From a virus (Duplodnaviria; Caudoviricetes): DNA of 64,000 nt. Positions within the stretch are counted from its first letter, which is position 1. Each line of letters begins with the position of its first letter. Location: the IMG/VR virus record IMGVR_UViG_3300050821_004020, positions 1 through 64,000 of that record; one strand, written 5' to 3'. Below are positions 1-64,000 of the stretch, piece by piece. The notes under the pieces were generated by a model. The model was given only the letters and a program-made list of their open reading frames with translations, was not told the DNA's origin and ran no database searches. Both the position numbers and the translations under genes were made by a program.

Positions 1-119
1 AGTTTTCCCGAGTCGAAACCAATAATTCGTCCCATTCAAATTTAACTTCCAGATTGTGCATTTCTGGAGAATTTGGCCACGCCTTAACGAGAAGGGCATA
101 CCTCTTGCGTTTAGGGAGC

Positions 120-1553
120 TTATTCCACAATTCTTTCATCACTACTCCACATCAAATATCCTGCGAGGTGCTGCCCTTCATGGCCCTCGCGCAATTCGCA
201 TTGCCCGCACTCTTCGCTACGCTCCATGCAGCGTGGGATACGCGGCTGCGCCGGACTGGACCCGCCTGCCCGCAACTCAGCATGCTGCCTGCGCACCGCT
301 TCGCAAAGCTGCGATAGTACTGGAAGCCAGAATATTTTCCTGTCCTCGCTTGCGGTGTCCACCAGCTTGCAAGCTAATTGGAAAATTTCACCGTCAGATG
401 GGGCAGCAGAACTCTGCGTGGACCCGCCTGCCCGCGTCATCTGCCTGTGAAGCTCCTGCATCGTGCCATCGCTGTAATACGGGTGCAGCGGCCCGCCTGC
501 CTCTAGGTCAACAGTCGGGGCTTCTTGTAACTGCTGAATCGCCATAACTGTATTCCGTAAATCAGCCTCGCGCTTGCAGCACCAGCCCTCTTCGTCGTGT
601 TCCTTCCCGAATTGGTGCCAGTTTGTCGCTTCTTCTAAACGAGCCTTAGCCACATTGAGAACTTCTGACGCGCTAGCCATCGCTCGATCCCCTCCACTGG
701 GGTGCCCAACGCCTAGTCCTTCTGGCGGCACTTGGGCTTTTATCATCTCCCATTCCTTAGCACTTAGGTCCTTCAAGCTGCGATGTGCTGGTGGTTCAAG
801 GTACTCCGTGGCAGCGGCGGGCGGCATCTCGGCTAGCGTGCGCTCCAGCGGCTCAGAGTATTCAACATTCCAGTCTGTGCTACGCGGTTTGGGTCCGGCG
901 TACTCGCAAGGCCAAGGCACACCGCACACGACGCAATAACCGTGGAGCTTTCCGTTCACTGGGTCGTGTTCTAAGCCTATACAGGCGCGATGAGCGATCA
1001 TTTGTGCGACACGTTCGGGATCAACTAACGCGGCAGCCATAACTCGCTCCTCAACTCTGGTTTGCCCAGCAGCCTCACTGCTCGGTGCGCCGCTCTCAGG
1101 GATGCTGGCCACCGGATTCGCACCGGACAATCCGTCATCGGAGGTGCGACCTCCTGGAATCGTTCTAACGCCAACATCCGTGACAGCGGCGGGAGGGGCG
1201 GGCACTTCGTTCACTAGCTCTGGATCGAGCCACACCGAACGCTGAGCGGCGGGAGGGACGGCTGCCAGCGCGTCGCGGCAATCAATCAGCAGATTGCGAA
1301 CTTCATCGTGATTCGCTCCTTCTGGATTCCACAGACCGCCTCCGATTAGGTAATCCGTGATTCGCTCGCAAAGCCGCAACCTCCCCGTGCCTACGCTCAT
1401 TGCTTGACCTCGGATTCCCGAAGTTGCGCCCCTCGCGGCCTCCACGACTGTGTAGCATTGTTCTAAACTGAGTACATATATCCCCCGATCAATAAGCTGG
1501 TTCCATAGTTTGCTTGCCGCCTCCCGTAACCTCCCCGTGTGTTCACTCATCAA
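120..1553 (-). CDS. Hypothetical modular protein (477 aa)
   Basis: Long ORF in a coupled minus-strand operon; contains an RITDYLxxGGLxNPE...LLIDCRDAL module also found in ORF 7063-7245, plus Cys/His motifs. Confidence 0.6.
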   Translation of the reverse strand: MMSEHTGRLREAASKLWNQLIDRGIYVLSLEQCYTVVEAARGATSGIRGQAMSVGTGRLRLCERITDYLIGGGLWNPEGANHDEVRNLLIDCRDALAAVPPAAQRSVWLDPELVNEVPAPPAAVTDVGVRTIPGGRTSDDGLSGANPVASIPESGAPSSEAAGQTRVEERVMAAALVDPERVAQMIAHRACIGLEHDPVNGKLHGYCVVCGVPWPCEYAGPKPRSTDWNVEYSEPLERTLAEMPPAAATEYLEPPAHRSLKDLSAKEWEMIKAQVPPEGLGVGHPSGGDRAMASASEVLNVAKARLEEATNWHQFGKEHDEEGWCCKREADLRNTVMAIQQLQEAPTVDLEAGGPLHPYYSDGTMQELHRQMTRAGGSTQSSAAPSDGEIFQLACKLVDTASEDRKIFWLPVLSQLCEAVRRQHAELRAGGSSPAQPRIPRCMERSEECGQCELREGHEGQHLAGYLMWSSDERIVE

Positions 1554-1927
1554 TTTACCTCTTTCGGTTTACGCGCTTGAGTTTGTTTGACCCCGCTCAC
1601 GATGTTGAACGTGCTCGAGCCCAGCGAGGGCAACGCCCACTCCTTGACGCCCCAGTGACGTGCTCCCAGGGACAACGCTAGGAAGCCCGCTGACTCCCCG
1701 ACGATAAGGCCGGTCATCGCCTTTGGAGATCCATATCCCCCAAAGCACACGGAAACATCATTGTGTGCTCTGCAATTGGACGCACTCTTCGTCTGAAAGA
1801 TGGTGCTGCCCACGGCAACGCCCGTAACAAAACCGACCTCGACTACGGTCTTCCACCGGGGACGTGCATTCGCCATGGGCACCAGAAACATCAGAATGAG
1901 ACAGAGCCCCCTAGTCATTGAAGCCAA
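1550..1927 (-). CDS. Hypothetical membrane/secreted protein
   Basis: N-terminal hydrophobic signal-like segment and further hydrophobic stretches. Confidence 0.5.
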   Translation of the reverse strand: MASMTRGLCLILMFLVPMANARPRWKTVVEVGFVTGVAVGSTIFQTKSASNCRAHNDVSVCFGGYGSPKAMTGLIVGESAGFLALSLGARHWGVKEWALPSLGSSTFNIVSGVKQTQARKPKEVN

Positions 1928-2915
1928 CCTTGCCCTCGAACTGCTGGCTCTTGGGTTGGACCTTCATGGTCTGCAGCCGCTTGATCACCGCGTCATAAGG
2001 CTGATCCAAACATGTTACCGCAACGACCAGTTCTTTGATATGAGAAATACTCAGGCGATCCGTGTCAATCAAAGCCCGCTCGAATGGGAAGTCCCCCTCT
2101 CCAAGACCCTCTAACAAATGCGCCAAGTATTCCTTGCGCATCTTAGCTGACGGCATATCCACCTTGATTACTTCGTCAAACCTGCTTGGCCGGTTCACGA
2201 TCCTGGCGCCTAGCTCCTCTGGATAATTTGTCGTGGCGATGCTTACAACGTTGTCCGTCTGATTTTCGCCATCTAGGATCGCCAGAATTTCATGTTCGCC
2301 GTACTGGCGAATAATCTCGTCAATGTCCTCGAAAACGATGATCATAGGCCGATCCGGTTCGATGCTCCGGAATTTGGTCATAGCGGCCTTGGCCATGCCA
2401 GGATGCTTAATGATAAAGACCGTGCCACCCTGACTGACGAGATCTTCCATAAGAAGCGTCAAGGTCGCCGTCTTTCCGCTGCCCGGGGGGCCCCACATCA
2501 GGATCCCACGCTTGAAGATCAAGCCAAGCGCGTCATAACGATCTCTCTGTTTCCAGAAGTGTTTGATCCCATTGATAACTCTAGCGGAGGCGGAATCCTC
2601 CAGATCAATCAAGGTATCCGTAGTCAAAGTCTTGTACGTGAAATAAACCATCCCGTCCCCGTCTATTCCTAGTTCGTACACTCCTGGGGGAAGCGCGGAC
2701 ACCGTTGAAGAGGACGGCATAAACACACCGTTCGGTCTGACGGACCATTGAACCGCGTCAGAGGTAGTCTCAGGCGGCGTCTTTGAATTGGTTTTAAAAC
2801 CTTTCGCACGCTCTGAAGCGGCGGTGCTAAACAACAAATCAGCCCAACTCTTTTTCTTTTTCGGCGGCACCAGTGGTCTTGATATCGCTTTGAGCGCTTC
2901 CTGTAGTTCGTCCAT
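1911..2915 (-). CDS. AAA+ ATPase (single AAA module, FtsH/BCS1-like clade)
   Basis: Walker A GPPGSGKT, Walker B IVFEDID, sensor TTNYP, SRH NRPSRFD, C-terminal KVGF. Confidence 0.9.
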   Translation of the reverse strand: MDELQEALKAISRPLVPPKKKKSWADLLFSTAASERAKGFKTNSKTPPETTSDAVQWSVRPNGVFMPSSSTVSALPPGVYELGIDGDGMVYFTYKTLTTDTLIDLEDSASARVINGIKHFWKQRDRYDALGLIFKRGILMWGPPGSGKTATLTLLMEDLVSQGGTVFIIKHPGMAKAAMTKFRSIEPDRPMIIVFEDIDEIIRQYGEHEILAILDGENQTDNVVSIATTNYPEELGARIVNRPSRFDEVIKVDMPSAKMRKEYLAHLLEGLGEGDFPFERALIDTDRLSISHIKELVVAVTCLDQPYDAVIKRLQTMKVQPKSQQFEGKVGFND

Positions 2916-2916
2916 G

Positions 2917-3231
2917 TCACTCCCGGCTATATTTGAGGATTTCGTTTACATCTGAATCGTCCCATCTTTTGCTTGCTGCTTCGATCCTTCTACGCTCTAA
3001 CTCCGCTTCGCAATTCTGAATCATTTTGTCCAGGATCTTACCGCTGTCAATTGGCTCTAACTCGTCCTGCATTAATTCGCTCGTTGACTTTCTCCTTTCT
3101 TCCACGTCTAGTATGTCCAAGGTCTCGTGAACGTTTATCATGCAGTACAGACAGTAGTTCCCGCAGAGCTTGATCCGGTGCAGAAAGAGCTTGATATAGT
3201 GCAGCATCATTCCTTCTCCGGGTTCGTCCAC
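2917..3231 (-). CDS. Hypothetical protein
   Basis: ORF tightly packed in the operon. Confidence 0.45.
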   Translation of the reverse strand: MDEPGEGMMLHYIKLFLHRIKLCGNYCLYCMINVHETLDILDVEERRKSTSELMQDELEPIDSGKILDKMIQNCEAELERRRIEAASKRWDDSDVNEILKYSRE

Positions 3232-3398
3232 TTGCGGCCTAGGTTATCTTCATGCGGGCCGGCGTGCCGCTTGTTCTTTATGCACCACATCCATCCAGAA
3301 TCCGGGTTGGGGTGCCGCTTGCGACTATGACACTGTCTGTGCCCGTCGGGATAGTCACTGGGCTTGGTTTCATCAAACATGGAGGCTATTAACGTCAT
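3207..3398 (-). CDS. Small Cys/His protein
   Basis: C...C-x5-H-x2-PH motif resembling the C-terminus of ORF 120-1553. Confidence 0.45.
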   Translation of the reverse strand: MTLIASMFDETKPSDYPDGHRQCHSRKRHPNPDSGWMWCIKNKRHAGPHEDNLGRKWTNPEKE

Positions 3399-3652
3399 TC
3401 GTGATTCCCAAAGAATCTCTCCCAGAACGTCAACTTAGGCTTCGGGAGCATCCCGTCTAAGATCCCCTGGATTATCGGTAGGGACTCATTGTTTACGGCG
3501 AATAACAACTTTTCACCGTGCGCGGTTTTGGTTATGTGAGCGACGAATCCTAAAGGATTTTCAATTTCAACTAGTGTTGTGCCTATATCAACATACCTAG
3601 TGATAATCAACAGGTATCCGCACGGCATTATTTTCTCTATCTTTTTGATCAT
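3395..3652 (-). CDS. Hypothetical protein
   Basis: 4-nt start/stop overlaps with both neighbours. Confidence 0.5.
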   Translation of the reverse strand: MIKKIEKIMPCGYLLIITRYVDIGTTLVEIENPLGFVAHITKTAHGEKLLFAVNNESLPIIQGILDGMLPKPKLTFWERFFGNHE

Positions 3653-4236
3653 AGCGTGTCATCGCCCCACAGATCTTCCACTTGCCGGTGTATCCTATAC
3701 GAGCGCGTCATTCTTTGCCGTACGTTCAAAATCTCTTCCGCCTGATCCCATGCTTCCATCTCTTGAGCAACGACTGCCTTATCCAACATTTCATTGTCAG
3801 CGTATCTGCTGTAAACAGAACTTAAATTGTTCGCGTACTCTGTTCTGGGCAATCTCAATGCGTAGCCAATTACGTGGCCTAATTCATGCGCCAAGCCAGT
3901 ACTGATAGAGATTTTAAGTCTCTCGAGTTGCTTGGGAGATATCACGATATTGTACACGCCCGATCTGGGGTTGCAATCCGCCCTGCAGCCGTTGCCCCCG
4001 TCTTCAAATTTAACTGAGATAGTAAAATTTCTGGGACCCGGAGACTTTGGAGGATCCCAGCCCATTTGCGAAAAGATCTTGTCCATACTGTCAAAGGGGT
4101 TACTATTCTTCCAAATATCGAAATCATTAAAATCTTTGGTCACAGCTGCGGCGACCGTCTCCTTTACATCTTCAATTGCCTTTGCCTTTCCTGAATCTTC
4201 GCTCATTCCGCCTCCGCCAGAGTATCTAATGCCCAA
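3649..4236 (-). CDS. Putative zincin metallopeptidase (true start probably 4206)
   Basis: LAHELGH HExxH motif with downstream E-x-x-A-W. Confidence 0.6.
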   Translation of the reverse strand: MGIRYSGGGGMSEDSGKAKAIEDVKETVAAAVTKDFNDFDIWKNSNPFDSMDKIFSQMGWDPPKSPGPRNFTISVKFEDGGNGCRADCNPRSGVYNIVISPKQLERLKISISTGLAHELGHVIGYALRLPRTEYANNLSSVYSRYADNEMLDKAVVAQEMEAWDQAEEILNVRQRMTRSYRIHRQVEDLWGDDTL

Positions 4237-4409
4237 AGCAACGCTCGAAAGAAAGCTACCAGGGCGCCCATGAATAGAAATCCCACGAGGACCGCTTCAG
4301 TCTGAGTCCAATGTTTCCAAGCTATGTGCGCAAATAGCCCAGCAAGCGAGAGTGCCACAAGGGATAGATAGCTACGCGCTGCAATCTTCTTAAGGCGCCG
4401 GTTGTTCAT
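4203..4409 (-). CDS. Small membrane protein, 2 TM
   Basis: Basic N-terminus and two hydrophobic segments. Confidence 0.5.
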   Translation of the reverse strand: MNNRRLKKIAARSYLSLVALSLAGLFAHIAWKHWTQTEAVLVGFLFMGALVAFFRALLWALDTLAEAE

Positions 4410-5425
4410 GGCAGTTCAAATCCAATGCCCACGCGTTCCGCCTGGGCCTTTCTAGCTTGGATCTCTGTCCCCACCTTCGTATAGCTGTCCGTGACCGTAA
4501 TACCCGCGTGACCGGTCCAGAATTTTACCAGTGACTCTGGTACGCCCTGCAGCTGGATATGCGTTACGCGGTGCCTGCGTAGAGTGTGAAAACCGCCCTG
4601 GAGGCCGGCTTCTATAATTTGTGAGCGGTACTCGGACTCGGAAAGCGGGAACATTAAGAGTCCGTTGGGGTTAATTGGGGGGAATATCCTCTTCAGATAG
4701 TCATTCACGACCGGTGCCAAGTCCACCTCGCGGATGCCAGCGTCCGTCTTGGGCGGACCAAAGGTCTTGCCGTCGCGCTGTTCACGGACGATTATCTTGC
4801 TCTCTTCCGGATTCCAGACGGTTGTCTGCATGCCGCCGACGTCCAAATGTAGGGCTAGGGCCTCGCCCACCCGCATGCCCGTGGACGCTAAAACGGCGAT
4901 CAAAGCACCCGTGACAGGGCTAGCCCGCTTTATCGCCTCTCCGATAGCCTGTGTGCTAGCCATGGGGGTCTCTTGGGCCCTCTTATCTACCACTGGCGCG
5001 TCAATGGTCTCCGCGTTCCATGTGCAGGGGTACAGGGGCTGGCCGTCCTCGTTCCTAGCAGACTCCCGTATCTCCTTGGCAACATTGAGGATAAGTTGAA
5101 TAGAGGCGGGTTTGAGCGGCTTGCCCTTGAGACCCTTGACGGATAGAGCTGCCGCAACGTCGTTAAGTACTTTGTTTCCAATAGTATCCAAGGGAAGTTC
5201 CCCGATGAGGGGGATCAATGTCCTGATGCTGGTTCTATAGGTGGTTAAAGTCCTCAAACGAAGGGGGTTACGCTTCCTAGAGGCGCCATTAGCCAGCCAG
5301 ATAGCCGCCTGGTCCTTAAACGCGGGCGCCCCGCTCTGGGCCTTCAGCCGTTTGACCTGGCTCTTTGAGATTGTCATGGCTCTCTTAGCCTCAAATGCAT
5401 CTATTAAGCTGTCAGCGGTCATCAT
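4406..5425 (-). CDS. Tyrosine recombinase/integrase
   Basis: Catalytic R (TGMRVGE), HxxR (HTLRR), GH (TGHAG) and Y (TDSY). Confidence 0.9.
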   Translation of the reverse strand: MMTADSLIDAFEAKRAMTISKSQVKRLKAQSGAPAFKDQAAIWLANGASRKRNPLRLRTLTTYRTSIRTLIPLIGELPLDTIGNKVLNDVAAALSVKGLKGKPLKPASIQLILNVAKEIRESARNEDGQPLYPCTWNAETIDAPVVDKRAQETPMASTQAIGEAIKRASPVTGALIAVLASTGMRVGEALALHLDVGGMQTTVWNPEESKIIVREQRDGKTFGPPKTDAGIREVDLAPVVNDYLKRIFPPINPNGLLMFPLSESEYRSQIIEAGLQGGFHTLRRHRVTHIQLQGVPESLVKFWTGHAGITVTDSYTKVGTEIQARKAQAERVGIGFELP

Positions 5426-5432
5426 GGTTCAA

Positions 5433-5462
5433 AACCTAGCACTTATTGTAAAACCTTGTCAA
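5433..5462 (-). promoter_or_regulatory. Sigma70-type promoter of the integrase (leaderless transcript predicted)
   Basis: TTGACA-18-TAGGTT; the -10 box ends 7 nt before the ATG. Confidence 0.6.
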
Positions 5463-5470
5463 GACCTTAT

Positions 5471-5677
5471 TTAAAGCTTTCCGTCAAGAGCGATTGCCGC
5501 ATTCGCTGTCATCACCGCCTCGCGCAGAAGCCGGATGGCCGCTGTTTGATCCGCACTCACTGGCGTGTTGTCCACGATCACCTGGCCCAATTCTTTCGCC
5601 TTCGCACGAATCACTTCGTACTTGAAACGCTGCTCCGTCGTCGGTGCGTGATAGCTAAAAATGTTGTTTATGTCCAT
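5471..5677 (-). CDS. Acb2/Tad1-hairpin-like small protein (putative signalling-nucleotide sponge)
   Basis: FSYHAP..EQ..Y..IR..AKEL...I....P...DQ..AI..LREAVMTANAAIA pattern. Confidence 0.55.
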   Translation of the reverse strand: MDINNIFSYHAPTTEQRFKYEVIRAKAKELGQVIVDNTPVSADQTAAIRLLREAVMTANAAIALDGKL

Positions 5678-5731
5678 TTTGTATCTCCTTTGTTTTCTTT
5701 ATCGCGTTCAACGTCTTATACAATATTATAC

Positions 5732-6025
5732 TCAGCCCTTCCAGCCTTCTTGCTCCGAAGTCTCGGCACCTTTTGAAGCTCGCTCCCCTGCCCTAATGCG
5801 GCGGATGGCGTTCGCAAGCAAAACAATGGCGCATTTCTGACACAAATCTGCGCCTTCCTCGGTCGCATCGTTGTGCATGCCGCTTCTCTTAACTATCCCA
5901 ACGTGGAGCCGAGACCAGAGAAGATTCTCGCCGCTTAAAGAAGTAACGATGTTGAGTGAACCCGGGCCGCCCAGGCTCTTCCCGCAACTATCACAGGTAT
6001 AGACTGTTATTTGGTTCTTTGCCAT
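5732..6025 (-). CDS. Hypothetical Zn-finger protein
   Basis: Two CxxC pairs (CDSC, CQKC); AGGAG RBS. Confidence 0.55.
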   Translation of the reverse strand: MAKNQITVYTCDSCGKSLGGPGSLNIVTSLSGENLLWSRLHVGIVKRSGMHNDATEEGADLCQKCAIVLLANAIRRIRAGERASKGAETSEQEGWKG

Positions 6026-6710
6026 AAATCCTCTCCTGCGTATAACGTTATGTTATTTACTGCCATTCTGGGCAGATACAATGATCGTGTCCGCTACTTT
6101 TACAAAATGAACACTCGTCGCCCGTCCACTCGACAACAACCCGCTTGACAGCTACCGTCTGCTCGATCTTGACTGCCTGTCGTACCCGCTGCTTAAACTC
6201 ATAGGTCCAATGCTGACGCTCCTCACTGTAGATACCCAGCTTGTCAGCCAACTCCTCAGCAATGTCGTCCAACTCCTCGATTGCCATTACCGTTTCCAAA
6301 CCCAGCGGCCCGTCAGGCACCCGATTACGAACGCCAACATTGCACTAACCATGTTTCCTCCTCTGTGTATAAGTGTATCTTAGCCCCTTACGTCCTTTAA
6401 CCACTTCTTGCTTTCTTCTCTCGCCTGCTCATCCGTGAACCACGGGCCCCGATCTTGTCTAATTCCATGTTTATCAATATACCAAAAATACCACCCGCAG
6501 CGGCGTTGTTCTACATTCATTCGCTTTCCTCCAGCCACTTCAGAAATAACTCACTATCTTCCTCTCTTCGTCTTACCTCGGTGGGGGCGGGGGACTCCCA
6601 AGGTCTATGCTCAACGAGGACCCCGCCAATCAAACGCCAATGGGTACTGCCCGGTTTCAGCGGCGGTGCCGGTGTGAATAATATTGTACGTTTATCTTCC
6701 ATCACATTCC

Positions 6711-7040
6711 TCATTTCACAACTTCGCGGCGGATGTTGTACATCACAAAGCGCAAGTCCTGCGTATGCCAGTGGTCGTTTTCATACGTCCAGATAATTTT
6801 CTCTTCCGGCTTGCCTCCGCACGTTTTCTTGTAATCCGCCTCGGCGGCTGCCTTCGCCGCGCTAAGGCTCCTGAACGGTCTGCTCCAGTTGTCCCAGGTG
6901 CGCTCGCTGCCCATGGGCCCGCCAAGCGCGGTGAGATTTTCAGATGTACATCTAAAGATGATCATATCTCCTCCTACCACTTGCGATGAATAGCCCCCAG
7001 GGCGACAATCAAAAAGAGAATGGCCATGTAAGCAAACCAC
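6711..7040 (-). CDS. Hypothetical protein (start probably near 6965)
   Basis: RBS GGAGGAG before ATG ATC ATC; coupled to the next ORF. Confidence 0.45.
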   Translation of the reverse strand: MVCLHGHSLFDCRPGGYSSQVVGGDMIIFRCTSENLTALGGPMGSERTWDNWSRPFRSLSAAKAAAEADYKKTCGGKPEEKIIWTYENDHWHTQDLRFVMYNIRREVVK

Positions 7041-7062
7041 GTTGCGATTTTATCGTCCCTAC

Positions 7063-7245
7063 TCATTTGATTTCCGGTCTGCAGTTTTCCGAGTTCCAGG
7101 TTATATCCGGCACGGATAGGGCGTCTCGGCAATCAATCAACAGATCACGTACGACGGCGTGTTCCACCATCTCAGGATTGAAGAGGCCGCCCGCGCTTAG
7201 ATAGTCCGTGATGCGTTGGATGAGTATTTCTCGTTCGCTCGTCAT
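7063..7245 (-). CDS. Hypothetical protein, paralogous module to ORF 120-1553
   Basis: RITDYLSAGGLFNPE...VRDLLIDCRDAL. Confidence 0.6.
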   Translation of the reverse strand: MTSEREILIQRITDYLSAGGLFNPEMVEHAVVRDLLIDCRDALSVPDITWNSENCRPEIK

Positions 7246-7382
7246 CTACGTCCCCCATATCATAACCAATAAGATGGCCACGAAGAACAGAAGTGTTAGG
7301 ATGATAAGGGGACGAAAGATAATAGATCCGATTAAAGAAGCAAGCATGATACTGAAAAGTATTTTCATTATCAGTTTTTCGC

Positions 7383-7892
7383 TCATTGCGAGCCCCACAG
7401 CGGAAGATAGTCCAGAATACCGGTCGTCCTAAATTTTTCGATGGGCTCCGTGCAGATCGCCGTCTTGCAAGAGACGAGCGGGTCAAAGGTGCCGGTGCCG
7501 TACTCCGGGTTCGTGTCAAAGAAGCTGGTGACGGCGACTTCGGCCTTCTTTAACAGATCCTCAACGTGATTCAGTTCCCTAGAGTCTCGGGCTTGCAGGA
7601 TGATCGTTGTAATTGATATGAATGGCGCGTCCTTGGCTGTGCATCCAGCTGCCTCAGTCCAACGCATCTTGCTTACGACATGAGCGCACTGCGCAACCTG
7701 CCGGCCAATGGGTTGGATTACCTTAAAGAAGTTTCCGCCTTTATGGCCGTCCACGGTCGCTGCAACCACAACGTAGATCCGCTTCTCCGTGTCCATTCTG
7801 GCTGGCGGGGCGGTCACCTTCATATCCCATTTGTAGCTCACCCAGCCAGGATCGCCCGGGCCGGGAGCTTTAGGTGTTGGTTTCTTTTTCAT
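7383..7892 (-). CDS. Peptidyl-tRNA hydrolase, PTH2-like
   Basis: YVVV...GRQVAQCAH...IILQARDSREL...FFD...KTAI..EP...LPL pattern of phage PTH2-like proteins. Confidence 0.65.
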   Translation of the reverse strand: MKKKPTPKAPGPGDPGWVSYKWDMKVTAPPARMDTEKRIYVVVAATVDGHKGGNFFKVIQPIGRQVAQCAHVVSKMRWTEAAGCTAKDAPFISITTIILQARDSRELNHVEDLLKKAEVAVTSFFDTNPEYGTGTFDPLVSCKTAICTEPIEKFRTTGILDYLPLWGSQ

Positions 7893-8581
7893 ACTGGGGC
7901 GACTTCGTGGTAATAGAATAGCCTCTTGACGCCGTCAGCGAAGAGGACTCGCAAAGGATAGATAGCCTTTGGGAGAACTTCAATGACCGTTCCTTCTGCT
8001 CCGACTATGCTTCGGCCTGGCGCCGTATAGCCAGAAGTAACCGTAACCTTAGCCCCCACGTCGATCTTACTCGTTTCATGAACGGCAGGCGTGATGCTTG
8101 CCAACGCCTGAGCGGCGGTTAACCCCGGCCTCGGGATATACTCCCATACCGTGATCTTGCGGCTGTGCGCCCCTTTGCGCTTGCTGTTAACCGTCTTCCC
8201 CGTGTCCTTCCAAGACTTGCTCTTACGGAACAAAGGACCAGCCGCGTTGCCCAGGTCAGCAGAAGTATAGCCCTGTTTGAGCAGCTCCGCTTGAACGTCA
8301 TCCGCTGTAACAAACTTGTTAGCCTTTCCCAGGGACTCCGCGATCCGCCTTGCAACAGCGTACGCGGATTCTACGGGCCCTATCGGGGTGATGATCCACC
8401 TTTGACTGAATGATCCTTCAGTGCCTTTATTCGGTCCCTCGAGAACCTTGATGTAGGTGTAACTATCCAAACCAAGGAGATTTCTTGGGCTGAAGCCCGT
8501 GATCCTCCCGCGATTCCAATCCGGGTACTTATCTTCCGGATGACGCATCGTTACTTCTTGTCCGATCTGCAGTTCGCTCAT
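7889..8581 (-). CDS. Hypothetical protein (SH3-like ends, central wHTH-like segment)
   Basis: ORF coupled to neighbours; no family assigned. Confidence 0.55.
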   Translation of the reverse strand: MSELQIGQEVTMRHPEDKYPDWNRGRITGFSPRNLLGLDSYTYIKVLEGPNKGTEGSFSQRWIITPIGPVESAYAVARRIAESLGKANKFVTADDVQAELLKQGYTSADLGNAAGPLFRKSKSWKDTGKTVNSKRKGAHSRKITVWEYIPRPGLTAAQALASITPAVHETSKIDVGAKVTVTSGYTAPGRSIVGAEGTVIEVLPKAIYPLRVLFADGVKRLFYYHEVAPV

Positions 8582-8985
8582 ATCAATCTCCTATCGCGTT
8601 CAATTTTCTTAACAGCGTCATGGTGCTTTTGAATCGTCTGCCGTAACTCGTAAGTTGCGTACCAATCAATTTTGCCGCTCTTTTCAATGAAGGATTCTTG
8701 CAATTCATTTGTAGCTTTATGGTCCACAGCGCCCGCTAGTGTTCCTTCGATTACTGTGAGCACCATTGCCTCGCACTTCTTTTTGTATTCCTCCTGGATC
8801 ATTTTGTCAAGCAATTTTTCTTCGACGCTTTTTTCTTCCTCTGGTTTCAGATGGAGAGCAGGAACATTGTAAAGTACCGAGAATTTGTTGCATATTTCGC
8901 ATTGTGCTGTTACTCGGTTATGATACGGATACGTCGGCGGCCTTGGCCACTTCTTCTCGACTCTGCATTCTTCACAATAAAACAT
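8578..8985 (-). CDS. Hypothetical Zn-ribbon protein
   Basis: N-terminal CEEC...CEIC. Confidence 0.55.
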   Translation of the reverse strand: MFYCEECRVEKKWPRPPTYPYHNRVTAQCEICNKFSVLYNVPALHLKPEEEKSVEEKLLDKMIQEEYKKKCEAMVLTVIEGTLAGAVDHKATNELQESFIEKSGKIDWYATYELRQTIQKHHDAVKKIERDRRLI

Positions 8986-9230
8986 GGTCCCTCAGAGATG
9001 ATTGGCTATTGTCACTATTAGCCAGCCAAGAGCACAACCCGCACAATAAGCTGCGATCATCAAGAACGCCACCTTAGCGATTACTTTTCCCGACGTCATA
9101 TAGTTCCTCCAATCTTCTCAAAGCTTGCCTTACTCGCATCCGCCACAACTTGCTGCGTTTGTTCGCGTCTCTGCGCTTCAACGCGTAAGCCGCGAATTCC
9201 ATGGCCTTCTGTTTCTCGCTAATGCGAGCG

Positions 9231-9644
9231 TCACCATAAATCACTGAACCCGCCCATTATGGCAACGCGCAGCATACATGCTTGAAACGCGGGCCCGTGG
9301 CCGGCTCCGCCCTCGTCAATATGCTGTATGAAGTTGTATTCGTGACAAGACTCGTGCAGCAAAGTAATATCAGCATCTTTCATGGTAGAGTGATATCTCT
9401 TATCAACGAGGATCTTATACAGATGCTCATCTGAAGTTATTGCCGGCACCATGAAGCCCATGTAATCCCCAGGGATCTCCGTTAGATAAATCCGGGTAGT
9501 CGTTGGCAGTGCTCCATAGAAATACTTTTGATTGTACTCTAGGAAGTCCGACTTTAATTTTCCCTCAGTAGGCCGGTGATCTACTACGCCGAATGCGCAA
9601 GCTGCGCAGAGTGCTAGTATGATTGTGATGATTTTCCAGCGCAT
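9231..9644 (-). CDS. Secreted SprT-like zinc metalloprotease
   Basis: Signal peptide; YNQKYF...LP; LLHESCH; GHGPAFQ. Confidence 0.75.
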   Translation of the reverse strand: MRWKIITIILALCAACAFGVVDHRPTEGKLKSDFLEYNQKYFYGALPTTTRIYLTEIPGDYMGFMVPAITSDEHLYKILVDKRYHSTMKDADITLLHESCHEYNFIQHIDEGGAGHGPAFQACMLRVAIMGGFSDLW

Positions 9645-9703
9645 TATTTTCCCTCAGGGCGGTAGACCAGATTTTATTCTACCGCCCGGCAATGAAGACG
9701 CAC

Positions 9704-9732
9704 ATCATACTACGTCTTCAAGTTATTGTCAA
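9704..9732 (-). promoter_or_regulatory. Sigma70-type promoter
   Basis: TTGACA-17-TATGAT, followed by a GGGCGGTAGA/TCTACCGCCC leader hairpin. Confidence 0.75.
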
Positions 9733-9891
9733 TTTCGAAGTCAGCAAGCGGTTTCATCGATGTCCAGGGCACCCGGTGACCGGACCCCTCGTCGCTACCG
9801 CTGGTGTCACGCTTCCAACGCTCACACCCACTGTTGCCCGCGTCTGATAGACCCTAGGAGCCTAAGCAGATCGCGTTGACCCCGAATACTT

Positions 9892-10893
9892 TTATTGCTT
9901 GGCCTTCGTCGCCGGGGGTTGAAACAGTACGCTAGCCGGGGTGGATCCGCCTAGGAACGTCGTAGGCCACTGCCCGTCCCATTTATCATGCATTAGCTCG
10001 ATGGTGCGGAGCTGGAGCAGCTCAGGCGTGATATTGCCCACCTGGAGCCGCTGGCCCTCGGCCTTGGCCTTGGCGACGATCAACGTGGACTGCGCCTCTC
10101 CCGTAGCGGCTGCGATAGCGGCGTCCGCCTTGCCCTTGGCTTCGGCTGCGGCTTGATCCGCCTCTACGCGGATACGGTTCAAGTCATTCTTGGCCTTCTC
10201 TGCATTCTGCTCCGCAACCTGCTTCGCCTCAATGCTCGCTTCATATTGCTGAGAGAACGAGAAGTTGGTAATGCTGGTGGACTCCGCTACGATGTAATAC
10301 GGCGCCAAACGCAGCTTCACGCGGTTTTCAATACCATCACGAACCTTTACGCGTTGCGTGATCAATTCTTGCGCGTTGTATTGGGACGCTTCGGCTTTGA
10401 TGGATTCAAGAATTGCGGGCTGGATGACACGGGTTTCTGCGTCGTTATTCAACTGCACTAGAATATCCATAGCATGGAGCGTGTCAACGTGGTAGCCCAG
10501 AGTGACTTCCATATTGACCAGCTGTAGATCTCCGGATGATGCCTGCTCCGAGACCTTGATGACGCGGGTCTGGACGGGCACTTCCGTAACGGTATCCCCA
10601 ATGGGCCGAACGAAATGAAGACCGGGCTGGAGTGTCCCAACCGGCCTGCCAAAGCGCTTGACCACACCGACTGAGCCCGCATCAACGGAGTACGCGCCCA
10701 GGAACAGCGAAAAGAAAATCAGGCCTAGGCCCGTACCGATTGCGCCCGGGACGTATGCGACCACGGTCTTATCCGGCGTTCCCTTGGCCTTGGTTGCATT
10801 CGCCTTTTCTGTCTCTACAAATGACTGCCAAATTGAATACCCAACACCTGCTAGCACTGAAACTACGAACAACAAAAACAGAAGTGATCCCAT
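9892..10893 (-). CDS. SPFH/Band-7 (prohibitin/HflK-like) membrane protein
   Basis: Two N-terminal TMs; VDAGSVGVVKRFG..PGLHFVRP; ITNFSFS; AxA/EA coiled coil; LRTIE..DKWDGQ.P. Confidence 0.9.
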   Translation of the reverse strand: MGSLLFLLFVVSVLAGVGYSIWQSFVETEKANATKAKGTPDKTVVAYVPGAIGTGLGLIFFSLFLGAYSVDAGSVGVVKRFGRPVGTLQPGLHFVRPIGDTVTEVPVQTRVIKVSEQASSGDLQLVNMEVTLGYHVDTLHAMDILVQLNNDAETRVIQPAILESIKAEASQYNAQELITQRVKVRDGIENRVKLRLAPYYIVAESTSITNFSFSQQYEASIEAKQVAEQNAEKAKNDLNRIRVEADQAAAEAKGKADAAIAAATGEAQSTLIVAKAKAEGQRLQVGNITPELLQLRTIELMHDKWDGQWPTTFLGGSTPASVLFQPPATKAKQ

Positions 10894-11662
10894 TATTCCT
10901 CTTTTCCTTGTTCTAATTTAACTGCATTATACAAATCATTGTCTTCCAGGCAGAATGCGCAACCCTCTGCTCGCGTCATGCCATGTTGGCACGGATCGCA
11001 CTTACAATGCAACTGCATACATTTGTTGCAGTCAACGCAGACTCCGCAGGGCGCATCACAGCGTTTACACTCACTCATACAAGCGCCTTATTCATTGCTT
11101 CTTTTATTCTGTCGTCGGAGTCTTTCACAAAGACTTCGCGCACATCTTCAAATCGCGCTCTAGCATCCTTCTTGAGTTTAAAGACATCCACGACACGGAA
11201 AGCTGGTTGAGGCGGGACGTATTCATCAACTGTATTCTCGAAAAACGGTCTACCGCTAACGTAGCCAACCCAACCGATTCTTTTCATGCTGTTCTCCTGC
11301 CGTCAAAGATAACCGCTCGTATCTTGCCGTCTGGACATTTCCATTTCCAAACGCCTTCATCATCAAACCAAACAGAACGATGCCTGCAAGTGTAGCAAAA
11401 TCCGCATCTGGAGCAAATGTAAATTAGCTCTCCTTGTTTGCCGGTGAGTCTGCAGGAATGCGCTGCCATCCTCGCCTCGCTTGCTGCGCATTTAATTGCT
11501 CCAGCGTAGCATTATCAATCTCATCTATCGTCATCACGGGCGGCTCAACCCAGACCTGTTTGCCCCGGGCCGCGTTCCTGGCTTTCTTCTGTTTGCGCCA
11601 GAGTTCAGCGGAGCCCGGGGACTTCCTGTCAGTTGAACGCTTTTTCGGGCCCTCTCGTCCGA

Positions 11663-12163
11663 TCATTCCCGGCCCTGCGTCTTGATGAAGTGCTCAACAC
11701 GGCGGATCGCCGCGAGTATGCGACCCTGCTGAGTCTTTGCTTTGTCATGTTGAGATCGAAACTGTTCCGGCCACCCAGTATAGACCGTTTCCTCTGTGCC
11801 GACATTGTACCAACCCTTAAAGAAAAAGAGACGATCTCTTTGATTTGCAGTCAAGCCAAGGTCTTTAGTGGCCTGCGCCAAAATCTGGTTGTTACGGCTA
11901 TCATCCCACCCTGACGGAAGTTCCAGTTTCTGAATGATATCAATTCCGCCGTCATCGTTGAGGACCCCGGTTCCAAAAACTAGAACGGTTTGACCCGCTA
12001 GGCAAGCAGCTGTATTGCAAACTGGCTTGATACTATTGGGTAAGGGGGTTATAAGCTCATAAATAGCACCGAAATGAGCCATGTCAAACCGTCCTACGGA
12101 CTCAGGTGAATCCAGTAGTTCTTCCAGGCTTTGAACCAGTTGCTTCAACTTATTGACCTTCAT
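11663..12163 (-). CDS. Hypothetical protein
   Basis: FDM..F...CNTAACLAG motif; coupled to the AAA gene. Confidence 0.55.
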   Translation of the reverse strand: MKVNKLKQLVQSLEELLDSPESVGRFDMAHFGAIYELITPLPNSIKPVCNTAACLAGQTVLVFGTGVLNDDGGIDIIQKLELPSGWDDSRNNQILAQATKDLGLTANQRDRLFFFKGWYNVGTEETVYTGWPEQFRSQHDKAKTQQGRILAAIRRVEHFIKTQGRE

Positions 12164-13245
12164 GCTGCCTCTCTTTCTTCCTTGTTGTCCACGAATCCCA
12201 CAGTGAAGCCTTTCGAGCCTTCTTGGAATTCACCTTTGAAGTTTTTCTTCAACCTGGAGATTGTCTCTTCCAGGGGGATCTCCAAAACCAAGTACGTTGT
12301 GGCGATCTCTCTTAGATATGCTAACGAAAGACCGGACGTCTTGTCAAGTATCATATTTAGGTCAATCTCTGACAGTGCCGAGCCGCATACATTCCTCAGA
12401 TACGCGGCGCGAGTAGCACGGGTAGCCGGGCTGATGCCGATTACCAAATCAAAGCGGCCTGGCCGGCGAATAAATCGATCTGCGATGGCCTTTGGTTTAT
12501 TTGTCGTCGCAATATGCACCACCCCATTAATTTGATTCTCTCCATCATACAAAGATAATGCTGCGGTCTCACTCTTTGCGACGTTGGATCCGTTTGACCC
12601 CTCTAGATACGTTTCAATATCCTCTGTCACGGTCATCACGGGCCTTTCCGGCTCAATGCTTCGGAATTCTTTCAACCCCTTAATCAAGACATCATAGTCA
12701 TCATTAACGTAGACTACGCCGCCAAGGTCGATGATCTGCTTCTTTAGCAGGCTGACGATGCTGGACTTCCCGCAGCCCGCTGGCCCATAAAGCATGATAC
12801 CGCGCTTCTGCAGAAAATTGTACTTCGCGTACACGTCTTTCTTTGACCAGAAGACCTTGATCTGATCCAAGATGTAATCCGTTGGGAGATCCGGGAGATC
12901 AATTAATCCGTCCGTGACAGAGTTCTGCTTCCGGCTCCACAGGCGGTCGTTAGCGTCTTCCTCCAGCATGTACTCACCCGGTGGAATGCTTGGTACGGAC
13001 TGCCCGATTGTAGCGAATGCAGTGCCCTTGGCGCCTACCTGCCACATCCCGACTTCAGTTTCTGGATTCATTTCGTCTTCTCCCTCATTCTTAATCCCGT
13101 GCTTTTCGTTGTACATTTTCTCTTCAGTCAAATACCACGATGCCTTCATATACCCGCGTAACACCTCGTTATCGATATGACTGTTTCTCTTTAAAAAGAT
13201 AGTCCTGAAAGAAATCACCGACCCCCCTTGGAGCACCACAAACAC
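12160..13245 (-). CDS. AAA+ ATPase, second paralog (true start probably downstream of 13245)
   Basis: GPAGCGKS, TEDIE, ATTNKP, RRPGRFD; shares PPGxY N-terminal motif with 1911-2915. Confidence 0.88.
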   Translation of the reverse strand: MFVVLQGGSVISFRTIFLKRNSHIDNEVLRGYMKASWYLTEEKMYNEKHGIKNEGEDEMNPETEVGMWQVGAKGTAFATIGQSVPSIPPGEYMLEEDANDRLWSRKQNSVTDGLIDLPDLPTDYILDQIKVFWSKKDVYAKYNFLQKRGIMLYGPAGCGKSSIVSLLKKQIIDLGGVVYVNDDYDVLIKGLKEFRSIEPERPVMTVTEDIETYLEGSNGSNVAKSETAALSLYDGENQINGVVHIATTNKPKAIADRFIRRPGRFDLVIGISPATRATRAAYLRNVCGSALSEIDLNMILDKTSGLSLAYLREIATTYLVLEIPLEETISRLKKNFKGEFQEGSKGFTVGFVDNKEEREAA

Positions 13246-13709
13246 AGGTCATCGTAATCACAAAAGATCAATGGCGCACTACACATGAAGCACTGCGTAT
13301 CAGTCTCGAACGGCAACTTGACGTACTTGCTTAGCTGTACCCAAGGTGGTAAATCTTCCGCTGAGATCCAAAATTTTCCCGGTGGGATCACCAACGGTGT
13401 CGTTGACGCTGGCGGCCCCAGGGCCTTTCTAGCCTTTGTGAATTCCTTTCTTAGCGCGGTCTTCTTTACGTCTTCTTCGTTGCGCTTCTTGTACTCGGCC
13501 AGTGCCCTCTCGGTAAGCGTTAGTTCCGCTGGGCGGTGCTTGTCTCGAAGAGCAGTAAGAACAGAGGGCTTTGTGGTGAACCACGTCCATGCTGGCGGGC
13601 CCGAAGTTCTAAACCCAGCCGCCTGTGCCGCGTCTTTATCGCCGGCCCAAGAGGCTTGGGCAAATTCAGCTTGAAAGTATTTCTCGGTGTCGTTCCAGAG
13701 GATACGCAC
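13215..13709 (-). CDS. Hypothetical protein with C-terminal CxxC pairs
   Basis: ORF in operon. Confidence 0.5.
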   Translation of the reverse strand: MRILWNDTEKYFQAEFAQASWAGDKDAAQAAGFRTSGPPAWTWFTTKPSVLTALRDKHRPAELTLTERALAEYKKRNEEDVKKTALRKEFTKARKALGPPASTTPLVIPPGKFWISAEDLPPWVQLSKYVKLPFETDTQCFMCSAPLIFCDYDDLCLWCSKGGR

Positions 13710-13915
13710 TTATTCGAATTTTACGTCCTTTAATTTCGTTGGGAGACAGCCCTGTTCTTCTAGCCAGCCCTCTGCAGCATTTTTCTCTTCCAACTTTATT
13801 CCCGCCGCTGATAAAACTTCTCGAGAAGAAAGAGAGTGCCCTTCCGAAAAAAGTACCCCGTCCACGTAGAGTCCTTCCCAATCCCCGGATGAACTGCTTA
13901 CCATAACGAGCTTCT

Positions 13916-14233
13916 TCATACCCTCTCCTTTTGGTGAAATTCTCGCTGGCCCTCGAGTAGATATTCATCCAGCTGTTCCTTCTGCTGACGACTGAATTCA
14001 AGGTACTGAGCCGCCTGTACGGTTAACGCGTTGTAACGCTCTAGTAGCGTGCTGTAATCCTCTTGTACCACTAGGTAACGCTCCCGGTAAGAGTCCAAAC
14101 CGTCCGTGAGATCCTTGAGGTACGCTAAGATCTGCGGAGGAGCTACAGGAGGCAGTTTGCCGGATAGCCAACCCTCTAGAATCCCCTTCGCAAACGCGGC
14201 GTCCTGATCAACGCTCGTCAATTCTTTTAGCAT
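13916..14233 (-). CDS. Hypothetical coiled-coil protein
   Basis: ORF with coupled overlaps. Confidence 0.5.
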   Translation of the reverse strand: MLKELTSVDQDAAFAKGILEGWLSGKLPPVAPPQILAYLKDLTDGLDSYRERYLVVQEDYSTLLERYNALTVQAAQYLEFSRQQKEQLDEYLLEGQREFHQKERV

Positions 14234-14463
14234 TATTCACACCTCGGATCAGTGAACGTGAAAGTCCCGTCGATCCTATTATCGTCATACCCTTCTCCAA
14301 GAAATTCATCGCCGCCCTCGGTGGCCTCAACCCACTTCTCGAAAGCCGCCTCTTCATCAACCGGAATAAAATAATGGGAATTATATACTTTACTGCCGAA
14401 AACTTTTTCAACATTTTTCATCCTTTGGTCCTCCGCTTGCACAAGTACTAGAACTGATTGGAG

Positions 14464-15267
14464 TTACGATTTTCTCCACCTATTGCTCTGTCGAAGAATC
14501 TTCGCGGCGTATTCTTCCTGTCGTTTTTTATTTTCTTCTACAGGCAAAATAGCGAAGGCACCTTGTTTAGCTTCGAATTCTAAGAGCCTTTTGGCACCCC
14601 ACGTCTTTTCTTTTTTGAGTGCTTTTTGTGCTGCGTCTAGTCGAGACCAATCCTTCAAGAATATGAATCGCTTCTTTGGTATGTCGGGCGTAACTATGAG
14701 CCGCTCTCCGTATTTCGGTTTGACAATTTCGTACTTTGTGGTTCCAAACTCGTTAAAAAATCGTTTTCTGCTGACTCTTTTACCATCTAACCACCACGTT
14801 GAACCGTCTGGCTGTGCATCTTCTACTTGTAACCAATTTGCAGCTAGATAAGTATTTCCAGTATGGCCTACTTCGCGGTCGGCATAGGTGATAGCCGAAT
14901 CAAAATTAGCAGTCTTGAAGAGCAGTCGCGTACTGTGAGCTAAAAGACTGCTCGTAGCCCATAGATGGCCGGGAATCCCGACCATGCGAACCAATTCAAT
15001 CGGCTCAAAACCCGCTGCTCTCATTCTTTTTTGGACTGATATAGAACGAGGAACACCCCAAACAGTGCACCCCTCGTCGTGCCCGAAACATAATTGCGCC
15101 GTTCGTACCGCCCCCAAATAGTGGTGTTGAAGAAGTTCATTCGCTTTTTTCAAAGAAATAACTTCCACGCGGGGAGATTTTTGGAGCGAGAAGGTCGGAG
15201 TCGAACCGCCGTCACCGATTGGAATCGGTTGTTTTACCGTTAAACTATTCCCGCATAGCTCGCTCAT
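14464..15267 (-). CDS. mom: Mom-like adenine-modifying enzyme (GNAT fold)
   Basis: HHYL, IELVRM, TSSLL, ITYAD...GHTGNTYLAANW motifs typical of the Mom family; AGGAG RBS. Confidence 0.8.
   Translation of the reverse strand: MSELCGNSLTVKQPIPIGDGGSTPTFSLQKSPRVEVISLKKANELLQHHYLGAVRTAQLCFGHDEGCTVWGVPRSISVQKRMRAAGFEPIELVRMVGIPGHLWATSSLLAHSTRLLFKTANFDSAITYADREVGHTGNTYLAANWLQVEDAQPDGSTWWLDGKRVSRKRFFNEFGTTKYEIVKPKYGERLIVTPDIPKKRFIFLKDWSRLDAAQKALKKEKTWGAKRLLEFEAKQGAFAILPVEENKKRQEEYAAKILRQSNRWRKS
15182..15254 (-). ncRNA. tRNA-Gly(TCC)-like cloverleaf embedded in the mom 5' coding region
   Basis: Acceptor GCGGGAA/TTCTCGC, T discriminator, CCA; D stem GTTT/AAAC; ACCGA-TTCCAA-TCGGT; GGCGG-TTCGACT-CCG(A)CC. 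Confidence 0.75.
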
Positions 15268-15423
15268 CGTGGCATCTCCTGAGCGAGTGAACCCGCATCA
15301 AACCAAGTCTTTCCGCCTTTCAACTGTTCGTAGGTAATTCGTGCGCCAGTTACTAAGTGCGCTCCTTCGGAAGTCAAGTATATAATTCCCAAATAATCAT
15401 GTCCAGATTCATCTGACATAATT

Positions 15424-15822
15424 CTAAATCGTGTCATCTTCGTCTTCTCCCCATGCCCTTTCTAATATTTCTGCCCAGAGTGTTTGTTTTATATCGGCGT
15501 CGTGATTAGCTTTATATTTCATTTCCGGTTCAAAGATCACATCCTCGTCAATTCGGATTCCCCGCGTGATCAAAAACGTGATGTCTTCCCAGTTCAAGTG
15601 AAGCCTGTTGTAGTCAGCGGGCTTGATAACCTTAGCAGCCAACGCCTCTCTGAAGGCCGCTCGTTGTTCTAAATCATGAGCGTAGTGCCAATCCTGATGG
15701 GGCTCCCGCTGAAGCCTAAGGCCGTTCTCTGTCCATGCGCTTACATTAAACTTGCAACGCGGGCACTGCCAATGATATTTAGGGCCAAAATCTCCTGGTG
15801 CGGTAAGCTCTCCATAAGCCAC
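15424..15822 (-). CDS. Hypothetical protein with CxxC
   Basis: GGGGG RBS; ORF in operon. Confidence 0.5.
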   Translation of the reverse strand: MAYGELTAPGDFGPKYHWQCPRCKFNVSAWTENGLRLQREPHQDWHYAHDLEQRAAFREALAAKVIKPADYNRLHLNWEDITFLITRGIRIDEDVIFEPEMKYKANHDADIKQTLWAEILERAWGEDEDDTI

Positions 15823-15830
15823 GGTGCCCC

Positions 15831-16388
15831 CTAGTGATAGATCGCCGGCAACGGTGACGGGTAAGGAAAATTAGCTCTGTTGATCCAGCCGTCCAGAAAT
15901 CGCTGATTGGACGGATTCAAATCTACAAGTCCATGATAGAAGCTGATCCATTCCGCACGGTACTGCGCGGCTACGATTTTGGGATCTTTCTGGCTGAGTT
16001 CAGCTAGCGTCACACCACCCAGGACACCGTCTGGATCCACCCCAAGGACTCGTTGAAGCGCCTTGACTGCTGTAGGGATGTTCCGGTTAACGGACCAGCT
16101 CAGCACTAGCGCGGCAATTTGATCGTCTGTAATTCTGTCCCCGTTGATGTGGCGCCAGAATTCTTCGTCGTAAAATATCTTTGCGCGATTAATGGCCAGG
16201 AAAGTGGTGCATGCACTCGCATCCCAAAAATTTGGGTTTGCCAATAACGGCAGCGTGCCAAAATTTTTGCTGGTGATGCCAAGCCTGGTGAGGCCGGCAC
16301 CGTCTCCCAAGTTCACAACCCGAGCTGGGACTTGCTTGTCATCTTCCTGATAAAGAAGCCACTCAACTATGGGCTCAAAGTTAGCCAC
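15831..16388 (-). CDS. Endolysin, glycoside hydrolase family 108 with peptidoglycan-binding domain
   Basis: GTG start; LLYQED..NLGDGAGLTRLGIT; ALQRVLGVDPDGVLG; RFLDGWINRA. Confidence 0.85.
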   Translation of the reverse strand: MANFEPIVEWLLYQEDDKQVPARVVNLGDGAGLTRLGITSKNFGTLPLLANPNFWDASACTTFLAINRAKIFYDEEFWRHINGDRITDDQIAALVLSWSVNRNIPTAVKALQRVLGVDPDGVLGGVTLAELSQKDPKIVAAQYRAEWISFYHGLVDLNPSNQRFLDGWINRANFPYPSPLPAIYH

Positions 16389-16647
16389 GTTTCTCTCCCT
16401 TGCAGTAGGCGCAGATGGGGACGCGCATCTTTTCGTACTGAGGACCCACTCGCATTTCAAAAATCGTCTCCCGCGCTCCACAGCCCTTGCACTGCGGTTC
16501 TTCAGCCACGAGCATTCCCTGTCTACTAAGCTTGATCCTTTCATTCGTTACGTTGTTGTATATAACTCCGGTACCATCAACGAACGTGTGGATGCGGTAC
16601 GAGGTCCAACCGGGTATTTTATCTCCGTTCAATAACATGGTGCTCCC

Positions 16648-16974
16648 TTAGAGAAGGTCGGCGTATGCGCCGAGTCGTACTAATCGCATAATTCCATCCT
16701 GATGTCGCGGGCCATGTCCCGCGTCAAATGGGAGACTAACATGAACCATCTCGTGAAGTAGTATGGTTCTTGTTATCCGTCCATATCCCTTGTATCGCTT
16801 ATTGATAGTGATCGCAACGGGGTCCTCTGCCCAGAAATCCGTTGCACCACCTGATTTGCAAGGTAATTTCCCGTATTGAACGCTTATCTTTGGGAGCTTA
16901 TTTTTAAAGTACTTTCGGTTGTAATAGCGGTACAACTGTGCCAGAGTCGGTATCGTCCTCTTTCTCTTTCTCAT
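16648..16974 (-). CDS. SprT-like zinc metalloprotease
   Basis: YNRKYFKNKLP; ILLHEMVH; GHGPRHQ. Confidence 0.75.
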   Translation of the reverse strand: MRKRKRTIPTLAQLYRYYNRKYFKNKLPKISVQYGKLPCKSGGATDFWAEDPVAITINKRYKGYGRITRTILLHEMVHVSLPFDAGHGPRHQDGIMRLVRLGAYADLL

Positions 16975-17136
16975 TTATAATCCTGTGCGCCCACTTCTTG
17001 CGGGATGCTTCTGTTTCATTACAGTGTGGGAAGATGTTCCAGAATGCTACCCAAAAGAAATGCTGCTGAAGGTCCTTCTCGTATCGCAACCCGTTACCGC
17101 CAATAATTACGGCGGTCATTTTAGAGACTGTGCGGC

Positions 17137-19344
17137 TCACGCCTCTACCGGTTCCTTTACTGCGTTGCCCATGTACTCGGACGCGATCTTTGCTAAATCA
17201 AATTGAACCGGCTGCGGCCCGTAAGACAGGAACTGCACATCTGCCTGTGCGGGAGTCTTAACTACGCGGCCCCGGGCCATTGCATGCAGGAAGAAGAGAT
17301 CGTATAGGTTCGTCTTCTTAATCTTCGTAAACGCCTTGCCCACCAGCACGATCTTCTCTTGCTGGTTCCGAATGTTCGAGCCTATTCTGGACGCGCCGCT
17401 AACTTCGGAGTCAACCCAGATAACACGGCGTTCCTGTAAATCAATAATCATGGGCACGACCATGCTGGACTCTGATGTAACGTCAATCTTGTCTACGACT
17501 GTCTTAGGCTCAAAAATTTCTCCCGAGCCTGGCTCCTGACGTAGCATCCAACCAGCGAAGCACTCTGGGACCTGATGGAAGCCGTCCGGCCCGGCGTACT
17601 TGTTAACGGACATCACGATGTAGCGGGCGCCATATCCCAGGGCGGACGGAATATCAATGTCAATGAATTCCGCCGCGCCCTTTGGCGCATCCGTGATGTC
17701 GCCAGAATGAACGGCCTTGTAAGTAGCTTCACGGGCCCCGTAGTAATTCCGCAGGTTGCCGTACCACACGGAACCTTTGCTGTTCCAATCTGCGTCATAC
17801 ATGGACGCAGACAGATCAAGATCGACGCGCCCGTTGCGATAGCCGTCATATTCATCATGATGGCCGGCACTTGTGTTCTTCCAATGGATGAAGAAGCGCA
17901 GGGTGTCCTTATCGCTGCCGAACGGAATCTGAGATCCACGCGTAACCGTGCGCAGACTGGCGGACGCCGAACGCTGGCTGAACGGCACTAAATAGTTCTT
18001 CAGTTCCGGGTCAATGTAAACCTTGCCCAGCTTCGGAAGCTGAGAGAAGCGCTGGCGCAGAGCATCCTCGGAGTAAACCACGATGCCGTTGATCAAGTCC
18101 GGATCAAGTGGCTGGCGGTCCTTTTCCTCGAGAAGCATAATCTTTGAGATGTTGCCCTTGGGCATGATGACACGGAAATTCTGCTTGTTCCTGTTCTCGA
18201 AATGACTGATTACCTGCAGCAGGACGGGCGTAGAAACCTGGTCCGCAACTTCACGGAAGCGGTCAATGATCCCAATACCCACAGCGGGTGCATTCTCTGC
18301 CAACCGCAGAAGATGATCCAGCCGGCGAGCGAATTCACCGGGACGCTTCTGCAGCATTTCAACCGCTGACGTCACTAAGCCGGACGCCAGCCTGGACTCG
18401 ACTAATGAATTAAATGTATTCAAGCGACGGCCATTCCGCGCCGCATCAAATGCAGCACGCACAAACCGATAGCTGGGATTCTTAAATTCCTTGGGGTGCA
18501 ATCGTTCCCCCAGCCGCTTCATTCGCTCATAGTCGCGGGCGAAAGACTCATCCAGATTCTTATCCTGGGCGAGCATGTCCATCAGGCCACGGCGCACGTA
18601 CCTGGGGAAGGACTTGAACTTTGTGTTGTCCTTAAGGGACACGTCGCCGCCAGATAGAGCGGTCGCAAGACGCAACACGTCCGTGCCGGTCTTGAACCAG
18701 TCCAGCTGGACGGGCTCCTTTTTGTTGATCAACGCCGCCGCGTAAGTAACGAGGTTTTCCTTGTTAGGAATCACGACGTCCGCATCAAGACAGTAACCTG
18801 CTCCCACTAACGCAACCATATCTGCTTTGTCCGTAGCGGACAGAGACGTATTCGAGGTAACGAGCTGGTCTTGAAGCTCCCAGAAATCAAGGTCAGCCTT
18901 CACTTCACCGATAGCCTTCAGAACAGTCAGTTTGACCTTTTCGGTCATGGGCTCCCTAGGAGACTTGCGATACGTCGGCAGCCAAATGTAATCTGGGTTG
19001 TGCGCGATGTCCGCGATCCACACGGAGAAATAGTGCATGATGGCGTTCAAATACAATTCGCCTTCAGCGGCCTCGGCCACTTGCTGGGGGAAGTTAGGAT
19101 ACATTACGCGGAAAAAGCCCGAGCCTCGCGCAGCGGATAACAACGCTAAAACTTCCTGCATAACGGGCGCAGACTTAGATTGCTTTGTGCTCTTGAGTTT
19201 TTGGATGGAAGCAGCGGATAGCGTGTAACCAAGTCCTTGAAGATTCAAATTGAACGCGGCCACTGCGCCTGGGTTGGTGGTACCCGGGGCATCAGGCAGG
19301 ACGATATAGTTCTTACGACGAAGCAGAATTGAATTCACGGACAT
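17137..19344 (-). CDS. Large helical-repeat protein with C-terminal TerD-like domain
   Basis: C-terminal RFFIHWK..RVDLDLSA..HSGDITDAP.GAAEFIDID; helical N-terminal region. Confidence 0.8.
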   Translation of the reverse strand: MSVNSILLRRKNYIVLPDAPGTTNPGAVAAFNLNLQGLGYTLSAASIQKLKSTKQSKSAPVMQEVLALLSAARGSGFFRVMYPNFPQQVAEAAEGELYLNAIMHYFSVWIADIAHNPDYIWLPTYRKSPREPMTEKVKLTVLKAIGEVKADLDFWELQDQLVTSNTSLSATDKADMVALVGAGYCLDADVVIPNKENLVTYAAALINKKEPVQLDWFKTGTDVLRLATALSGGDVSLKDNTKFKSFPRYVRRGLMDMLAQDKNLDESFARDYERMKRLGERLHPKEFKNPSYRFVRAAFDAARNGRRLNTFNSLVESRLASGLVTSAVEMLQKRPGEFARRLDHLLRLAENAPAVGIGIIDRFREVADQVSTPVLLQVISHFENRNKQNFRVIMPKGNISKIMLLEEKDRQPLDPDLINGIVVYSEDALRQRFSQLPKLGKVYIDPELKNYLVPFSQRSASASLRTVTRGSQIPFGSDKDTLRFFIHWKNTSAGHHDEYDGYRNGRVDLDLSASMYDADWNSKGSVWYGNLRNYYGAREATYKAVHSGDITDAPKGAAEFIDIDIPSALGYGARYIVMSVNKYAGPDGFHQVPECFAGWMLRQEPGSGEIFEPKTVVDKIDVTSESSMVVPMIIDLQERRVIWVDSEVSGASRIGSNIRNQQEKIVLVGKAFTKIKKTNLYDLFFLHAMARGRVVKTPAQADVQFLSYGPQPVQFDLAKIASEYMGNAVKEPVEA

Positions 19345-19363
19345 TTATTCGTCCTTTAAAAAG

Positions 19364-19440
19364 AATCTGGGCGGAGAGCGCAAGAGCTAGGCTTTTTATC
19401 AGAAGGTTTAGAAGGAAGCCCTTACATAGCCGCCCAGATT
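19364..19440 (-). ncRNA. Structured RNA motif, copy B (leader of TerD-domain gene)
   Basis: AATCTGGGCGG/CCGCCCAGATT outer stem, CTAT/GCTCT internal loop, 8-bp inner stem, TTCCTTCTA. Confidence 0.7.
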
Positions 19441-19466
19441 TTATTGTACTACTTTTGTTAGATCAA

Positions 19467-19546
19467 GGGCTGGAGAGCACCAGAGCTACTTTGGCGATGC
19501 ACCCTTTCGGGTGCTGAGTAGAAGGAAGCTCTGATATAGCCAGCCC
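19467..19546 (-). ncRNA. Structured RNA motif, copy A
   Basis: GGGCTGG/CCAGCCC stem, same CTAT/GCTCT loop and TTCCTTCTA, GCACCC-GAAA-GGGTGC hairpin. Confidence 0.7.
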
Positions 19547-19554
19547 GCACTACC

Positions 19555-19594
19555 ATTACTACTGCAACTTCAAAAACCTGTCAAGTACTATTTT
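19555..19594 (-). promoter_or_regulatory. Sigma70-type promoter directly upstream of the RNA motif pair
   Basis: AAAATAGTAC-TTGACA-17-TAGTAAT. Confidence 0.65.
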
Positions 19595-19778
19595 CAACTA
19601 ATATTGAATTGCCGGATTGCGGTTAATTATATCCATGTCCGTCTGATCTAACTCGCTAACCAGCCTATCATACTCTTTCTTAATGAGGTCCATTTCGATC
19701 TTCTGCACCACGCGGCTGGCCACGGCTTCGACTAAACGCTCAAACTCAGCCTCGGCCAATACCGCCACGATATTAGCG

Positions 19779-20327
19779 TCAGTCGTGAGTCGCAGGGGAA
19801 ACGGCGGTCTCAGCGTTGGCGGATGCTGCGGTATTTCGAGCGGCACGTCGTTTTCTGGCATTTGCTTTCCTCTCTTTCTTGGCAGCTGCGGCTTCTTTAT
19901 TCCAGAGGCCCCAGGTCTTCTTCTCGTTCCAACCCAGGATTTCCTTTGCTAATTCCCGGGCGTCTTTCAGCTCCTCTTCCGTGAATTCTTCCGGGACCAA
20001 TTTACGAACGAGAGCAACGAACTGTTGGTTCCTCTTGCTCAGGTGCGGATTCTTTCGCTTCTTGGCAAATGCCGCCGCTCCCAGAATTGCCTTGTGCGCC
20101 TTCAATGGATTCAGGCTGGGAATCGACGTAAAGTCTTCGCCCTCGGAATCCTTAGCGAACTTCTGCTCGCACTTGATGCTCTCTCGGTGGCGTAGATCGC
20201 ACACTGGGCAGTTTATCATCTTTCCCAATTCCGGGTGACGGTCGGCAAAGCTGCGCTGGCGGATTGCCTTTAACGCTTCCTCTGCCGCTATCCCGACTTT
20301 CCAAGGCTCAGCTGTTATCTTGTTCAT
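19779..20327 (-). CDS. Hypothetical basic protein with CxxC
   Basis: ORF in operon. Confidence 0.5.
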   Translation of the reverse strand: MNKITAEPWKVGIAAEEALKAIRQRSFADRHPELGKMINCPVCDLRHRESIKCEQKFAKDSEGEDFTSIPSLNPLKAHKAILGAAAFAKKRKNPHLSKRNQQFVALVRKLVPEEFTEEELKDARELAKEILGWNEKKTWGLWNKEAAAAKKERKANARKRRAARNTAASANAETAVSPATHD

Positions 20328-20629
20328 CAGATTTACCTAAATTAGCCAACGCCGCTCCTAGATATGCCGCGCCCAAAACATCAAATGTGTGGAACCACGG
20401 GTGGTTCTCGCCGGGAAGCGGGAGTAACAAAGAGGCAAACGCTACTATGATAAGAAGCACTCTCATATGTGTATCCCGTACCGGATTGCTGAGTAAACCA
20501 CGTAAATCCAACCTAGGAATATGCTGTCAATGATGGCCCAGAAGTAGCTATGCCAGTGCGTAAAGGACATATAGAAGGCCAGCCCTGCGCCCGCTAGCAT
20601 CGTTAATTTGCCGCTAAATTCGGCCTCAC

Positions 20630-21241
20630 TCATAACGCTCTCCCAAAATCATATCTCCGTCCGGTGTGTTTCTTTTCGTCATTCTTAGGCTCTGGCGTTC
20701 CTTCAGATAGGACTTTGACTACTTCTTTTATTTTTCCGACTTTCCCTAAAGTTACCTGCCGCAAGCGAGCACCGAGACTTTCTAAATTCCAAGCTATGCT
20801 TTCTCCGTACGCTTCAATACGTTCTTGCTCTTCCTTGTTGTCACTGACGTTGGCGCGTTCAATGTGCGCCTTCTCAATCGTCGGAGACTTCTTTACTTGC
20901 GTTGTCTTTAAGCTTCTCTTACCGTCTGGGCTTACCGTCCGGATAATGTCGTCGCCCAGAACTGGGATCTGCCTGGTTACATATACTTTGCCTATGCCGC
21001 CACAGCATACACAGGTCTTCTTCAGCGGATCTAACGCTCCGCAGACGGGGCAATCCTCCTCTGCCCTGCTTGGCTTGAAAACCGTCGTGTATTGAGCCAA
21101 GCCGCGCTCGACTTCTACCCGGGCCTCCTCTACTGTAACGTATTGCCGGCATCTGCATTTCTTTGGGGACAGCGGCGTATCTTCTTCAAACCCTTTCTTC
21201 CTCTGGAAGCACGTGTGCGCCAGGACCTTTCGTATCTCCAT
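20630..21241 (-). CDS. Hypothetical Zn-binding protein
   Basis: CPVC...CVCCGG; GAGAGGGG RBS. Confidence 0.55.
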   Translation of the reverse strand: MEIRKVLAHTCFQRKKGFEEDTPLSPKKCRCRQYVTVEEARVEVERGLAQYTTVFKPSRAEEDCPVCGALDPLKKTCVCCGGIGKVYVTRQIPVLGDDIIRTVSPDGKRSLKTTQVKKSPTIEKAHIERANVSDNKEEQERIEAYGESIAWNLESLGARLRQVTLGKVGKIKEVVKVLSEGTPEPKNDEKKHTGRRYDFGRAL

Positions 21242-21259
21242 ACCCCTCTCGAAGCTGCT

Positions 21260-21697
21260 TTAAGTTGTCATGGAGAGGATGGCATCGCCGTTAACTCCAC
21301 TAGGACCCTCAATAGAGTCGCCCCCCTTCCGGATTGTTGACTTAAGGCCAGACATGGCCCTGTTTACGCGCCGAACCATCATCATAACGGCGTTAGGCGT
21401 CATCTTTAGTTGCTCTGCCACGACCTCTCTGGTTGCCCCGACCTTGTAATACAGATAGATGAGCCCGAGCATCCTAGAAGCCAGCCTACGCTGTTCCTGA
21501 TCTATGTCGGCCTTAGGAAACCTAGATTTGATGTGCTGCGCTATCCTCTCGTCGTCATGCACCCACACGGGTACCCGTCTCATTCTGGCAGCATGCTGAG
21601 TCGCCCCGGCGGTCTTCATAATTCCGTGACCGCCGCTGACGAACGTATCACTGCTATCCAGTTGAGTTCTTAGATTCGAGAATGCACTCTCTCCCAA
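21260..21697 (-). CDS. Putative HTH DNA-binding protein
   Basis: LYY..GAT..VVAEQL.MT.NAV..MVRR resembles a sigma region-4 HTH. Confidence 0.5.
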   Translation of the reverse strand: MGESAFSNLRTQLDSSDTFVSGGHGIMKTAGATQHAARMRRVPVWVHDDERIAQHIKSRFPKADIDQEQRRLASRMLGLIYLYYKVGATREVVAEQLKMTPNAVMMMVRRVNRAMSGLKSTIRKGGDSIEGPSGVNGDAILSMTT

Positions 21698-22169
21698 TTA
21701 TTCTCCTAGAAACTCTGTCTTCAACCGCTTCTGCTCGCTAGGGGATAAATCCGCGAACTTCTGCATTGTCAGTCTCCGGTTCCCCAGGAAAGTCAGGAAC
21801 CTAGTTGCCCTTCTCTTTTCCGGAGACATTCTCTGCTCATCAAGCATGGTCACTAGCTCTTCTTCATAATCTATGAGGCCAACAGACCGGTGGCCTCGAG
21901 CTTCTCTATGCGTTGATATTCCTTCCCCGTACTGCCCATCTACGTCGGTCTTATCATTGGTTACAAAAATATTTACCTTCATCGGACCCCCATAATCCGA
22001 AGGAGCCGAGCGAATCGCTCTTCTCTTTCTATGTGGGATCTTCCAGGTACACCGCCCCCTTCTCCCTTACCATCTGAGCCGTGCCCGCCCTCATCCGCGC
22101 TGCCCCCTCGGTATTCCATGTTGTCGTAATCGTCCAAATTAGGTTTCTTTGCGCTGATTGCCTCGGTCA

Positions 22170-23354
22170 TTAGTCGTCCTCTTGGAACAGTTCATCAAAT
22201 GACTGTTCATCTGATTTGGTGAAATTCTGTTGCTTGTAGCCGTCGTCCTGCAGGACAAACGCCCTGAAGTACGAGTCATTCCTGTCATCCTTGGGATAGC
22301 GAATGCCGAACGTGTTTGACCATTCCTTGTTCTTCCACGCATTTACTATGCCCATGATCTGCCGGCCTGCATTCCTGCCAGCATCATCAGCGGACTCCTT
22401 ACTAACGTAGCCAGCGTTGAATTGAATTCTCTGCTTGGTTATCGCGGATAACGGAGCTAATACTGCATTCTGCTCCAACCAATTAAACGCCCGCTCTTTT
22501 GCTGCATTCGTCTGGTCTAACTTGTCTCCTTTCTTTCCTTGGGCTCGATCCATTTCTCCCAGCATGAAATCGTTGTAGACTATCCATGCGGAATCTCCCT
22601 CTTCTTCAACTCTTGCAATAACTCCTTCTTGTCCTCTTCCGAAGCTACCAACGGCCTCAATAAAACTGATGCTATAGCCTTTTTTGTATCCGAGTCCTTT
22701 TTTGACGAACCACAACAGGGCGACGTCCCGAATCCCTGACACCCATGAATAACGCCTGAGTTGCGCGTCAAAGGCGGCCATTCCCGGCTGGTCCGGGAAA
22801 TCCACGGCGCTAGTCTTAATATCAACGATGAGCGGTCTGAAGGCTCCATACTTTTCGGTTGCTTTAGGTAATTTAGGATGCGCTGGATCCACGTAACAAA
22901 CGATGTCCAACTTGCCTTCATCTTCAATGCCGCCATAATTCTCATCTCCTGGAAATACTTCCTTGAAATACTTTCTCTGCCATACGGAGTTACCACCCAT
23001 AGGAATAGGCAAGCTGGGCTGCACCGCTGCATAAAGACGAATCATGTCTGAGCCCATCTTGTTGCAGGTATCCCAGTCCTTTTCGTTATCCGTGTAGGAC
23101 AAACTCAGCTCTTTGTTCGCGGCCCATCTGCGCTGGAAGTCTTCAAACGCGCCTTCACCACCGTGCTCATGATGAAACTGCACGGCCTCTTCCAGCGCCT
23201 TGCCGAACTGGAACCGAGCCTTATTGTCCCGTTCCCGCCAGCCGAGTACTTTTTGTAAGTAATATTTCAGAGGACATTGGTCCCAGGTATTCCCCGCTGA
23301 GTAGCTGTGCTTCCTCCAGGGTATCCCCTTGCTGTTCACGTATAGGTGCGCCAT
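22170..23354 (-). CDS. PD-(D/E)xK exonuclease (RecB/AddB-like)
   Basis: HSYS...QCPLKYYL; GKALEEA; GKLDIV; IVDIKTS; QLRRY. Confidence 0.8.
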   Translation of the reverse strand: MAHLYVNSKGIPWRKHSYSAGNTWDQCPLKYYLQKVLGWRERDNKARFQFGKALEEAVQFHHEHGGEGAFEDFQRRWAANKELSLSYTDNEKDWDTCNKMGSDMIRLYAAVQPSLPIPMGGNSVWQRKYFKEVFPGDENYGGIEDEGKLDIVCYVDPAHPKLPKATEKYGAFRPLIVDIKTSAVDFPDQPGMAAFDAQLRRYSWVSGIRDVALLWFVKKGLGYKKGYSISFIEAVGSFGRGQEGVIARVEEEGDSAWIVYNDFMLGEMDRAQGKKGDKLDQTNAAKERAFNWLEQNAVLAPLSAITKQRIQFNAGYVSKESADDAGRNAGRQIMGIVNAWKNKEWSNTFGIRYPKDDRNDSYFRAFVLQDDGYKQQNFTKSDEQSFDELFQEDD

Positions 23355-24897
23355 CTTCCCTCTCTAGGAACATGCTGCGTGTCCCTGACCAACTAATTTG
23401 TAAGTTCTCTGCCGCTCGACTGCAGGCTACGAAAAAGATCCGCTTCTCTTCCGTTAGCTCGCCGTCTTTGTGCGGCATAACGCCTTGCTGTGCGCCGATC
23501 ACGAAGACGTTCTTCCATTCTCTTCCTTTTGCCTGATGCACAGTGGCTAGCATCAGATCCTTGTCCTTCTTGCTCTTTCTGCCATACGTCCGCTTGCGGA
23601 TGTAGGTTAGAAATTCCATCAGCGTTCCACCCTTGGTGGCCGCTAGCTTCACGATGTTATTTAAGTTTTCAATCGGGTCAGAGTTCATCTGATCCCCGGT
23701 GTTCCTGTACCGGTTGAACAGGTTGTGATCCTGGATGATCCGCTTGAGCGATGCAGCGGCTGGCTCTAGCTGGTGCGCGTCCTTGGCTAGATTAAGAAGG
23801 GCCTTTACCTCGTTCTGCTCCCAGTAGTCTTTCTTGCCTAGGTTTCTGTATTTTATTTCCTTGCTGGTTGCGATTCTCTGTACCTCGAACAGCTGACGAT
23901 TTGTCCTGGCGATGATGACTGAGTTCTCTGGATCCTTCGTAGCCTCGTCTAATACCTTTCTGGCTTCAGTATCTGAGTCCGTATATTTCATTAGTACGGG
24001 CTCAACACCGTCCTCTTTATCCGTAGTCATATGAGATGCAATCCCATTGTCCAACGGAATAATCTCCTTAAAGAAATTCACCAGCCTCTTAGTACTGCGA
24101 TAATTCTGGCCAAGATAAAGTTTTCTAGCTCCGGGGAACAGTCTTTCAAAGTTAGAGAGATTCCCAGGTTGCGCTGACCGCCATTCATAAATGAGCTGGT
24201 TTTCATCTCCCACCACGAGGATGTTGCCCCCAAAGAGGAGTTGAAGAAGCCTGAATTGAGTGATGTCTGTGTCTTGACATTCGTCCACTGAGATGTATCG
24301 TTTTTGATTACGATGTCTAACATCTTCATTCGTCTCCAATAGTTTTACGGTCTCTCGCATCAGTGAGTCAAAGTCCAGCCAGCCTTGCTCTCTGCAGCCC
24401 GTCTCATAATCCGCATACGCGTTAGCGAAATAATACTCTTTACCTATTGCTTCCTTTATTGCCTGCTCTGGCTCAATGCTGGAGCGCTTCCACTCCGAGA
24501 TTCTTCCTTGTAGTGTCCTAAAGCTCGAGATCGCTGGGTAGGCCTTCACCAGATCAAAGAGCAGCTGGTAGTCTTCCCCACGAACCGGGATAACTGTGTC
24601 CGTTAATTGAAACGGCACAGCAGCTCGTTCTTTCTTGATTAGCTCCAAGGCGTAGGAATGAAACGTCCTGAAAACCTGGTCCGCGTTGAGCAGGCCGACT
24701 CGCTTGACCAGACTCTCGGCAGCCGCTGATGTAAAAGTCAGATTCAATATGTCCTTTTGAGAAATTCCTTTAGTGAGCATCTGAATATGACGTTCTATGA
24801 GGACAGTACTCTTTCCCGACCCGGGGCCTGCAATTACAACAAATGAGCCGTTCACTGCGTTTATAACTTCTTGTTGGGCCGAATTAAAAATGGTCAT
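23221..24897 (-). CDS. UvrD/Rep superfamily-1 helicase
   Basis: AGPGSGKS, TFHS, VDECQD, VGDENQLIYEWR, NYRS, TVHQAKGREW, EEKRIFFVACSRA. Confidence 0.92.
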   Translation of the reverse strand: MTIFNSAQQEVINAVNGSFVVIAGPGSGKSTVLIERHIQMLTKGISQKDILNLTFTSAAAESLVKRVGLLNADQVFRTFHSYALELIKKERAAVPFQLTDTVIPVRGEDYQLLFDLVKAYPAISSFRTLQGRISEWKRSSIEPEQAIKEAIGKEYYFANAYADYETGCREQGWLDFDSLMRETVKLLETNEDVRHRNQKRYISVDECQDTDITQFRLLQLLFGGNILVVGDENQLIYEWRSAQPGNLSNFERLFPGARKLYLGQNYRSTKRLVNFFKEIIPLDNGIASHMTTDKEDGVEPVLMKYTDSDTEARKVLDEATKDPENSVIIARTNRQLFEVQRIATSKEIKYRNLGKKDYWEQNEVKALLNLAKDAHQLEPAAASLKRIIQDHNLFNRYRNTGDQMNSDPIENLNNIVKLAATKGGTLMEFLTYIRKRTYGRKSKKDKDLMLATVHQAKGREWKNVFVIGAQQGVMPHKDGELTEEKRIFFVACSRAAENLQISWSGTRSMFLEREDGAPIREQQGDTLEEAQLLSGEYLGPMSSEILLTKSTRLAGTGQ

Positions 24898-25219
24898 CGT
24901 CGCCTTAGAAACTTAAAGATGCGCTCTGTTAGGTAGCCTAAGTGATATGCGACCGTCTCACTGCTGCTGATAAGGATTCGTGCGCTATGACCCCAACGGA
25001 CGCATTCGGCTTCAAAAAGATAAACGTTAAATTGCTGTTGCGAACAAAAATGGTTATGCCCGCCGAATTACTAATGTCGTCGTCTGAGATAACTTCAGTA
25101 GCGGGGTACTTCTTAACGGCCTTTTCAAAATTAGAAGTAACCTCAACATGGACAATGTAATTAGAGAAAACAGGAAACTCTATGTGAGTAAGCTCCACGC
25201 CCATCTCGTCAAACAGCAT
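24894..25219 (-). pseudogene. Frameshifted zincin-like phage protein
   Basis: ORF reads VIAHES then loses the second His; another frame gives ETVAYHLGYLTERIF ending in a TGA that overlaps the helicase ATG. Confidence 0.55.
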
Positions 25220-25249
25220 GTGACTAATCGCATGCCGTGTGTCGATCTT

Positions 25250-26395
25250 TCATAGCCCTATACTTTCCTCAATAAATTTAATTGTGCCGGTGGGCCCGAA
25301 TTGAGCGAACACCTCGTCTAACTTGCCCAGATACTTCTCCCATTGCTCGATGCTGAGTTCATTCATGCTGGTAACATCAGAAAACATAATCTTGGCAAGT
25401 TCCCGCATCTTATCCGGGTTGCCCATACCTTCTCTGGGCGCGAACCCAGCGGGCTCGAGCTGATCGTTAATCAACTTGAAAAGGCGCTGACGGTACGGCT
25501 TGACTTCTTCCGTGCTTAAGCGAGGCTTCTTGACCGCTGGTGCCGGTGTTGATGCCGGTTGTGGAACGGGCGTAACTACTGGTGCCGGAGGCGGCGCGGG
25601 TGCCGGTGTTGGTGCCGGTTGTGCTTGGGGCGGCTCAGACGGGCCCAGATCGACCTTAGCCTTTCTGGGCTTCCTAGTCTTCTTGGGCTCAGGCCCCGCG
25701 AGGCAATGCTCATCGTTCAGCGAAGCGATTGCGTCAGCACGAAGCTTGGCCTGCCGCGTCTCAAACTGCTCTTGAGTCTCTGAAACGAATCCCGCAGCAA
25801 CGTTAGCGGCGCACGGAATGGGAACAGAAGCTTGCAAAACTTCTCCGGTATTTGGCAGCGTAATCTCAACAGCTTTTCCCGGTTCAGTATTTACTTGTAC
25901 AGTGGGCTGCGGGATTACTGCTTGCGGCGTAGTATTGATAACCTTAACGGGCTGTCTGGAATTGATCTCACTTTCATCTAGTATTCCAGCACCAAGGAAT
26001 TGCAAAGTCATTCTACGCACAGCTCGTGTTTGAGCCGTCATAATTGCATCGTCCAGATCTTTTCCGGATAGATTGGAAATGTACTTTGCGCCCGTAGCCA
26101 TTTCCTGCCGGCCATCTGTGCTCTTCCCTGTTGCAGTGAAGACGATTGATCCACCGACTTCTTTGCTGTCTAGGCTGGTCACACTGATGCCGTGATTGCT
26201 TCTGACGATCTCCGCGCCGCCACGTTTGATGTACGCTACAAGCCGAGCGGGGCCGTCCTCTTCATCTAGGTACGTCAGCATCACCAGATTCAATTCCGGC
26301 GGTATGCCTAGATGCTCGCAGACATTCTCAACATATGTCCGCTTCTGCTCTTCATTCAATGCTGAGAGATCGTAGATTGGTGTAAACTTTTTCAT
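25250..26395 (-). CDS. Single-strand annealing protein (RecT/Sak-like) with Pro-rich linker
   Basis: AIMTAQTRAVRRMTLQFLG motif; adjacent to nuclease and helicase. Confidence 0.65.
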   Translation of the reverse strand: MKKFTPIYDLSALNEEQKRTYVENVCEHLGIPPELNLVMLTYLDEEDGPARLVAYIKRGGAEIVRSNHGISVTSLDSKEVGGSIVFTATGKSTDGRQEMATGAKYISNLSGKDLDDAIMTAQTRAVRRMTLQFLGAGILDESEINSRQPVKVINTTPQAVIPQPTVQVNTEPGKAVEITLPNTGEVLQASVPIPCAANVAAGFVSETQEQFETRQAKLRADAIASLNDEHCLAGPEPKKTRKPRKAKVDLGPSEPPQAQPAPTPAPAPPPAPVVTPVPQPASTPAPAVKKPRLSTEEVKPYRQRLFKLINDQLEPAGFAPREGMGNPDKMRELAKIMFSDVTSMNELSIEQWEKYLGKLDEVFAQFGPTGTIKFIEESIGL

Positions 26396-26418
26396 TTGTT
26401 GCTCCCTTACTATCAGTC

Positions 26419-26448
26419 ATACTAGACGTCATGGTACTAGCTTGTCAA
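26419..26448 (-). promoter_or_regulatory. Sigma70-type promoter of the recombination operon
   Basis: TTGACA-18-TAGTAT. Confidence 0.65.
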
Positions 26449-26484
26449 GCATTTCTTTAGATATTTTAAACCCTTTATTTGCTA

Positions 26485-28731
26485 TTACTTGTGGTAAAAT
26501 GAGTCTTCAAACCCGTCCGATCCCAGAGGTAGCGTCAACGCCCAAGCTACTGGACGGTTCATAATTCGTTCCATCTGGGCCACGCCAGGCGCGAAAGGAT
26601 CGTCATCCGTTAGGCAAATTCCCTCGTCGTGGACGTGTCCTACCGTTTCAAATCCAGCATCTTCAAATTCCAAAAGTTTATCCGCCAGCACATCCCTAGC
26701 AATTGCTTGCACGATGTTCTCGAATATCTTTCCCCCGTGTGAAACGATCAAGGACCACTGTTTAGTGTCTTGATTCATTCCATAGTAAGTAAACCCCGGC
26801 TTCCAGACTTCTTCTTCCGTTACAGCTCCATCTTTGGTTACCTTGCGCATCCAAGGCATCTTCACATCTTGAACTGACGCGTCCAAATAGTGCAGGTAGC
26901 GACCTGACGGCAACTTGATACGGAGCATTGCACGAACGGAATCATCACTACCAAAGGTCAGCTTATCTATCGTGATGGCTTCTTCAGGACCGATCTTGCG
27001 TACAGTTCGCTCGCCTCTCAAAACATCTAGGACAGCGTCTTCCAATTGGTACCAGATGCCGCCGCCGAAGCCAGTGTCACGATCAGGTGATCCCCCGATC
27101 TCCTGGTACGCGTCACGAAAGATCTTCACGACCTCATGGGCCTGTTTCAGATCCATGTCCACGCCCATGCCCTCGGCGTATCCCCACAGGCCGGTCTTGA
27201 TCTTGTCTCCGTTCTTATCCGTGCCCCAGCCGCCTCCGCCCAGGCGGTAGACCGCGCCCAAAACGCCGGGCTTTGCGATTTGGCGGTGACGCTTAGCTTC
27301 CGCTTTGATCTTTGCGTCCTTGGACTTTATGTCCGAAGCCAACTTTTCATAGGGTATCCCCGTCATTTTGTTAGCAAAGTCCAGATACGGATCCCGGTTC
27401 AACGCAAAGACTTGAAGCAGAGCATTACACTGTGCAACCCACGCGGCCACACGAGTTTCAATGGCGTTCAAATCACAAACATTAAAACGCTTTCCTTCTG
27501 GCGCAACGAACACGGTACGCAGAATATTCTTTGCGATAATTAAAGGCGAATACAGGGGATCTTCCCCAGGCATCATTCGCTTTGGATCTTTCTTGAACGA
27601 TGTCTTTAATAGCTCGTACTGATTGTTGTAAACGAACTGACGAGCTTGCTGCACGAGAGTTAAATCTTCAAAGACGCTGTCAGGACGCGCCATGTTATGA
27701 AGCTGGACAGCATTTCCAGCCCATCGTCCGCACCTGGGTGAGCCCATGTAAATGAACTGACCTTTTATACGATCATCCGCGCAAATGTTCTGCATGATGG
27801 CGTCCAGCTTCTTGTAGCTGGTTGAGCTTGCTTCCATTCGGTGATTGAGCACGGTACGGCAAAGATCCGAAAGTGGAATAGTCCTGTCAGCCTCCACCAC
27901 ATCCGGCGCCTTTAGAATCAATTCAACGTTCTGTTTACGCAGATTGTTCAGCGGATAGCCACGCTCTCTTACCCATGGGAGTAGCTGCGGGCCAGAGTTC
28001 GCGTTCTCCAGACCGGTTAGCTTGTTCTGTTGCTCCAGCTTCTCTGCTTTATTCTTGGACGCAATGCCAAGCAGTAACTTGACGAAATTGCGGTCCACGG
28101 GCATGCCACGGTCATTGACCGTCTGATCAAACAGCCAGATAGCTCGTTCCCTAGGCGGTAACGGGAAGGCGCCCAGTAGCTCGAGCCGGCGAGCTACTTC
28201 TCGCTCCGCTACGATATCCTGCATGCAATAATTGCCCAGCTCAATCCACTCCTGTGGATGAGACTTTTCATCATTGAAATAGATCCCGCCGCCCTCTTTC
28301 TTCTTGCGCTTGTGCGGGTACGAGAACAGGTCCAGAAGCTTCTCACCGCGTTCGTCCTTACGCATGCTCTGTGGCAGGCCCAGGACACGGCCCACTTGAT
28401 CCAAGTTTGCTGGCAGCGATAGGTATCTGGCACTGGCTTGCGGATCCTGGAATCTGGACGCCGGAATCTTAATGCCTAGTAAAATGTCTGTGGCTAGTCG
28501 TTCAAATGCTGAGTTGAAAGCGATAATTTCTACATCTGGATTATGTAACGCATCTAGAAGTTCCTTGGGCATTGGCATGCCAGGAAGCCACAGTTGCGGC
28601 ACGCCATTATTGATTGCCCAAGCGAGCATCAAAATGTGTGTCCTTGGATGAGCGAAGTAGTTATACAGACCGACTTCGGTCAGTTCCGCTTCGCTCGCCG
28701 TTTCATAATCTAAATGCAATTGGGTTTTCAT
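26485..28731 (-). CDS. Family-A DNA polymerase (phage type) with 3'-5' exonuclease
   Basis: LDYET, AFNSAFE, YCMQDIVAE, CDLNAIETRV, KPGVLGAVY, ENIVQAIARD, HVHDE; ATG overlaps the upstream stop. Confidence 0.93.
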   Translation of the reverse strand: MKTQLHLDYETASEAELTEVGLYNYFAHPRTHILMLAWAINNGVPQLWLPGMPMPKELLDALHNPDVEIIAFNSAFERLATDILLGIKIPASRFQDPQASARYLSLPANLDQVGRVLGLPQSMRKDERGEKLLDLFSYPHKRKKKEGGGIYFNDEKSHPQEWIELGNYCMQDIVAEREVARRLELLGAFPLPPRERAIWLFDQTVNDRGMPVDRNFVKLLLGIASKNKAEKLEQQNKLTGLENANSGPQLLPWVRERGYPLNNLRKQNVELILKAPDVVEADRTIPLSDLCRTVLNHRMEASSTSYKKLDAIMQNICADDRIKGQFIYMGSPRCGRWAGNAVQLHNMARPDSVFEDLTLVQQARQFVYNNQYELLKTSFKKDPKRMMPGEDPLYSPLIIAKNILRTVFVAPEGKRFNVCDLNAIETRVAAWVAQCNALLQVFALNRDPYLDFANKMTGIPYEKLASDIKSKDAKIKAEAKRHRQIAKPGVLGAVYRLGGGGWGTDKNGDKIKTGLWGYAEGMGVDMDLKQAHEVVKIFRDAYQEIGGSPDRDTGFGGGIWYQLEDAVLDVLRGERTVRKIGPEEAITIDKLTFGSDDSVRAMLRIKLPSGRYLHYLDASVQDVKMPWMRKVTKDGAVTEEEVWKPGFTYYGMNQDTKQWSLIVSHGGKIFENIVQAIARDVLADKLLEFEDAGFETVGHVHDEGICLTDDDPFAPGVAQMERIMNRPVAWALTLPLGSDGFEDSFYHK

Positions 28732-29108
28732 TTCGTTTTTCGCAATTGTTTTCTTCTGATAATCTCTTTCTTTAGCTGATGATTCATGCACAGAGTTTGA
28801 AATCCTGGCGGAAAGCCTTGTTTTCTAAGTCTAAACATTCCCGTAACGCCTGTTTTCGAGCCGTGCTCTCTATCCTTCTTGCCGTTGTCATCAATATGAT
28901 CCAACGTCAAACAATCGATATCGTTTACTTTACATCCTCGCCACGAGCAAAGCAGCTTCCCGCCCTTCCCGTAATGCGAAAGAGCCTGAACTTTGAGTCT
29001 ATCTCGCACACGATGATTAGACTGTCGTGATTCATGTAAGAAACGGGCGTATCTTTTGGGGCGGTTCTTTTTAAGATTCGCCCGCCATCGACGTCGATCA
29101 AAACTCAT
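28728..29108 (-). CDS. HNH-type endonuclease
   Basis: C..C...LTLDHIDDNG...FQTLCMNHQ. Confidence 0.7.
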   Translation of the reverse strand: MSFDRRRWRANLKKNRPKRYARFLHESRQSNHRVRDRLKVQALSHYGKGGKLLCSWRGCKVNDIDCLTLDHIDDNGKKDREHGSKTGVTGMFRLRKQGFPPGFQTLCMNHQLKKEIIRRKQLRKTK

Positions 29109-29428
29109 GCGTGGTCTTTTAATTCTCCCATTACCTTTCTAGCTGAAAGCTTATCTAGGTTAAACTGTCCTACTTCTTCGAGGCTATAGCCCAGCTCTCT
29201 CACAAATGCTGCAAGATACCAAAGCACGTCTCCTGCCTCGTCCATCAACATTGCTTTTTCTTGGGGCCCTAGAGCCAGCCCCTTGCGGAGAATCTTCTTA
29301 TACTTATTTGCAATCTCCCCAGCTTCACCGAGCATTCCGAATAGAGTATATTCAACTGCCTCTTTATCGGTACGATTCGGATAGACTGCTGTTCCAAACG
29401 ACCGTGTTTGATAATAATTTAACTCCAT
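29105..29428 (-). CDS. MazG-like nucleotide pyrophosphohydrolase
   Basis: GMLGEAGEIANKYKK; DEAGDVLWY; NLDKL. Confidence 0.88.
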   Translation of the reverse strand: MELNYYQTRSFGTAVYPNRTDKEAVEYTLFGMLGEAGEIANKYKKILRKGLALGPQEKAMLMDEAGDVLWYLAAFVRELGYSLEEVGQFNLDKLSARKVMGELKDHA

Positions 29429-31476
29429 TATTCCTCCAGTGGTATTCTCGTAATAACTTCTTTTGGACTTCCAGACTCACCGTCCCCAAATTCGAGGATG
29501 ATGCCTGCCTTCTTCAAACCGTCATAAATCCTGTACCACCCGTCCGTGCCGTATCTGGAACTATTCATAGCTCGCTCCATCTCTCGAACTTTCGCGCGGC
29601 CTTTGTATTTACGCTCTAGAAGACGGCGATACTTGATCTGGGCCGCTGCGATCTTGCTGTCCGCTTCCGGCGAGCCCAGATACTTCTTGACGTCCTTCTC
29701 ATACTTAGCAACAGCTAGACCCCGATCAACGCACTCTTCATCAATGCTGTCCCGGCCTAGGTCCACGGCAAAGTACATTGCCCACTTTTCTGCGCGGATC
29801 TCGGTACGGTTGCCTAACTCCCCCACCTTCATCTCCAAGGGCACGGGATCGTCAATTGCGTAAGTCTTCTGGTTCACCGCCTTTTCCATTCTCTTTGACG
29901 TCAGAACGGAGCCTTCCACCGTGTTGACGCTTAGCTGCGGCGTCAGCTTGGACATCTCGCTTGGCTGTATGACAAAGATGAACCGATCATCTAGACCTGT
30001 AGTCTTTCCCGTCAGGGAAGCCCACTGATCCTCATACGCTTCATTGGTCGTGCAGGCGATCAATGACGCGCAATAACTGTTAGGCTCGAGCGCATAATGT
30101 TCCTTCTTGGCCTTAACGGTGTTGGAGAACTTCCCGCTCTCATACATAGTCAATAGTGCGGATCTAAGACTGCTTGAATCAATGTTGGCCTTGCTGATCA
30201 GCTGGCTTAATTCGTCATAGAAGAGAACGGCGTTCTTGCAATTCGTCCGGCCCATCTCCATGCCAAGGCCTTCAGGCGAGCCGGCGGTCCATACTAAGCT
30301 CTTGCCTGCGGCCATGCCGTTGGCGACAGCCGCGTGCTTCATGACATTGCAAACGCTCAGGTACTCGATGCCGTCCTCAACGGAGGAAGACTTAATGGCG
30401 CGGCCCTTTTCTCCGATGAGCACCATGTAGATGGATGGGATCCGGTTACGATCCTCAATTACAACCTTGGTGCCTAGATAGTTCAACATCAGCGCAGCCG
30501 CTGGCAGGAACATGAAGTAGGGGATCCTGCTGTTTCTTTCGCAGACGGGCTTGACAAAGCCCTCATACAGGCTTGTACCCTGCATAACGTGCTCTGGGAA
30601 GACTGGGTATATTAAACCTTGCTCTCTGCCTAGGTTAGGTTCCGGTGGTACAAAGACAGCTGACGTAGACGTAGTAGCTGCTGGGGAAGAAGAGATGTAC
30701 ACGGCCTTGCTAGCTTGACCGACTTCGTATTTGCAAGCGGACGCGGCCTTCTTCTCGCACATATCCCGCCAGTCTTCGCCCTTGTCAATGCAGCGGTTTT
30801 CACAGATCTCGTATAGGTTGTCCCGGATCTGGTTGTAGTTCATCCCAGCGTTGCGCAGCATGCACGCAATTCGGAATAACTCGGTGTCGTGGGATCCTCT
30901 GGGAATAGGCGGGCCGTCAGGGCTCGCATTGATCTTCTTTTTCTCTAGGCTTGCTTCTTTAACGCACCATTGCACAAGCCAATCCGGCGCAGGGACTATC
31001 TCCGCAGGATTTAAGAGTTCGTATTGTCTGCCTGATGTGGGGTGAAAACTACCGGGAGCTACAACGTAGCGGTGATCAACGCGAGCGGACCATGCTTCAT
31101 GGCCCTCGTCGTCCTTGCCCTGGGCATTGCCCATGGCGATGCTGGCGGGTGTCTGTCTAAAATAGAAGTGACCGCGTCCTGGGGAACTGCGCACGGTAAA
31201 TGTTACTGGAAACTTCTGTCCTGTTTGCTTCTCAATCTCGTTATGAAAATTGGGCTTGTCAACTTCAAAGAACCAAAAGCCGCCCAGCTTGGGAAACGCC
31301 ACACATGCGGCATTCGCATTTGGCATTTCCTTATCCCACTCCGCGATCTTATCCGGGTTGACAGACGCGATATCCGGCCAATTATGTTGGAACGCGATCT
31401 TCGTTTTCTCGCGTAATTGGATTACGGGTATACCACGACTGATCAACGGCTCCGCTATTGTCTTGAATAGGCCCAT
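29428..31476 (-). CDS. Bifunctional primase-polymerase fused to a DUF3987-like P-loop domain
   Basis: N-terminal prim-pol (VRSSPGRGHFYF, YVVAPGSFHPTSGRQY), PriCT-like helical region, IGEKGRAIKSS, FYDEL. Confidence 0.8.
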   Translation of the reverse strand: MGLFKTIAEPLISRGIPVIQLREKTKIAFQHNWPDIASVNPDKIAEWDKEMPNANAACVAFPKLGGFWFFEVDKPNFHNEIEKQTGQKFPVTFTVRSSPGRGHFYFRQTPASIAMGNAQGKDDEGHEAWSARVDHRYVVAPGSFHPTSGRQYELLNPAEIVPAPDWLVQWCVKEASLEKKKINASPDGPPIPRGSHDTELFRIACMLRNAGMNYNQIRDNLYEICENRCIDKGEDWRDMCEKKAASACKYEVGQASKAVYISSSPAATTSTSAVFVPPEPNLGREQGLIYPVFPEHVMQGTSLYEGFVKPVCERNSRIPYFMFLPAAALMLNYLGTKVVIEDRNRIPSIYMVLIGEKGRAIKSSSVEDGIEYLSVCNVMKHAAVANGMAAGKSLVWTAGSPEGLGMEMGRTNCKNAVLFYDELSQLISKANIDSSSLRSALLTMYESGKFSNTVKAKKEHYALEPNSYCASLIACTTNEAYEDQWASLTGKTTGLDDRFIFVIQPSEMSKLTPQLSVNTVEGSVLTSKRMEKAVNQKTYAIDDPVPLEMKVGELGNRTEIRAEKWAMYFAVDLGRDSIDEECVDRGLAVAKYEKDVKKYLGSPEADSKIAAAQIKYRRLLERKYKGRAKVREMERAMNSSRYGTDGWYRIYDGLKKAGIILEFGDGESGSPKEVITRIPLEE

Positions 31477-31552
31477 TGATCCTCAAACGCGCTAAAATTG
31501 TACCGGTCTCTCCCGGTAGCCACGCCTGTTCTCGTCGGCGTTCACGTTCTGG

Positions 31553-32206
31553 TTAAAACTTTACGTCGGCACCTTGTGCCGTAGGCGGCTGATAGAACCC
31601 TGCCGCTGGGGGCTGTGTCTGTTGTGCCCGCTGCCATGCTAGGAACTTCTCCATCTCAGCGTTATTCGGCTGCGGTGGCACGGTGGCTGGTGCCGTGTAC
31701 ACTGACGGTGGCGCCGGTGGAAATGCATATGTCTGGACGGGCTGGCCCTGGGGCCCTGCCTGCGTCTTCGCCTTGTTCTTATAGCGAACGAAGTCCGTTG
31801 GGACTGGCACCGCTACGCCTGGATCACCTGGGAGGATTCCCATGATGTTGGCGTAGATCTTGTCCTGAACCGTGTTCCTTACAACGAACAGCTTCCGGGT
31901 AATCCCGACTAGCGTCTCCAAATCCAACTTCACCGGGGGAGCCGTGCCAAGAATCATCTGTAGGTGCTTATACAGAGTTGCCTTCTCGTGTAGGCTCAAC
32001 GTATAGCGCTGAGTTACCCAGAGCGGCTTCCCGTCCTGTCCTTTCGCATCTAGAATCCAAACAAAGCGTACTTTTGGTTGCGTCTTAGTCTCGCCCTTAA
32101 AGGTCGAAGTAACAAGTCCCAAATCAACTACGTCTGCTAGGACCGCGTTATACTGACCATTCTCTGGCTTCTCGAAATTACCACCCGCTTCTGCTATTAA
32201 TGACAT
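31553..32206 (-). CDS. Putative ssDNA-binding (OB-fold) protein
   Basis: G.Y.AVL.DV.DLG...K.RFVW...Y.LSLHEKA.L; low-complexity tail; replication context. Confidence 0.6.
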   Translation of the reverse strand: MSLIAEAGGNFEKPENGQYNAVLADVVDLGLVTSTFKGETKTQPKVRFVWILDAKGQDGKPLWVTQRYTLSLHEKATLYKHLQMILGTAPPVKLDLETLVGITRKLFVVRNTVQDKIYANIMGILPGDPGVAVPVPTDFVRYKNKAKTQAGPQGQPVQTYAFPPAPPSVYTAPATVPPQPNNAEMEKFLAWQRAQQTQPPAAGFYQPPTAQGADVKF

Positions 32207-32216
32207 TCCTTTCTCC

Positions 32217-32741
32217 TTATTCTTTCACAAGGAAAATATCCTCTTCCCTGAGTACTACGTAATTCTCCAGCGCTATCTTTACTTCTGCTCCGGAAAACTT
32301 TCCAAACACGACGCGCTCTCCTGGCTCCACTGTGGGAGGCTGGCGTATGCCGTTCTCGAACTTTCCTGGACCCACTGCTACAACGATCCCTTCAGCGGGC
32401 TTCTCTTTGCTCTCGTCAGCTAGATAAAGTCCCGTGATGGTCTTGTCCTCTGCTTCCGCACGTCTAACAATGATGCGATCTGAGATAGCGCGGAACTTAA
32501 CACCTGTATCAGTTAACGCGGATCCTCCTGATTTAGCTTCGTCCTGCAAACGCTGCAGCTCTAGTTCCGCTGCCTGGCGCTCTTCGTCTGACATCACGTT
32601 GAGCTTGCGTGATTCACCGCCGAATGCTTCGTTGAACTTCTCATCTGTGACATCAGCGGGTTGAAATTGCGCTTTAACCCCGCCCTTTGCCAGCTTATCT
32701 CCGCCACCTAGTGACATTAGTCTTTTCTCCTTTGCTGCCAT
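32217..32741 (-). CDS. groES: Co-chaperonin GroES with N-terminal extension
   Basis: AISDRIIVRR, GLYL, EKP.EG.VVAVGPG, V.PGERVVFGKFSGAEV, VLREEDI. Confidence 0.9.
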   Translation of the reverse strand: MAAKEKRLMSLGGGDKLAKGGVKAQFQPADVTDEKFNEAFGGESRKLNVMSDEERQAAELELQRLQDEAKSGGSALTDTGVKFRAISDRIIVRRAEAEDKTITGLYLADESKEKPAEGIVVAVGPGKFENGIRQPPTVEPGERVVFGKFSGAEVKIALENYVVLREEDIFLVKE

Positions 32742-33250
32742 TCGTAGAAATCGAACACTGTTTGAAACACCTTTCGCTTAGTAGACGTGTATCGCCAAGC
32801 TACTTTGTATTTTCTACCTGCTCGATACTCTAAGATCGCTCTAGCCCACTGTGTGGCACGAAGATAATCGTTTACGGTCTTTTCTTCTAGACCCTCATTT
32901 CTCCAATCAGGCCAGCCGCCGCCTTTTGTTAGTTTCTCTAAAAGATCATTCGGTATCTCAATGTCCGAGATAAGCTGTCGAATGTCGTACTTGGCCGACA
33001 ACCCCGCTAGAGTAAGAAATTTCTTCAGTTGGGCTCTTGCACTTCCCGCTGCCGCTTTTTCAGGATTGTTATGAACCCAAAGTTTCTTGACTTCGGGATG
33101 GCTTCTATACCATGCAATTGCTTTAGCATTTGCGGCCTGTGCGTGGTCTTTGTACCATTGCTTATTTCGTTGTTTTTGCCGCAAAATCCCGCAGGCCTTG
33201 CATCTTTGCGCCCATCGTTTTAGCTTTCTTCCGCAATCAATACAGTTCAT
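32717..33250 (-). CDS. Hypothetical protein with N-terminal CxxC pairs
   Basis: CIDC...CKAC; basic composition. Confidence 0.5.
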   Translation of the reverse strand: MNCIDCGRKLKRWAQRCKACGILRQKQRNKQWYKDHAQAANAKAIAWYRSHPEVKKLWVHNNPEKAAAGSARAQLKKFLTLAGLSAKYDIRQLISDIEIPNDLLEKLTKGGGWPDWRNEGLEEKTVNDYLRATQWARAILEYRAGRKYKVAWRYTSTKRKVFQTVFDFYEWQQRRKD

Positions 33251-33975
33251 CAGTTGTCCAATTCTTCGGGGATTAAATCCTTTTCGATAGTAATTTTAAA
33301 TGGCGCCTGCTCGATTATCGCTGCTACATCCTGATCCTTAACGGGCTTCCACCATATTTTATTATTGCCGTTCCACCTAAATTTCCACGGTGCTTGCTTA
33401 ACGATGTCGTTTTCGTTGCGCCCCTGATGGCTCCTTAAAACAACTACGGAAGACCTTGCCCGGGCCAGAAGTAGATCGGGGTCGTACTTGTTGGCTATTG
33501 CGAGTACGGTCTGTGCGTCCGCCAGGGCTGAGTGCGGAAACAAGTTCAAGATGCCGTGATCCGCTGCAACGTAGGACAGCTTAGTTACCGGAACTTGCCA
33601 TGGTAGATCCGCGTAAAGATCGATCCAATACCTCGGCGGCAGCGTGCGTCCTGCTCGAGCGGCCCAGGAGTTAAGGATCCTTTGATCGAACCGCCGGCAG
33701 TTGTATCCGATTACTGCGTCAGCGGGCTCCATCATTTCAATGATGATGTTCAAGACGTCGTCTGATTCATATCCAAATTTTTCTATAGCGGCTGGATGGA
33801 TTCCCGTGATGGATGTAATCTGGGGCGAGATTGGGCGATCACTCTTTACCAGCATACCTTGGTTGTCCAGGCATTTATGCTGGGTCGTAGAGTACAGTAC
33901 CGCCCCAAATTCGATTACGTGGTCGTTGTCCGTGTCTAAGCCAGTAGTCTCAACGTCGAAAGAAATGAGTAGCAT
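33250..33975 (-). CDS. DEDDh 3'-5' exonuclease (DnaQ-like)
   Basis: FDVETTG, GYNCRRFD, HSALADA. Confidence 0.88.
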   Translation of the reverse strand: MLLISFDVETTGLDTDNDHVIEFGAVLYSTTQHKCLDNQGMLVKSDRPISPQITSITGIHPAAIEKFGYESDDVLNIIIEMMEPADAVIGYNCRRFDQRILNSWAARAGRTLPPRYWIDLYADLPWQVPVTKLSYVAADHGILNLFPHSALADAQTVLAIANKYDPDLLLARARSSVVVLRSHQGRNENDIVKQAPWKFRWNGNNKIWWKPVKDQDVAAIIEQAPFKITIEKDLIPEELDN

Positions 33976-34340
33976 TAGTTTATCGGCTCTTTCACGGGAG
34001 GCGCATCCTCTGTCGGGACGATAAGATCTTGTGGATTACGCTCTAGGGGGTCCACGAGTAGCTTCACATCCACAGTCAACGAAGTAAGCATATGCCAGGG
34101 GACAAAAAATCGTTTATCAAAAGTAACCATGTTCTGGTCAACGATTGCATCCGGATCCTTCATCGCCACGAGGCCTGCACTAGTGACTAAGTCAACGAAC
34201 TTCCTGTTGACTAGTTGCTTTAAGTGTTCCGTTCCCTGAACGTTATAAAGCAGATCAACCACGGAGATCTCTTCAGGGAATCCATCCGGACGCTTGAAGC
34301 GGTCCACCGGGGCTGTGAATTTCACAAAGTAATTAGACAT
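33975..34340 (-). CDS. Hypothetical protein
   Basis: GAGGA RBS before ATG 34340. Confidence 0.5.
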   Translation of the reverse strand: MSNYFVKFTAPVDRFKRPDGFPEEISVVDLLYNVQGTEHLKQLVNRKFVDLVTSAGLVAMKDPDAIVDQNMVTFDKRFFVPWHMLTSLTVDVKLLVDPLERNPQDLIVPTEDAPPVKEPIN

Positions 34341-34619
34341 CCTCGTCCTCTCGCGCCAATGAAGGTAATTCTTCCGTGGGCCCAAGCATGATTTCCAACG
34401 AGCCCTTTGGAAGAAGTGTGTGGGCACTCTGCGCTACGTTGTACTGCGTTACTATGACGTTCACTGCGTTGAAGTTTTTAATCGTCAAGACCCGCAGTCT
34501 CTCTGAGTTGTTAGCGGGGTTAGGTAAGATCTGAACGCGTACCTCAACGCCTACGCGAGAGCACAGATCGTTGAATTCGCTGGAGACGAGAGACTTGCCG
34601 TGCGGGCCGTTATAGAGCA

Positions 34620-34967
34620 TTATCCCGTCACTTGAATCTGGCCGTGGCCGGACTTCATTGCCTCAGTTGCCTGCCGTGCGCGTTCCTGGGCCTGCGCTAG
34701 CAGTGTTGCCTGAGCTGGGCTCACACCCTCAGTGACGATCTTCTTTTGATTGTGATTGCCTGTGGCTGCGCCTTTGATCTCGCACTCATCAGAGCAATAG
34801 CCGAACTTCTCGCCCTTGATGGTCTGGACAAAACGCATGCAATTTAGCCACGGGTTGTCCTGAATCGCTTCCTTCTCTGCTTCTGGCGTCTGCGGGAACG
34901 TCACCGTCTTACCGCACTCCGCTGCATCACACCCAATTGTTACGAAGCTGCTAACGACTGTTGCCAT
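34620..34967 (-). CDS. Hypothetical Zn-binding protein
   Basis: CDAAEC...CSDEC; AGGAG RBS. Confidence 0.55.
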   Translation of the reverse strand: MATVVSSFVTIGCDAAECGKTVTFPQTPEAEKEAIQDNPWLNCMRFVQTIKGEKFGYCSDECEIKGAATGNHNQKKIVTEGVSPAQATLLAQAQERARQATEAMKSGHGQIQVTG

Positions 34968-35536
34968 TAAATTATTCTCCTTGTGTACAAGTCTTGGAAT
35001 CTATTCAAGAACAACTTCTCTGCTATCTCTGGATACATCTTTTCAATTACTATGCTGGACGATCCTAAGTTCTCCGCACCCTGACCGCCCGTCCAATCCA
35101 CATCCCATTCAACGAGCGTCATCAGCTGGCCTTTTTCGGTGTACAGCATTTGGTTATCCGCACGATGCACGGAAGCTGCCTCGACTTCGGATACGCCGAA
35201 TGCGTTGTAAATCAACTTCTGCAGGGGCTTCTCGACTCTACGGTATGCCTCTCCTGCCTCCGTGTAGTGCTTCAAAGGCCTGTTCATATCTGCGATGTAG
35301 GCCTCAGATGCATCATGCAGAAGACGTTGTAGCGCGTCTTCCTTCGGACCTAGCAGACTGCAATAGTAACTGTGCTGGGCGACGGAGTAATGATACTTAC
35401 AGTGGCCGGTCCACCTGCATTGCATGGATAGGCTGTGCGCGATGTCAATGATATCTACGTCTTCCATCCTAGGCTCTAGAAGGTAGAACCGCTTACCCGT
35501 AAATGTTTCAATCCACGCTAGTTTTGAATCACTCAT
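34967..35536 (-). CDS. HD-domain deoxynucleotide hydrolase (YfbR/YfdR-like)
   Basis: DIAHSL..CRW.GH...YSVAQHS; LLHDASEAYIAD; ADNQML. Confidence 0.85.
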   Translation of the reverse strand: MSDSKLAWIETFTGKRFYLLEPRMEDVDIIDIAHSLSMQCRWTGHCKYHYSVAQHSYYCSLLGPKEDALQRLLHDASEAYIADMNRPLKHYTEAGEAYRRVEKPLQKLIYNAFGVSEVEAASVHRADNQMLYTEKGQLMTLVEWDVDWTGGQGAENLGSSSIVIEKMYPEIAEKLFLNRFQDLYTRRII

Positions 35537-35804
35537 TTTACTGTTAGTCCTTGACGGATACTCGTGAGTACTCCACATGTAGGACAGAACACAGTTACTC
35601 GCTCAGAATTCAAATCCATTACATTCCACTGATGGGCCTTAATGCATGTCATCACGCCGTTTAAAACTGGCTTGGATCTGTGCGCTTTCTTAGGGCCCCT
35701 GGGCCTAGTCTCTTCTTTCTCTGCTGTAGCGGAGGGGCCGATCTTCTGCGCCCCTCTGCCCACAACTTCGCCGCGCTTCCCCATTTTTAACGGCTTTTTC
35801 TCAG

Positions 35805-36512
35805 TCATTTCTTTAGGTTCCTCAAATATTCCGTTAATGTAATGGCTTGCTCTCCCGTCAGTGCTGCGTGTCCTTCCGGCGTTGTAATCCGAAAGTTCCA
35901 ATTCCACGCGTCTAATGCAGTCTCTGACGGGTGATCCGCTGAGCGACTAGGATCAACGAACGGCGAGCCCTCTCTATCCAGGCGCGTCACCTTGATCGTG
36001 TAACCACCGCGACCTTCCACTGATTCCGCTTCATTGGGAAACCTAACGTCCGTGATCATTGCGATGTCCAGGCCGGCGGGAATGCTAGAGAACATGCGCT
36101 TGACCCAGTAGTCTTGCCCGAAATTGTTCCTACGAAAGTCCGTTCCCCACCACTGTAGGAGCTTCGGGTGCTTGCCGTATGGTGCTAGATCGCTAACTTC
36201 AGGATTTGGATCAGGTGTAACCCAATCCGGAATAGTGAGAGCTTCAGTATATGTAATCCAATCGCCGGGGCCTTTTGTTGAAGTTCCTGCTCTCCCTGGT
36301 ACAGCTAAGCCTGCCCAATTCGATTTTGAACTTCGCAAAAATTCGTTCACTTCAGTGTAGAGTGCGGTTGCAAATTTGAAGATGCCCGTCTTAATTGGCG
36401 GAAATCCGGAGTAGACTCTGTACTTGTTGCCCTCGTTGTAGAAATTCTGGATCGCGTGCGCGGCAGAATCCTTCCCGTGGCGGGCTTTATGTCCGAATCC
36501 GAGTAATAGCAT
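35805..36512 (-). CDS. Deoxynucleoside monophosphate kinase
   Basis: GHKARHGKD, LLQWWGTDFRR, ITDVRFPNEA, HPSETALD. Confidence 0.85.
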   Translation of the reverse strand: MLLLGFGHKARHGKDSAAHAIQNFYNEGNKYRVYSGFPPIKTGIFKFATALYTEVNEFLRSSKSNWAGLAVPGRAGTSTKGPGDWITYTEALTIPDWVTPDPNPEVSDLAPYGKHPKLLQWWGTDFRRNNFGQDYWVKRMFSSIPAGLDIAMITDVRFPNEAESVEGRGGYTIKVTRLDREGSPFVDPSRSADHPSETALDAWNWNFRITTPEGHAALTGEQAITLTEYLRNLKK

Positions 36513-36516
36513 TCAC

Positions 36517-37275
36517 CTATACCTTTTTCGCTGAGCCCTCATACCACCGTCGGCAGTTGAGGCACTGATATCTTTGTTTCTTACGCAGAAGTGTGTAGCT
36601 GAACCCTCTGCGTTGTACGTTCTTACTGCTGCAGGTGGGACACGCCTCATTCGCGGTCAATCCTTGGTTGATCTGCGGATGATTCTTATCCCATGCACGC
36701 ATTAAGCTGTAAACTTCTGATAGCAGCTCAACGTCGTGCATGTTGTACTGCTTCATTTTTGTCCAAGCGTCTTTATCCCCCAGCATGCAGCCCTGCCACA
36801 AATTAAACCCGGTATGGGGCAGCTTCCTGCCAATCCCCAGGTAGCGGCCTAAGTCGTCCAACTTGTTGCTGTCAAACTTGAAGACCTTCCTGGCGATCTT
36901 CAACGTGTCCACGGTCTTGTATGGTGACGTTGGACTCAGCTCATGCGTCAGGAATCTGGTGTTGATCTTTGGGAGATCAAATTCATCTCCGTTGTGCGCC
37001 ACGATGACGTCAGCCTCGTCCAACAGACTCCAGATCTTCTTGACGAGACTCTTATCGTTTTCTTTGTGACGCTTGTATCCTGCGAAGTCATTCAGGCCTA
37101 GGACGTGTACTTTGTCTTGATGGCCCCACTTCCACGCAACGGACAAGATGTACCAGTCCGCTTTGAAATCGATTACGTTTGTCTGCCACTTGGCCCATAC
37201 CCAGCCTAATGACGGGGCCGTTTCTATGTCTATGTACAAAATCTTAGCGGTATCCATGTAGTCTCCGAACTGCAA
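36517..37275 (-). CDS. RNase H-like (DEDDy) exonuclease with C-terminal Zn ribbon
   Basis: DIET, AHNGDEFD, VDTL, YNMHDV, CPTC..CLNC. Confidence 0.8.
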   Translation of the reverse strand: MQFGDYMDTAKILYIDIETAPSLGWVWAKWQTNVIDFKADWYILSVAWKWGHQDKVHVLGLNDFAGYKRHKENDKSLVKKIWSLLDEADVIVAHNGDEFDLPKINTRFLTHELSPTSPYKTVDTLKIARKVFKFDSNKLDDLGRYLGIGRKLPHTGFNLWQGCMLGDKDAWTKMKQYNMHDVELLSEVYSLMRAWDKNHPQINQGLTANEACPTCSSKNVQRRGFSYTLLRKKQRYQCLNCRRWYEGSAKKV

Positions 37276-37290
37276 AGTCGCTGCTATTCT

Positions 37291-37941
37291 TTACAGCCCG
37301 TGTCCAACAAAGAGCCCGCCGATAAATCCAGTGATTGCTCCCCACTTAAATCCTCTACGAAATTCTCTTTTTGAGTTCGCCTTCTCCGCGTTCACGTCGT
37401 CAACGTGCGCCTTCTTCTCCGTCTTCATCGCATCGTCTTTCTTACCGCTCAGGTCGTTGCACGCTAGCAGCTGGATATTCAGATCTTGGTTATCGGCGCG
37501 TAACTGAACAAGGTCTTCTTCGTCATCTGCAACCCGGTGAGATGCGGTATCGTCAAATACAAGGGTATCTCCGACTTTAGAATCAGTAGTAGAGACTGAT
37601 ACGTGTCCCGATCCCAGTAGCAGTTGTATTCGAGCGGCGAGCTGAGTGGCGTCAAGATTATCATCTGTCTTCTTTTGCTTCTGCGTGTCAATCGCGCGTT
37701 GTTTCATTGCCGCGTCTATCTTGGCATTCAACTGCGCTGTACTAAGCTCGAGCGCGGTCAATTCTTTTTGCATTGCTACGTTATTGCCATCCGATATCGT
37801 GGCCTTATTCTTTTCGTGGTTGTACCACGCGTTCGTAAGATCGCCCTCGAAATGCCAGAGAAGACCGCAGGCAAGGAGAACGAAGAGAAGCCTTTCGTGC
37901 GCTTTAAACCACGCTATGTAATTTGCAAGTGTCATGTCCAT
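37291..37941 (-). CDS. Membrane-anchored coiled-coil protein (possibly spanin-like)
   Basis: N-terminal TM, coiled coil, C-terminal hydrophobic Gly-rich tail. Confidence 0.45.
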   Translation of the reverse strand: MDMTLANYIAWFKAHERLLFVLLACGLLWHFEGDLTNAWYNHEKNKATISDGNNVAMQKELTALELSTAQLNAKIDAAMKQRAIDTQKQKKTDDNLDATQLAARIQLLLGSGHVSVSTTDSKVGDTLVFDDTASHRVADDEEDLVQLRADNQDLNIQLLACNDLSGKKDDAMKTEKKAHVDDVNAEKANSKREFRRGFKWGAITGFIGGLFVGHGL

Positions 37942-37951
37942 TAGTACCCTG

Positions 37952-38365
37952 CTATGGAGTCGCCCGTCTTTTCTTGGCCCACTTGCGATAGGCGGCAGTC
38001 CCGATCCGGCCCGGGTATCCGTGGATCTCTCGGCCCAGGGCCATAGTGGCTGGGGGATAGCTCAGATAGGTCAATAAACGCGCCAGGACGCCCAGCAAGG
38101 ACACCCCGGCTAACTTATGCAGTCCTTGCCTCTTAAAGTTGTTTTCAAGCTTACCTAGGAGGGCATTACAGCGATGGCAGAGCAGGCCCCGGAACAAACC
38201 GGTACTGTGGCAGTGATCAGTGGCAAGTCGTTTACCGTATTGAGGATAGCCGCAACAATAGCAAACCCCGCCCTGGGAGGTGGAGACAATCTCCCATTCG
38301 AGCGGGGTTATACCGAACGCGGTTTTGAGGAACTTCGCGCGTCGTTTGTCATCGGTGGGCTTCAC
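37952..38365 (-). CDS. Recombination endonuclease VII
   Basis: Q.G.CYCC...LATDHCHSTGLFRGLLCHRCN. Confidence 0.85.
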   Translation of the reverse strand: MKPTDDKRRAKFLKTAFGITPLEWEIVSTSQGGVCYCCGYPQYGKRLATDHCHSTGLFRGLLCHRCNALLGKLENNFKRQGLHKLAGVSLLGVLARLLTYLSYPPATMALGREIHGYPGRIGTAAYRKWAKKRRATP

Positions 38366-38411
38366 TATGAGGGTTACCTATAAGGCCCCCCAATAGAGTC
38401 GCCCCGCGCGT

Positions 38412-39017
38412 TTATGGTGTTGGTATCACGGCCACAGCCTCATTTGAGTACACGCTCTCGCCGCCTGGGGAAACAGCGGTCACCACAAAGTAGTACGTGT
38501 TCCCCGAGATCAACGCGAGATCGTTGTACGTACAGCATTGGGCCGCGCTGACGAGCTGGTAAGGCCCACCGCTGAAGTTACTTGAATAAACGTTATAACC
38601 GGTTACTCCGGTTGTGGGGCTCGCGCCCCAATTCAGCGTGACGACGTGGCCGACCTGAACGGACAATTGTTTGGACGTCTTGTCCTGCGCCTTTACCGGA
38701 AAAAGAAGGAAGAGTAAAAGAAGCGCTATACCACCAAACTTCTTCATTATTTCTAATCGTGTGCGGCCTTCCCCAATACGATCAAGGATATCTGATACGT
38801 GAAACTTAATCGTACGCACCGTCAGGTTAAGGTTATTGGCTATTTCTTTATTGCTGAGCCCTCGGCGCACGCCTTCAACGACCTGTTGTTGCCGCCCAGA
38901 CAGCAGAAGCGGAGAGGGCGAAACTTCCGCCCCCATCTGCTTCGTTGTCTTAATGGGTATGCGAAGAACAAGGTGCGTCTCCGTCAGCTCCATTGAGACT
39001 TCCGCCTTGCGGATCAC
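38412..39017 (-). CDS. LuxR-type HTH + hydrophobic signal/TM segment + FN3 domain
   Basis: LSGRQQQVV..V..GLSNKEIA..L.LTVRTIKFHVSDI; MKKFGGIALLLLFLLFPVKA; LNW.AS...GYNVY...TYYFVVTAV..GES.YSN. Confidence 0.75.
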   Translation of the reverse strand: MIRKAEVSMELTETHLVLRIPIKTTKQMGAEVSPSPLLLSGRQQQVVEGVRRGLSNKEIANNLNLTVRTIKFHVSDILDRIGEGRTRLEIMKKFGGIALLLLFLLFPVKAQDKTSKQLSVQVGHVVTLNWGASPTTGVTGYNVYSSNFSGGPYQLVSAAQCCTYNDLALISGNTYYFVVTAVSPGGESVYSNEAVAVIPTP

Positions 39018-39661
39018 GCAGCCCTCACCACGGCATGACCGCGAATCTGGGCTACGTTGGTTGCGGAGTCCGTAACAGTAACGGTAAAGTTAAATGTTCC
39101 GGCTGCGGTGGGCGTTCCCGTGATGGCACCTGTGGCTGGGTTCAGCGTCAGACCAGCTGGCAGACTGCCTGTAGTAATCGCCCAAGTGTAGGGCGCGGTG
39201 CCCCCGGTTGCAGTCAAGGTTGTGCTGTACGCTACGCCAATGTTGGCTGCGGCGAGCGAAGTCGTGGTGATCGTCAATGCGGATAGAATGTTGACGGTAT
39301 AGGATTGCGTGGCCGTGGCCGGTGTGGCTTCGGAGTCCGCAACTTTGACGGTGAAGGTTACGGATCCTGCCGTGGTGGGCGTACCCGTGATCGCTCCCGT
39401 AGTCGAACTGATAGTTAGCCCGGCTGGCAGAGCGCCAACAGAGATTGAGAATGTATATGGTGCTACGCCGCCCGTGGCTGAAACGGTAACGCCCGTGTAG
39501 ACCAGACCGACCATTCCCTGGGGAAGCGTAGCCGGTGTGATCGTAACAACGGCAGCATTAACAACAAGGCTCAGGCTTTTCGTTGCGGTATCTGCAGCCC
39601 AAGATGATACAGCTAACAATGCGGACAACAATACTGCGGATAACAGCTTTACTACTTTCAT
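39014..39661 (-). CDS. Secreted protein with two putative Ig (He_PIG-like) domains
   Basis: Signal peptide; two ATGG.APY.W/F....G.LPAGLT.....GAITGTPT repeats. Confidence 0.8.
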   Translation of the reverse strand: MKVVKLLSAVLLSALLAVSSWAADTATKSLSLVVNAAVVTITPATLPQGMVGLVYTGVTVSATGGVAPYTFSISVGALPAGLTISSTTGAITGTPTTAGSVTFTVKVADSEATPATATQSYTVNILSALTITTTSLAAANIGVAYSTTLTATGGTAPYTWAITTGSLPAGLTLNPATGAITGTPTAAGTFNFTVTVTDSATNVAQIRGHAVVRAA

Positions 39662-40024
39662 TTATCCTCTCAGATTAATTTGAATTTGAAGTGATGCTGA
39701 TGCGGATGAATCAACAACTTGAATGGTGAATATAAACTGTCCTTTCTCGGTGGGTGTACCTGAAAGCAATCCCAACGGAGTTAGGACAATCCCTGTCGGG
39801 AGACTGCCCTGAGTAATGCTCCATGTTTGTGGCCCTGTGCCGCCCGCCGCCTGTAATTGAAATGAATACGGCACGCTCACTGACGCGACGGGTAAAGCGT
39901 TCGTTGTGATGGTTAACTTACGTTTTGCTGAGACTGCACTGGCGCAACCCAACACGAATGCCAATATCATCAGCTCTACCAGACCGAATAAAATTAATCG
40001 TCTCATTTCAGCCCCCTTTACCAC
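39662..40024 (-). CDS. Secreted/lipoprotein with one putative Ig domain
   Basis: LGC lipobox-like motif; AAGGTGPQTWSI..GSLPTG..L...G.LSGTPT. Confidence 0.75.
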   Translation of the reverse strand: MVKGAEMRRLILFGLVELMILAFVLGCASAVSAKRKLTITTNALPVASVSVPYSFQLQAAGGTGPQTWSITQGSLPTGIVLTPLGLLSGTPTEKGQFIFTIQVVDSSASASLQIQINLRG

Positions 40025-40229
40025 CAGGATTCCGTTCTTGTTGGCGGCTTTCTGTCAGTCTTTCTTCTCAGTGCATTCTTCACTTTAGCTGCTTCCGCTC
40101 GCCGCGCTGCAACTTCTTGGCAGTGAGGATCCGGCATGATGTTGTTTGCAATGCTCTCCTGCTCTCGTAATGAGCGGGGGCAAATTTGAAAGGACATGTT
40201 CACGCCTGTGAAACTGCTGCATTTTGTGA

Positions 40230-40559
40230 TCATTTCAACAACTTTCTTACCGCTTTCTTGTGAATGCAAACCGCGTGCGGATTAAACGATCTGGCTTCGC
40301 AGGAACAGTACAACCGCTTCTTTGTTCCGGTGACCAAATGAGTTACCCGTGCACGGCTGCGGCTTTGCACGGTAGAGTAAATCCGAATCCCGTGCCGGGG
40401 CTTCTTTGCAATCGTCAACGTCAACACCTTAGGCAACTTCTCTTTCTCTTTCATTATTCTCCTCCTAGAATTGCGTTCACTAGAATCCGTGCAACCAGCC
40501 AAGAGCCGCCTATGCAGGCAGCGGACAGCAGTAACAGCCACGCTAATGGGATCATCCAA
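40230..40559 (-). CDS. SWIM zinc-finger protein
   Basis: CSC-x10-CIH after a Y.V.S beta-hairpin. Confidence 0.6.
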   Translation of the reverse strand: MDDPISVAVTAVRCLHRRLLAGCTDSSERNSRRRIMKEKEKLPKVLTLTIAKKPRHGIRIYSTVQSRSRARVTHLVTGTKKRLYCSCEARSFNPHAVCIHKKAVRKLLK

Positions 40560-41071
40560 GTGGTCTTGCTAGCTAGCCAGATCTCGAGTTTCATTGTATC
40601 ATCCTCTAAAGGTGCCCAGCCATGACTAACGAAAAAGATAATCCGTATCTCGAGCTAGGCCTGTTGATCGCCGCGTGGGCGGCAGTCATTTACCTAAACT
40701 ACGTAGTATTCTTTCGTAACTAGCTCGAGCCGCGCCGCCCGTTTGACTCATACAGTATATTTCCGTCCAGATCCAAAATGCGGTAGCGCAGCATGCGGCC
40801 TGTCTGAGCCAGCACGGAAGAGTGCGGGCTGATATAGACCCACTCAGGCGGCGAAAAACAGCTGGTGACCAGTGCTTGGTAGATGCGCCCGCTTTCTGGA
40901 ACTACGAAATTTGAAATGATGTGCCGGTTCATCGGAACGCGCCCTCTCTCCGCATTTCCAAGAAACTAAAGAATGCGACCATGGCGACAGCTCCTAGGCC
41001 CAAGAAAAAGTACAGGGCAGCGTAGAGCATCACGGCGCAGAACCACTCCAATGGGCTTCCACCGGGGAGTT

Positions 41072-41524
41072 TCAAAACGGTATCTCCTCCGCGTTCAGCT
41101 CCGGGTTATTCTCAACGACGTCTGGGAGAGCTGGGCGTAGTGCGGCAGGCGTCCATGAGTAACTAGGGCGGGTGCTCCAGTGTTCTTGAAAGGATTGGCG
41201 CAGGCCGATCTCGACGCCGATCTTCTCAACGTAGTCCTTCGCGTCAGCAAGGCCTAGATCCAGCGTGCTACGAACTTCTTTAACCGCGTTGATTAGTTCG
41301 CGCTGCTTGAGGAAGGTGACAACGCGGTTGCGCAGGGACACCTCAGCTACATAGGACGCTGCCTCTAGCTCTGCATCGCGCAATTCATCTAGTGCAGTCC
41401 TGAGATGACGCAGTTCGCTTGCGTGAATATCAACGCCGACAAGCCTGCCAATGACTACATCGTCCGCTAAATAATCCGGCAGGGTAAAATCAAACGCTGA
41501 TGCAGCTTTTACTAGCTTTTCCAT
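41072..41524 (-). CDS. Protein with ribosomal L7/L12 C-terminal-like motif
   Basis: INAVKEVRSTLDLGLADAKDYVE matches the I.aIK.vR...g.gLkeAK..Ve pattern. Confidence 0.6.
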   Translation of the reverse strand: MEKLVKAASAFDFTLPDYLADDVVIGRLVGVDIHASELRHLRTALDELRDAELEAASYVAEVSLRNRVVTFLKQRELINAVKEVRSTLDLGLADAKDYVEKIGVEIGLRQSFQEHWSTRPSYSWTPAALRPALPDVVENNPELNAEEIPF

Positions 41525-41721
41525 TTAGCTCTCCCTTTGGATAAAATCACGAACTGTAATGCTGTCCAACCACAGACGGATTTGAACGAACGCCTTCTCT
41601 TGGATATGAAGCAATTGAGCTTGCTCCATCGGGCCCTCGTCAACGTCGATCAGGAGGATAGCTGCCTCGGTGCAAAGCTTCCCGGCCTTGGCCCAGGCTT
41701 CTCTCTTCTGTTGCGGTGTTA

Positions 41722-42162
41722 TCATGATTGTCCTTTCAGCCACTCTGGCAGTGGAATTGAAGCAATCGGGCGATAGATCAAGGCATCCTGTGTTTCATAA
41801 TCAAAAACATGGAATGCGCCTTCGCCCGCCTTCGTTACTTCCCGGCGAATCCGTCTGCTACCGCCGTCAGAAACTTTCAGCATGAGCCCATTGGCGCCCG
41901 TACGTACTGCAATGTGGAAACGCTTCACAAGTTTGATTCTTTGGACGAGAATATTGGCTGGGTCAAAGGTTATGAATACGGGCTCGTTCGCAACCTTCCA
42001 GTGAGGCTTGGGCGTAGGCTTGCCCTCAGTGAGTGCTGGTGTGGTCAACGCGTAGCCAGGATCAGAAAGGTCAATGGATTCCCAGTGCGCCACACCACGA
42101 CCAGACTGTAGCCAGCCAGCCAACAACCGGGCGTTATCCTCGTGAATGTTTAGAGTATTCAT
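41722..42162 (-). CDS. Hypothetical protein
   Basis: ORF in early region. Confidence 0.55.
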   Translation of the reverse strand: MNTLNIHEDNARLLAGWLQSGRGVAHWESIDLSDPGYALTTPALTEGKPTPKPHWKVANEPVFITFDPANILVQRIKLVKRFHIAVRTGANGLMLKVSDGGSRRIRREVTKAGEGAFHVFDYETQDALIYRPIASIPLPEWLKGQS

Positions 42163-42860
42163 GCGATCACGTCGTACTTACCGCCCTTTACGGGCACGTA
42201 TACGCCAATGCTGACGGCGAACTGGTACGCGGCGTCCATAATTAGGATTGCCTTGGTGTCGCCCGCTGCTTTGCGTTCACGGAGAGAGTCTTTCAATTCG
42301 TTAACACCACCGCCAGAGATGCCCTGGCCGCTGTAGCTGTCCCATTCACAGTTGTTGACGAACTCAATGCCCTTGGGAATGGGCATCTGTACGCCGATCA
42401 AATGCGGCGCTTTGCGGACATCGTCAAACGTTAACGCGTCAATAGCTGCGTCTGTTAGTGGGGTCCAATTGGAATTCTCCGCGAGGTGAAGCTCTGCGGC
42501 GCATGGTAGGCAGAAGCTCTCACCGTCAATAATCGTTTCATAGCGTTCCCAGGTGATGTTCTCAATCATCACCCGTTGGCAGCTGCAACACTCAAAGAAG
42601 CCCTCGCTGGGCGAGCCATAGTAACCGTCATGGTGTTCGCACAGAGTGAGGATCCCCTTGGGCTTGTCCGAGAAGATATCGTAATGCAGGTAGTGACGCA
42701 GTTCACCGGAACACTTGCTGGGTTCGTCGTGGTGAGTCCACTCGCAAACTAGCTTCTTGCGATCCAGCACACCGGTGCGGCAGGCCCGTTCGAGCTTTTT
42801 GTCGTAGCCTTTTGATTCTGCTTGCTCATTCAAAACTTTTAACGAGGGTAGAGACCACAT
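42159..42860 (-). CDS. Hypothetical Cys-rich protein
   Basis: Multiple Cys motifs; AGGAGG RBS. Confidence 0.6.
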   Translation of the reverse strand: MWSLPSLKVLNEQAESKGYDKKLERACRTGVLDRKKLVCEWTHHDEPSKCSGELRHYLHYDIFSDKPKGILTLCEHHDGYYGSPSEGFFECCSCQRVMIENITWERYETIIDGESFCLPCAAELHLAENSNWTPLTDAAIDALTFDDVRKAPHLIGVQMPIPKGIEFVNNCEWDSYSGQGISGGGVNELKDSLRERKAAGDTKAILIMDAAYQFAVSIGVYVPVKGGKYDVIA

Positions 42861-43891
42861 GATTCCTCCTTAAGAATTGTGCGATTCAAGAACGTTCGCT
42901 GTACCCACTTTGTTGCCGTTCACATCCCTCAGGGTGAATGGAAACTCTTTTAACCGTTCAATCTTTTCAGCCACTTCTCGGAGGATCCTGGGCAATTCGT
43001 TGTTGTCTTCAAATTGCTGCGTTGTCCATTTCGACATACATTTTGAATGTGGCCATCACTTCACCTCTCTAAATTCGACGCCGCGCGGGCAAATGACCAC
43101 CATGGGCTTGCGTCCTTGGGCGCAGGCATCCGCATACCGCTGCGCATCTGCGCGATCCGTCCACGCGTTACGCGTTGCCAACGTGGGTACACCGTCGTCA
43201 TCATTCAGGACCACGATGAAGCGCAGCTTTACCGGTCCCTCGAGCGAGATCCCGCCGTCCATCCTTAGAACGGCCATGTCCTGACCGCACTTCTCGCACG
43301 TTTCGCTGCCTACGCAAGTGTGATCTGCCAGCTTTTTGCTAAGACGTGGATTGATCATTGTGTCTCCCTAAAATTTGGCGGTACCCCTTTGCGCCTTGAC
43401 ATGTGGCCGGGGCCCTTGCGGGCGGTGCCAGCACATCAACTTGCCGTGGGTCAGGTGGGCGGTAGGCATGTATCCCACCGTCGGCCAACCGCCATCCAGT
43501 CTCCTAGGTGGCTGGGCTAACAACGCCTGTACTCTGGCTTTCGCCTGAGGATTCGGCCCTCTGCCGCACTTTCAGATGCGGCCCCTATTCCCTCTGGAGT
43601 ATCGCAGCACGCTTTGAACCTAGTCCAAACGACCAGTCACTTTCCTTGCTTGCCAAGTTGCTGCAGCAAAAACAAAGCTTCAAACTGCTTTCGCTTGGCG
43701 TCAAAACTTTCGTTGCTTCGTAACACCCGCTCGAGAAGCACTTTCATGTCAGCCTCCAAGAAAGCGTTCTGACCGTGCCTAGAAGCTGGTCGGCGGCTAT
43801 CAAAACGCTTACTTGGAAGGGGAGCCGCATGCCAGTAAACTTTGTACCCCTCTCAGGCCGCAGTACTTGGTGCTTGCTCCCTAACAAAACC

Positions 43892-43921
43892 ATTCTCTCA
43901 GAAAAGCCCAAAATTTGTCAA
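43892..43921 (-). promoter_or_regulatory. Sigma70-type early promoter
   Basis: AGTAC-TTGACA-18-GAGAAT. Confidence 0.55.
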
Positions 43922-43951
43922 GTACTGTTCTTTGAGTAGTACTATTTTGTT

Positions 43952-44221
43952 TTACACGCCTGGAAATTTGTACGGGATATTGCTGATCCAGCCATAACGA
44001 AATGCTAGCAGCACCCTGTACTCTTCAATTGTCAAATTCCCTTTCTGTGAATTGCACCAAAGGCACGCTGGTACGATGGTTCCACGCTGTCCTCTGCCGG
44101 TGCGCGATTTAGGGATAATATGATCCCAAGTGTGCTTGGGAAACTTTCTAGCATGCTGACGGGATCCCTTGAAGATCTCACAATTGCAATAAAAACAGAA
44201 TACACTCATTCGTGTTTCCAA
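43952..44221 (-). CDS. HNH endonuclease
   Basis: CFYC...TWDHIIPKSR.G...IVPACLWCNSQKG. Confidence 0.85.
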   Translation of the reverse strand: METRMSVFCFYCNCEIFKGSRQHARKFPKHTWDHIIPKSRTGRGQRGTIVPACLWCNSQKGNLTIEEYRVLLAFRYGWISNIPYKFPGV

Positions 44222-44338
44222 TAAGGCACCCGACCATGATTGGGCTCGCCCAGCGCATAGTCGCGTCTGGGTGACCTAGGTGGTTTCTTACGCTTATCTG
44301 GCATGACCTTGACAGCACCAGCTTTCGCAGCTTGTTTC

Positions 44339-44872
44339 CTAGCCCTGCGTTTTGCTTCCTTGACTTTGTTGTATCTCATGTCTGTGTCCGATCTTTTTAC
44401 CGGTTTTTGTGTCCGTCCATAGTATAGCACCATTGTTAGGCTTTCTGCGGCAATTCCTGTGATGGCATCCCGTGACGATATACTTGCTTATTTTATGACG
44501 CTGGACTACGACTTCCTGGCAATCCGTGCATGTACCGCGATACCGTCCTGGCTTCACAGCTATATGCTCAGGCGCACACGTTCTAGGGCGAGCCCCGACA
44601 CTGATGGCCGTTAACTTCCATAAACGCCCATGGCCGCTCACGGGGCAAATCGCATGCGCTATCTCATGCAGGATAGTGTTCCTGATATCGTCATCTGAAT
44701 TGTGCTCTACGTAGTATTTCGAGAGCAATATTCGCTTAGTACCTCGCTCGCATCGACCGCATATATTGGCGCGGTCCATCCAATGGAATGTCCAAATACC
44801 GTGATCTGGAAATAACAGCCGGTGCTGGATCATTAAGGATTCCGCAAGAGCCTGGGCGTCAGAGAGTTTCAT
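44339..44872 (-). CDS. SprT-like zinc metalloprotease
   Basis: G.C...I.LS...TILHEIAH...GHG.LWK..A..GA.P. Confidence 0.85.
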   Translation of the reverse strand: MKLSDAQALAESLMIQHRLLFPDHGIWTFHWMDRANICGRCERGTKRILLSKYYVEHNSDDDIRNTILHEIAHAICPVSGHGRLWKLTAISVGARPRTCAPEHIAVKPGRYRGTCTDCQEVVVQRHKISKYIVTGCHHRNCRRKPNNGAILWTDTKTGKKIGHRHEIQQSQGSKTQG

Positions 44873-45781
44873 CGTAGCACCCCCTGCAGCACTTGGCGCA
44901 CTTCATGAAAGCGGTGGCCGTCTTGAACTAGCTCACCAAGCTGGGTGAGGTATGCGTTAACTTCCGCTGTGGTTAACTCCTTGACCTTACCCGGCTCGAG
45001 GTTGTAAGCGGTGGCGTGACCGCCCAGGAGCTTGATGTCTGAAATCCGCAGGTTGTTGTCATCCGTTGCCCCGCAATAGTCAATCAAGCGCACGGACGCC
45101 TGTTTGATATCCGTGCCCTCTTCAACGACCAATAAGACGCAACCGCAGCCGATCTTAATCATTCGCATGTATATCTCCTAGCACGTAGTTGATAATAAAG
45201 TCGTGAGCCTCTTGCGCCGTCTCGAATGCGGCCAGCTTCTCATAAGAGCACACTTCAAACGAAGTCTTATAGTCACGCGGCACGTAGCGCTGAATGAAGA
45301 TGTGCCCGTCATTGCGCCGGATTACATAGAAGTTCTCAGTCATGGCGATGCCAAATAGCTTTGCGAGCCTTGGACGTGGTGACAATATTAAACGCGATCT
45401 CTGAGCTAAACGTGTGGCTGACGCCGCCCAGCTCGAGAATGAACATAATCTCGAGGTGGCGCTCGAGAGCGGATTTAATCCGGCGAGCCTCGCGGCGGCG
45501 CATGGCGGGACGTGGGACAATGATGCCCATTATTCCTCCGTAGCTGCTAGGAATGATTCCCACACTGCGTCGTCAGCCAGATCATTTATGTGACGGCGGC
45601 ATATTACAGCCAGGAGCTAGATCGTCAGCAATTAAGTCTTGAATGCTGAAATCGATGTCCTGGCCGACGCGCTTCTCAACTTCGCGTACTACGTCCCATA
45701 CCGCTACCGCAGCGGATTTAGCTGCTGCGATAATCTCGGCGCGTTCGTCATCCGTATACACCAGTTTGTCGCGGGATTTGG

Positions 45782-46090
45782 TCATGATTGCACCTTCACC
45801 ATCATAGCGGCCCATTCGGCGCCAGAGTGCTTGACAACAAACTCCATGGACCCCTCCGTGCCTGCTTTGACCTGGGCGCGGCTGGGGATGTAGTTGCCAT
45901 AGTAGTCATCCGCTGACATGGGGCCCAGCATGCACTTCCCGGCGCGGATGGCGTCCATCATAGCGCGTCCGTAGCTGCCTTGAAACGACCACGCTGAGCC
46001 AGAGTTGATGGCGCGTTGAATGCTCATGTAATACTCTTCCGGGGAATCCGCTTCGCCCTCAATGTTGTGAACGTCGTTTAGGTCGATCAT
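45782..46090 (-). CDS. Hypothetical early protein
   Basis: GGAGG RBS directly after promoter 46108-46136. Confidence 0.6.
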   Translation of the reverse strand: MIDLNDVHNIEGEADSPEEYYMSIQRAINSGSAWSFQGSYGRAMMDAIRAGKCMLGPMSADDYYGNYIPSRAQVKAGTEGSMEFVVKHSGAEWAAMMVKVQS

Positions 46091-46107
46091 TTTCGCCTCC
46101 GTTTAGA

Positions 46108-46146
46108 ACTGTATCGTGCTTTCAAAATAATGTCAAGTACTATTTT
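46108..46146 (-). promoter_or_regulatory. Sigma70-type early promoter
   Basis: AAAATAGTAC-TTGACA-17-TACAGT. Confidence 0.7.
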
Positions 46147-46924
46147 TGGGTATTTGCGCAGTGTGGGCAGGTCTTGCCTTTGCTATAGCCGTGAATTGGG
46201 CATTGAACGCCCTCTTCTGCGGTCCCGAATAAGAAGGCATAGAAAACAACTATGAATAGTATAGCAACAATGATAATGGTCATGTTTTTGCCTCGAAATA
46301 TTCCACGTCGTGATTTGGGTTTAGCATACCAATCCGTTGCAGCGTCTCAATACAGGCTAAATGCAAATACCAGATTCTACCCTGGAAAAGCTTTCCCTTA
46401 ATACGACCGTGCGCTAATTCGGGGTCAAGCGGCTCAGAGCACCATACGCAAATCTCCGTCATGGCTGTCTCCAAAATTTGATTGTGTCAAGGATGACAGG
46501 GCCCAGGAATGCCGTGCTCAGAATAAAGAGCGGGATTGCAATGAGAAGGAAAAGCATCAGTGTCCCTCCATGAGCGAAGCAAGGCTAATGAAAATGGAGA
46601 TAATTGATATGATAATCACCGCCTTATTTACCCAATGCAAATCATTCCAGCTCATCGTACCCCCTTATAGTGCTTGAAATCGTTTGTGCTGTACCGATCC
46701 TCGTCGCCGTCTAGATCGAAAGCTTCCAGTGGTTGCGCTATCCTGGCGTACTCTACAGCATCACGCCTGGATTGAAAGAAGGCCTCGTGAGCCTCGCAAT
46801 AGTCGCCGTTGTTCTCGCACTTGCAGCGGTCTGCCAAGGTGATGAACCACATCTAAACAAGGCTTGCAAGTGTGGCTGTCCTTGGAGGGGCCTTTACAGT
46901 ATTGGCACTTGCCGGATTGGTTGA

Positions 46925-47110
46925 TCATGCCATCCTCATCAGTAGTTCTTCAGCGCCGTACACCTTGGGCTGACCGCAGGATTCGCAGATGTAGTCTCGA
47001 GCGTCAGGTTCGACGCCATACGCTTCTGCGCCACAAGCAATGCAAAAGCCTGAGTCGCTGCCTTCTTCAATGGCGGTGACGATTCGTTTCAAGGTTACTT
47101 TGCGTTTCAT
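46925..47110 (-). CDS. Small Zn-ribbon protein
   Basis: GFCIACG...VEPDA..Y.CESCG..VYGAE. Confidence 0.65.
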   Translation of the reverse strand: MKRKVTLKRIVTAIEEGSDSGFCIACGAEAYGVEPDARDYICESCGQPKVYGAEELLMRMA

Positions 47111-47902
47111 TGCTCCTCCACGGTGGGCGCGTACGCCCGTATGGATTCATAGTGAATTTTAAATGCCTGCAGGCTGGCCCATAGCTCTGGCGCAGGCTGG
47201 TCAATCGGTGCTTGAAAATAGCCCAGCTTCATGTAGCCACAGGTGCAACGAATACCTGGGGTGCCTGTAAGCCCGTCAACAACGCGTTGCGGCCTGTGGA
47301 TCCATGGATAGGGCGAACCCGGGCAAGGCGTCTTGATTGGTACGAAGGCGTCGATCTCGGCGTTTAATTCGGTTATGGTTTGCATTTAGCTCTCCCTTGA
47401 AAAGCCCAGGACGGCGGCGGTGATGTACTTCTTAGCCTCTGCCAATGTGGGGAAGCTGGCCACAAAGATGCCACGGTCGTACAGCTTGCCGGGAATTGGC
47501 ACGGGCCGGTAAATTTCAAATACATGGGCGCTAACAGACGTGGAAACTTCAGCCACGCCCCAGCCCTTGAAGGTGAACTTACGAACCTCTGTGTTGCTGC
47601 TGCTGAAAGCTACCCGCAGGTTGCGCACCCCTCGTCCACGCGGCATTAGCGCTTCTCCAAGCTTGACGTTGACACCATGCAAAAGGCTTTGCTGGTATCG
47701 CCCAGTAGTCGTACGTAGCATTGGCCCATGGTGTTGGCCTTGGGGCAGCCGGGAAGATTGATCACTTGGACTAGATCGCCAACCTCGAGTGGGCAACCGT
47801 CGGTGAGCTTGGCGTTGCGGTCCATGAAGTAACCAGCGGTGAAACGGTAGATGCTGTTGACGCGTACTTTCATGATTCGTCTGCCTTTCTTGGGGCGATC
47901 AA

Positions 47903-47931
47903 AATGTATCAAAACACCGAATACCTGTCAA
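47903..47931 (-). promoter_or_regulatory. Sigma70-type early promoter
   Basis: TTGACA-17-TACATT with TG extended -10. Confidence 0.75.
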
Positions 47932-47969
47932 TAGTACTTCACTAGTACTTTGGAATAGTACCAGTAGAA

Positions 47970-48290
47970 CTACTTAGGCAGCACCGTGTTTGTGGCCTTG
48001 TCCACTTTCCCGGTAAAGTACATGTCACGCTCCACGGGCAAACCAAAGTGACCGCGTGCTTCTTTCAATTCTGAGAGCATGAAGTAGCCCTGCTCTTTTT
48101 CATGCCCGTCCACGAGCCCGTAAAAACGCCAATCGCCGTTTTCAAGCTTCTGACCTTCGAACACATACCATGTCCAGCTTGAGTCTGGTGTAAAGAACTT
48201 GACGATGACGGGCGAGATCTGCTGCTTCTCGCCTGAATAGAGCGGGTGCTTCTCGAGTTGCTTAATGATTGCAGCCGTGAGTAGTTTCAT
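47970..48290 (-). CDS. DUF2958-like protein
   Basis: MKLLT...VKFFTP...WTWY..E...FYGLV.G.E.E.GYF.LSEL...GLPVERD.YF. Confidence 0.75.
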   Translation of the reverse strand: MKLLTAAIIKQLEKHPLYSGEKQQISPVIVKFFTPDSSWTWYVFEGQKLENGDWRFYGLVDGHEKEQGYFMLSELKEARGHFGLPVERDMYFTGKVDKATNTVLPK

Positions 48291-48655
48291 GCGAATGCCT
48301 CCGCGTCGAATTTGTCCATGGCCGCGTTGAAGCCATCTGGATCGTTGTTGGCATAATTCCAATCGCTGATGATGTCCATGTCGTTGCCCAGAACGAGCAC
48401 TACGCTGTGCTCCTCGACGCCATTGGTGAAATAAACGCGGGCGTCGTCCAGGTTGAAGATAATCTCCATCGCGGCCTGCATGCTGTTAGTGTCCACGTTG
48501 TCTTCGCCGTCGTACACTGTGGAAACTTTCCAACCGTTCTTGGCAAGATGCAGGAACAAATTCCAAACGATCCTTCGCTCGCGGATAGTGCGAGCTGGCG
48601 GCTGTCCGCCCTTGTACAGAATTTTGTCAATCTCGAGCTGAGGTGCATTTTCCAT
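48287..48655 (-). CDS. Hypothetical early protein
   Basis: AAGGAG RBS; coupled to the next ORF. Confidence 0.6.
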   Translation of the reverse strand: MENAPQLEIDKILYKGGQPPARTIRERRIVWNLFLHLAKNGWKVSTVYDGEDNVDTNSMQAAMEIIFNLDDARVYFTNGVEEHSVVLVLGNDMDIISDWNYANNDPDGFNAAMDKFDAEAFA

Positions 48656-48963
48656 GTTAATTCTCCTTTTTGATTTGATCTAGATTTACTGTGATCAACA
48701 ATGATGCAGATTGCGCTTTGACTTTCGTGCCTGCTACGGTGTTCTCTAATGCTACAACAGTACCACTAAGTATACGACCGTCGTACATGTCAATGGTGAT
48801 GCGGTCGCCGGGTTTGAGTTGCTGCCACTTCTTTTTCATTAGCCCCTCCATGCGGATCGAATCACGCGCACCACGAGATACAGCATGAACAAGCAGAACG
48901 CGATGACGGTTAGCCACACCAACACATAGCCAATGAGAAACACGATTATCCAAAATGCGTCGA

Positions 48964-49359
48964 TCATATCTTCACCTCGAGTAACTTGGTTAGGTTGGCT
49001 GCGTTAACCCAGACGTGAGCAGTTGCAGGCTTGCCGCAGAATGTGCCGTTCTCGACCAATGCGAAGCCCTCAGGCAGACGATTGAGGGTGACGACGCCAT
49101 TCTGTACGGTTACATCCTGATTCGAGCCATTAGCGCCGTTCAGGTCGTAATAAGGGTGCGTAGAGGTTGGGAGCGCTTTGGTGCGGTTTGTGGCCAGCTC
49201 AACTAGGGCATAGTAGGATTTGCTGCCGCCGTCCCAATATGAGTTAATGCTCACGGAGCTGAATTCGCTAAGAAACGCGGAGTGCTTCTTGTACCCGGGG
49301 AATGCAGCCTGAATGACCGCTTTGACTTCAGGCGCCAATTTCAGGTTGATGGTTTGCAT
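48964..49359 (-). CDS. Hypothetical protein, first gene of the left arm
   Basis: AGGAGGAG RBS, ATG 49359, behind promoter 49383-49411. Confidence 0.65.
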   Translation of the reverse strand: MQTINLKLAPEVKAVIQAAFPGYKKHSAFLSEFSSVSINSYWDGGSKSYYALVELATNRTKALPTSTHPYYDLNGANGSNQDVTVQNGVVTLNRLPEGFALVENGTFCGKPATAHVWVNAANLTKLLEVKI

Positions 49360-49382
49360 TGCTCCTCCTGCGGGACGGTCAA

Positions 49383-49411
49383 AATGTATCAAACGGGCGA
49401 GAACGTGTCAA
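49383..49411 (-). promoter_or_regulatory. Sigma70-type early promoter
   Basis: TTGACA-17-TACATT with TG extension. Confidence 0.75.
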
Positions 49412-49436
49412 GAACTATTTTGATCTATTTTGGGTG

Positions 49437-49816
49437 TGTCATCAAATGCTCTGATGACATCTAATTTGACATTTGGTGTTGTTAGCAAAGGACTTATTGT
49501 CTGTCATCATCGGGGCAACCAGTAAGCCACCATCTAATTACCATCGAATTACTGATTTTTAGTGATCTCCATATTTAAAAAAGAGAAAATAACCGGGAGA
49601 ATATAGATATAAAGACGTTTGTGGCTTACCGGTCTTGCGATGATGACATGCACCTTAAGTGCAATGGAATGAATGAATCGAGTATCACTGTGTGTCATCA
49701 GCGATTTGATGACACTAGAGTCGCCCCCCTGATTTGATTGAGCTTTGATGTCACACAGAGTGGATCGTGCGTCCTGGTCCTCGAGCGTGCGCTGGATGGG
49801 CATCTGTATGTCATCA
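49437..49816. repeat. Cluster of seven TGATGACA/TGTCATCA octamers (iteron-like)
   Basis: Copies at 49437, 49452, 49502, 49641, 49693, 49707, 49809; two form inverted pairs. Confidence 0.7.
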
Positions 49817-50945
49817 GAGGGGCGCGGACAGGCAGGGGCGACTCTATTGGGCACCCTATTGGAGAGGTAGTACAATGGGTACGGCAATCTCTGGTAGGCA
49901 CAATTCGTATCGTAAGCCTCACTCTCCTTTGAATTCTGAGCGGCCTGGGTTGGGTTATTCAGTTTATTCTTGGGCAGATAGGCGGCGGTATGGTAGGGCG
50001 ATTGGATTGTTAGAAGATGCTATCATGCATCTTTTAGAGTCCGGAGAAACAGATGCCGCTCAATTCCTAACCGATCACTTCTCATCGTATTTTTTAAATC
50101 TCAAAATGAGACCGAATCTCAAGACCGCAGGTAAAGCGGGTTTGAGAGCGTTCTCAAAGTGAGACGCGGCGTCAAGTGCTTCATAACATTAGAGATAATT
50201 GGATGATCGATTGAGATGGGATCGCGGCGCGATTTGCCAGAAAATTTCCCAAAATAATCGTAAAAATCACTCATTTCTCGTAAATTGTTGATAATAAAGC
50301 ACATATTTGCCATGAATTAGCCATTTGAGCCGAATAATCGTCTGAAGAACCAGCCGGTGAGGTCGGAGGGCATGAAATACGACTAAGTTATACTTATACG
50401 CACAAGCAATAAGCTGTTTGTTTGCAACGAATTGCGGCAACGAATCGCAACGCGCAACAAAATCGTGCTGGTATCGAGGTCGTGCTCGAACTGGACTCGG
50501 TTGCCGTAGCGACCGGGGACCGATGTCACACAGGTTGTATCATCGATTTGTCGTCTAAGTCGTTTGTTTTCAGTTGGATCAGTACCATCAGTATTCCTAG
50601 TACCACCAGGATTATCGGTACTCCCGGTAGTACTATTCCGGTCGGTCGCCCCCACGGCACCTTCGGCGTTGACGCCGGCGCCGCGCTGCAAAACCGGGTA
50701 TACCTATTAGGATACCTAAAGTGTTGATAACAAAGGGTTTACGTTATGCGTGGGTCTGAAGCACGGACCCAACATTTTAGGCGACATTTAGCCCAGACCT
50801 GTTGTCAGACCCATTTCTCAAATTGAGAATTGGTAGAGGGACGTTTTGGGTATCATTTTGAGATTAAAAGTTTGAGATTTGGGAACAGCCGTCCTGATCC
50901 GACGGTTGCGTCGGGGCGGTCTCATAGCCACCCCGGCACCCTACT

Positions 50946-51572
50946 ATGAGAGGGAACGTGAGAGAGAGTGTACTGCCGCAGTCGGTGTTTGATCGCCTTC
51001 GGGCCATGGCTCCGCCGCGCAAGCCAGAAGTTAAGAAACCGGCTGTTAGGACAAAAGAAAGGGTCAAGAAGGCCGTTAAAGAGAAAAAGCCTAGAGTTAG
51101 GCTGCCCGTTGTTCGAGCTAAGATGGGTCCTTTAAACGAGTTAAAGTGTTTGAACGTGTATTGTTCAAAAGTTTTTCAACCGACCTTACAGCGACCACAT
51201 CGAGTCTATTGCTCAGAGCAGTGTCGAAAACGAGGGGAGAACGGTCGTCTCAAGTGTGTTAAGAGAATTCGTGCCCGGGACTATATTAGAACAATTAAGG
51301 TAAAGCAAGCGGTTTGTTCACATTGCGGGCTCCCGACGCTTCCTTACAACATGGATTGTCATCATCGGGATGCTGAAGATAAGCTCTTTAATTTGAGTCG
51401 CCCGCCAACGGGTATCTCATTCGCGCAAATTGACGCAGAGTTAGAGAAATGCGACTTTCTTTGTAAGCTTTGTCACGGTAAGGCAACGTACGATCCGGTC
51501 GCCTTCTTTACGGAACGAATACGCAACATAGGGTTGGAAATAGCAGCGGATTTGAGTATGGCGGGAGGATAA
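50946..51572 (+). CDS. HNH endonuclease-domain protein
   Basis: YCSEQC; CSHCG...DCHHRD..K.F...ELEKCDFLCKLCH. Confidence 0.75.
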   Translation: MRGNVRESVLPQSVFDRLRAMAPPRKPEVKKPAVRTKERVKKAVKEKKPRVRLPVVRAKMGPLNELKCLNVYCSKVFQPTLQRPHRVYCSEQCRKRGENGRLKCVKRIRARDYIRTIKVKQAVCSHCGLPTLPYNMDCHHRDAEDKLFNLSRPPTGISFAQIDAELEKCDFLCKLCHGKATYDPVAFFTERIRNIGLEIAADLSMAGG

Positions 51573-51574
51573 GA

Positions 51575-51970
51575 ATGCCTGAGCAGCACTGGGTCAACCG
51601 TGTCGATCAGAAAAGTATTGAAGCCGAAACCGTAAGGGACGAGGACGTTGGCGAGTTCCACGTTCACCCGCTTACCATCGAGAGAGCCAAGGAGTTGGGT
51701 TTGACGGATTGGGCCTTGGAAGACGAAAAGCCTGCTCAGCTGCCCCTGGCCCTGGATTATCCCCCGGAGCCTGAAGCTATCCCCGGGAGTATCCGAACCG
51801 GAATGCGATCCTCGGCTGAAGAAGTCATTAAGGCGTACAAGCAGGAATCAGAAGCGTTAGGGCTGTTGAACACCACATTGAGCCACGATCCCAGGTTCCC
51901 AGCATTCAAGGCCCAGGTGATCGCCGCATTCAAACACTTAGGCCTCGACGTTAACAAGTTCTTCGTATGA
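51575..51970 (+). CDS. Hypothetical protein
   Basis: GGAGG RBS; ORF. Confidence 0.55.
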   Translation: MPEQHWVNRVDQKSIEAETVRDEDVGEFHVHPLTIERAKELGLTDWALEDEKPAQLPLALDYPPEPEAIPGSIRTGMRSSAEEVIKAYKQESEALGLLNTTLSHDPRFPAFKAQVIAAFKHLGLDVNKFFV

Positions 51971-52070
51971 TCTGGATCGCCGGCACTGTCGTCATCGTGT
52001 TATTCCTTTTGGGCCGTGGCGGTCGTTGGTTAGGTTGGTTTAAATAATCGTAATTTAAGGGGGGTGATCC

Positions 52071-52265
52071 GTGATCGCAGGATTCATCGCAGGAGCAGTC
52101 GGAGTCATCGGAGCATTAATTGCAGCTTACAAGAGCGGCGGATCAAACGCTCAGACGTCATTAGCAAATTTGAAGACCGCCGTAGCCGCTGAAGTCGCAA
52201 AGGTTGAGGCAGCAGCTTCCGCCGACGCCAAGGCGCTGGTTGCAAAGATTAAGGCGTTGCTCTAA
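52071..52265 (+). CDS. Small Ala-rich protein with N-terminal hydrophobic segment
   Basis: GGGGGG RBS, GTG start. Confidence 0.5.
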   Translation: MIAGFIAGAVGVIGALIAAYKSGGSNAQTSLANLKTAVAAEVAKVEAAASADAKALVAKIKALL

Positions 52266-52302
52266 AAATAAGCTTGACAGGTTTTTGAAGTTGTGAGAGT
52301 AT
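52265..52302 (+). promoter_or_regulatory. Promoter of the tRNA cluster
   Basis: AAAATAAGC-TTGACA-17-GAGTAT; 20 bp identical to the promoter at 19565-19584. Confidence 0.7.
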
Positions 52303-52368
52303 TCTTTTAAGCAGTGGACGGGACAGTTAGTCATACCCCCCGGCGGGTGGGTTAACCCGCCACCTTTC

Positions 52369-52442
52369 GTGAGCCTGATGTAGCGGGAGCATGGCAGCCT
52401 GTGACGCTGTCTGGCTGGGTTCGAATCCCAGGGCGCACCCCA
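52369..52442 (+). tRNA. trnH: tRNA-His(GTG)
   Basis: Cloverleaf, CT-GTG-AC loop, C discriminator, CCA. Confidence 0.8.
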
Positions 52443-52636
52443 ATTCTTGGCCTGGCCGGACGGCCAAAGAGTCACCATGTCAGAGGATGCTGACCGGTTG
52501 TTGCTATTAGTTGAAGCGGCAGAGAAGATAGATAATAATCTGAGCGTGCTTCCCGTAGCGATTCAACTGTTGTATGATGAGCAGTACAAGATGTTGATTC
52601 AAGAAATTGCCAAGAAGGCAAAGAATTAAAGTTTTC

Positions 52637-52711
52637 GCCGCTCTAGCTCATTGGCAGAGCGCCGGCCTGAAAAACCGGGCGTACGTAGTTCGATTCTACG
52701 GTGCGGCGCCA
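52637..52711 (+). tRNA. trnF: tRNA-Phe(GAA)
   Basis: Cloverleaf, CT-GAA-AA, CCA. Confidence 0.9.
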
Positions 52712-52719
52712 AGATTAAT

Positions 52720-52806
52720 CGCCTGCTGATGGAATTGGCAGACATGCCGGATTCAAAATCCGGTGCCGTAAAACGCGTCAGGGTTCGAGTCCCTGGTGGG
52801 CGACCA
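52720..52806 (+). tRNA. trnL: tRNA-Leu(CAA)
   Basis: Long variable arm, TT-CAA-AA, CCA. Confidence 0.88.
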
Positions 52807-52812
52807 AAGTTT

Positions 52813-52942
52813 GATCTTCCGATCACGGGCAGCCACCGTGTGAGACGTCCACTAAGGGCGAGGCTGGTTAAGTAAGGGGCCCCTGAACAATCAGAGGCTA
52901 GCCCTCGGGCGATCCAGCTGGGATGCGCTGGTGAGGAAGACC
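52813..52942 (+). ncRNA. Unassigned structured RNA candidate
   Basis: TCTTCC/GGAAGA closing stem with three internal hairpins, located between two tRNAs. Confidence 0.45.
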
Positions 52943-52949
52943 GAATTTC

Positions 52950-53041
52950 TGTCGGGTACGACGGGATCGTGGCAGCGACTTATAATCGCTTCTGGCCCTG
53001 ATTAGGCTTGCTAGATGGTTCGATTCCATCCTCGACAACCA
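52950..53041 (+). tRNA. trnI: tRNA-Ile(TAT) with long variable arm
   Basis: TGTCGGG/CTCGACA acceptor, AGCGA-CTTATAA-TCGCT, variable region of about 23 nt, GATGG-TTCGATT-CCATC, CCA. Confidence 0.75.
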
Positions 53042-53045
53042 GTTT

Positions 53046-53128
53046 GGGCTTGTGGCGAAACAGGCAAACGCGGCGGACTTAAAACCCGCTCCGAAAGGAT
53101 GTCGGTTCGACCCCGACCTTGCCCACCA
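53046..53128 (+). tRNA. trnL: tRNA-Leu(TAA)
   Basis: CT-TAA-AA, variable arm, CCA. Confidence 0.88.
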
Positions 53129-53138
53129 AAGTTTCAAT

Positions 53139-53215
53139 GCGCTGCGATTTCGAGCGGCAGAATACCTCCCTCTTAAGGAGGCTTGGTCTCAGTTCAAGTC
53201 TGAGGCGGCGCACCA
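53139..53215 (+). tRNA. trnK: tRNA-Lys(CTT)
   Basis: CCTCC-CTCTTAA-GGAGG, CCA. Confidence 0.85.
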
Positions 53216-53220
53216 AATTT

Positions 53221-53296
53221 GGGTTCGTAGCTTAATTGGCAGAGCCTCCGTCTTTTAAACGGAACTGTGTAGGATCATTGCCTACCGGACCCACCA
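53221..53296 (+). tRNA. trnK: tRNA-Lys(TTT)
   Basis: CT-TTT-AA loop; atypical T loop; CCA. Confidence 0.8.
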
Positions 53297-53305
53297 AATT
53301 TATGT

Positions 53306-53395
53306 GGAAGTGCGGCGAAGACGGCGGGTCGTGCTTGTCTGTAAAACAAGATGCCCTTGCGGCACTAGCTGGTTCGAATCCAGCCGCTTCCACCA
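53306..53395 (+). tRNA. trnY: tRNA-Tyr(GTA)
   Basis: CT-GTA-AA, long variable arm, CCA. Confidence 0.88.
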
Positions 53396-53398
53396 TTT

Positions 53399-53474
53399 TA
53401 GTCTACTGGCGCAACAGCAGCGCAGTCTCTTGATAGGAGAAAGGTTCCTAGTGCAAATCTAGGGTGGACTACCA
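53399..53474 (+). tRNA. trnI: tRNA-Ile(GAT)
   Basis: TCTC-TTGATAG-GAGA, CCA; atypical T loop. Confidence 0.75.
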
Positions 53475-53486
53475 ATTTTACACCGT

Positions 53487-53562
53487 GGGGCTGTAGCTCA
53501 TTCAGGAGAGCGCATCGCTTGCACCGATGAGGCGTCCGGAGCAAAGCCGGATAGCTCCACCA
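53487..53562 (+). tRNA. trnA: tRNA-Ala(TGC)
   Basis: GGGGCTG acceptor with G3:U70, CT-TGC-AC, CCA. Confidence 0.88.
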
Positions 53563-53568
53563 ATTTCT

Positions 53569-53646
53569 GTTCCCGACTAGCAAACTGGTCGTATGCATCT
53601 CGCTTACACCGAGACAGGGAGTGTTCGATTCACTCGTTGGGAACCA
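53569..53646 (+). tRNA. trnV: tRNA-Val(TAC)
   Basis: CTCG-CTTACAC-CGAG, CCA. Confidence 0.8.
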
Positions 53647-53647
53647 C

Positions 53648-53723
53648 GGGGTGTTCGTATATCGGAACATTACGCGGCGCTACGAACGCCGAAAGCAGAG
53701 TCCAATTCTCTGACGCCCCTCCA
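53648..53723 (+). tRNA. trnR: tRNA-Arg(ACG)
   Basis: GGCG-CTACGAA-CGCC, CCA. Confidence 0.85.
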
Positions 53724-53791
53724 ATTTTCGTGTGTCACTGTAAACTATCGGCCTGTAGGTGAGCATAGGCGTCCGAGCACGAATACATTTT

Positions 53792-53866
53792 GGCCCTGTC
53801 GTTCAGCGCACAGGACTCTGGTCTTCGAAACCAGCAACGTCGGTTGGAATCCGACTGGGGCCTCCA
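53792..53866 (+). tRNA. trnR: tRNA-Arg(TCG)
   Basis: CTGGT-CTTCGAA-ACCAG, CCA. Confidence 0.85.
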
Positions 53867-53964
53867 AATTTACCGGGATTACAACCGGGTAGCGAACGTT
53901 TTCGGACGTAAACCGAATGGCTGGTGCTTTGCCGTTAGCCGCATCCTTTAAAAAGGAGCGACTG

Positions 53965-54342
53965 ATGATTAAAGAAACACAACTGGGTATGCCATTTGGA
54001 ACGGCGTGCCATCAACTAAGAAAGGAAATTCTTTTTGAGTTGGTAAGAGAAGTAAAAAGAAATTTTTGTTTTAGGTGCGGCAAACAAATTGAGCTTAGTC
54101 GAGATTTTTCGATTGATCATAAAGAGCCTTGGTTACACAGTTTTGAACCAAAAGTTTTGTTTTTCTCTTTGACGAATATTGCCTTTAGCCACAGGCTATG
54201 CAATACGAAGGCCCGTCGAATTAGAAGAAAGTATTCGCCCAAAGAAGCGATACGAGTTGAGCGAGAGCAGAAAGCCGCATACATGAGGAAAATGTATACG
54301 ACCGAGCGCCGCCAATTAAAGTATCGAGCTACTGGGCACTGA
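53965..54342 (+). CDS. HNH endonuclease within the tRNA cluster
   Basis: AAAGGAG RBS; CFRCG...SIDHKEPW...NIAFSHRLCN. Confidence 0.8.
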   Translation: MIKETQLGMPFGTACHQLRKEILFELVREVKRNFCFRCGKQIELSRDFSIDHKEPWLHSFEPKVLFFSLTNIAFSHRLCNTKARRIRRKYSPKEAIRVEREQKAAYMRKMYTTERRQLKYRATGH

Positions 54343-54349
54343 ATTCAGT

Positions 54350-54425
54350 TTCGCTCTGGTCTAACTGGCAGGACACTTCACTGTTAATGAAGAGGGTCTC
54401 CGTTCGAATCGGAGGGGCGGAGCCA
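54350..54425 (+). tRNA. trnN: tRNA-Asn(GTT)
   Basis: CTTCA-CTGTTAA-TGAAG, G discriminator, CCA. Confidence 0.88.
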
Positions 54426-54432
54426 ATTTCGA

Positions 54433-54506
54433 GCAGTGATGATCTAGTGGTATGATGACGCACTTGTAATGCGTACGCCGGGGTCCGATTCCCTGTCGCT
54501 GCTCCA
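54433..54506 (+). tRNA. trnT: tRNA-Thr(TGT)
   Basis: ACGCA-CTTGTAA-TGCGT, CCA. Confidence 0.85.
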
Positions 54507-54507
54507 A

Positions 54508-54581
54508 GCACTGTTGATCTAGTGGTATGATGCCGCTTTCGTAAAGCGGACGCCGGGGTCCGATTCCCTGACGGTGCTCCA
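54508..54581 (+). tRNA. trnT: tRNA-Thr(CGT)
   Basis: CCGCT-TTCGTAA-AGCGG, CCA; near-duplicate of the preceding tRNA. Confidence 0.85.
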
Positions 54582-54586
54582 GTTTT

Positions 54587-54663
54587 GAGGTGGTCGCGTA
54601 GCGGCCTATCGCACTCCACTGTCTATGGAGTTTTCGTGGGTTCGAATCCCATCCGCCTCGCCA
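54587..54663 (+). tRNA. trnD: tRNA-Asp(GTC)
   Basis: TCCA-CTGTCTA-TGGA, G discriminator, CCA. Confidence 0.85.
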
Positions 54664-54671
54664 TTTTTCGA

Positions 54672-54745
54672 GCACTCGTAGTTTAGTGGTAGAACACGCC
54701 CTTGGTAAGGGCGGGGTTAGGGTCCGATTCCCTGCAGGTGCTCCA
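54672..54745 (+). tRNA. trnT: tRNA-Thr(GGT)
   Basis: CGCCC-TTGGTAA-GGGCG, CCA. Confidence 0.85.
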
Positions 54746-54747
54746 GT

Positions 54748-54821
54748 GCCCATGTAGTCTAGTGGTAGAACGCAGCCCTCTCACGGCTGTAGCGTCGGTT
54801 CGATTCCGGCCACGGGTACCA
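54748..54821 (+). tRNA. trnE: tRNA-Glu(CTC)
   Basis: CAGCC-CTCTCAC-GGCTG, CCA. Confidence 0.85.
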
Positions 54822-54828
54822 ATTCTGT

Positions 54829-54904
54829 GGCGATGTCATCTAGTGGCCTAGGATGCTTCCCTTTCAAGGAAGTCACGCGGGTTCGAGTCCCGCCGACGCT
54901 ACCA
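54829..54904 (+). tRNA. trnE: tRNA-Glu(TTC)
   Basis: CTTCC-CTTTCAA-GGAAG, CCA. Confidence 0.88.
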
Positions 54905-55055
54905 TATTCTGAAAGTTGTCTGTTGGATACCCCACCGTACGGTGCAGTACATTAACATCGGTGTTAAAAAGACTTGCAAAGGCCAAAATGGATTGGTATA
55001 AGGATTCAGCAGTTGAGCAGTTAAATCCCATCCCTACCAAAGAGGAGAGGCCAAC

Positions 55056-55271
55056 GTGAAGAATCCGGTCCAGCAAGCAGGTATGAAAGAGTTGAAGCTG
55101 TCCTTTGATGCTCGTATTGATGATTTGCATTTGCAGGTCGGAGATTTCGTCAAAGTAGCGGATCAAGTATATAAATTTGTTGGTCGTGAATTGGGCGCTA
55201 GGGATCAATTCGGGAAACTCATTCCAGGTTTGAACCATAAGTATTACGATGTTCTCGAGCCAATCAATTAA
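55056..55271 (+). CDS. Hypothetical small protein
   Basis: GAGGAG RBS, GTG start. Confidence 0.55.
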   Translation: MKNPVQQAGMKELKLSFDARIDDLHLQVGDFVKVADQVYKFVGRELGARDQFGKLIPGLNHKYYDVLEPIN

Positions 55272-55280
55272 GTTCATTAT

Positions 55281-55365
55281 GCCCCGTTGGCGAAACTGGG
55301 AAACGCGCAGAGCTTAGACCTCTGTGCCTTCGGGCTTGGAGGTTCGACTCCTCTATGGGGCACCA
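55281..55365 (+). tRNA. trnL: tRNA-Leu(TAG)
   Basis: CAGAG-CTTAGAC-CTCTG, variable arm, CCA. Confidence 0.88.
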
Positions 55366-55367
55366 TT

Positions 55368-55733
55368 TTGTACGTACATCGGTTGGGCGTGCCGCAATCA
55401 CGCCCGACCACTCTATTGCGGAGAGAAAGGGTGAGAGAAGGGAAGGCTTATGAGCGTGTTCGTGGCGCTCACAAACGATTGGTTGTGAACCGTTGGAAAA
55501 GAAGAAAGGGCTGCGTTGATTGCGGCTACAAAGCCAATTACGACGCGCTAGAGTTAGATCACCTCTTCGGAAAGAAAGGCAATTATCGTACTGTTGCTTC
55601 TCTGATGTACGCGAGCTGGAGAGTGATCAAAGAAGAGATTGTAAAATGCGAAGTTGTTTGTGCGAACTGCCATGCAATTCGAACTCGGTTAAGAGAGAAA
55701 ATTTCATTGCGGGCACGGCTGGTGCCGGGCTAA
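55368..55733 (+). CDS. HNH endonuclease within the tRNA cluster (start approximate)
   Basis: GCVDCG...ALELDH...K...EEI.KCEVVCANCH..RT. Confidence 0.8.
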   Translation: MYVHRLGVPQSRPTTLLRRERVREGKAYERVRGAHKRLVVNRWKRRKGCVDCGYKANYDALELDHLFGKKGNYRTVASLMYASWRVIKEEIVKCEVVCANCHAIRTRLREKISLRARLVPG

Positions 55734-55780
55734 GCCTCATAAACTTTGGCGTCATGATTCGATTTCATGGCCCGCAACCA
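55708..55780 (+). tRNA. Degenerate tRNA with CAT anticodon (Met or Ile2)
   Basis: TGCGGGC/GCCCGCA-A-CCA acceptor, CTCATAA loop; weak anticodon stem, A53 in T arm. Confidence 0.6.
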
Positions 55781-55794
55781 TTTTTAGGAGTCGC

Positions 55795-55995
55795 ATGGAT
55801 CTTAAGTCGATACCATATTCAATAGCAAAGGTTGCCCGTGATCAAATGGCAGCCGGCACAAAGGCGGCAAAAGGTGGGGATGATGATAAAGCCGCGCCAG
55901 AGCCTGCTAAGAAACAGGAAAATCCTGCGGATAAGTCAACTGATGCTGTTAGTGGTCTAGTTAAGACTGTCGCAAGCCATTTTATGCCGAGTTAA
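55795..55995 (+). CDS. Hypothetical small protein
   Basis: AGGAG RBS. Confidence 0.55.
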   Translation: MDLKSIPYSIAKVARDQMAAGTKAAKGGDDDKAAPEPAKKQENPADKSTDAVSGLVKTVASHFMPS

Positions 55996-56039
55996 AACTC
56001 TAGGGCCCGTTTCCAGGCCCCACAGTTAGGCTAACTCCG

Positions 56040-56480
56040 TTACTTTCGTTTTCGGTCGAGGACGCTGGCAGTTTCCTTGTCAACTACGTACAGATGGCCG
56101 GTCTTGCCGTTTTCACCATTCTGTCCGACGATCAAGCTGAATTTTTCAGTCAGCCCGAGCTTGTGAAACTGATAGCGAATTCTTGCTGTCATTTGTCCGG
56201 CGTCCAACACATTGTTCCACGGGTCAACGGTTGGGATGATGTCGATGTCCACGGCTTCAAAACTGCCGAGACCGGCATTGAGCTTTTCCATTAATGCGGA
56301 CCAGAAGGGGAGCCCCAAAATGAAAGCTTCCCGTCCAGCGCGAACTGGCGACGGAACATCTGTCCTCTTGACGATTTTGATTGCTGGTCCCCGGTCAGTT
56401 GTGTAATCCGGGCCGTATGTTGCGTTGATTTTTGTTGCAGTCGCTGACATTCTTTTCTCCTTTTGTGTTGCGGTTGCCAT
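56040..56480 (-). CDS. Hypothetical protein, antisense to the tRNA cluster
   Basis: AAAGGAAG RBS, 146 aa, protein-like composition. Confidence 0.6.
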   Translation of the reverse strand: MATATQKEKRMSATATKINATYGPDYTTDRGPAIKIVKRTDVPSPVRAGREAFILGLPFWSALMEKLNAGLGSFEAVDIDIIPTVDPWNNVLDAGQMTARIRYQFHKLGLTEKFSLIVGQNGENGKTGHLYVVDKETASVLDRKRK

Positions 56481-56761
56481 TTTGGTTTCTTCCTTTCAGT
56501 GGCTGAGTTGATCTAGTTTATCTGAGTGTTAGAGGAAGCCCTGGGCTTTTTAGACTGCACTCTGGATTAAACGTCCACGGTACTAATTCTGGAGTTTAAC
56601 CCAAAGCGGTTCAATACTCCAAACACTGTACGTCGGTTCATAGTACCTCTAGTCCTTAGTTTCTGGCTTTGTACGCTTTCGTACCGGCCATGTGTGTACC
56701 GTACAGAGTATTAGATGCCAAATCTGTGCTAAACAGCACACTTTTGGAATAAAGTTTTCGA

Positions 56762-56835
56762 GCGATGTTGGTATAGTGGTAGAACGACACCTTGCCAAGG
56801 TGTAGGCGCGGTTTCGATTACCGCACGTCGCTCCA
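56762..56835 (+). tRNA. trnG: tRNA-Gly(GCC)
   Basis: ACACC-TTGCCAA-GGTGT, T discriminator, CCA. Confidence 0.9.
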
Positions 56836-56838
56836 GTT

Positions 56839-56951
56839 TGTCCGGTAGCTCAGATGGTTAGAGCGCGATCAGCAAGCCCGCTCATTCAGGTCATTCCTGA
56901 ATTGCAAGGCCCAAGTGGTCGAGGTCACGGGTTCGAATCCCGTCCGGCAAA
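56839..56951 (+). ncRNA. tRNA-like RNA with 46-nt insertion in the anticodon loop; no encoded CCA
   Basis: TAGCTCAGATGGTTAGAGC D arm, CGATC/GGTCG anticodon stem, AGGTC variable loop, ACGGG-TTCGAAT-CCCGT. Confidence 0.7.
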
Positions 56952-56963
56952 ATTCGGTGGTCT

Positions 56964-57221
56964 ATGACATACGAAGCCCTCGTGATCACGTTGGGGTTTG
57001 TAGTGGACTTGATCGCATTGTATTTTTTGGTCGGTATCTGGCGTGATGACAGGCTCATGCGGATAGCGGCAGAAGAATCCCTTAAGGCTCAGCTTGAGTA
57101 TTTGGGCTTGCGCCGTAAATGGTACGAGCAGCGCTCCGCAGCCAAGAGGAAGAGCGATGTGGGAAGACCAGGAACAGAAGCAGCTGGAACACAGGATGGC
57201 GATAGTGCGAACGCTGTGTAA
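56964..57221 (+). CDS. Small membrane-anchored protein
   Basis: N-terminal TM, coiled coil. Confidence 0.5.
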   Translation: MTYEALVITLGFVVDLIALYFLVGIWRDDRLMRIAAEESLKAQLEYLGLRRKWYEQRSAAKRKSDVGRPGTEAAGTQDGDSANAV

Positions 57222-57285
57222 CATTGCCGGCGTCATTATAAGCCTCTTCTACGTTCTCTGGCAAATGAAGTTGATACGATTTTAA

Positions 57286-57359
57286 GCGGTGTTGATGTAA
57301 CGGTAGCATCGCAGTTTTCCAAACTGCTCGTCTCGGTTCGAATCCGTGACGCCGCTCCA
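57286..57359 (+). tRNA. trnG: tRNA-Gly(TCC)
   Basis: GCAGT-TTTCCAA-ACTGC, T discriminator, CCA. Confidence 0.88.
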
Positions 57360-57461
57360 GTTTAATCCTCGAAGAGAGGTACGATGCACGAAAGAATAGA
57401 GCGGCTTAGAAATCACGCACATTTTTTGGTCGGATATCGTCAAGAATTAGAGGAGGTACTT

Positions 57462-57689
57462 ATGGCATTCGCAGACAGCATTGCAAAGTTGCAAGCGGAC
57501 GTAGCAACACTTATCGCAGAGAACGGTCCCGCAGCGGTAACGGCGGCAGTAACGGCAGCCGTGGCAGCCAAGGACGCGTCAGACGCAGCGGCAGTTGACG
57601 CAGTGGACGCAACGGTAGCAGCAGCTCTGCCGGCAGCACCAGCCCCGGCGGCTCCAGCAGCACCGGCCCCAGCAACACCAGCGGCGTAA
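57462..57689 (+). CDS. Ala/Pro-rich small protein
   Basis: GGAGGT RBS; low complexity. Confidence 0.65.
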   Translation: MAFADSIAKLQADVATLIAENGPAAVTAAVTAAVAAKDASDAAAVDAVDATVAAALPAAPAPAAPAAPAPATPAA

Positions 57690-57744
57690 GGTTTTTCTAG
57701 AATACCCGGAGATCCGTGGCGGGTTATCCACGGTCAAAGTTTAT

Positions 57745-57819
57745 ATGAGAGTCGTCTAGAGGCTAGGACGGCGGACTCCAAACCCGCCTACGGTGGTTCG
57801 ACTCCATCCTCTCATGCCA
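57745..57819 (+). tRNA. trnW: tRNA-Trp(CCA)
   Basis: CT-CCA-AA loop, G discriminator, CCA. Confidence 0.85.
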
Positions 57820-57921
57820 ATTTAGTGGGGGGCTTATGAAGACTCATAAGTTTTTCACAGCGGTTCTGTATTTTGGTTTGACGATGATGTTGCTCGTGAG
57901 CCGGTATAAGCGATTTAAATT

Positions 57922-58218
57922 ATGACACTACCCTCTTGGTTGAGCTGGCTGACCGACAATTCCTGGATGAACAATCCAGACGTGCTTGCGCAGTTCGGTC
58001 ATGCGGGGATCCCTTATGGCGCCCTGTTGACGATGGATAAGTTTCATTCGCATTTGTTTTACCCAATCGGTCTAGGCGTAATAGCGTACGCCGCAGTTAA
58101 AGAATTTTGGTATGACGCGAACTATGAAACGCCCAAGCAGAGCTTCAAGGACAATATGACGGATTTCAGTTTTTATTGCCTTGGAGTCGGCCTGGCGTTC
58201 CTAGTTCACAATCTCTAA
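57922..58218 (+). CDS. Small membrane protein
   Basis: Hydrophobic segments; H..H.G...KE.W.D...D pattern. Confidence 0.55.
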   Translation: MTLPSWLSWLTDNSWMNNPDVLAQFGHAGIPYGALLTMDKFHSHLFYPIGLGVIAYAAVKEFWYDANYETPKQSFKDNMTDFSFYCLGVGLAFLVHNL

Positions 58219-58226
58219 GTTTCAGT

Positions 58227-58301
58227 GGATCTATCTTTCAATGGATAGGAAGTCCGCCTTCTAAGCGGATAATCCAGGTTCGAGTCCTGGTGGGTCTACC
58301 A
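58227..58301 (+). tRNA. trnR: tRNA-Arg(TCT)
   Basis: TCCGC-CTTCTAA-GCGGA, CCA. Confidence 0.88.
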
Positions 58302-58305
58302 ATTT

Positions 58306-58381
58306 GGCTCTGTCGTTCAAATGGACAGGACGCGAATTTCCTAAATTCGTCATCGCGGTTCGACTCCGCGTGGGGCCTCCA
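58306..58381 (+). tRNA. trnR: tRNA-Arg(CCT)
   Basis: CGAAT-TTCCTAA-ATTCG, CCA. Confidence 0.85.
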
Positions 58382-58469
58382 GTTCTAGCTTAACGCCGAG
58401 TAGGGGACCAATTGGGCGGCGCGTGACTTGCATGGTGCTCTACCACAGAGTGCAAGTGGGTTCAGCCCG

Positions 58470-58811
58470 ATGCACATTCGTGTTCCGCGTTGGCAGTTGT
58501 TGGCTATTCCTTCGTTGGCGTTCGCAGTGGGCTTCACGATGAACGCGTTCGTTATGGCCATGAATAACGGTCAGATGCCTGTGTTGTTCCCGGGCGGAGA
58601 CCAGTCTGGGTATACTCAAGACACCATTCATTGCGCGATGACGATGGCAACGCACTTTAGATTTCTCGCGGATTGGATCAACATTCGCGGAGTTGGTATC
58701 GCCAGTCCCGGCGATTTCTTGGAGTGGTTCTCGGATCAAACAACTTGGCCTGGAATTTGGGCTTGGTTCGCGCTGATAGTCAATGACCACATCAAAAAGG
58801 AAAGGCAATGA
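58470..58811 (+). CDS. DUF5317-like membrane protein
   Basis: G..MN.FV.A.N.GQMPV...FLADWI......SPGD. Confidence 0.65.
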   Translation: MHIRVPRWQLLAIPSLAFAVGFTMNAFVMAMNNGQMPVLFPGGDQSGYTQDTIHCAMTMATHFRFLADWINIRGVGIASPGDFLEWFSDQTTWPGIWAWFALIVNDHIKKERQ

Positions 58812-59248
58812 AAGGTGTAATTTTAGCTGGACTGCTCGCCTTGGTTATGGTAGGCTGTAACATCGTTACGAAGTCAAACGACTACGGCGTATACAATATT
58901 GGGGTTTGTGGTGATGAAGCATTCATGGCGTCGAACGTAGACGTTGAAAAGGACACCTTCACCATTCTCGCGTCAGAGATGGCGCCAGGTCAAGCAAAGG
59001 CGCAAAGCAATAAGCCGATAGTATTTAAGTTTTCCAAGGTCGTAGACGGTAAGCGCGTTTACATTCTGGTCATAAATGGCCATGAAGACGAGATCGCGGT
59101 AACCGCGCAGAACGGCGTAGTATCAGGAACGTTCTCCGTGAACAATAAAGAGCTGGCGGTCATTCATGGCGCCAAGGGTTCTTTGGATAAGATTGATGAA
59201 GTTGGTCAAGCAGAGGCGCAGTCTTGCTACGACCGAAACAATAGGTAA
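58808..59248 (+). CDS. Putative lipoprotein
   Basis: MK..ILAGLLALVMVGC lipobox. Confidence 0.65.
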   Translation: MKGVILAGLLALVMVGCNIVTKSNDYGVYNIGVCGDEAFMASNVDVEKDTFTILASEMAPGQAKAQSNKPIVFKFSKVVDGKRVYILVINGHEDEIAVTAQNGVVSGTFSVNNKELAVIHGAKGSLDKIDEVGQAEAQSCYDRNNR

Positions 59249-59252
59249 GGAT

Positions 59253-59532
59253 TTAGGTGGACTGGATCATCGCGGGCGCAAGCCTGAGGAACTTCAGGAC
59301 ATCACTATACACAGCACCGTGGAAGTTGCGGGCCGGGTAACCGGACGGGTAAGGCCATCTTGCGGAGAATAGCCAGTCTAATCTACGCACATTCAAGGGT
59401 GGGCACTCCATGCTGGATGCAATCTCAAATAGGGCTGGAGCGCGTATAGCGTTATGATAGCCGGGTTGAGAGCTTAGACGGATGATGGTCGGGTCGCAAG
59501 GCTTACTAAATCCTGGGTATAGGTTCACCTAA
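59253..59532 (+). ncRNA. rnpB: RNase P RNA (compact, type-A-like)
   Basis: P1 TTAGGTGGAC/GTTCACCTAA, P2 GATCATC/GATGGTC, P3 with GCAA loop, GAGGAACTTCAGGAC (CR-I), P4 CAGGA/TCCTG, P15 TCTCAA/TTGAGA, TTAGACGGAT, ACTAAATCCTGGGTATA (CR-V). Confidence 0.82.
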
Positions 59533-59541
59533 TAATTTTAA

Positions 59542-59627
59542 GGAACGGTGCCGAAACGGTAGCCGGACTGGTTTGCTAAACCAGCGAGTGAAAGCTCGTG
59601 GAGGTTCGAATCCTCCTCGTTCCGCCA
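59542..59627 (+). tRNA. trnS: tRNA-Ser(GCT)
   Basis: CTGGT-TTGCTAA-ACCAG, variable arm, G discriminator, CCA. Confidence 0.9.
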
Positions 59628-59688
59628 TTTGAATTTACGGGAACCCCGAGATAGCTACCCGGGGCCGTGAACCCGGTTGCAAACGGGC

Positions 59689-59766
59689 GACGATGTAGCT
59701 CAGTGGCAGAGCACAACCACTTAAGTGTGATTGAGGCCGTCGGTTCGAATCCGACTATCGTCTACA
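59689..59766 (+). ncRNA. tRNA-like RNA with aberrant 20-nt anticodon arm, no CCA
   Basis: GACGATG/TATCGTC acceptor, canonical D and T arms, CAACCACTTAAGTGTGATTG arm. Confidence 0.6.
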
Positions 59767-59772
59767 AATTTT

Positions 59773-59859
59773 GGATTAATGCGGTCCATGGGGGCCAGCG
59801 GTCTTGAAAACCGTGCCGGGTGTAAGCCCGAGTGGGTTCGATTCCTACTTAATCCGCCA
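59773..59859 (+). tRNA. trnS: tRNA-Ser(TGA)
   Basis: GCGGT-CTTGAAA-ACCGT, variable arm, CCA. Confidence 0.88.
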
Positions 59860-59901
59860 GCCGGTCTCTTACGGGTAAAGCCGGGAGCCGGCGCCAAGTT
59901 T

Positions 59902-59977
59902 CTCTGAGTGGCCAAGTGTTAAAGGCAGAGATCTGCAAAATCTCAAATCGTGGGTTAAAATCCCACCTCGGAGTCCA
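59902..59977 (+). tRNA. trnC: tRNA-Cys(GCA)
   Basis: GAGAT-CTGCAAA-ATCTC, T discriminator, CCA. Confidence 0.88.
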
Positions 59978-59978
59978 T

Positions 59979-60054
59979 TGAGATGTCGTCCAACCCGGCA
60001 GGACAACGGTCTTTGAAACCGTGAATTCTGGTTCGAATCCAGACGCCTCATCCA
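59979..60054 (+). tRNA. trnQ: tRNA-Gln(TTG)
   Basis: ACGGT-CTTTGAA-ACCGT, CCA. Confidence 0.88.
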
Positions 60055-60061
60055 AATTTAT

Positions 60062-60136
60062 TGCGATGTCATTCAATCGGTAGGATGACGCTCTCTGAAA
60101 GCGTTCATAGTGGTTCGAGTCCACTCGCCGCAACCA
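60062..60136 (+). tRNA. trnQ: tRNA-Gln(CTG)
   Basis: ACGCT-CTCTGAA-AGCGT, CCA. Confidence 0.88.
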
Positions 60137-60143
60137 ATTTAAT

Positions 60144-60222
60144 CGGAAAATAGGGGAGCCTGGCTTATCCCGCTCGCTTTGGAAGCGAGAGCACGTTGGT
60201 TCGAATCCAACTTTTCCGACCA
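60144..60222 (+). tRNA. trnP: tRNA-Pro(TGG)
   Basis: CGG start, CTCGC-TTTGGAA-GCGAG, CCA. Confidence 0.88.
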
Positions 60223-60223
60223 T

Positions 60224-60302
60224 CGAGAAATAGGAGAGTCTGGCTTATTCCGCCCGGTTCGGAACCGGGAGCACGTTGGTTCAAATCCAACTTTCTCGAC
60301 CA
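60224..60302 (+). tRNA. trnP: tRNA-Pro(CGG)
   Basis: CCCGG-TTCGGAA-CCGGG, CCA; tandem paralog of the preceding tRNA. Confidence 0.88.
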
Positions 60303-60319
60303 TTCTTGAACGCAGTACC

Positions 60320-60355
60320 GCCCCACCGGCGTATGTCTGGTGGGGCTTTCTTTTT
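60320..60355 (+). terminator. Rho-independent terminator ending the tRNA cluster
   Basis: GCCCCACCGG/CTGGTGGGGC stem followed by TTTCTTTTT. Confidence 0.75.
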
Positions 60356-60370
60356 AGGAGCAACAAGAAC

Positions 60371-60763
60371 ATGGCAACTCCAACAGCTTTGATTCAGCAG
60401 AAGACTGGCGCAGTTGTGGCCGGCGCATCCGTCCCGCAAGCCTGGCCAAACGCGTCCACTAACGCGCAGAATTTAGATTTGATTCAGATTATAGATATCG
60501 GCGGCAGCATCGTGCTCAACGTTGATTATCTTGGCACAGTACATAATCCGGCGGTCAATCCAACTACGAGCGGAGGCGGCGGTACAGGTCAAGTCCGCAT
60601 CGCTCAGTATCTCACTAGGTTAGCATCAGGCTCAACTACAGCAGCCTTCTTTGCAGACGCATTTGAAAATCTCGCCCAGCTCGATATTCTTCAAGTAATA
60701 TCCCCTACCGGTGGTAACGTAACTTATTCCCTCAATTATTTAGGTGTGGCTAGCGGCTCATAA
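60371..60763 (+). CDS. Hypothetical protein with internal duplication
   Basis: AGGAG RBS; two QLDI/LIQI..GG.V...V/L.YLG repeats. Confidence 0.65.
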   Translation: MATPTALIQQKTGAVVAGASVPQAWPNASTNAQNLDLIQIIDIGGSIVLNVDYLGTVHNPAVNPTTSGGGGTGQVRIAQYLTRLASGSTTAAFFADAFENLAQLDILQVISPTGGNVTYSLNYLGVASGS

Positions 60764-60934
60764 GCTGCGAATAGCTTTTAGCGCGTACATCCCCGCGCAG
60801 TTGTGGGTTTGTCCATGGCGTTCTTGTTCAAAGCGTATCGATGGTGCCCAATCTGTAGAACATGGTTGGAGAAAACGGACCCCATATCAGAAGTTATTTG
60901 CCCTAAATGTAAATGGGTTTGGAAATGAGGATTC

Positions 60935-61633
60935 ATGAGTCAAGCAGAGCGAGAAGCTGCTCGTCAAGAGAACGCTAGCAAAAGTATTCTAGAACGTATT
61001 GCTGCGCTTGAGGCAGTTAATAATTCTCGCCGTGGACCGGAAGGCCCCAGAGGGCCGCAAGGCTTGTCAGGAAGAGACTCTGTTATTCCAGGACCTCCAG
61101 GTCCGGCAGGCCCGCAGGGAAATCCGGGGCGTGACGGAGTAGACGGAAAAGACTCAATTGTTCCAGGACCAGCAGGCCGCGATGGTGTAGACGGAAAAGA
61201 TTCAGTTGTTCCCGGGCCAGCGGGTCCGCAAGGTCCGCAGGGAAATGATTCAACTATCCCAGGGCCGGCAGGTCGTGACGGGATAGACGGAAAAGATTCG
61301 AGTATTCCAGGACCGGCAGGTCCGCAAGGTTCGCCAGGTGATCCGGGGGCAGCTGGACGCGACGGAAAGGATTCTACCGTTCCAGGTCCTGCGGGACGAG
61401 ACGGAAAGGACGGGAAAGATTCTATTGTTCCGGGACCGCAAGGGCTACAAGGAATTCCGGGACGTGACGGAAAGGACGGAAAAGATTCTACTGTCCCAGG
61501 GCCAGCAGGCCCAGCGGGCCCAGCCGGCGCTCCCGGCCAGGACGCGGACGTAACGGCTCTCATGGGCCAGATGGAGATTGTTCTAAGAAGACTTTGGAAG
61601 GCGGATATTCAAGCAGCCCTCAGAGCTAAGTAG
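60935..61633 (+). CDS. Collagen-like protein (putative fiber/decoration)
   Basis: Long uninterrupted Gly-X-Y run with GRDGxDGKDSxVPGPAG units. Confidence 0.9.
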   Translation: MSQAEREAARQENASKSILERIAALEAVNNSRRGPEGPRGPQGLSGRDSVIPGPPGPAGPQGNPGRDGVDGKDSIVPGPAGRDGVDGKDSVVPGPAGPQGPQGNDSTIPGPAGRDGIDGKDSSIPGPAGPQGSPGDPGAAGRDGKDSTVPGPAGRDGKDGKDSIVPGPQGLQGIPGRDGKDGKDSTVPGPAGPAGPAGAPGQDADVTALMGQMEIVLRRLWKADIQAALRAK

Positions 61634-61639
61634 GGATAG

Positions 61640-63268
61640 ATGTCAAAGACTCTTAACAGTTCTGCTCCGACGACAGCGGAACTCGTTGGGGGTGTTTACA
61701 ACGCCGGGGCCGTTGCTCCGGTTGATGGACAGGCTCTTCCGCTTCAGCTGGACAGCGCAGGAAATTTAAAAGTTAACATCATCACCGGTGGCGGTGGGGG
61801 CTCGTCCAATATTAATATTGCGAACGTAGCCGGCTCCCCTCCTGCGATCACGAACCCGCTCCCAGTCGAGCTATCAGACGGCACCAACCCGCTTGGCACT
61901 ATTACCAATCCGCTTTATGCCAGCTTTAGCGGTTCAGCGGGTAACGCGGCTGCCGGACCAACAGGTTCAGCGGTTCCTAATTCCGCAGACTATCTTGGAT
62001 TCAACGTAGCCGGCAATTTGGTCGGGGTTAGTTCAGTTAACGCTCTTCCAGTAACCGGAACCATAACAGCGGTTACGAGCATCACGAATCCCGTAGCTGT
62101 CACTGGAACATTCTTCCAGGCTACACAACCAGTTTCCGGAACAGTTTCAATTTCCGGCACGGTTGGCGTCACGCAGTCTACATCTCCGTGGGTTGTCTCG
62201 CTTACTTCAACCACGATTACCGGGACCGTAGCAGTTACTCAGTCCACGTCTCCCTGGGTTGTATCTAACTCCGGAACGTTTGCCGTTCAAGCTTCTATCA
62301 CGACCCTTGGACAGCAATTGGCGGCAGCGTCTGTCCCAGTTGTACTGACGGCAGCTCAGCTTTCAACGCTGACACCTCTTTCAACGGTTGCTGTAACCCA
62401 GTCTACCAGTCCTTGGGTTGTCTCGCTAACGTCTACGACGATTACCGGTGAAGTCACGGTCAATCTCAACCAGGTTGGCGGTGTGGCATTTGCTCTTGGC
62501 CAGCAGTTAGCGGCGTCCAGTTTGCCAGTGGTTCTAACGGCGTCTCAGTTATCAACGCTAACCCCGCTGACCTCTGTTGCTGTTACCAATACGGGAACAT
62601 TCGCGGTTCAAGCGTCTATTTCGACTCTCGGCCAACAGCTGGCCGCAGCATCCGTACCGGTTGTTCTGACAGCGGCTCAGCTATCAACACTGACCCCGTT
62701 AACGACCGTTGCTGTTACGCAGTCAACGTCTCCATGGGTAGAGAATCTTAATCAAGTTGGCGGGGCTGCATTCGCCCTTGGCCAGCAGCTGGCAGCATCC
62801 AGTTTGCCGGTTGTCCTGACGGCGTCTCAGATATCAACGTTAACTCCGTTGACGTCCGTTGCAGTTACGAACGTAGGCACATTCGCGGTTCAGTCCGCGT
62901 CAACAGATAATCTTACCCAAGTGGGCGGAGCGGCATTTGCTCTTGGCCAACAATTGGCAGCAGCGTCTTTGCCGGTCGTATTGACAGCGTCTCAGCTTTC
63001 TACGTTAACTCCGTTGACGACAGTGGCGGTTACCCAGAGTACAAACCCTTGGGCGATAAGTGCAGCGTCACTGCCGCTTCCAACAGGCGCGTCAACTGAC
63101 GCAAATCTAGTTTCGGGCAACGACCTCGCTCAACAGACAATGCTAATTTTGGAGTGTATGAGACGTGCTCTTATTGCTCTAGCTTGCGAGGGCGGGCGTA
63201 ATAATCCGAGAGATTTCGATCCTACCATAGTTTCACAGGAAGAGGGCGTTGATGATTACGCCGACTAA
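61640..63268 (+). CDS. Repeat-rich putative virion fiber/surface protein
   Basis: Repeats of LGQQLAAASxPVVLTAxQLSTLTPL and VAVTQSTSPW. Confidence 0.75.
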   Translation: MSKTLNSSAPTTAELVGGVYNAGAVAPVDGQALPLQLDSAGNLKVNIITGGGGGSSNINIANVAGSPPAITNPLPVELSDGTNPLGTITNPLYASFSGSAGNAAAGPTGSAVPNSADYLGFNVAGNLVGVSSVNALPVTGTITAVTSITNPVAVTGTFFQATQPVSGTVSISGTVGVTQSTSPWVVSLTSTTITGTVAVTQSTSPWVVSNSGTFAVQASITTLGQQLAAASVPVVLTAAQLSTLTPLSTVAVTQSTSPWVVSLTSTTITGEVTVNLNQVGGVAFALGQQLAASSLPVVLTASQLSTLTPLTSVAVTNTGTFAVQASISTLGQQLAAASVPVVLTAAQLSTLTPLTTVAVTQSTSPWVENLNQVGGAAFALGQQLAASSLPVVLTASQISTLTPLTSVAVTNVGTFAVQSASTDNLTQVGGAAFALGQQLAAASLPVVLTASQLSTLTPLTTVAVTQSTNPWAISAASLPLPTGASTDANLVSGNDLAQQTMLILECMRRALIALACEGGRNNPRDFDPTIVSQEEGVDDYAD

Positions 63269-63277
63269 GGAAAAGAC

Positions 63278-63925
63278 ATGATTCTTCAAGGTAACCAAGG
63301 CCAAACCGGTAAGCAGACCGGACAGAACATTACTGTTGGAGTTGGTGAATATAGCGAAGCACTTGTTAGCGAGTTACAGCCTCGTTACTACGAAAACGCT
63401 TATCGCGGTAACTTGTTCTATGCAGTCAACATAGCTGCTCAAGCTTTGTCAGTCGCTTCTTCAACGTATACCGGACTTGTTGTTCAGAATCCAGCCGGCT
63501 CCGGAAAGAACTTAATAATTCAGGAAGTTATTTACAGCCCCACAATTGCGTTCACTGCGGTCGGAGCCGTTATTCTTGGTTGGGGTGGTACAACTTCTGC
63601 CGGTGTTCCTGTCGCTCTCACTACAGGTAACTCTTCTGGCCCCGCAGGGCTATCTGCCATCGTCGGTGCTAACTCTTCGTCCGTTGCCAAGGTGGGTGCT
63701 TCTTGCACCTGGGCAGTAAACGGTGCCGCCGCAGCCCCGACTTTTTTACGTCCGCTATTCTCAATGCAGTTCAGCGGAACAGTAGCATCAGAAACAATCG
63801 CCGTTTGTAAGGATGAAGTCGCTGGATCAGTGATCGTTCCTCCTGGCGTGCAGATTGGTATTGAGGCTATCACCACCGCCACGACAGGAATCGGCTACAT
63901 TTCGTGGATTGAATTGCCGCTCTAA
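63278..63925 (+). CDS. Hypothetical beta-rich putative structural protein
   Basis: AAGGA RBS; contiguous with the fiber-like genes. Confidence 0.65.
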   Translation: MILQGNQGQTGKQTGQNITVGVGEYSEALVSELQPRYYENAYRGNLFYAVNIAAQALSVASSTYTGLVVQNPAGSGKNLIIQEVIYSPTIAFTAVGAVILGWGGTTSAGVPVALTTGNSSGPAGLSAIVGANSSSVAKVGASCTWAVNGAAAAPTFLRPLFSMQFSGTVASETIAVCKDEVAGSVIVPPGVQIGIEAITTATTGIGYISWIELPL

Positions 63926-63960
63926 ATTTCTTAAGTAATACAATCTAATAGGAGAAAACA

Positions 63961-64000
63961 ATGGATATTCAAAAAATCTTCGCGGAGATCGGTCGTCTGC
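63961..64000 (+). CDS. Partial CDS at window end
   Basis: AGGAG RBS, ATG GAT ATT, truncated. Confidence 0.5.
   Translation, partial: MDIQKIFAEIGRL

Follow-up and report, generated by a model that had tools for sequence, protein, structure and literature searches.

The DNA analysed here (hereafter, the window) is a 64,000-nt stretch of a virus assigned to Caudoviricetes, positions 1 to 64,000 of IMG/VR record IMGVR_UViG_3300050821_004020. It contains a single Mom-family gene, and an element that resembles tRNA-Gly overlaps this gene on the same strand. The gene and its immediate surroundings comprise the following features.

15264..15437, minus strand: upstream ORF of 57 aa, whose TGA stop and the mom start codon share the letters ATGA
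15276..15280, minus strand: Shine-Dalgarno sequence AGGAG, 8 nt upstream of the ATG, not part of the tRNA fold
14464..15267, minus strand: Mom-family gene, 267 aa, with start ATG at 15267-15265 and a GNAT core from about residue 31 (15177)
15178..15267, minus strand: mom codons 1-30, the N-terminal tail of Mom, predicted to be disordered (AlphaFold2); the letters of codons 5-29 are, as argued below, dictated by the tRNA-like RNA

Residues 33-204 of the gene product are matched by the Pfam Mom family (PF25680) with 36.8 bits, the cut-off being 27.1. A phmmer search of the PDB with the single window protein returned nothing, and Mu Mom (8bv8_A) was reached by profile only, the A2 profile matching it with an E-value of 8e-8. 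With a residue numbering offset derived from the S124A crystal sequence of Mu Mom, the counterparts of Mu H58, Y59, R111, S124, D149, R151 and Y159 are H49, Y50, R94, S106, D130, R131 and Y140, all of them invariant in A2 except R131. In a Mom relative found in run X4, a different metagenome, 23 of the 25 sites that differ from the window are third codon positions. The window Mom appears to be active, and modification of DNA by it to 6-NcmdA is predicted. An AlphaFold2 model (m528cb042cce5) gave mean pLDDT values of 38, 48 and 58 for residues 1-30 and values above 90 from residue 31. The ATGA overlap is consistent with translational coupling of mom to the 57-aa ORF and with a single operon. 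A family search with the product of that ORF gave no match, and a promoter and terminator scan returned one promoter-like site (15405-15377, minus strand), fewer than in shuffled sequences. The neighbours of mom in the window are replication and lysis-type genes.

The tRNA-like element itself can be divided as follows.

15182..15254, minus strand: tRNA-Gly-like RNA, 73 nt including U73 and an encoded CCA, identical with codons 5-29 of the mom ORF
15248..15254, minus strand: 5' strand of the acceptor stem, GCGGGAA, which pairs with 15186-15192 and includes G1:C72, C2:G71 and G3:C70
between acceptor stem and D arm: U8 and A9, read from the sequence
15231..15245, minus strand: D arm GUUU / AACGGUA / AAAC, with G18 and G19 in the loop, from the cmscan alignment
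15214..15229, minus strand: anticodon-like hairpin ACCGA-UUCCAA-UCGGU, 5 bp and a 6-nt loop, which displays UCC
15193..15210, minus strand: T arm GGCGG-UUCGACU-CCG(A)CC, translated as Gly-Gly-Ser-Thr-Pro-Thr
15182..15192, minus strand: 3' strand of the acceptor stem, UUCUCGC (15186-15192), U73 (15185) and the encoded CCA (15182-15184), read from the sequence

ARAGORN reports 15182..15254 (minus strand) as 'tRNA-???' with a two-base anticodon 'cc', i.e., a 6-nt loop, and the Rfam tRNA model RF00005 covers 15186..15254 (minus strand) with a marginal score of 30.5 bits against a gathering score of 29. A sequence-only reading of this DNA had proposed a 73-nt tRNA fold in codons 5-29 or so of a mom-like ORF, and both programs call it; the acceptor stem, U73, CCA, D arm, anticodon-like loop and T loop that it listed can all be read in the sequence. 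The two irregularities that it described, a 6-nt anticodon loop and a bulged A in the T stem, were also seen, and both recur as traits of the family described below. The element departs from a canonical decoding tRNA in three respects. Its anticodon loop is UUCCAA (6 nt) instead of a 7-nt loop with U33 and a three-base anticodon; the bulged A (15195, between positions 63 and 64) interrupts what would be a continuous 5-bp T stem; and the variable region, which was absent from that earlier description, is only 3 nt long instead of 4-5 nt. In the minimum-energy fold of the anticodon-like hairpin the stem gains a pair, to 6 bp, and the loop closes to 4 nt, UCCA. Taken as a single sequence, the element has a folding energy that is not above chance (z -1.26), and its minimum-energy structure is not the cloverleaf, a result that speaks neither for nor against a tRNA; the support is comparative, from the family model and the covariation described below. 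The identity set used by bacterial glycyl-tRNA synthetase (GlyRS), i.e., G1:C72, C2:G71, (G3:C70), U73, C35 and C36 (PMC7826273), is fully readable in the element.

Two normal tRNA-Gly genes, tRNA-Gly(GCC) at 56762-56835 and tRNA-Gly(UCC) at 57286-57359, are located by ARAGORN about 37 kb away, in a 33-gene tRNA cluster, as had been noted before. They share with the element the acceptor identity GCG...CGC, U73, CCA and the overall fold. Unlike the element, they have canonical 7-nt loops and a T stem without a bulge, overlap no gene, and reach 51-58 bits with the Rfam model, compared to 30.5 for the element.

A family of Mom-linked elements

Relatives of the window Mom were obtained from a protein database, a metagenome scan and scans with DNA patterns. 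In a search of viral contigs, an 18-nt T-arm pattern that includes the bulge matched at least 119 contigs. At about 105 of the 123 pattern sites, a match to a Mom-core HMM, which had been built without the tRNA-derived peptide, directly adjoined the site in the same orientation, on one side or the other; several of the remaining sites lie near contig ends. The element occupies either the 5' end of mom, as in the window, or the 3' end, and sometimes it does not overlap mom at all. In the 3' class, the mom ORF either reads through the element or stops at a TAG or TAA in the D arm. When cellular genomes were searched with the T-arm pattern, 108 of the 120 matches were due to chance, being neither tRNA-like nor accompanied by Mom; ten were tRNA-like, with seven of seven acceptor pairs and a stem starting with GCG, and a Mom gene was found within 2 kb in eight of these ten. 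Since about 140 chance matches are estimated in the 596 Gb searched, raw counts of cellular matches are meaningless without the acceptor-stem filter.

Loci retrieved by protein search gave a similar picture. The element is present at six of nine such loci; no element was seen in the examined DNA of L004, L006 and L127. The N-terminal peptide of the window Mom is shared by 15 of 30 protein homologues, and of 30 close Mom homologues, 14 have no tRNA-derived N-terminus. One protein, P0030, is only about 34% identical to the window Mom overall, yet its N-terminus is almost letter-for-letter that of the window, a pattern expected if the DNA there were held by a constraint other than that on the protein. 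Rfam tRNA matches were found at the 5' ends of the Mom genes of L001, L003, L005 and L007, all with the bulged A, and the bulge is also kept in relatives that came from the protein search (L002, L003 and the second element of L005). A family covariance model, R1, was built with the window sequence in its seed, so the score of the window element (70.4 bits, E 1.9e-16) is partly a matter of construction. Elements that were not in the seed (those of L002, L003 and L129, and the second element of L005) scored 61-77 bits. Of the canonical tRNAs of the window, the two tRNA-Gly genes came out on top with R1 (49.9 and 44.6 bits). At the DNA level, positions 14300-15900 had no match among INPHARED phages, and no confirmed relative emerged when viral contigs were scanned with the single protein or genome contigs with an alignment.

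Selection on the fold was assessed with 83 distinct family sequences. RNAalifold returned the cloverleaf, including the bulge, with compensatory changes in 12 of 19 pairs, and 97% of the cells at paired positions are paired. Changes on both sides of a pair were observed in 354 cells; shuffled alignments gave 93 +/- 11, with no count as high as 354 in 500 shuffles, and slid controls gave no more than 103. All four pairs of the D stem show both-side changes across the family. In the acceptor stem, pairs G1:C72 and C2:G71 never vary, 73 of the 83 sequences have G3:C70, and pairs 4-7 covary. Covariation of the T stem cannot be judged, because this stem was fixed by the search pattern. The element of the window and that of L007 differ at seven positions, six of which form three compensatory pairs.

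The positions that would be read by a glycyl-tRNA synthetase are also kept across the family. The element starts with GCG in 95 of 102 members, U73 is found in 87 of 90 Mom-linked members (and in 50 of 50 members of the 3' class), and the CCA is encoded in 33 of the 38 members of the 5' class. The tip of the hairpin is NCC in 89 of 90 members (UCC in 66, ACC in 19). The minimum-energy anticodon loops have 3-6 nt in 87 of 90 members and never 7 nt, and the 6-nt loop of the window is thus a family trait rather than damage. The positions conserved in the family are the bacterial GlyRS identity set, and the features needed for decoding are lost. The glycine identity features that had been read from the window alone are in this way borne out by conservation across the family, and by the ranking of tRNA-Gly first among the canonical tRNAs of the window by R1.

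Coding and structure in the same nucleotides

Members of the family in which the element is embedded in the 5' end of mom differ from 3' members in how their lengths vary. A spacing of 44, 47 or 50 separates the 5' end of the tRNA from its T arm in each of the 38 5'-embedded members, whereas among 3' members this spacing is unrestricted within 40-49 (Fisher p 2e-10). When only non-modal lengths are counted, the figures are 7/0 for 5'-embedded and 3/30 for 3' members (p 6e-6). Frame 0 is free of stops over the tRNA body in 38 of 38 5'-embedded members, compared to 8 of 20 members in which this frame is not used (p 1.4e-7). In nearly all 5'-embedded members, an in-frame ATG is found at position 15, in the D loop, or else 3-12 nt upstream of the tRNA; for the D-loop ATG, GGAGG of the acceptor strand supplies the ribosome-binding site.

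The peptide encoded over the stems is not conserved. Because this peptide is free and the tail is predicted to be disordered, translation demands of the segment only that the frame be open and contain no stops. We conclude, from the comparisons above and from the modelled structure of the tail, that it is the RNA that dictates the letters of codons 5-29. Judged in the same way, segment 15182-15254 (minus strand) really is of dual use, as coding sequence and as a structured RNA.

The sequence-only reading had suggested that the 5' ends of mom homologues be aligned and examined for covariation. Homologues keep the element, and a GGS-x-P-T peptide does track the T arm; the stems covary, and the peptide over them is free to vary. 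Preservation of the peptide with loss of pairing, which would have spoken against that reading, is the reverse of what was found, since it is the pairing that is kept rather than the peptide. The idea of a dual-coding unit has thereby gained direct comparative support from the start-codon survey, the in-phase indels and the avoidance of stops. The interpretation offered at the time is supported by the sequences now compared; its further proposals, namely excision, glycylation, use of the RNA by Mom (as a donor or as a decoy) and a switch operated by RNase P, are treated below as conjecture.

A candidate glycine carrier for Mom

An element of this kind has been seen before. McMurdie et al. (2011) described a 76-bp tRNA-Gly-like 'pseudo-tRNA' in the first 150 bp of a mom homologue in the ssrA islands of Dehalococcoides, treating it as an oddity of annotation and as a target for primers (PMC3146451). 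No function was proposed, since the donor used by Mom was then unknown. There, too, a full tRNA-Gly-like cloverleaf lies within the 5' end of a mom homologue (about 270 aa), and it is conserved from one island to the next; the window, by contrast, comes from a soil phage of lytic type that encodes 33 tRNAs, and not from an integrative island. Compared by description, the Dehalococcoides pseudo-tRNA likely belongs to the same RNA family.

The transfer of glycine by Mom from a charged tRNA to DNA was shown only in 2023-2026, and the donor has been seen as a borrowed host resource. Silva et al. (2026) report that Mu Mom moves glycine from Gly-tRNAGly to N6 of adenine in double-stranded DNA, that any host tRNAGly isoacceptor will do, and that the enzyme probably recognises the acceptor end; tRNA-like genes go unmentioned there, the donor being treated as a resource of the host (PMC13219725). 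The donor named in the sequence-only reading, glycyl-tRNA, was the correct one (PMC13219725). Mu Mom (PDB 8bv8) and the window protein share the PF25680 family, the active-site residues and, by prediction, a chemistry that needs a glycyl-tRNA donor. Mu carries no tRNA and uses the host pool, whereas in the window the gene itself encodes a deformed tRNA-Gly.

The closest functional analogue, though not one of the same lineage, is the Fem system of staphylococci. Non-proteogenic tRNAGly of Staphylococcus aureus serve FmhB, FemA and FemB (Rietmeyer et al., 2021; PMC7826273). The likeness is one of logic: these are extra tRNAGly, charged by GlyRS, which bind EF-Tu weakly and are reserved for a non-translational transferase. 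Discrimination in the staphylococcal RNAs also involves the D and T arms (PMC7826273). Unlike the element, they are free-standing, have 7-nt anticodon loops and continuous T stems, and take part in peptidoglycan synthesis; in architecture and context the element differs from NP1-NP3 and does not belong with them. Our literature search found no paper that links an embedded tRNA with the dependence of Mom on tRNA. New here are the in-phase indel test, the stop-avoidance test, the start-codon survey and the observation of a module swap.

Because Mu Mom takes its glycine from Gly-tRNAGly, the best reading of the element, and one we hold to be rather probable, is that of a private, non-decoding glycine carrier placed inside the enzyme's own message; we infer that it is processed, charged, excluded from translation and used by Mom. 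As mRNA, the transcript would be translated from ATG 15267 through the element, giving a disordered tail of about 30 residues followed by the apparently active GNAT core. As RNA, the cloverleaf would keep the features that GlyRS reads (G1:C72, C2:G71, G3:C70, U73, C35/C36 and CCA) and would have given up those that decoding needs, having a 4-6-nt anticodon loop, a 3-nt variable region and a bulged A in the T stem read by EF-Tu. RNase P and 3' trimming would free the RNA from the operon transcript, host GlyRS would glycylate it, and EF-Tu and the ribosome would pass it over. Mom would then take the glycine to form N6-glycyl-adenine in phage DNA, which would rearrange to 6-NcmdA and block restriction. 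The family, in short, probably gives glycine to Mom rather than to the ribosome. Evasion of EF-Tu is argued from the position of the bulge: it lies between pairs 51-63 and 50-64, in a region of the T stem that sets affinity for EF-Tu (Sanderson and Uhlenbeck, cited in PMC7826273), and may for this reason lower binding.

Excision of the carrier would strip the ribosome-binding site and the start codon from the mom message, so that each transcript would become enzyme or carrier, never both. Such an either/or fate would hold a toxic enzyme at a low level while its donor is abundant. A more specific version, which we put forward tentatively and consider somewhat doubtful, is that RNase P, possibly with the phage's own RNA (59254-59535), decides for each transcript between Mom protein and a ribosome-blind Gly-tRNA, thereby fixing the ratio of donor to enzyme, and that the bulge makes the RNA orthogonal to translation.

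The window does contain a compact RNase P RNA-like gene (59254..59535), which scores 95.7 bits, just below the Rfam cut-off of 100, and its presence makes the idea of processing more concrete. A private donor is not strictly required, since Mu Mom uses all host isoacceptors and the window has two normal tRNA-Gly genes. Two further considerations weigh against a carrier: C35 and C36, when held in a 4-6-nt loop, may be poorly read by GlyRS, and excision that destroys the mom message could equally mean that the element acts only in cis. The close homologues that have no tRNA-derived N-terminus, the loci L004, L006 and L127, the unremarkable folding energy and the narrow margin of the Rfam score are also to be set against it.

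If the element is a private carrier, many Mom systems would consist of two components, the enzyme and its carrier, and one stretch of DNA would encode both the N-terminus of an enzyme and that enzyme's own co-substrate carrier. This would be a second natural case, after staphylococcal Fem, of a tRNA partitioned from translation, and a clear case of one segment under the double constraint of coding for protein and folding as a structured RNA, visible in triplet indels and stop avoidance. In practice, enzyme and carrier could serve as a small orthogonal pair in tools for modifying DNA, and the element, which tRNA finders at present overlook or call a pseudo-tRNA, could flag Mom systems during annotation.

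Among other explanations, the one that survives best, though we think it unlikely, is that the fold acts only in cis on the mom message, either as an operator or decoy bound by Mom through its pocket for the tRNA acceptor end, or as a site of processing or decay that limits a toxic enzyme. The element lies inside the message, which makes excision and translation mutually exclusive, and Mu mom is described as tightly repressed because it is toxic (PMC3378877). In L001, L005, L031 and L056, ribosomes bind at the acceptor GGAGG and start at the D-loop ATG, both of which would be masked by folding; in many members of the 3' class the stop codon lies beyond the tRNA, and a cut by RNase P would leave a message without a stop. 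However, an operator needs no full GlyRS identity set, yet U73 is found in every one of the 3'-class members and the tip reads NCC with a single exception. A position at either end of the gene, sometimes without overlap, is ill-suited to a translational operator, and in the window the ribosome-binding site and the ATG are outside the fold.

That there is no dual coding is, in our view, improbable. The RNA would in this case lie in a 5' untranslated leader, Mom would be made from an in-frame GTG (15168, residue 34; tRNA-relative position +87), and the open frame would be incidental. Such a start would agree with a Pfam Mom match that begins at residue 33 and with the predicted disorder of residues 1-30, and frame 0 is intrinsically stop-poor, being open in 8 of the 20 members that do not use it. 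Yet this GTG has no Shine-Dalgarno sequence, while ATG 15267 has AGGAG at 8 nt and the ATGA overlap. L007 has an identical leader from about -22 up to the tRNA, and leader and ATG are conserved in both L007 and P0029 despite diverged Mom cores. Already with the codon after CCA the protein enters the Mom core, of which a Lys-Ser-Pro alignable with Mu Mom forms part, and no room is left for a separate initiation region; initiation at the GTG would also drop this conserved Lys-Ser-Pro. Indels in multiples of three only, together with an open frame 0, in all 38 5'-embedded members also speak against it. Finally, seven relatives (L005, L007, L012, L031, L046, L058 and L061) have no in-frame start beyond tRNA position 27, and a true start further downstream, which had been named as a possible objection to dual coding, is therefore unavailable in them.

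We give still less weight, and very little in all, to the proposal that the element is a module of recombination or mobility (an integrase target, a homing site or a cassette junction) whose tRNA shape reflects its origin and not its use. The same leader and tRNA module does sit on three divergent Mom cores (those of the window, P0029 and P0030; 34-40% identity), the close Mom relative from run X4 stops matching exactly at junction 15168, and the Dehalococcoides case lies inside integration modules (PMC3146451). Those islands, however, integrate at ssrA and not at the tRNA-like element (PMC3146451), there is no integrase near mom in the window, and a recombination site needs sequence identity, not compensatory changes in three stems.

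The last alternative, a decaying tRNA-Gly pseudogene or a chance cloverleaf within a gene caller's long ORF, could draw on the marginal Rfam score, the z of -1.26 and the three departures from a canonical tRNA, but it is in effect refuted by the conservation of the family, with covariation, on more than 100 contigs, the recurrence of the 'defects' as family traits and the linkage to mom. By comparison of these sequences, the element is neither chance nor decay, and the decay that the sequence-only reading had itself allowed for is contradicted by compensatory changes and in-phase indels.

Probable exchange of leader and tRNA modules between Mom cores

A leader starting at about -22 (and including the ATG), together with the tRNA module that follows it, is near-identical in the window (positions 15182-15276), in L007 (positions 316-410), the contig encoding the Mom homologue P0030, and in the homologue P0029. 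Despite this, the Mom cores of the three, i.e., the GNAT parts that follow the tRNA-derived N-terminus, share just 34-40% identity. The reverse pattern is seen in contig L001, whose Mom is ~87% identical, yet whose leader and anticodon arm differ. Taken together, the conserved module joined to diverged cores and the opposite arrangement in L001 suggest that modules have been swapped at the junction between the CCA and the core.

The tRNA-derived N-terminus is missing from about half of close Mom homologues (P0013-P0026); these proteins contain a conserved Tyr-x-x-Ser-Gly-Leu-x-Lys-Ser-Pro motif at the start instead. No match to R1, the covariance model of the Mom-linked tRNA-Gly-like RNA family, was found across the whole 4.7 kb of L127, a locus that codes for a P0019-type protein. 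In contig L005, tandem mom genes are flanked by two tRNA-Gly-like elements:

L005 3002-3074: element 1, within the 5' end of mom 1
L005 3627-3698: element 2, starting where mom 1 ends and leading to a second Mom-core ORF

Overlap of the fold with translation signals and the Mom ORF

In L001 (2591-2666), L005, L031, and L056, the ribosome-binding site GGAGG is part of the acceptor strand GCGGAGG, and the sole upstream in-frame ATG (position 15) lies within the D-loop AAUGG. With both signals inside the tRNA, folding of the latter and translation initiation should be in competition at these loci. In ca. 35 contigs of the 3' class, where the element is at the 3' end of mom (e.g., L011, L016, L021, L027), the Mom ORF continues in the same frame across the tRNA-like element, and its stop codon falls immediately past the CCA. 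An RNase P cut at the 3' element would produce a mom message without a stop codon.

RNase P RNA-like gene and unusual tRNAs of the window

59254-59535, + strand: compact RNase P RNA-like gene within the tRNA cluster (Rfam RNaseP_bact_a)
59689-59763, + strand: tRNA with an 8-nt anticodon loop and four-base anticodon 'taag' (ARAGORN)
56839-56950, + strand: 112-nt tRNA match, 36.1 bits, directly 3' of tRNA-Gly(GCC) (Rfam)
53487-53559, + strand: tRNA, 46 bits, absent from the ARAGORN list (Rfam)

The RNase P RNA-like gene, presumably the 'rnpB finding' of the sequence-only reading, scored 95.7 bits (E 6.7e-28) and was visible only in the E-value mode of Rfam, being missed at the gathering threshold (score 100); the complete 367-position model is covered within just 282 nt. 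The tRNA with the four-base anticodon (51.6 bits, Rfam) is a candidate for a suppressor-type tRNA related to frameshifting or to stop codons. The 112-nt match perhaps contains an insert.

Gene neighbourhood of mom

15424-15822, - strand: small zinc-finger-like protein, directly upstream of the mom region
15831-16544, - strand: endolysin-like protein (domain matches to PG_binding_3 and, weakly, GH108)

These immediate upstream neighbours of mom form with it one densely packed strand block. Genes for replication (DNA polymerase, helicase, primase-like) come further along this strand.

Follow-up and report, generated by a model that had tools for sequence, protein, structure and literature searches.

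The stretch of DNA analysed here (64,000 nucleotides, hereafter the window) comes from an uncultured soil phage and, judged by PHROG matches, encodes a phage-type DNA polymerase, helicase and primase, the polymerase sharing no more than 37.5% identity with its counterpart in any deposited phage. ARAGORN resolved an array of 33 tRNA genes on the + strand (52369..60302), the presumed substrates of the RNA described below, and returned one further, doubtful call on the − strand. A first-pass annotation of the same letters had counted about 34 tRNAs; the count made here is 33 on the + strand plus this doubtful − strand call. An Rfam scan of the whole window at gathering thresholds listed 28 tRNAs (+) at 52.3–60.3 kb, plus one weak match on the − strand. 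The 3′ CCA is encoded by 32 of the 33 tRNAs in the array, 19 of the 32 spacers measure 10 nt or less, and U occupies position −1 in 22 of the 33 tRNAs, compared with 25% T in the region. The tRNA elbows look ordinary: 32 of the 33 have GG in the D-loop region, and 25 have TTCRA. Interspersed in the array are genes for an HNH endonuclease, a DUF5317 membrane protein, a collagen-repeat protein and other proteins of no known kind.

Within this array lies a gene for an RNase P RNA of 280 nt (59253..59532, +; from the 5′ strand to the 3′ strand of helix P1), identified through a match to the Rfam model RF00010, its mapped structure and RNA contigs. The gene begins 4 nt past an ORF of unknown function, and tRNA-Ser(GCU) (59542..59627, +) begins 9 nt past its 3′ end. 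A simple consensus scan of the + strand between 58300 and 59700 found no sigma-70-like promoter and no intrinsic terminator; co-transcription of the RNase P RNA with tRNA-Ser(GCU) is likely, the scan itself being no proof of it. Two ORFs that overlap the RNA (59166–59372, +, and 59253–59528, −) were rejected as genes, their tblastn matches in relatives reflecting nucleotide conservation of the RNA, because the paired columns covary. The notion that the locus is an attachment-site fragment was likewise set aside, the gene being full length and divergent.

The first-pass annotation had read this 280-nt non-coding stretch as a divergent, minimised RNase P RNA that folds into the RNase P core, and had suggested that the idea be examined by covariance-model search, by covariation among homologues and at the RNA level. 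A permissive cmscan of 59150–59560 returned a single match, to RF00010 (RNaseP_bact_a) at 59254–59535 (+), with a score of 95.7 bits (E 4.3e-30); the match is untruncated, spans the full length of the model (1–367) and is the best Rfam match within its clan, which bears out the proposed fold. The Rfam gathering cut-off for RF00010 is 100 bits and the window RNA lies ~4 bits below it, which is the only reason why RNase P was not listed by the whole-window scan at gathering thresholds. The same curated score is reached by only six of 18 tested family members, and phage copies are absent from current phage annotation because most of them score below the Rfam cut-off. Despite the missed curated score, homology of the window RNA to RF00010 is, from its sequence, not in doubt.

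Feature by feature, the window forms P1, P2, P3, P5 and P15 as well as P4, a pseudoknot that has the bulged U. The conserved regions CR-I, CR-IV and CR-V are present and aligned, with substitutions (CU for AG in CR-I, and ACUAAA for ACAGAA in CR-V), and so is the class A module, comprising P16/P17, the P6 pairing of the P17 loop with J5/7, and the GGU of L15. The complete specificity domain (the CR-II and CR-III junctions J11/12 and J12/13, together with P13 and P14) is lacking, as is the P18 hairpin, whose 24 model positions have no counterpart in the window; P18 is also missing from some bacteria and hence makes a weak criterion. We therefore file the window RNA as a variant and not as a plain class A member, since its score falls 4 bits short and it is without P13, P14, P18 and the usual junction motifs. 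Thermodynamic folding alone was uninformative for this RNA: the energy of its single-sequence MFE fold is ordinary (z −1.54), and that fold differs from the RNase P fold.

Helices P1–P5, P6, P7–P12, P15–P17 and P19 were assigned by comparison with relatives and checked base by base in the window, and covariation was assessed in an alignment of 15 relatives from viral contigs with a mean column identity of 59% (about 60%). In this alignment 89.2% of pair cells are paired compared with 69.9% in shuffles, none of 500 shuffles reaching as high, and slid registers leave 32–39% of cells paired, a comparison in which the structure is favoured by having been derived from the same sequences. Compensatory change is widespread, as 59 of the 82 pairs change on both sides. 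Given no structure, RNAalifold recovered P2, P3, P7–P12 and P15–P17, with 37 of 52 pairs compensatory. On this comparative evidence the fold is kept under selection, and the covariance model, the covariation among the 15 relatives and RNAalifold all support the description of the RNA as divergent and reduced.

All features named below lie on the + strand, and the percentages refer to pair cells in the 15 relatives. P1 (59253–59262/59523–59532) forms 10 of 10 pairs in the window and is 74.5% paired, many of the relatives having an internal mismatch. P2 (59265–59271/59484–59490) has 7 pairs, is 100% paired with five of seven pairs changing on both sides, and was found by RNAalifold too. The P3 hairpin, CGGGC-GCAA-GCCUG (5 bp, 59273..59286), follows from the cmscan alignment; it is 88% paired with four of five pairs covarying, and is far shorter than in those relatives that have a long P3. 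All three helices lie where the first-pass annotation had drawn them, with the pairs that it had claimed. CR-I (GAGGAACUUCAGGAC, 59286..59300) and CR-V (ACUAAAUCCUGGGUA, 59505..59519), both placed by cmscan and the mapped structure, contain the two strands of P4 (59291–59299 and 59511–59518), which form 8 pairs around a bulged U at 59294 and are 100% paired; the pairing CAGGA/TCCTG that had been proposed for P4 is correct and forms part of this longer helix. P5 (59300–59303/59416–59419) makes four of four pairs in the window, and its value of 50% reflects a one-column MAFFT shift and not a broken helix, since by eye CAC/GUG in the relatives stands against CAU/AUG in the window. The P6 pseudoknot joins CUAUAC in J5/7 to GUAUAG in the P17 loop (59305–59310/59444–59449); it is 93% paired, all six pairs change on both sides, and it appears in relatives as CUCAAC/GUUGAG and CUAGAC/GUCUAG. 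P6 was absent from the first-pass annotation and is added here, along with P5, P7, P8, P10–P12, P16 and P17.

On the 3′ side of P5, the segment 59419..59433 carries the GCAA of J5/15, the 5′ strand of P15 (59423–26) and the AAAUAGG of J15/16; GCAA and most of AAAUAGG are invariant in the 15 relatives. It is followed (59434..59471) by P16 (59434–37/59458–61, 85% paired), P17 (59440–42/59450–52, 95% paired) and an invariant L15 CGGGU (59462–66), so that both the GGT in the L15 region and the AAATAG noted at first are accounted for. P15 itself (59423–26/59468–71) is 100% paired and all four of its pairs covary. Of the pairing TCTCAA/TTGAGA given for it at first, comparison supports the 4 pairs UCUC/GAGA and not all 6, as relatives do not conserve the additional AA/UU pairs. 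CR-IV (AGACGGAUG, 59476..59490), most of which is invariant, runs into the 3′ strand of P2 and is the conserved block that had been noticed ahead of that strand. These invariant elements (GCAA, AAAUAGG, CGGGU and CR-IV) were read from a 15-sequence alignment gathered independently of the motifs; the CR-I GAGGAA and the bulged U are also invariant in all 15 rows, of which 10 came from a search pattern that itself required them. In the cmscan alignment there is no P18 between P15 and CR-IV in the window, in agreement with the initial reading, and a small hairpin is retained at the P18 site in two homologues (L153 and L173), with a GNRA loop in L153. A P19-like hairpin with a GCAA loop (59491..59504), also foreseen, occurs in eight of the 15 relatives (75% of cells paired); P19 is optional in the family and its loops vary, with GNRA in some. 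Taken by its sequence, the window RNA has a full class A catalytic domain.

The reduced specificity domain occupies 59312..59415, and the early description of it as short is borne out by the model, 90 positions of which are matched by 44 unaligned nt; RNAalifold agrees with the helices assigned to it. It keeps the P7–P11 cruciform and a short P12, and lacks P13, P14 and both junction motifs that flank P12. P7 (59312–16/59411–15) is 97% paired in the 15 relatives, and P8 (59317–31), P9 (59332–46), P10 (59348–49/59408–09) and P11 (59355–59/59398–402) are each 100% paired, with many compensatory changes across P7–P11; P9 is the hairpin CCGG-GUAA-CCGG that had already been picked out as CCGG-GTAA-CCGG. 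For P12 (59361–89) only 36% of cells are paired, a low value that reflects hairpins of differing length and shifts of register in MAFFT, not a broken helix, and RNAalifold finds the base of P12 in relatives. Where cellular RNAs have the two junctions beside P12, this RNA has a single nucleotide (5′ side) and a conserved CAUUCRAG (3′ side; CAUUCAAG in the window, 59390–97). The UUCRA inside CAUUCRAG has the sequence of a T-loop and could form one. A GYRAAA-type J12/13 motif was seen in 112 of 117 cellular controls versus 22 of 49 viral copies. The two specificity-domain junctions by which the tRNA elbow is usually held cannot be recognised, so the RNA may bind its substrates less strongly or in another way. 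The word minimised, used of this RNA at the outset, holds for the absence of P13, P14 and P18 and is relative only, for the 280 nt still include P7–P12 and the class A elements P6, P16 and P17.

The first-pass annotation had also claimed that P4 is altered on both strands yet still pairs, and we followed this helix through a wider set of homologues. An exact search pattern made of the two P4 strands of the window retrieved homologues on 2 viral and 4 metagenome contigs; two of the latter are identical over the RNA, and the homologues are otherwise very different (40–59% G+C) and all adjoin tRNA genes except L100, a 4.5-kb locus with 0 tRNA. The 15-mer GAGGAACTTCAGGAC alone struck more than 112 contigs, nearly all by chance, with L100 and L109 the only real ones, and a 17-mer from CR-V gave one match, by chance. 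A looser pattern, in which only universally conserved letters were fixed and 4 positions were left free per P4 strand, retrieved 50 viral contigs, many of them 100–330 kb long. All 8 pairs of P4 are kept in 52 of the 55 viral or metagenome homologues across 31 sequence variants, where simple arithmetic with random letters gives a chance expectation of ~2% for the four free pairs. As a cellular control, the same pattern applied to one genome per prokaryote species retrieved rnpB at 118 loci, and P4 hardly varies among them. The dinucleotide that precedes the bulged U, CU in the window, is AG in 113 and CU in one of these 118 controls, and AG in only 12 of 49 viral copies; the sole control with CU (L224) is a contig from a MAG with 12 tRNAs in 8 kb. 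The full pairing in 52 of 55 homologues and the comparison with the cellular controls support the original claim. The ACUAAA of CR-V (usually ACAGAA) is rare, occurring in 2 of 55 homologues. The G that is changed here contributes to Mg2+ binding in E. coli, and the departures in P4 and CR-V touch positions tied to metal binding in that species; they are either compensated or recurrent in other members.

The association with tRNA genes extends to the family as a whole. A tRNA lies within 2 kb in 47 of the 55 homologues, at least five tRNAs are found at 43 of the 55 loci, and at every homologue locus but one all tRNAs are on the strand of the RNA; by comparison, 106 of the 118 cellular control loci are without any tRNA. 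Among 50 family members, 24 have a following tRNA whose start lies no more than 30 nt from CR-V, which is equal to 0–15 nt past the end of P1. The PHROG matches in the window, its ARAGORN array and these family loci together support the early view of the gene as phage-borne and lying within a tRNA array. A search with a P8 signature drawn from the window's nearest relatives, which depends neither on P4 nor on spacing, raised the window's subfamily to 22 distinct sequences, and none of 117 cellular controls carries this signature.

In a tree computed from the cores of 49 viral and 60 cellular RNAs (235 columns, with many long branches) the window lies within a clade of 11 viral rows (SH-aLRT 98), nested in a set of 33 viral rows plus the MAG contig L224 (support 96). 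Thus 33 of the 49 viral copies fall into one supported branch set apart from cellular rnpB, and viral and cellular labels change 8 times on the tree compared with 36 in shuffles. The tree shows clustering and gives no dated origin. On these grounds the window RNA appears as a member of a large family carried mainly on viral contigs. Searching the RNA, and 12 kb of the window, with blastn against 50,697 deposited phage records gave no match, and the RNAs of two relatives gave no phage match against the same records, hitting only the rnpB of a Salmonella chromosome; because of this, no cultured phage with such an RNA was identified.

A bolder and, in our view, doubtful reading of these patterns is that tailed phages keep an old, virus-specific RNase P lineage under constraints unlike those of every cellular RNase P, in effect a private enzyme fused to its substrates. 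If this were true, the sequence of P4 would be free provided that pairing holds, the reader of the tRNA elbow would be the single T-loop-like CAUUCRAG element, and a different protein partner, or none, would be possible. Such an enzyme might prefer the phage's CCA-encoding and tightly spaced pre-tRNAs, and the supply of tRNAs might be sustained if the host's RNase P or tRNAs were switched off or came under attack from defence systems.

At the RNA level, the window was found nearly complete in one soil metagenome run, from which it probably derives, and in parts in two soil metatranscriptome runs from different studies. The first RNA run holds a contig identical to the window over 59263–59486 (depth 34), and the second holds one identical over 59268–59516 (depth 29.8). 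Contigs flanking the gene in the first run have depths of 2.7–4.2, ~10 times below the gene contig, and the second run has no other exact cover of the 4 kb. No RNA contig covers the tRNAs or most of the flanks, and the uncovered parts carry no meaning. The tenfold excess over the flanks argues for the RNase P RNA being a discrete and abundant RNA; contigs from RNA libraries give neither strand nor ends, and DNA carry-over could contribute. Both exact contigs are confined to the predicted gene. The second run also contains a fragment that matches 59317–59357 with three differences and then enters a relative's version of the CAUUCAAG motif.

These data bear on whether the gene has any function at all. 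Host genes do end up in phages, small-RNA genes serve some phages as integration sites, and the window RNA scores below the Rfam cut-off, so a decaying passenger without function could be imagined, either a host rnpB copy picked up with the tRNAs or an attachment-site fragment. Yet the gene is full length and no fragment, 59 of 82 pairs show compensatory change and the relatives are free of random, uncompensated decay. Moreover, the supported set of 33 of 49 viral copies is distinct from cellular rnpB, the P8 signature of the subfamily is missing from all 117 cellular controls, and exact RNA contigs are present in two metatranscriptomes. The covariation, the viral clade and the expression strongly disfavour such a relic, which we regard as very improbable.

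Bacterial-type RNase P RNAs need a protein at physiological salt, and class A RNAs contact this protein, RnpA, via P3, P4, CR-IV and CR-V. We searched for a phage-encoded RnpA with an HMM built from five bacterial RnpA proteins, which scored its positive controls at 1e-41 or better. The six-frame search of the window gave no rnpA (best E 6.9), as the first-pass annotation had stated, and the 674 kb around viral homologues gave none either (best E 0.65). PF00825 was absent from four whole viral records with such an RNA, two of them complete, while the control recovered it in 10 of 14 reference genomes. Nor is there a conserved cofactor protein beside the gene among its neighbours (HNH endonuclease, DUF5317 and collagen-repeat proteins, and unknowns). 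Since no phage rnpA was found and the catalytic domain is retained, the phage RNA most likely uses host RnpA, and an rnpA-like or novel partner could be encoded elsewhere in the phage, beyond the 64-kb window.

The same absence of RnpA from the window, from the 674 kb around homologues and from the four whole records (two complete) would also be expected of a ribozyme that acts without protein or with a new partner, maturing tRNA 5′ ends without host RnpA and in full independence of the host. The viral RNAs branch apart as a set of their own, and their P4 is freed from the cellular consensus, as might be expected under changed partner constraints. Against this speak the need of bacterial-type RNAs for protein at physiological salt, which is established knowledge, the retention of the RnpA-contacting regions P3, P4, CR-IV and CR-V, and the fact that no conserved candidate protein adjoins the gene; we consider this independence unlikely.

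A second possibility keeps host RnpA in play and makes catalysis secondary or lost, with the RNA serving as a decoy or specificity switch that sequesters host RnpA or pre-tRNAs. The departures of P4 and CR-V from consensus, the reduced specificity domain and the abundance of the RNA relative to its flanks in RNA libraries would all suit such a role. What is conserved, however, goes beyond a protein-binding platform: GCAA, most of AAAUAGG, CGGGU and most of CR-IV are invariant, as are the CR-I GAGGAA and the bulged U (the latter two fixed by the search pattern in 10 rows), and compensatory change holds both the P4 and the P6 pseudoknots. The gene is furthermore linked to CCA-encoding tRNA arrays, whose tRNAs depend on the cut. 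We judge sequestration to be quite improbable.

Our preferred reading, which we hold to be probable from the sequence comparisons above, is that 59253–59532 is the gene for a functional phage class A RNase P RNA that matures the phage tRNA array, most likely with host RnpA. The RNA would probably be transcribed together with the array, would accumulate as a stable RNA of about 280 nt, and would fold into P1–P5, P15 and P16/P17, the P4 and P6 pseudoknots and a P7–P12 specificity domain. It would then bind host RnpA, proposed as partner because no phage rnpA was found, and cut the 5′ leaders off the 33 closely packed, CCA-encoding phage pre-tRNAs. In class A RNase P the GGU of L15 pairs with the 3′ CCA of the tRNA and an adenosine in J5/15 favours U at −1. 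The window's subfamily shows no variation in either element, and the retained L15 GGU matches the CCA encoded in 32 of the 33 phage tRNAs; we thus envisage that L15 GGU docks the 3′ CCA and that the J5/15 adenosine reads the frequent U at −1. Where spacers measure 1–10 nt, a single 5′ cut would also release the tRNA upstream, and RNase P alone could in this way dismantle the array. The 3′ end of the ribozyme would probably arise from the same kind of cut, at tRNA-Ser 9 nt downstream. The benefit to the phage could be an extra, or host-independent, capacity for tRNA maturation during infection.

A ribozyme gene that is kept by viruses under selection would widen the list of translation-related functions that phages bring to infection. 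The family offers a naturally occurring series of reduced RNase P RNAs that includes dozens of P4 variants with compensating changes. These variants amount to a ready mutational data set on the active-site helix, and the reduced series also informs how little of the specificity domain suffices. The family further suggests compact ribozymes for the processing of synthetic tRNA arrays.

Set beside class A RNase P RNA (E. coli M1 RNA/rnpB, the Thermotoga maritima P RNA, RF00010), the phage RNA aligns end to end and shares P1–P5 with the bulged U of P4, P6, P7–P12, P15 and P16/P17, the CR-I, CR-IV and CR-V blocks, the GCAA of J5/15 and the GGU of L15. Unlike them it is virus-encoded, inside a tRNA array, and is 280 nt long as opposed to about 370. 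It lacks P13, P14 and P18, has 1 nt and CAUUCRAG at the flanks of P12, and carries CU before the bulged U of P4 with compensating partners, and ACUAAA in CR-V. Other reduced RNase P RNAs are the small RNAs of Mollicutes, the engineered 'Micro P' and type T of Thermoproteaceae (RF02357), in which, likewise, the catalytic core remains although outer helices and a portion of the specificity domain are gone. Those RNAs, however, are the sole cellular enzyme or laboratory constructs, whereas the phage RNA is an extra, virus-borne copy that keeps P7–P12 and P6/P16/P17 and finds its best clan match in RF00010.

RNase P counts as a universal enzyme of cells. The full-text literature, the coverage of which leaves out most subscription journals, yielded no account of an RNase P RNA encoded by a virus, and no such RNA is mentioned in a 2024 RNase P review (PMC11143913) or in a paper on theta ribozymes (PMC10879173), both of which present tRNA 5′ maturation as a host function, the latter treating it as the job of cellular RNase P. 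Theta (HDV-like) ribozymes adjoin tRNA genes in gut phages, are small and self-cleaving, and are proposed to act on tRNA 3′ trailers and to lessen the dependence of the phage on host tRNA-processing enzymes (PMC10879173). The RNA described here resembles them as a phage-encoded and, by inference, catalytic RNA beside tRNA genes, and differs in being an RNase P homologue that would act in trans on 5′ leaders.

Within the 15-sequence alignment of the window's RNase P RNA and its relatives (A2), a small hairpin lies exactly at the site of helix P18 (columns 289-305) in the sequences from two related contigs, L153 (6080-6100) and L173, the former reading CGC-GAAA-GCG with a GNRA loop. The same site is empty in the window and the other 12 sequences, and the presence of P18 is thus variable within the viral subfamily. 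The alignment also showed that window positions 59354 and 59403, which are unpaired and sit beside P11 at the P10/P11 junction, covary without forming standard pairs: 10 of the 15 sequences combine G with G or U, and the remaining 5 combine C with A. Judged from this pattern in the aligned sequences, the two positions may make a conserved non-canonical contact.

Record 22 of the soil metatranscriptome run X4, aligned to window 59317-59357, is a fragment of a second, related ribozyme transcript, with three differences from the window across P8 and P9 and, beyond P9, a differing P12 region followed by CAUUCAAG. It comes from the same metatranscriptome as one of the two contigs that match the window ribozyme exactly. 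Relatives of the window ribozyme are therefore also present in RNA libraries. A ribozyme of the viral type, with the CU variant of P4, was further found together with 12 tRNAs in 8 kb on L224 (CAZOXV010000004.1), a 19-kb contig binned into an archaeal MAG labelled Methanosarcinales archaeon; the contig appears to be of phage origin and mis-binned.

The ARAGORN and Rfam tRNA calls for the window array differ at two sites: a 92-nt tRNA-Ile(UAU) at 52950-53041 (+) was called by ARAGORN and is absent from the Rfam list, while a tRNA at 53487-53559 (+) was found by Rfam (46 bits) and is absent from the ARAGORN calls. The real number of tRNAs in the array may be 34. The tRNA at 59689-59763 (+), which scored 51.6 bits in Rfam and was assigned a four-base anticodon (UAAG) by ARAGORN, is the only one of 33 array tRNAs that lacks an encoded CCA. 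Its anticodon loop may be 8 nt long, in which case the tRNA would be a candidate for frameshift reading or for some other unusual role. The element at 59773-59859 (+), tRNA-Sec by Rfam (47.2 bits, cut-off 47) and tRNA-Ser(UGA) by ARAGORN, is probably an ordinary serine tRNA with a long arm. A lone, weak tRNA-like element (Rfam 30.5 bits, cut-off 29; a two-base "anticodon" in ARAGORN) lies at 15182-15254 (-), distant from the array and on the opposite strand.

Between the tRNA genes, an ORF at 53917-54342 (+) encodes an HNH endonuclease (Pfam PF01844, E 2e-5), copies of which (45-78% identity) are carried in the tRNA arrays of the related phages L149, L153, L159, L172 and L135, several in some loci. 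The enzyme is likely of the homing type, spreading within tRNA arrays. In a related metagenome tRNA array, on contig L114, adjacent near-threshold Rfam matches to abiF RNA (35.9 bits, threshold 37) and tmRNA (46.6 bits, threshold 47) were seen at 1212-1358 (+); ARAGORN classes the tmRNA-like match as a tRNA and gives it a two-base anticodon.
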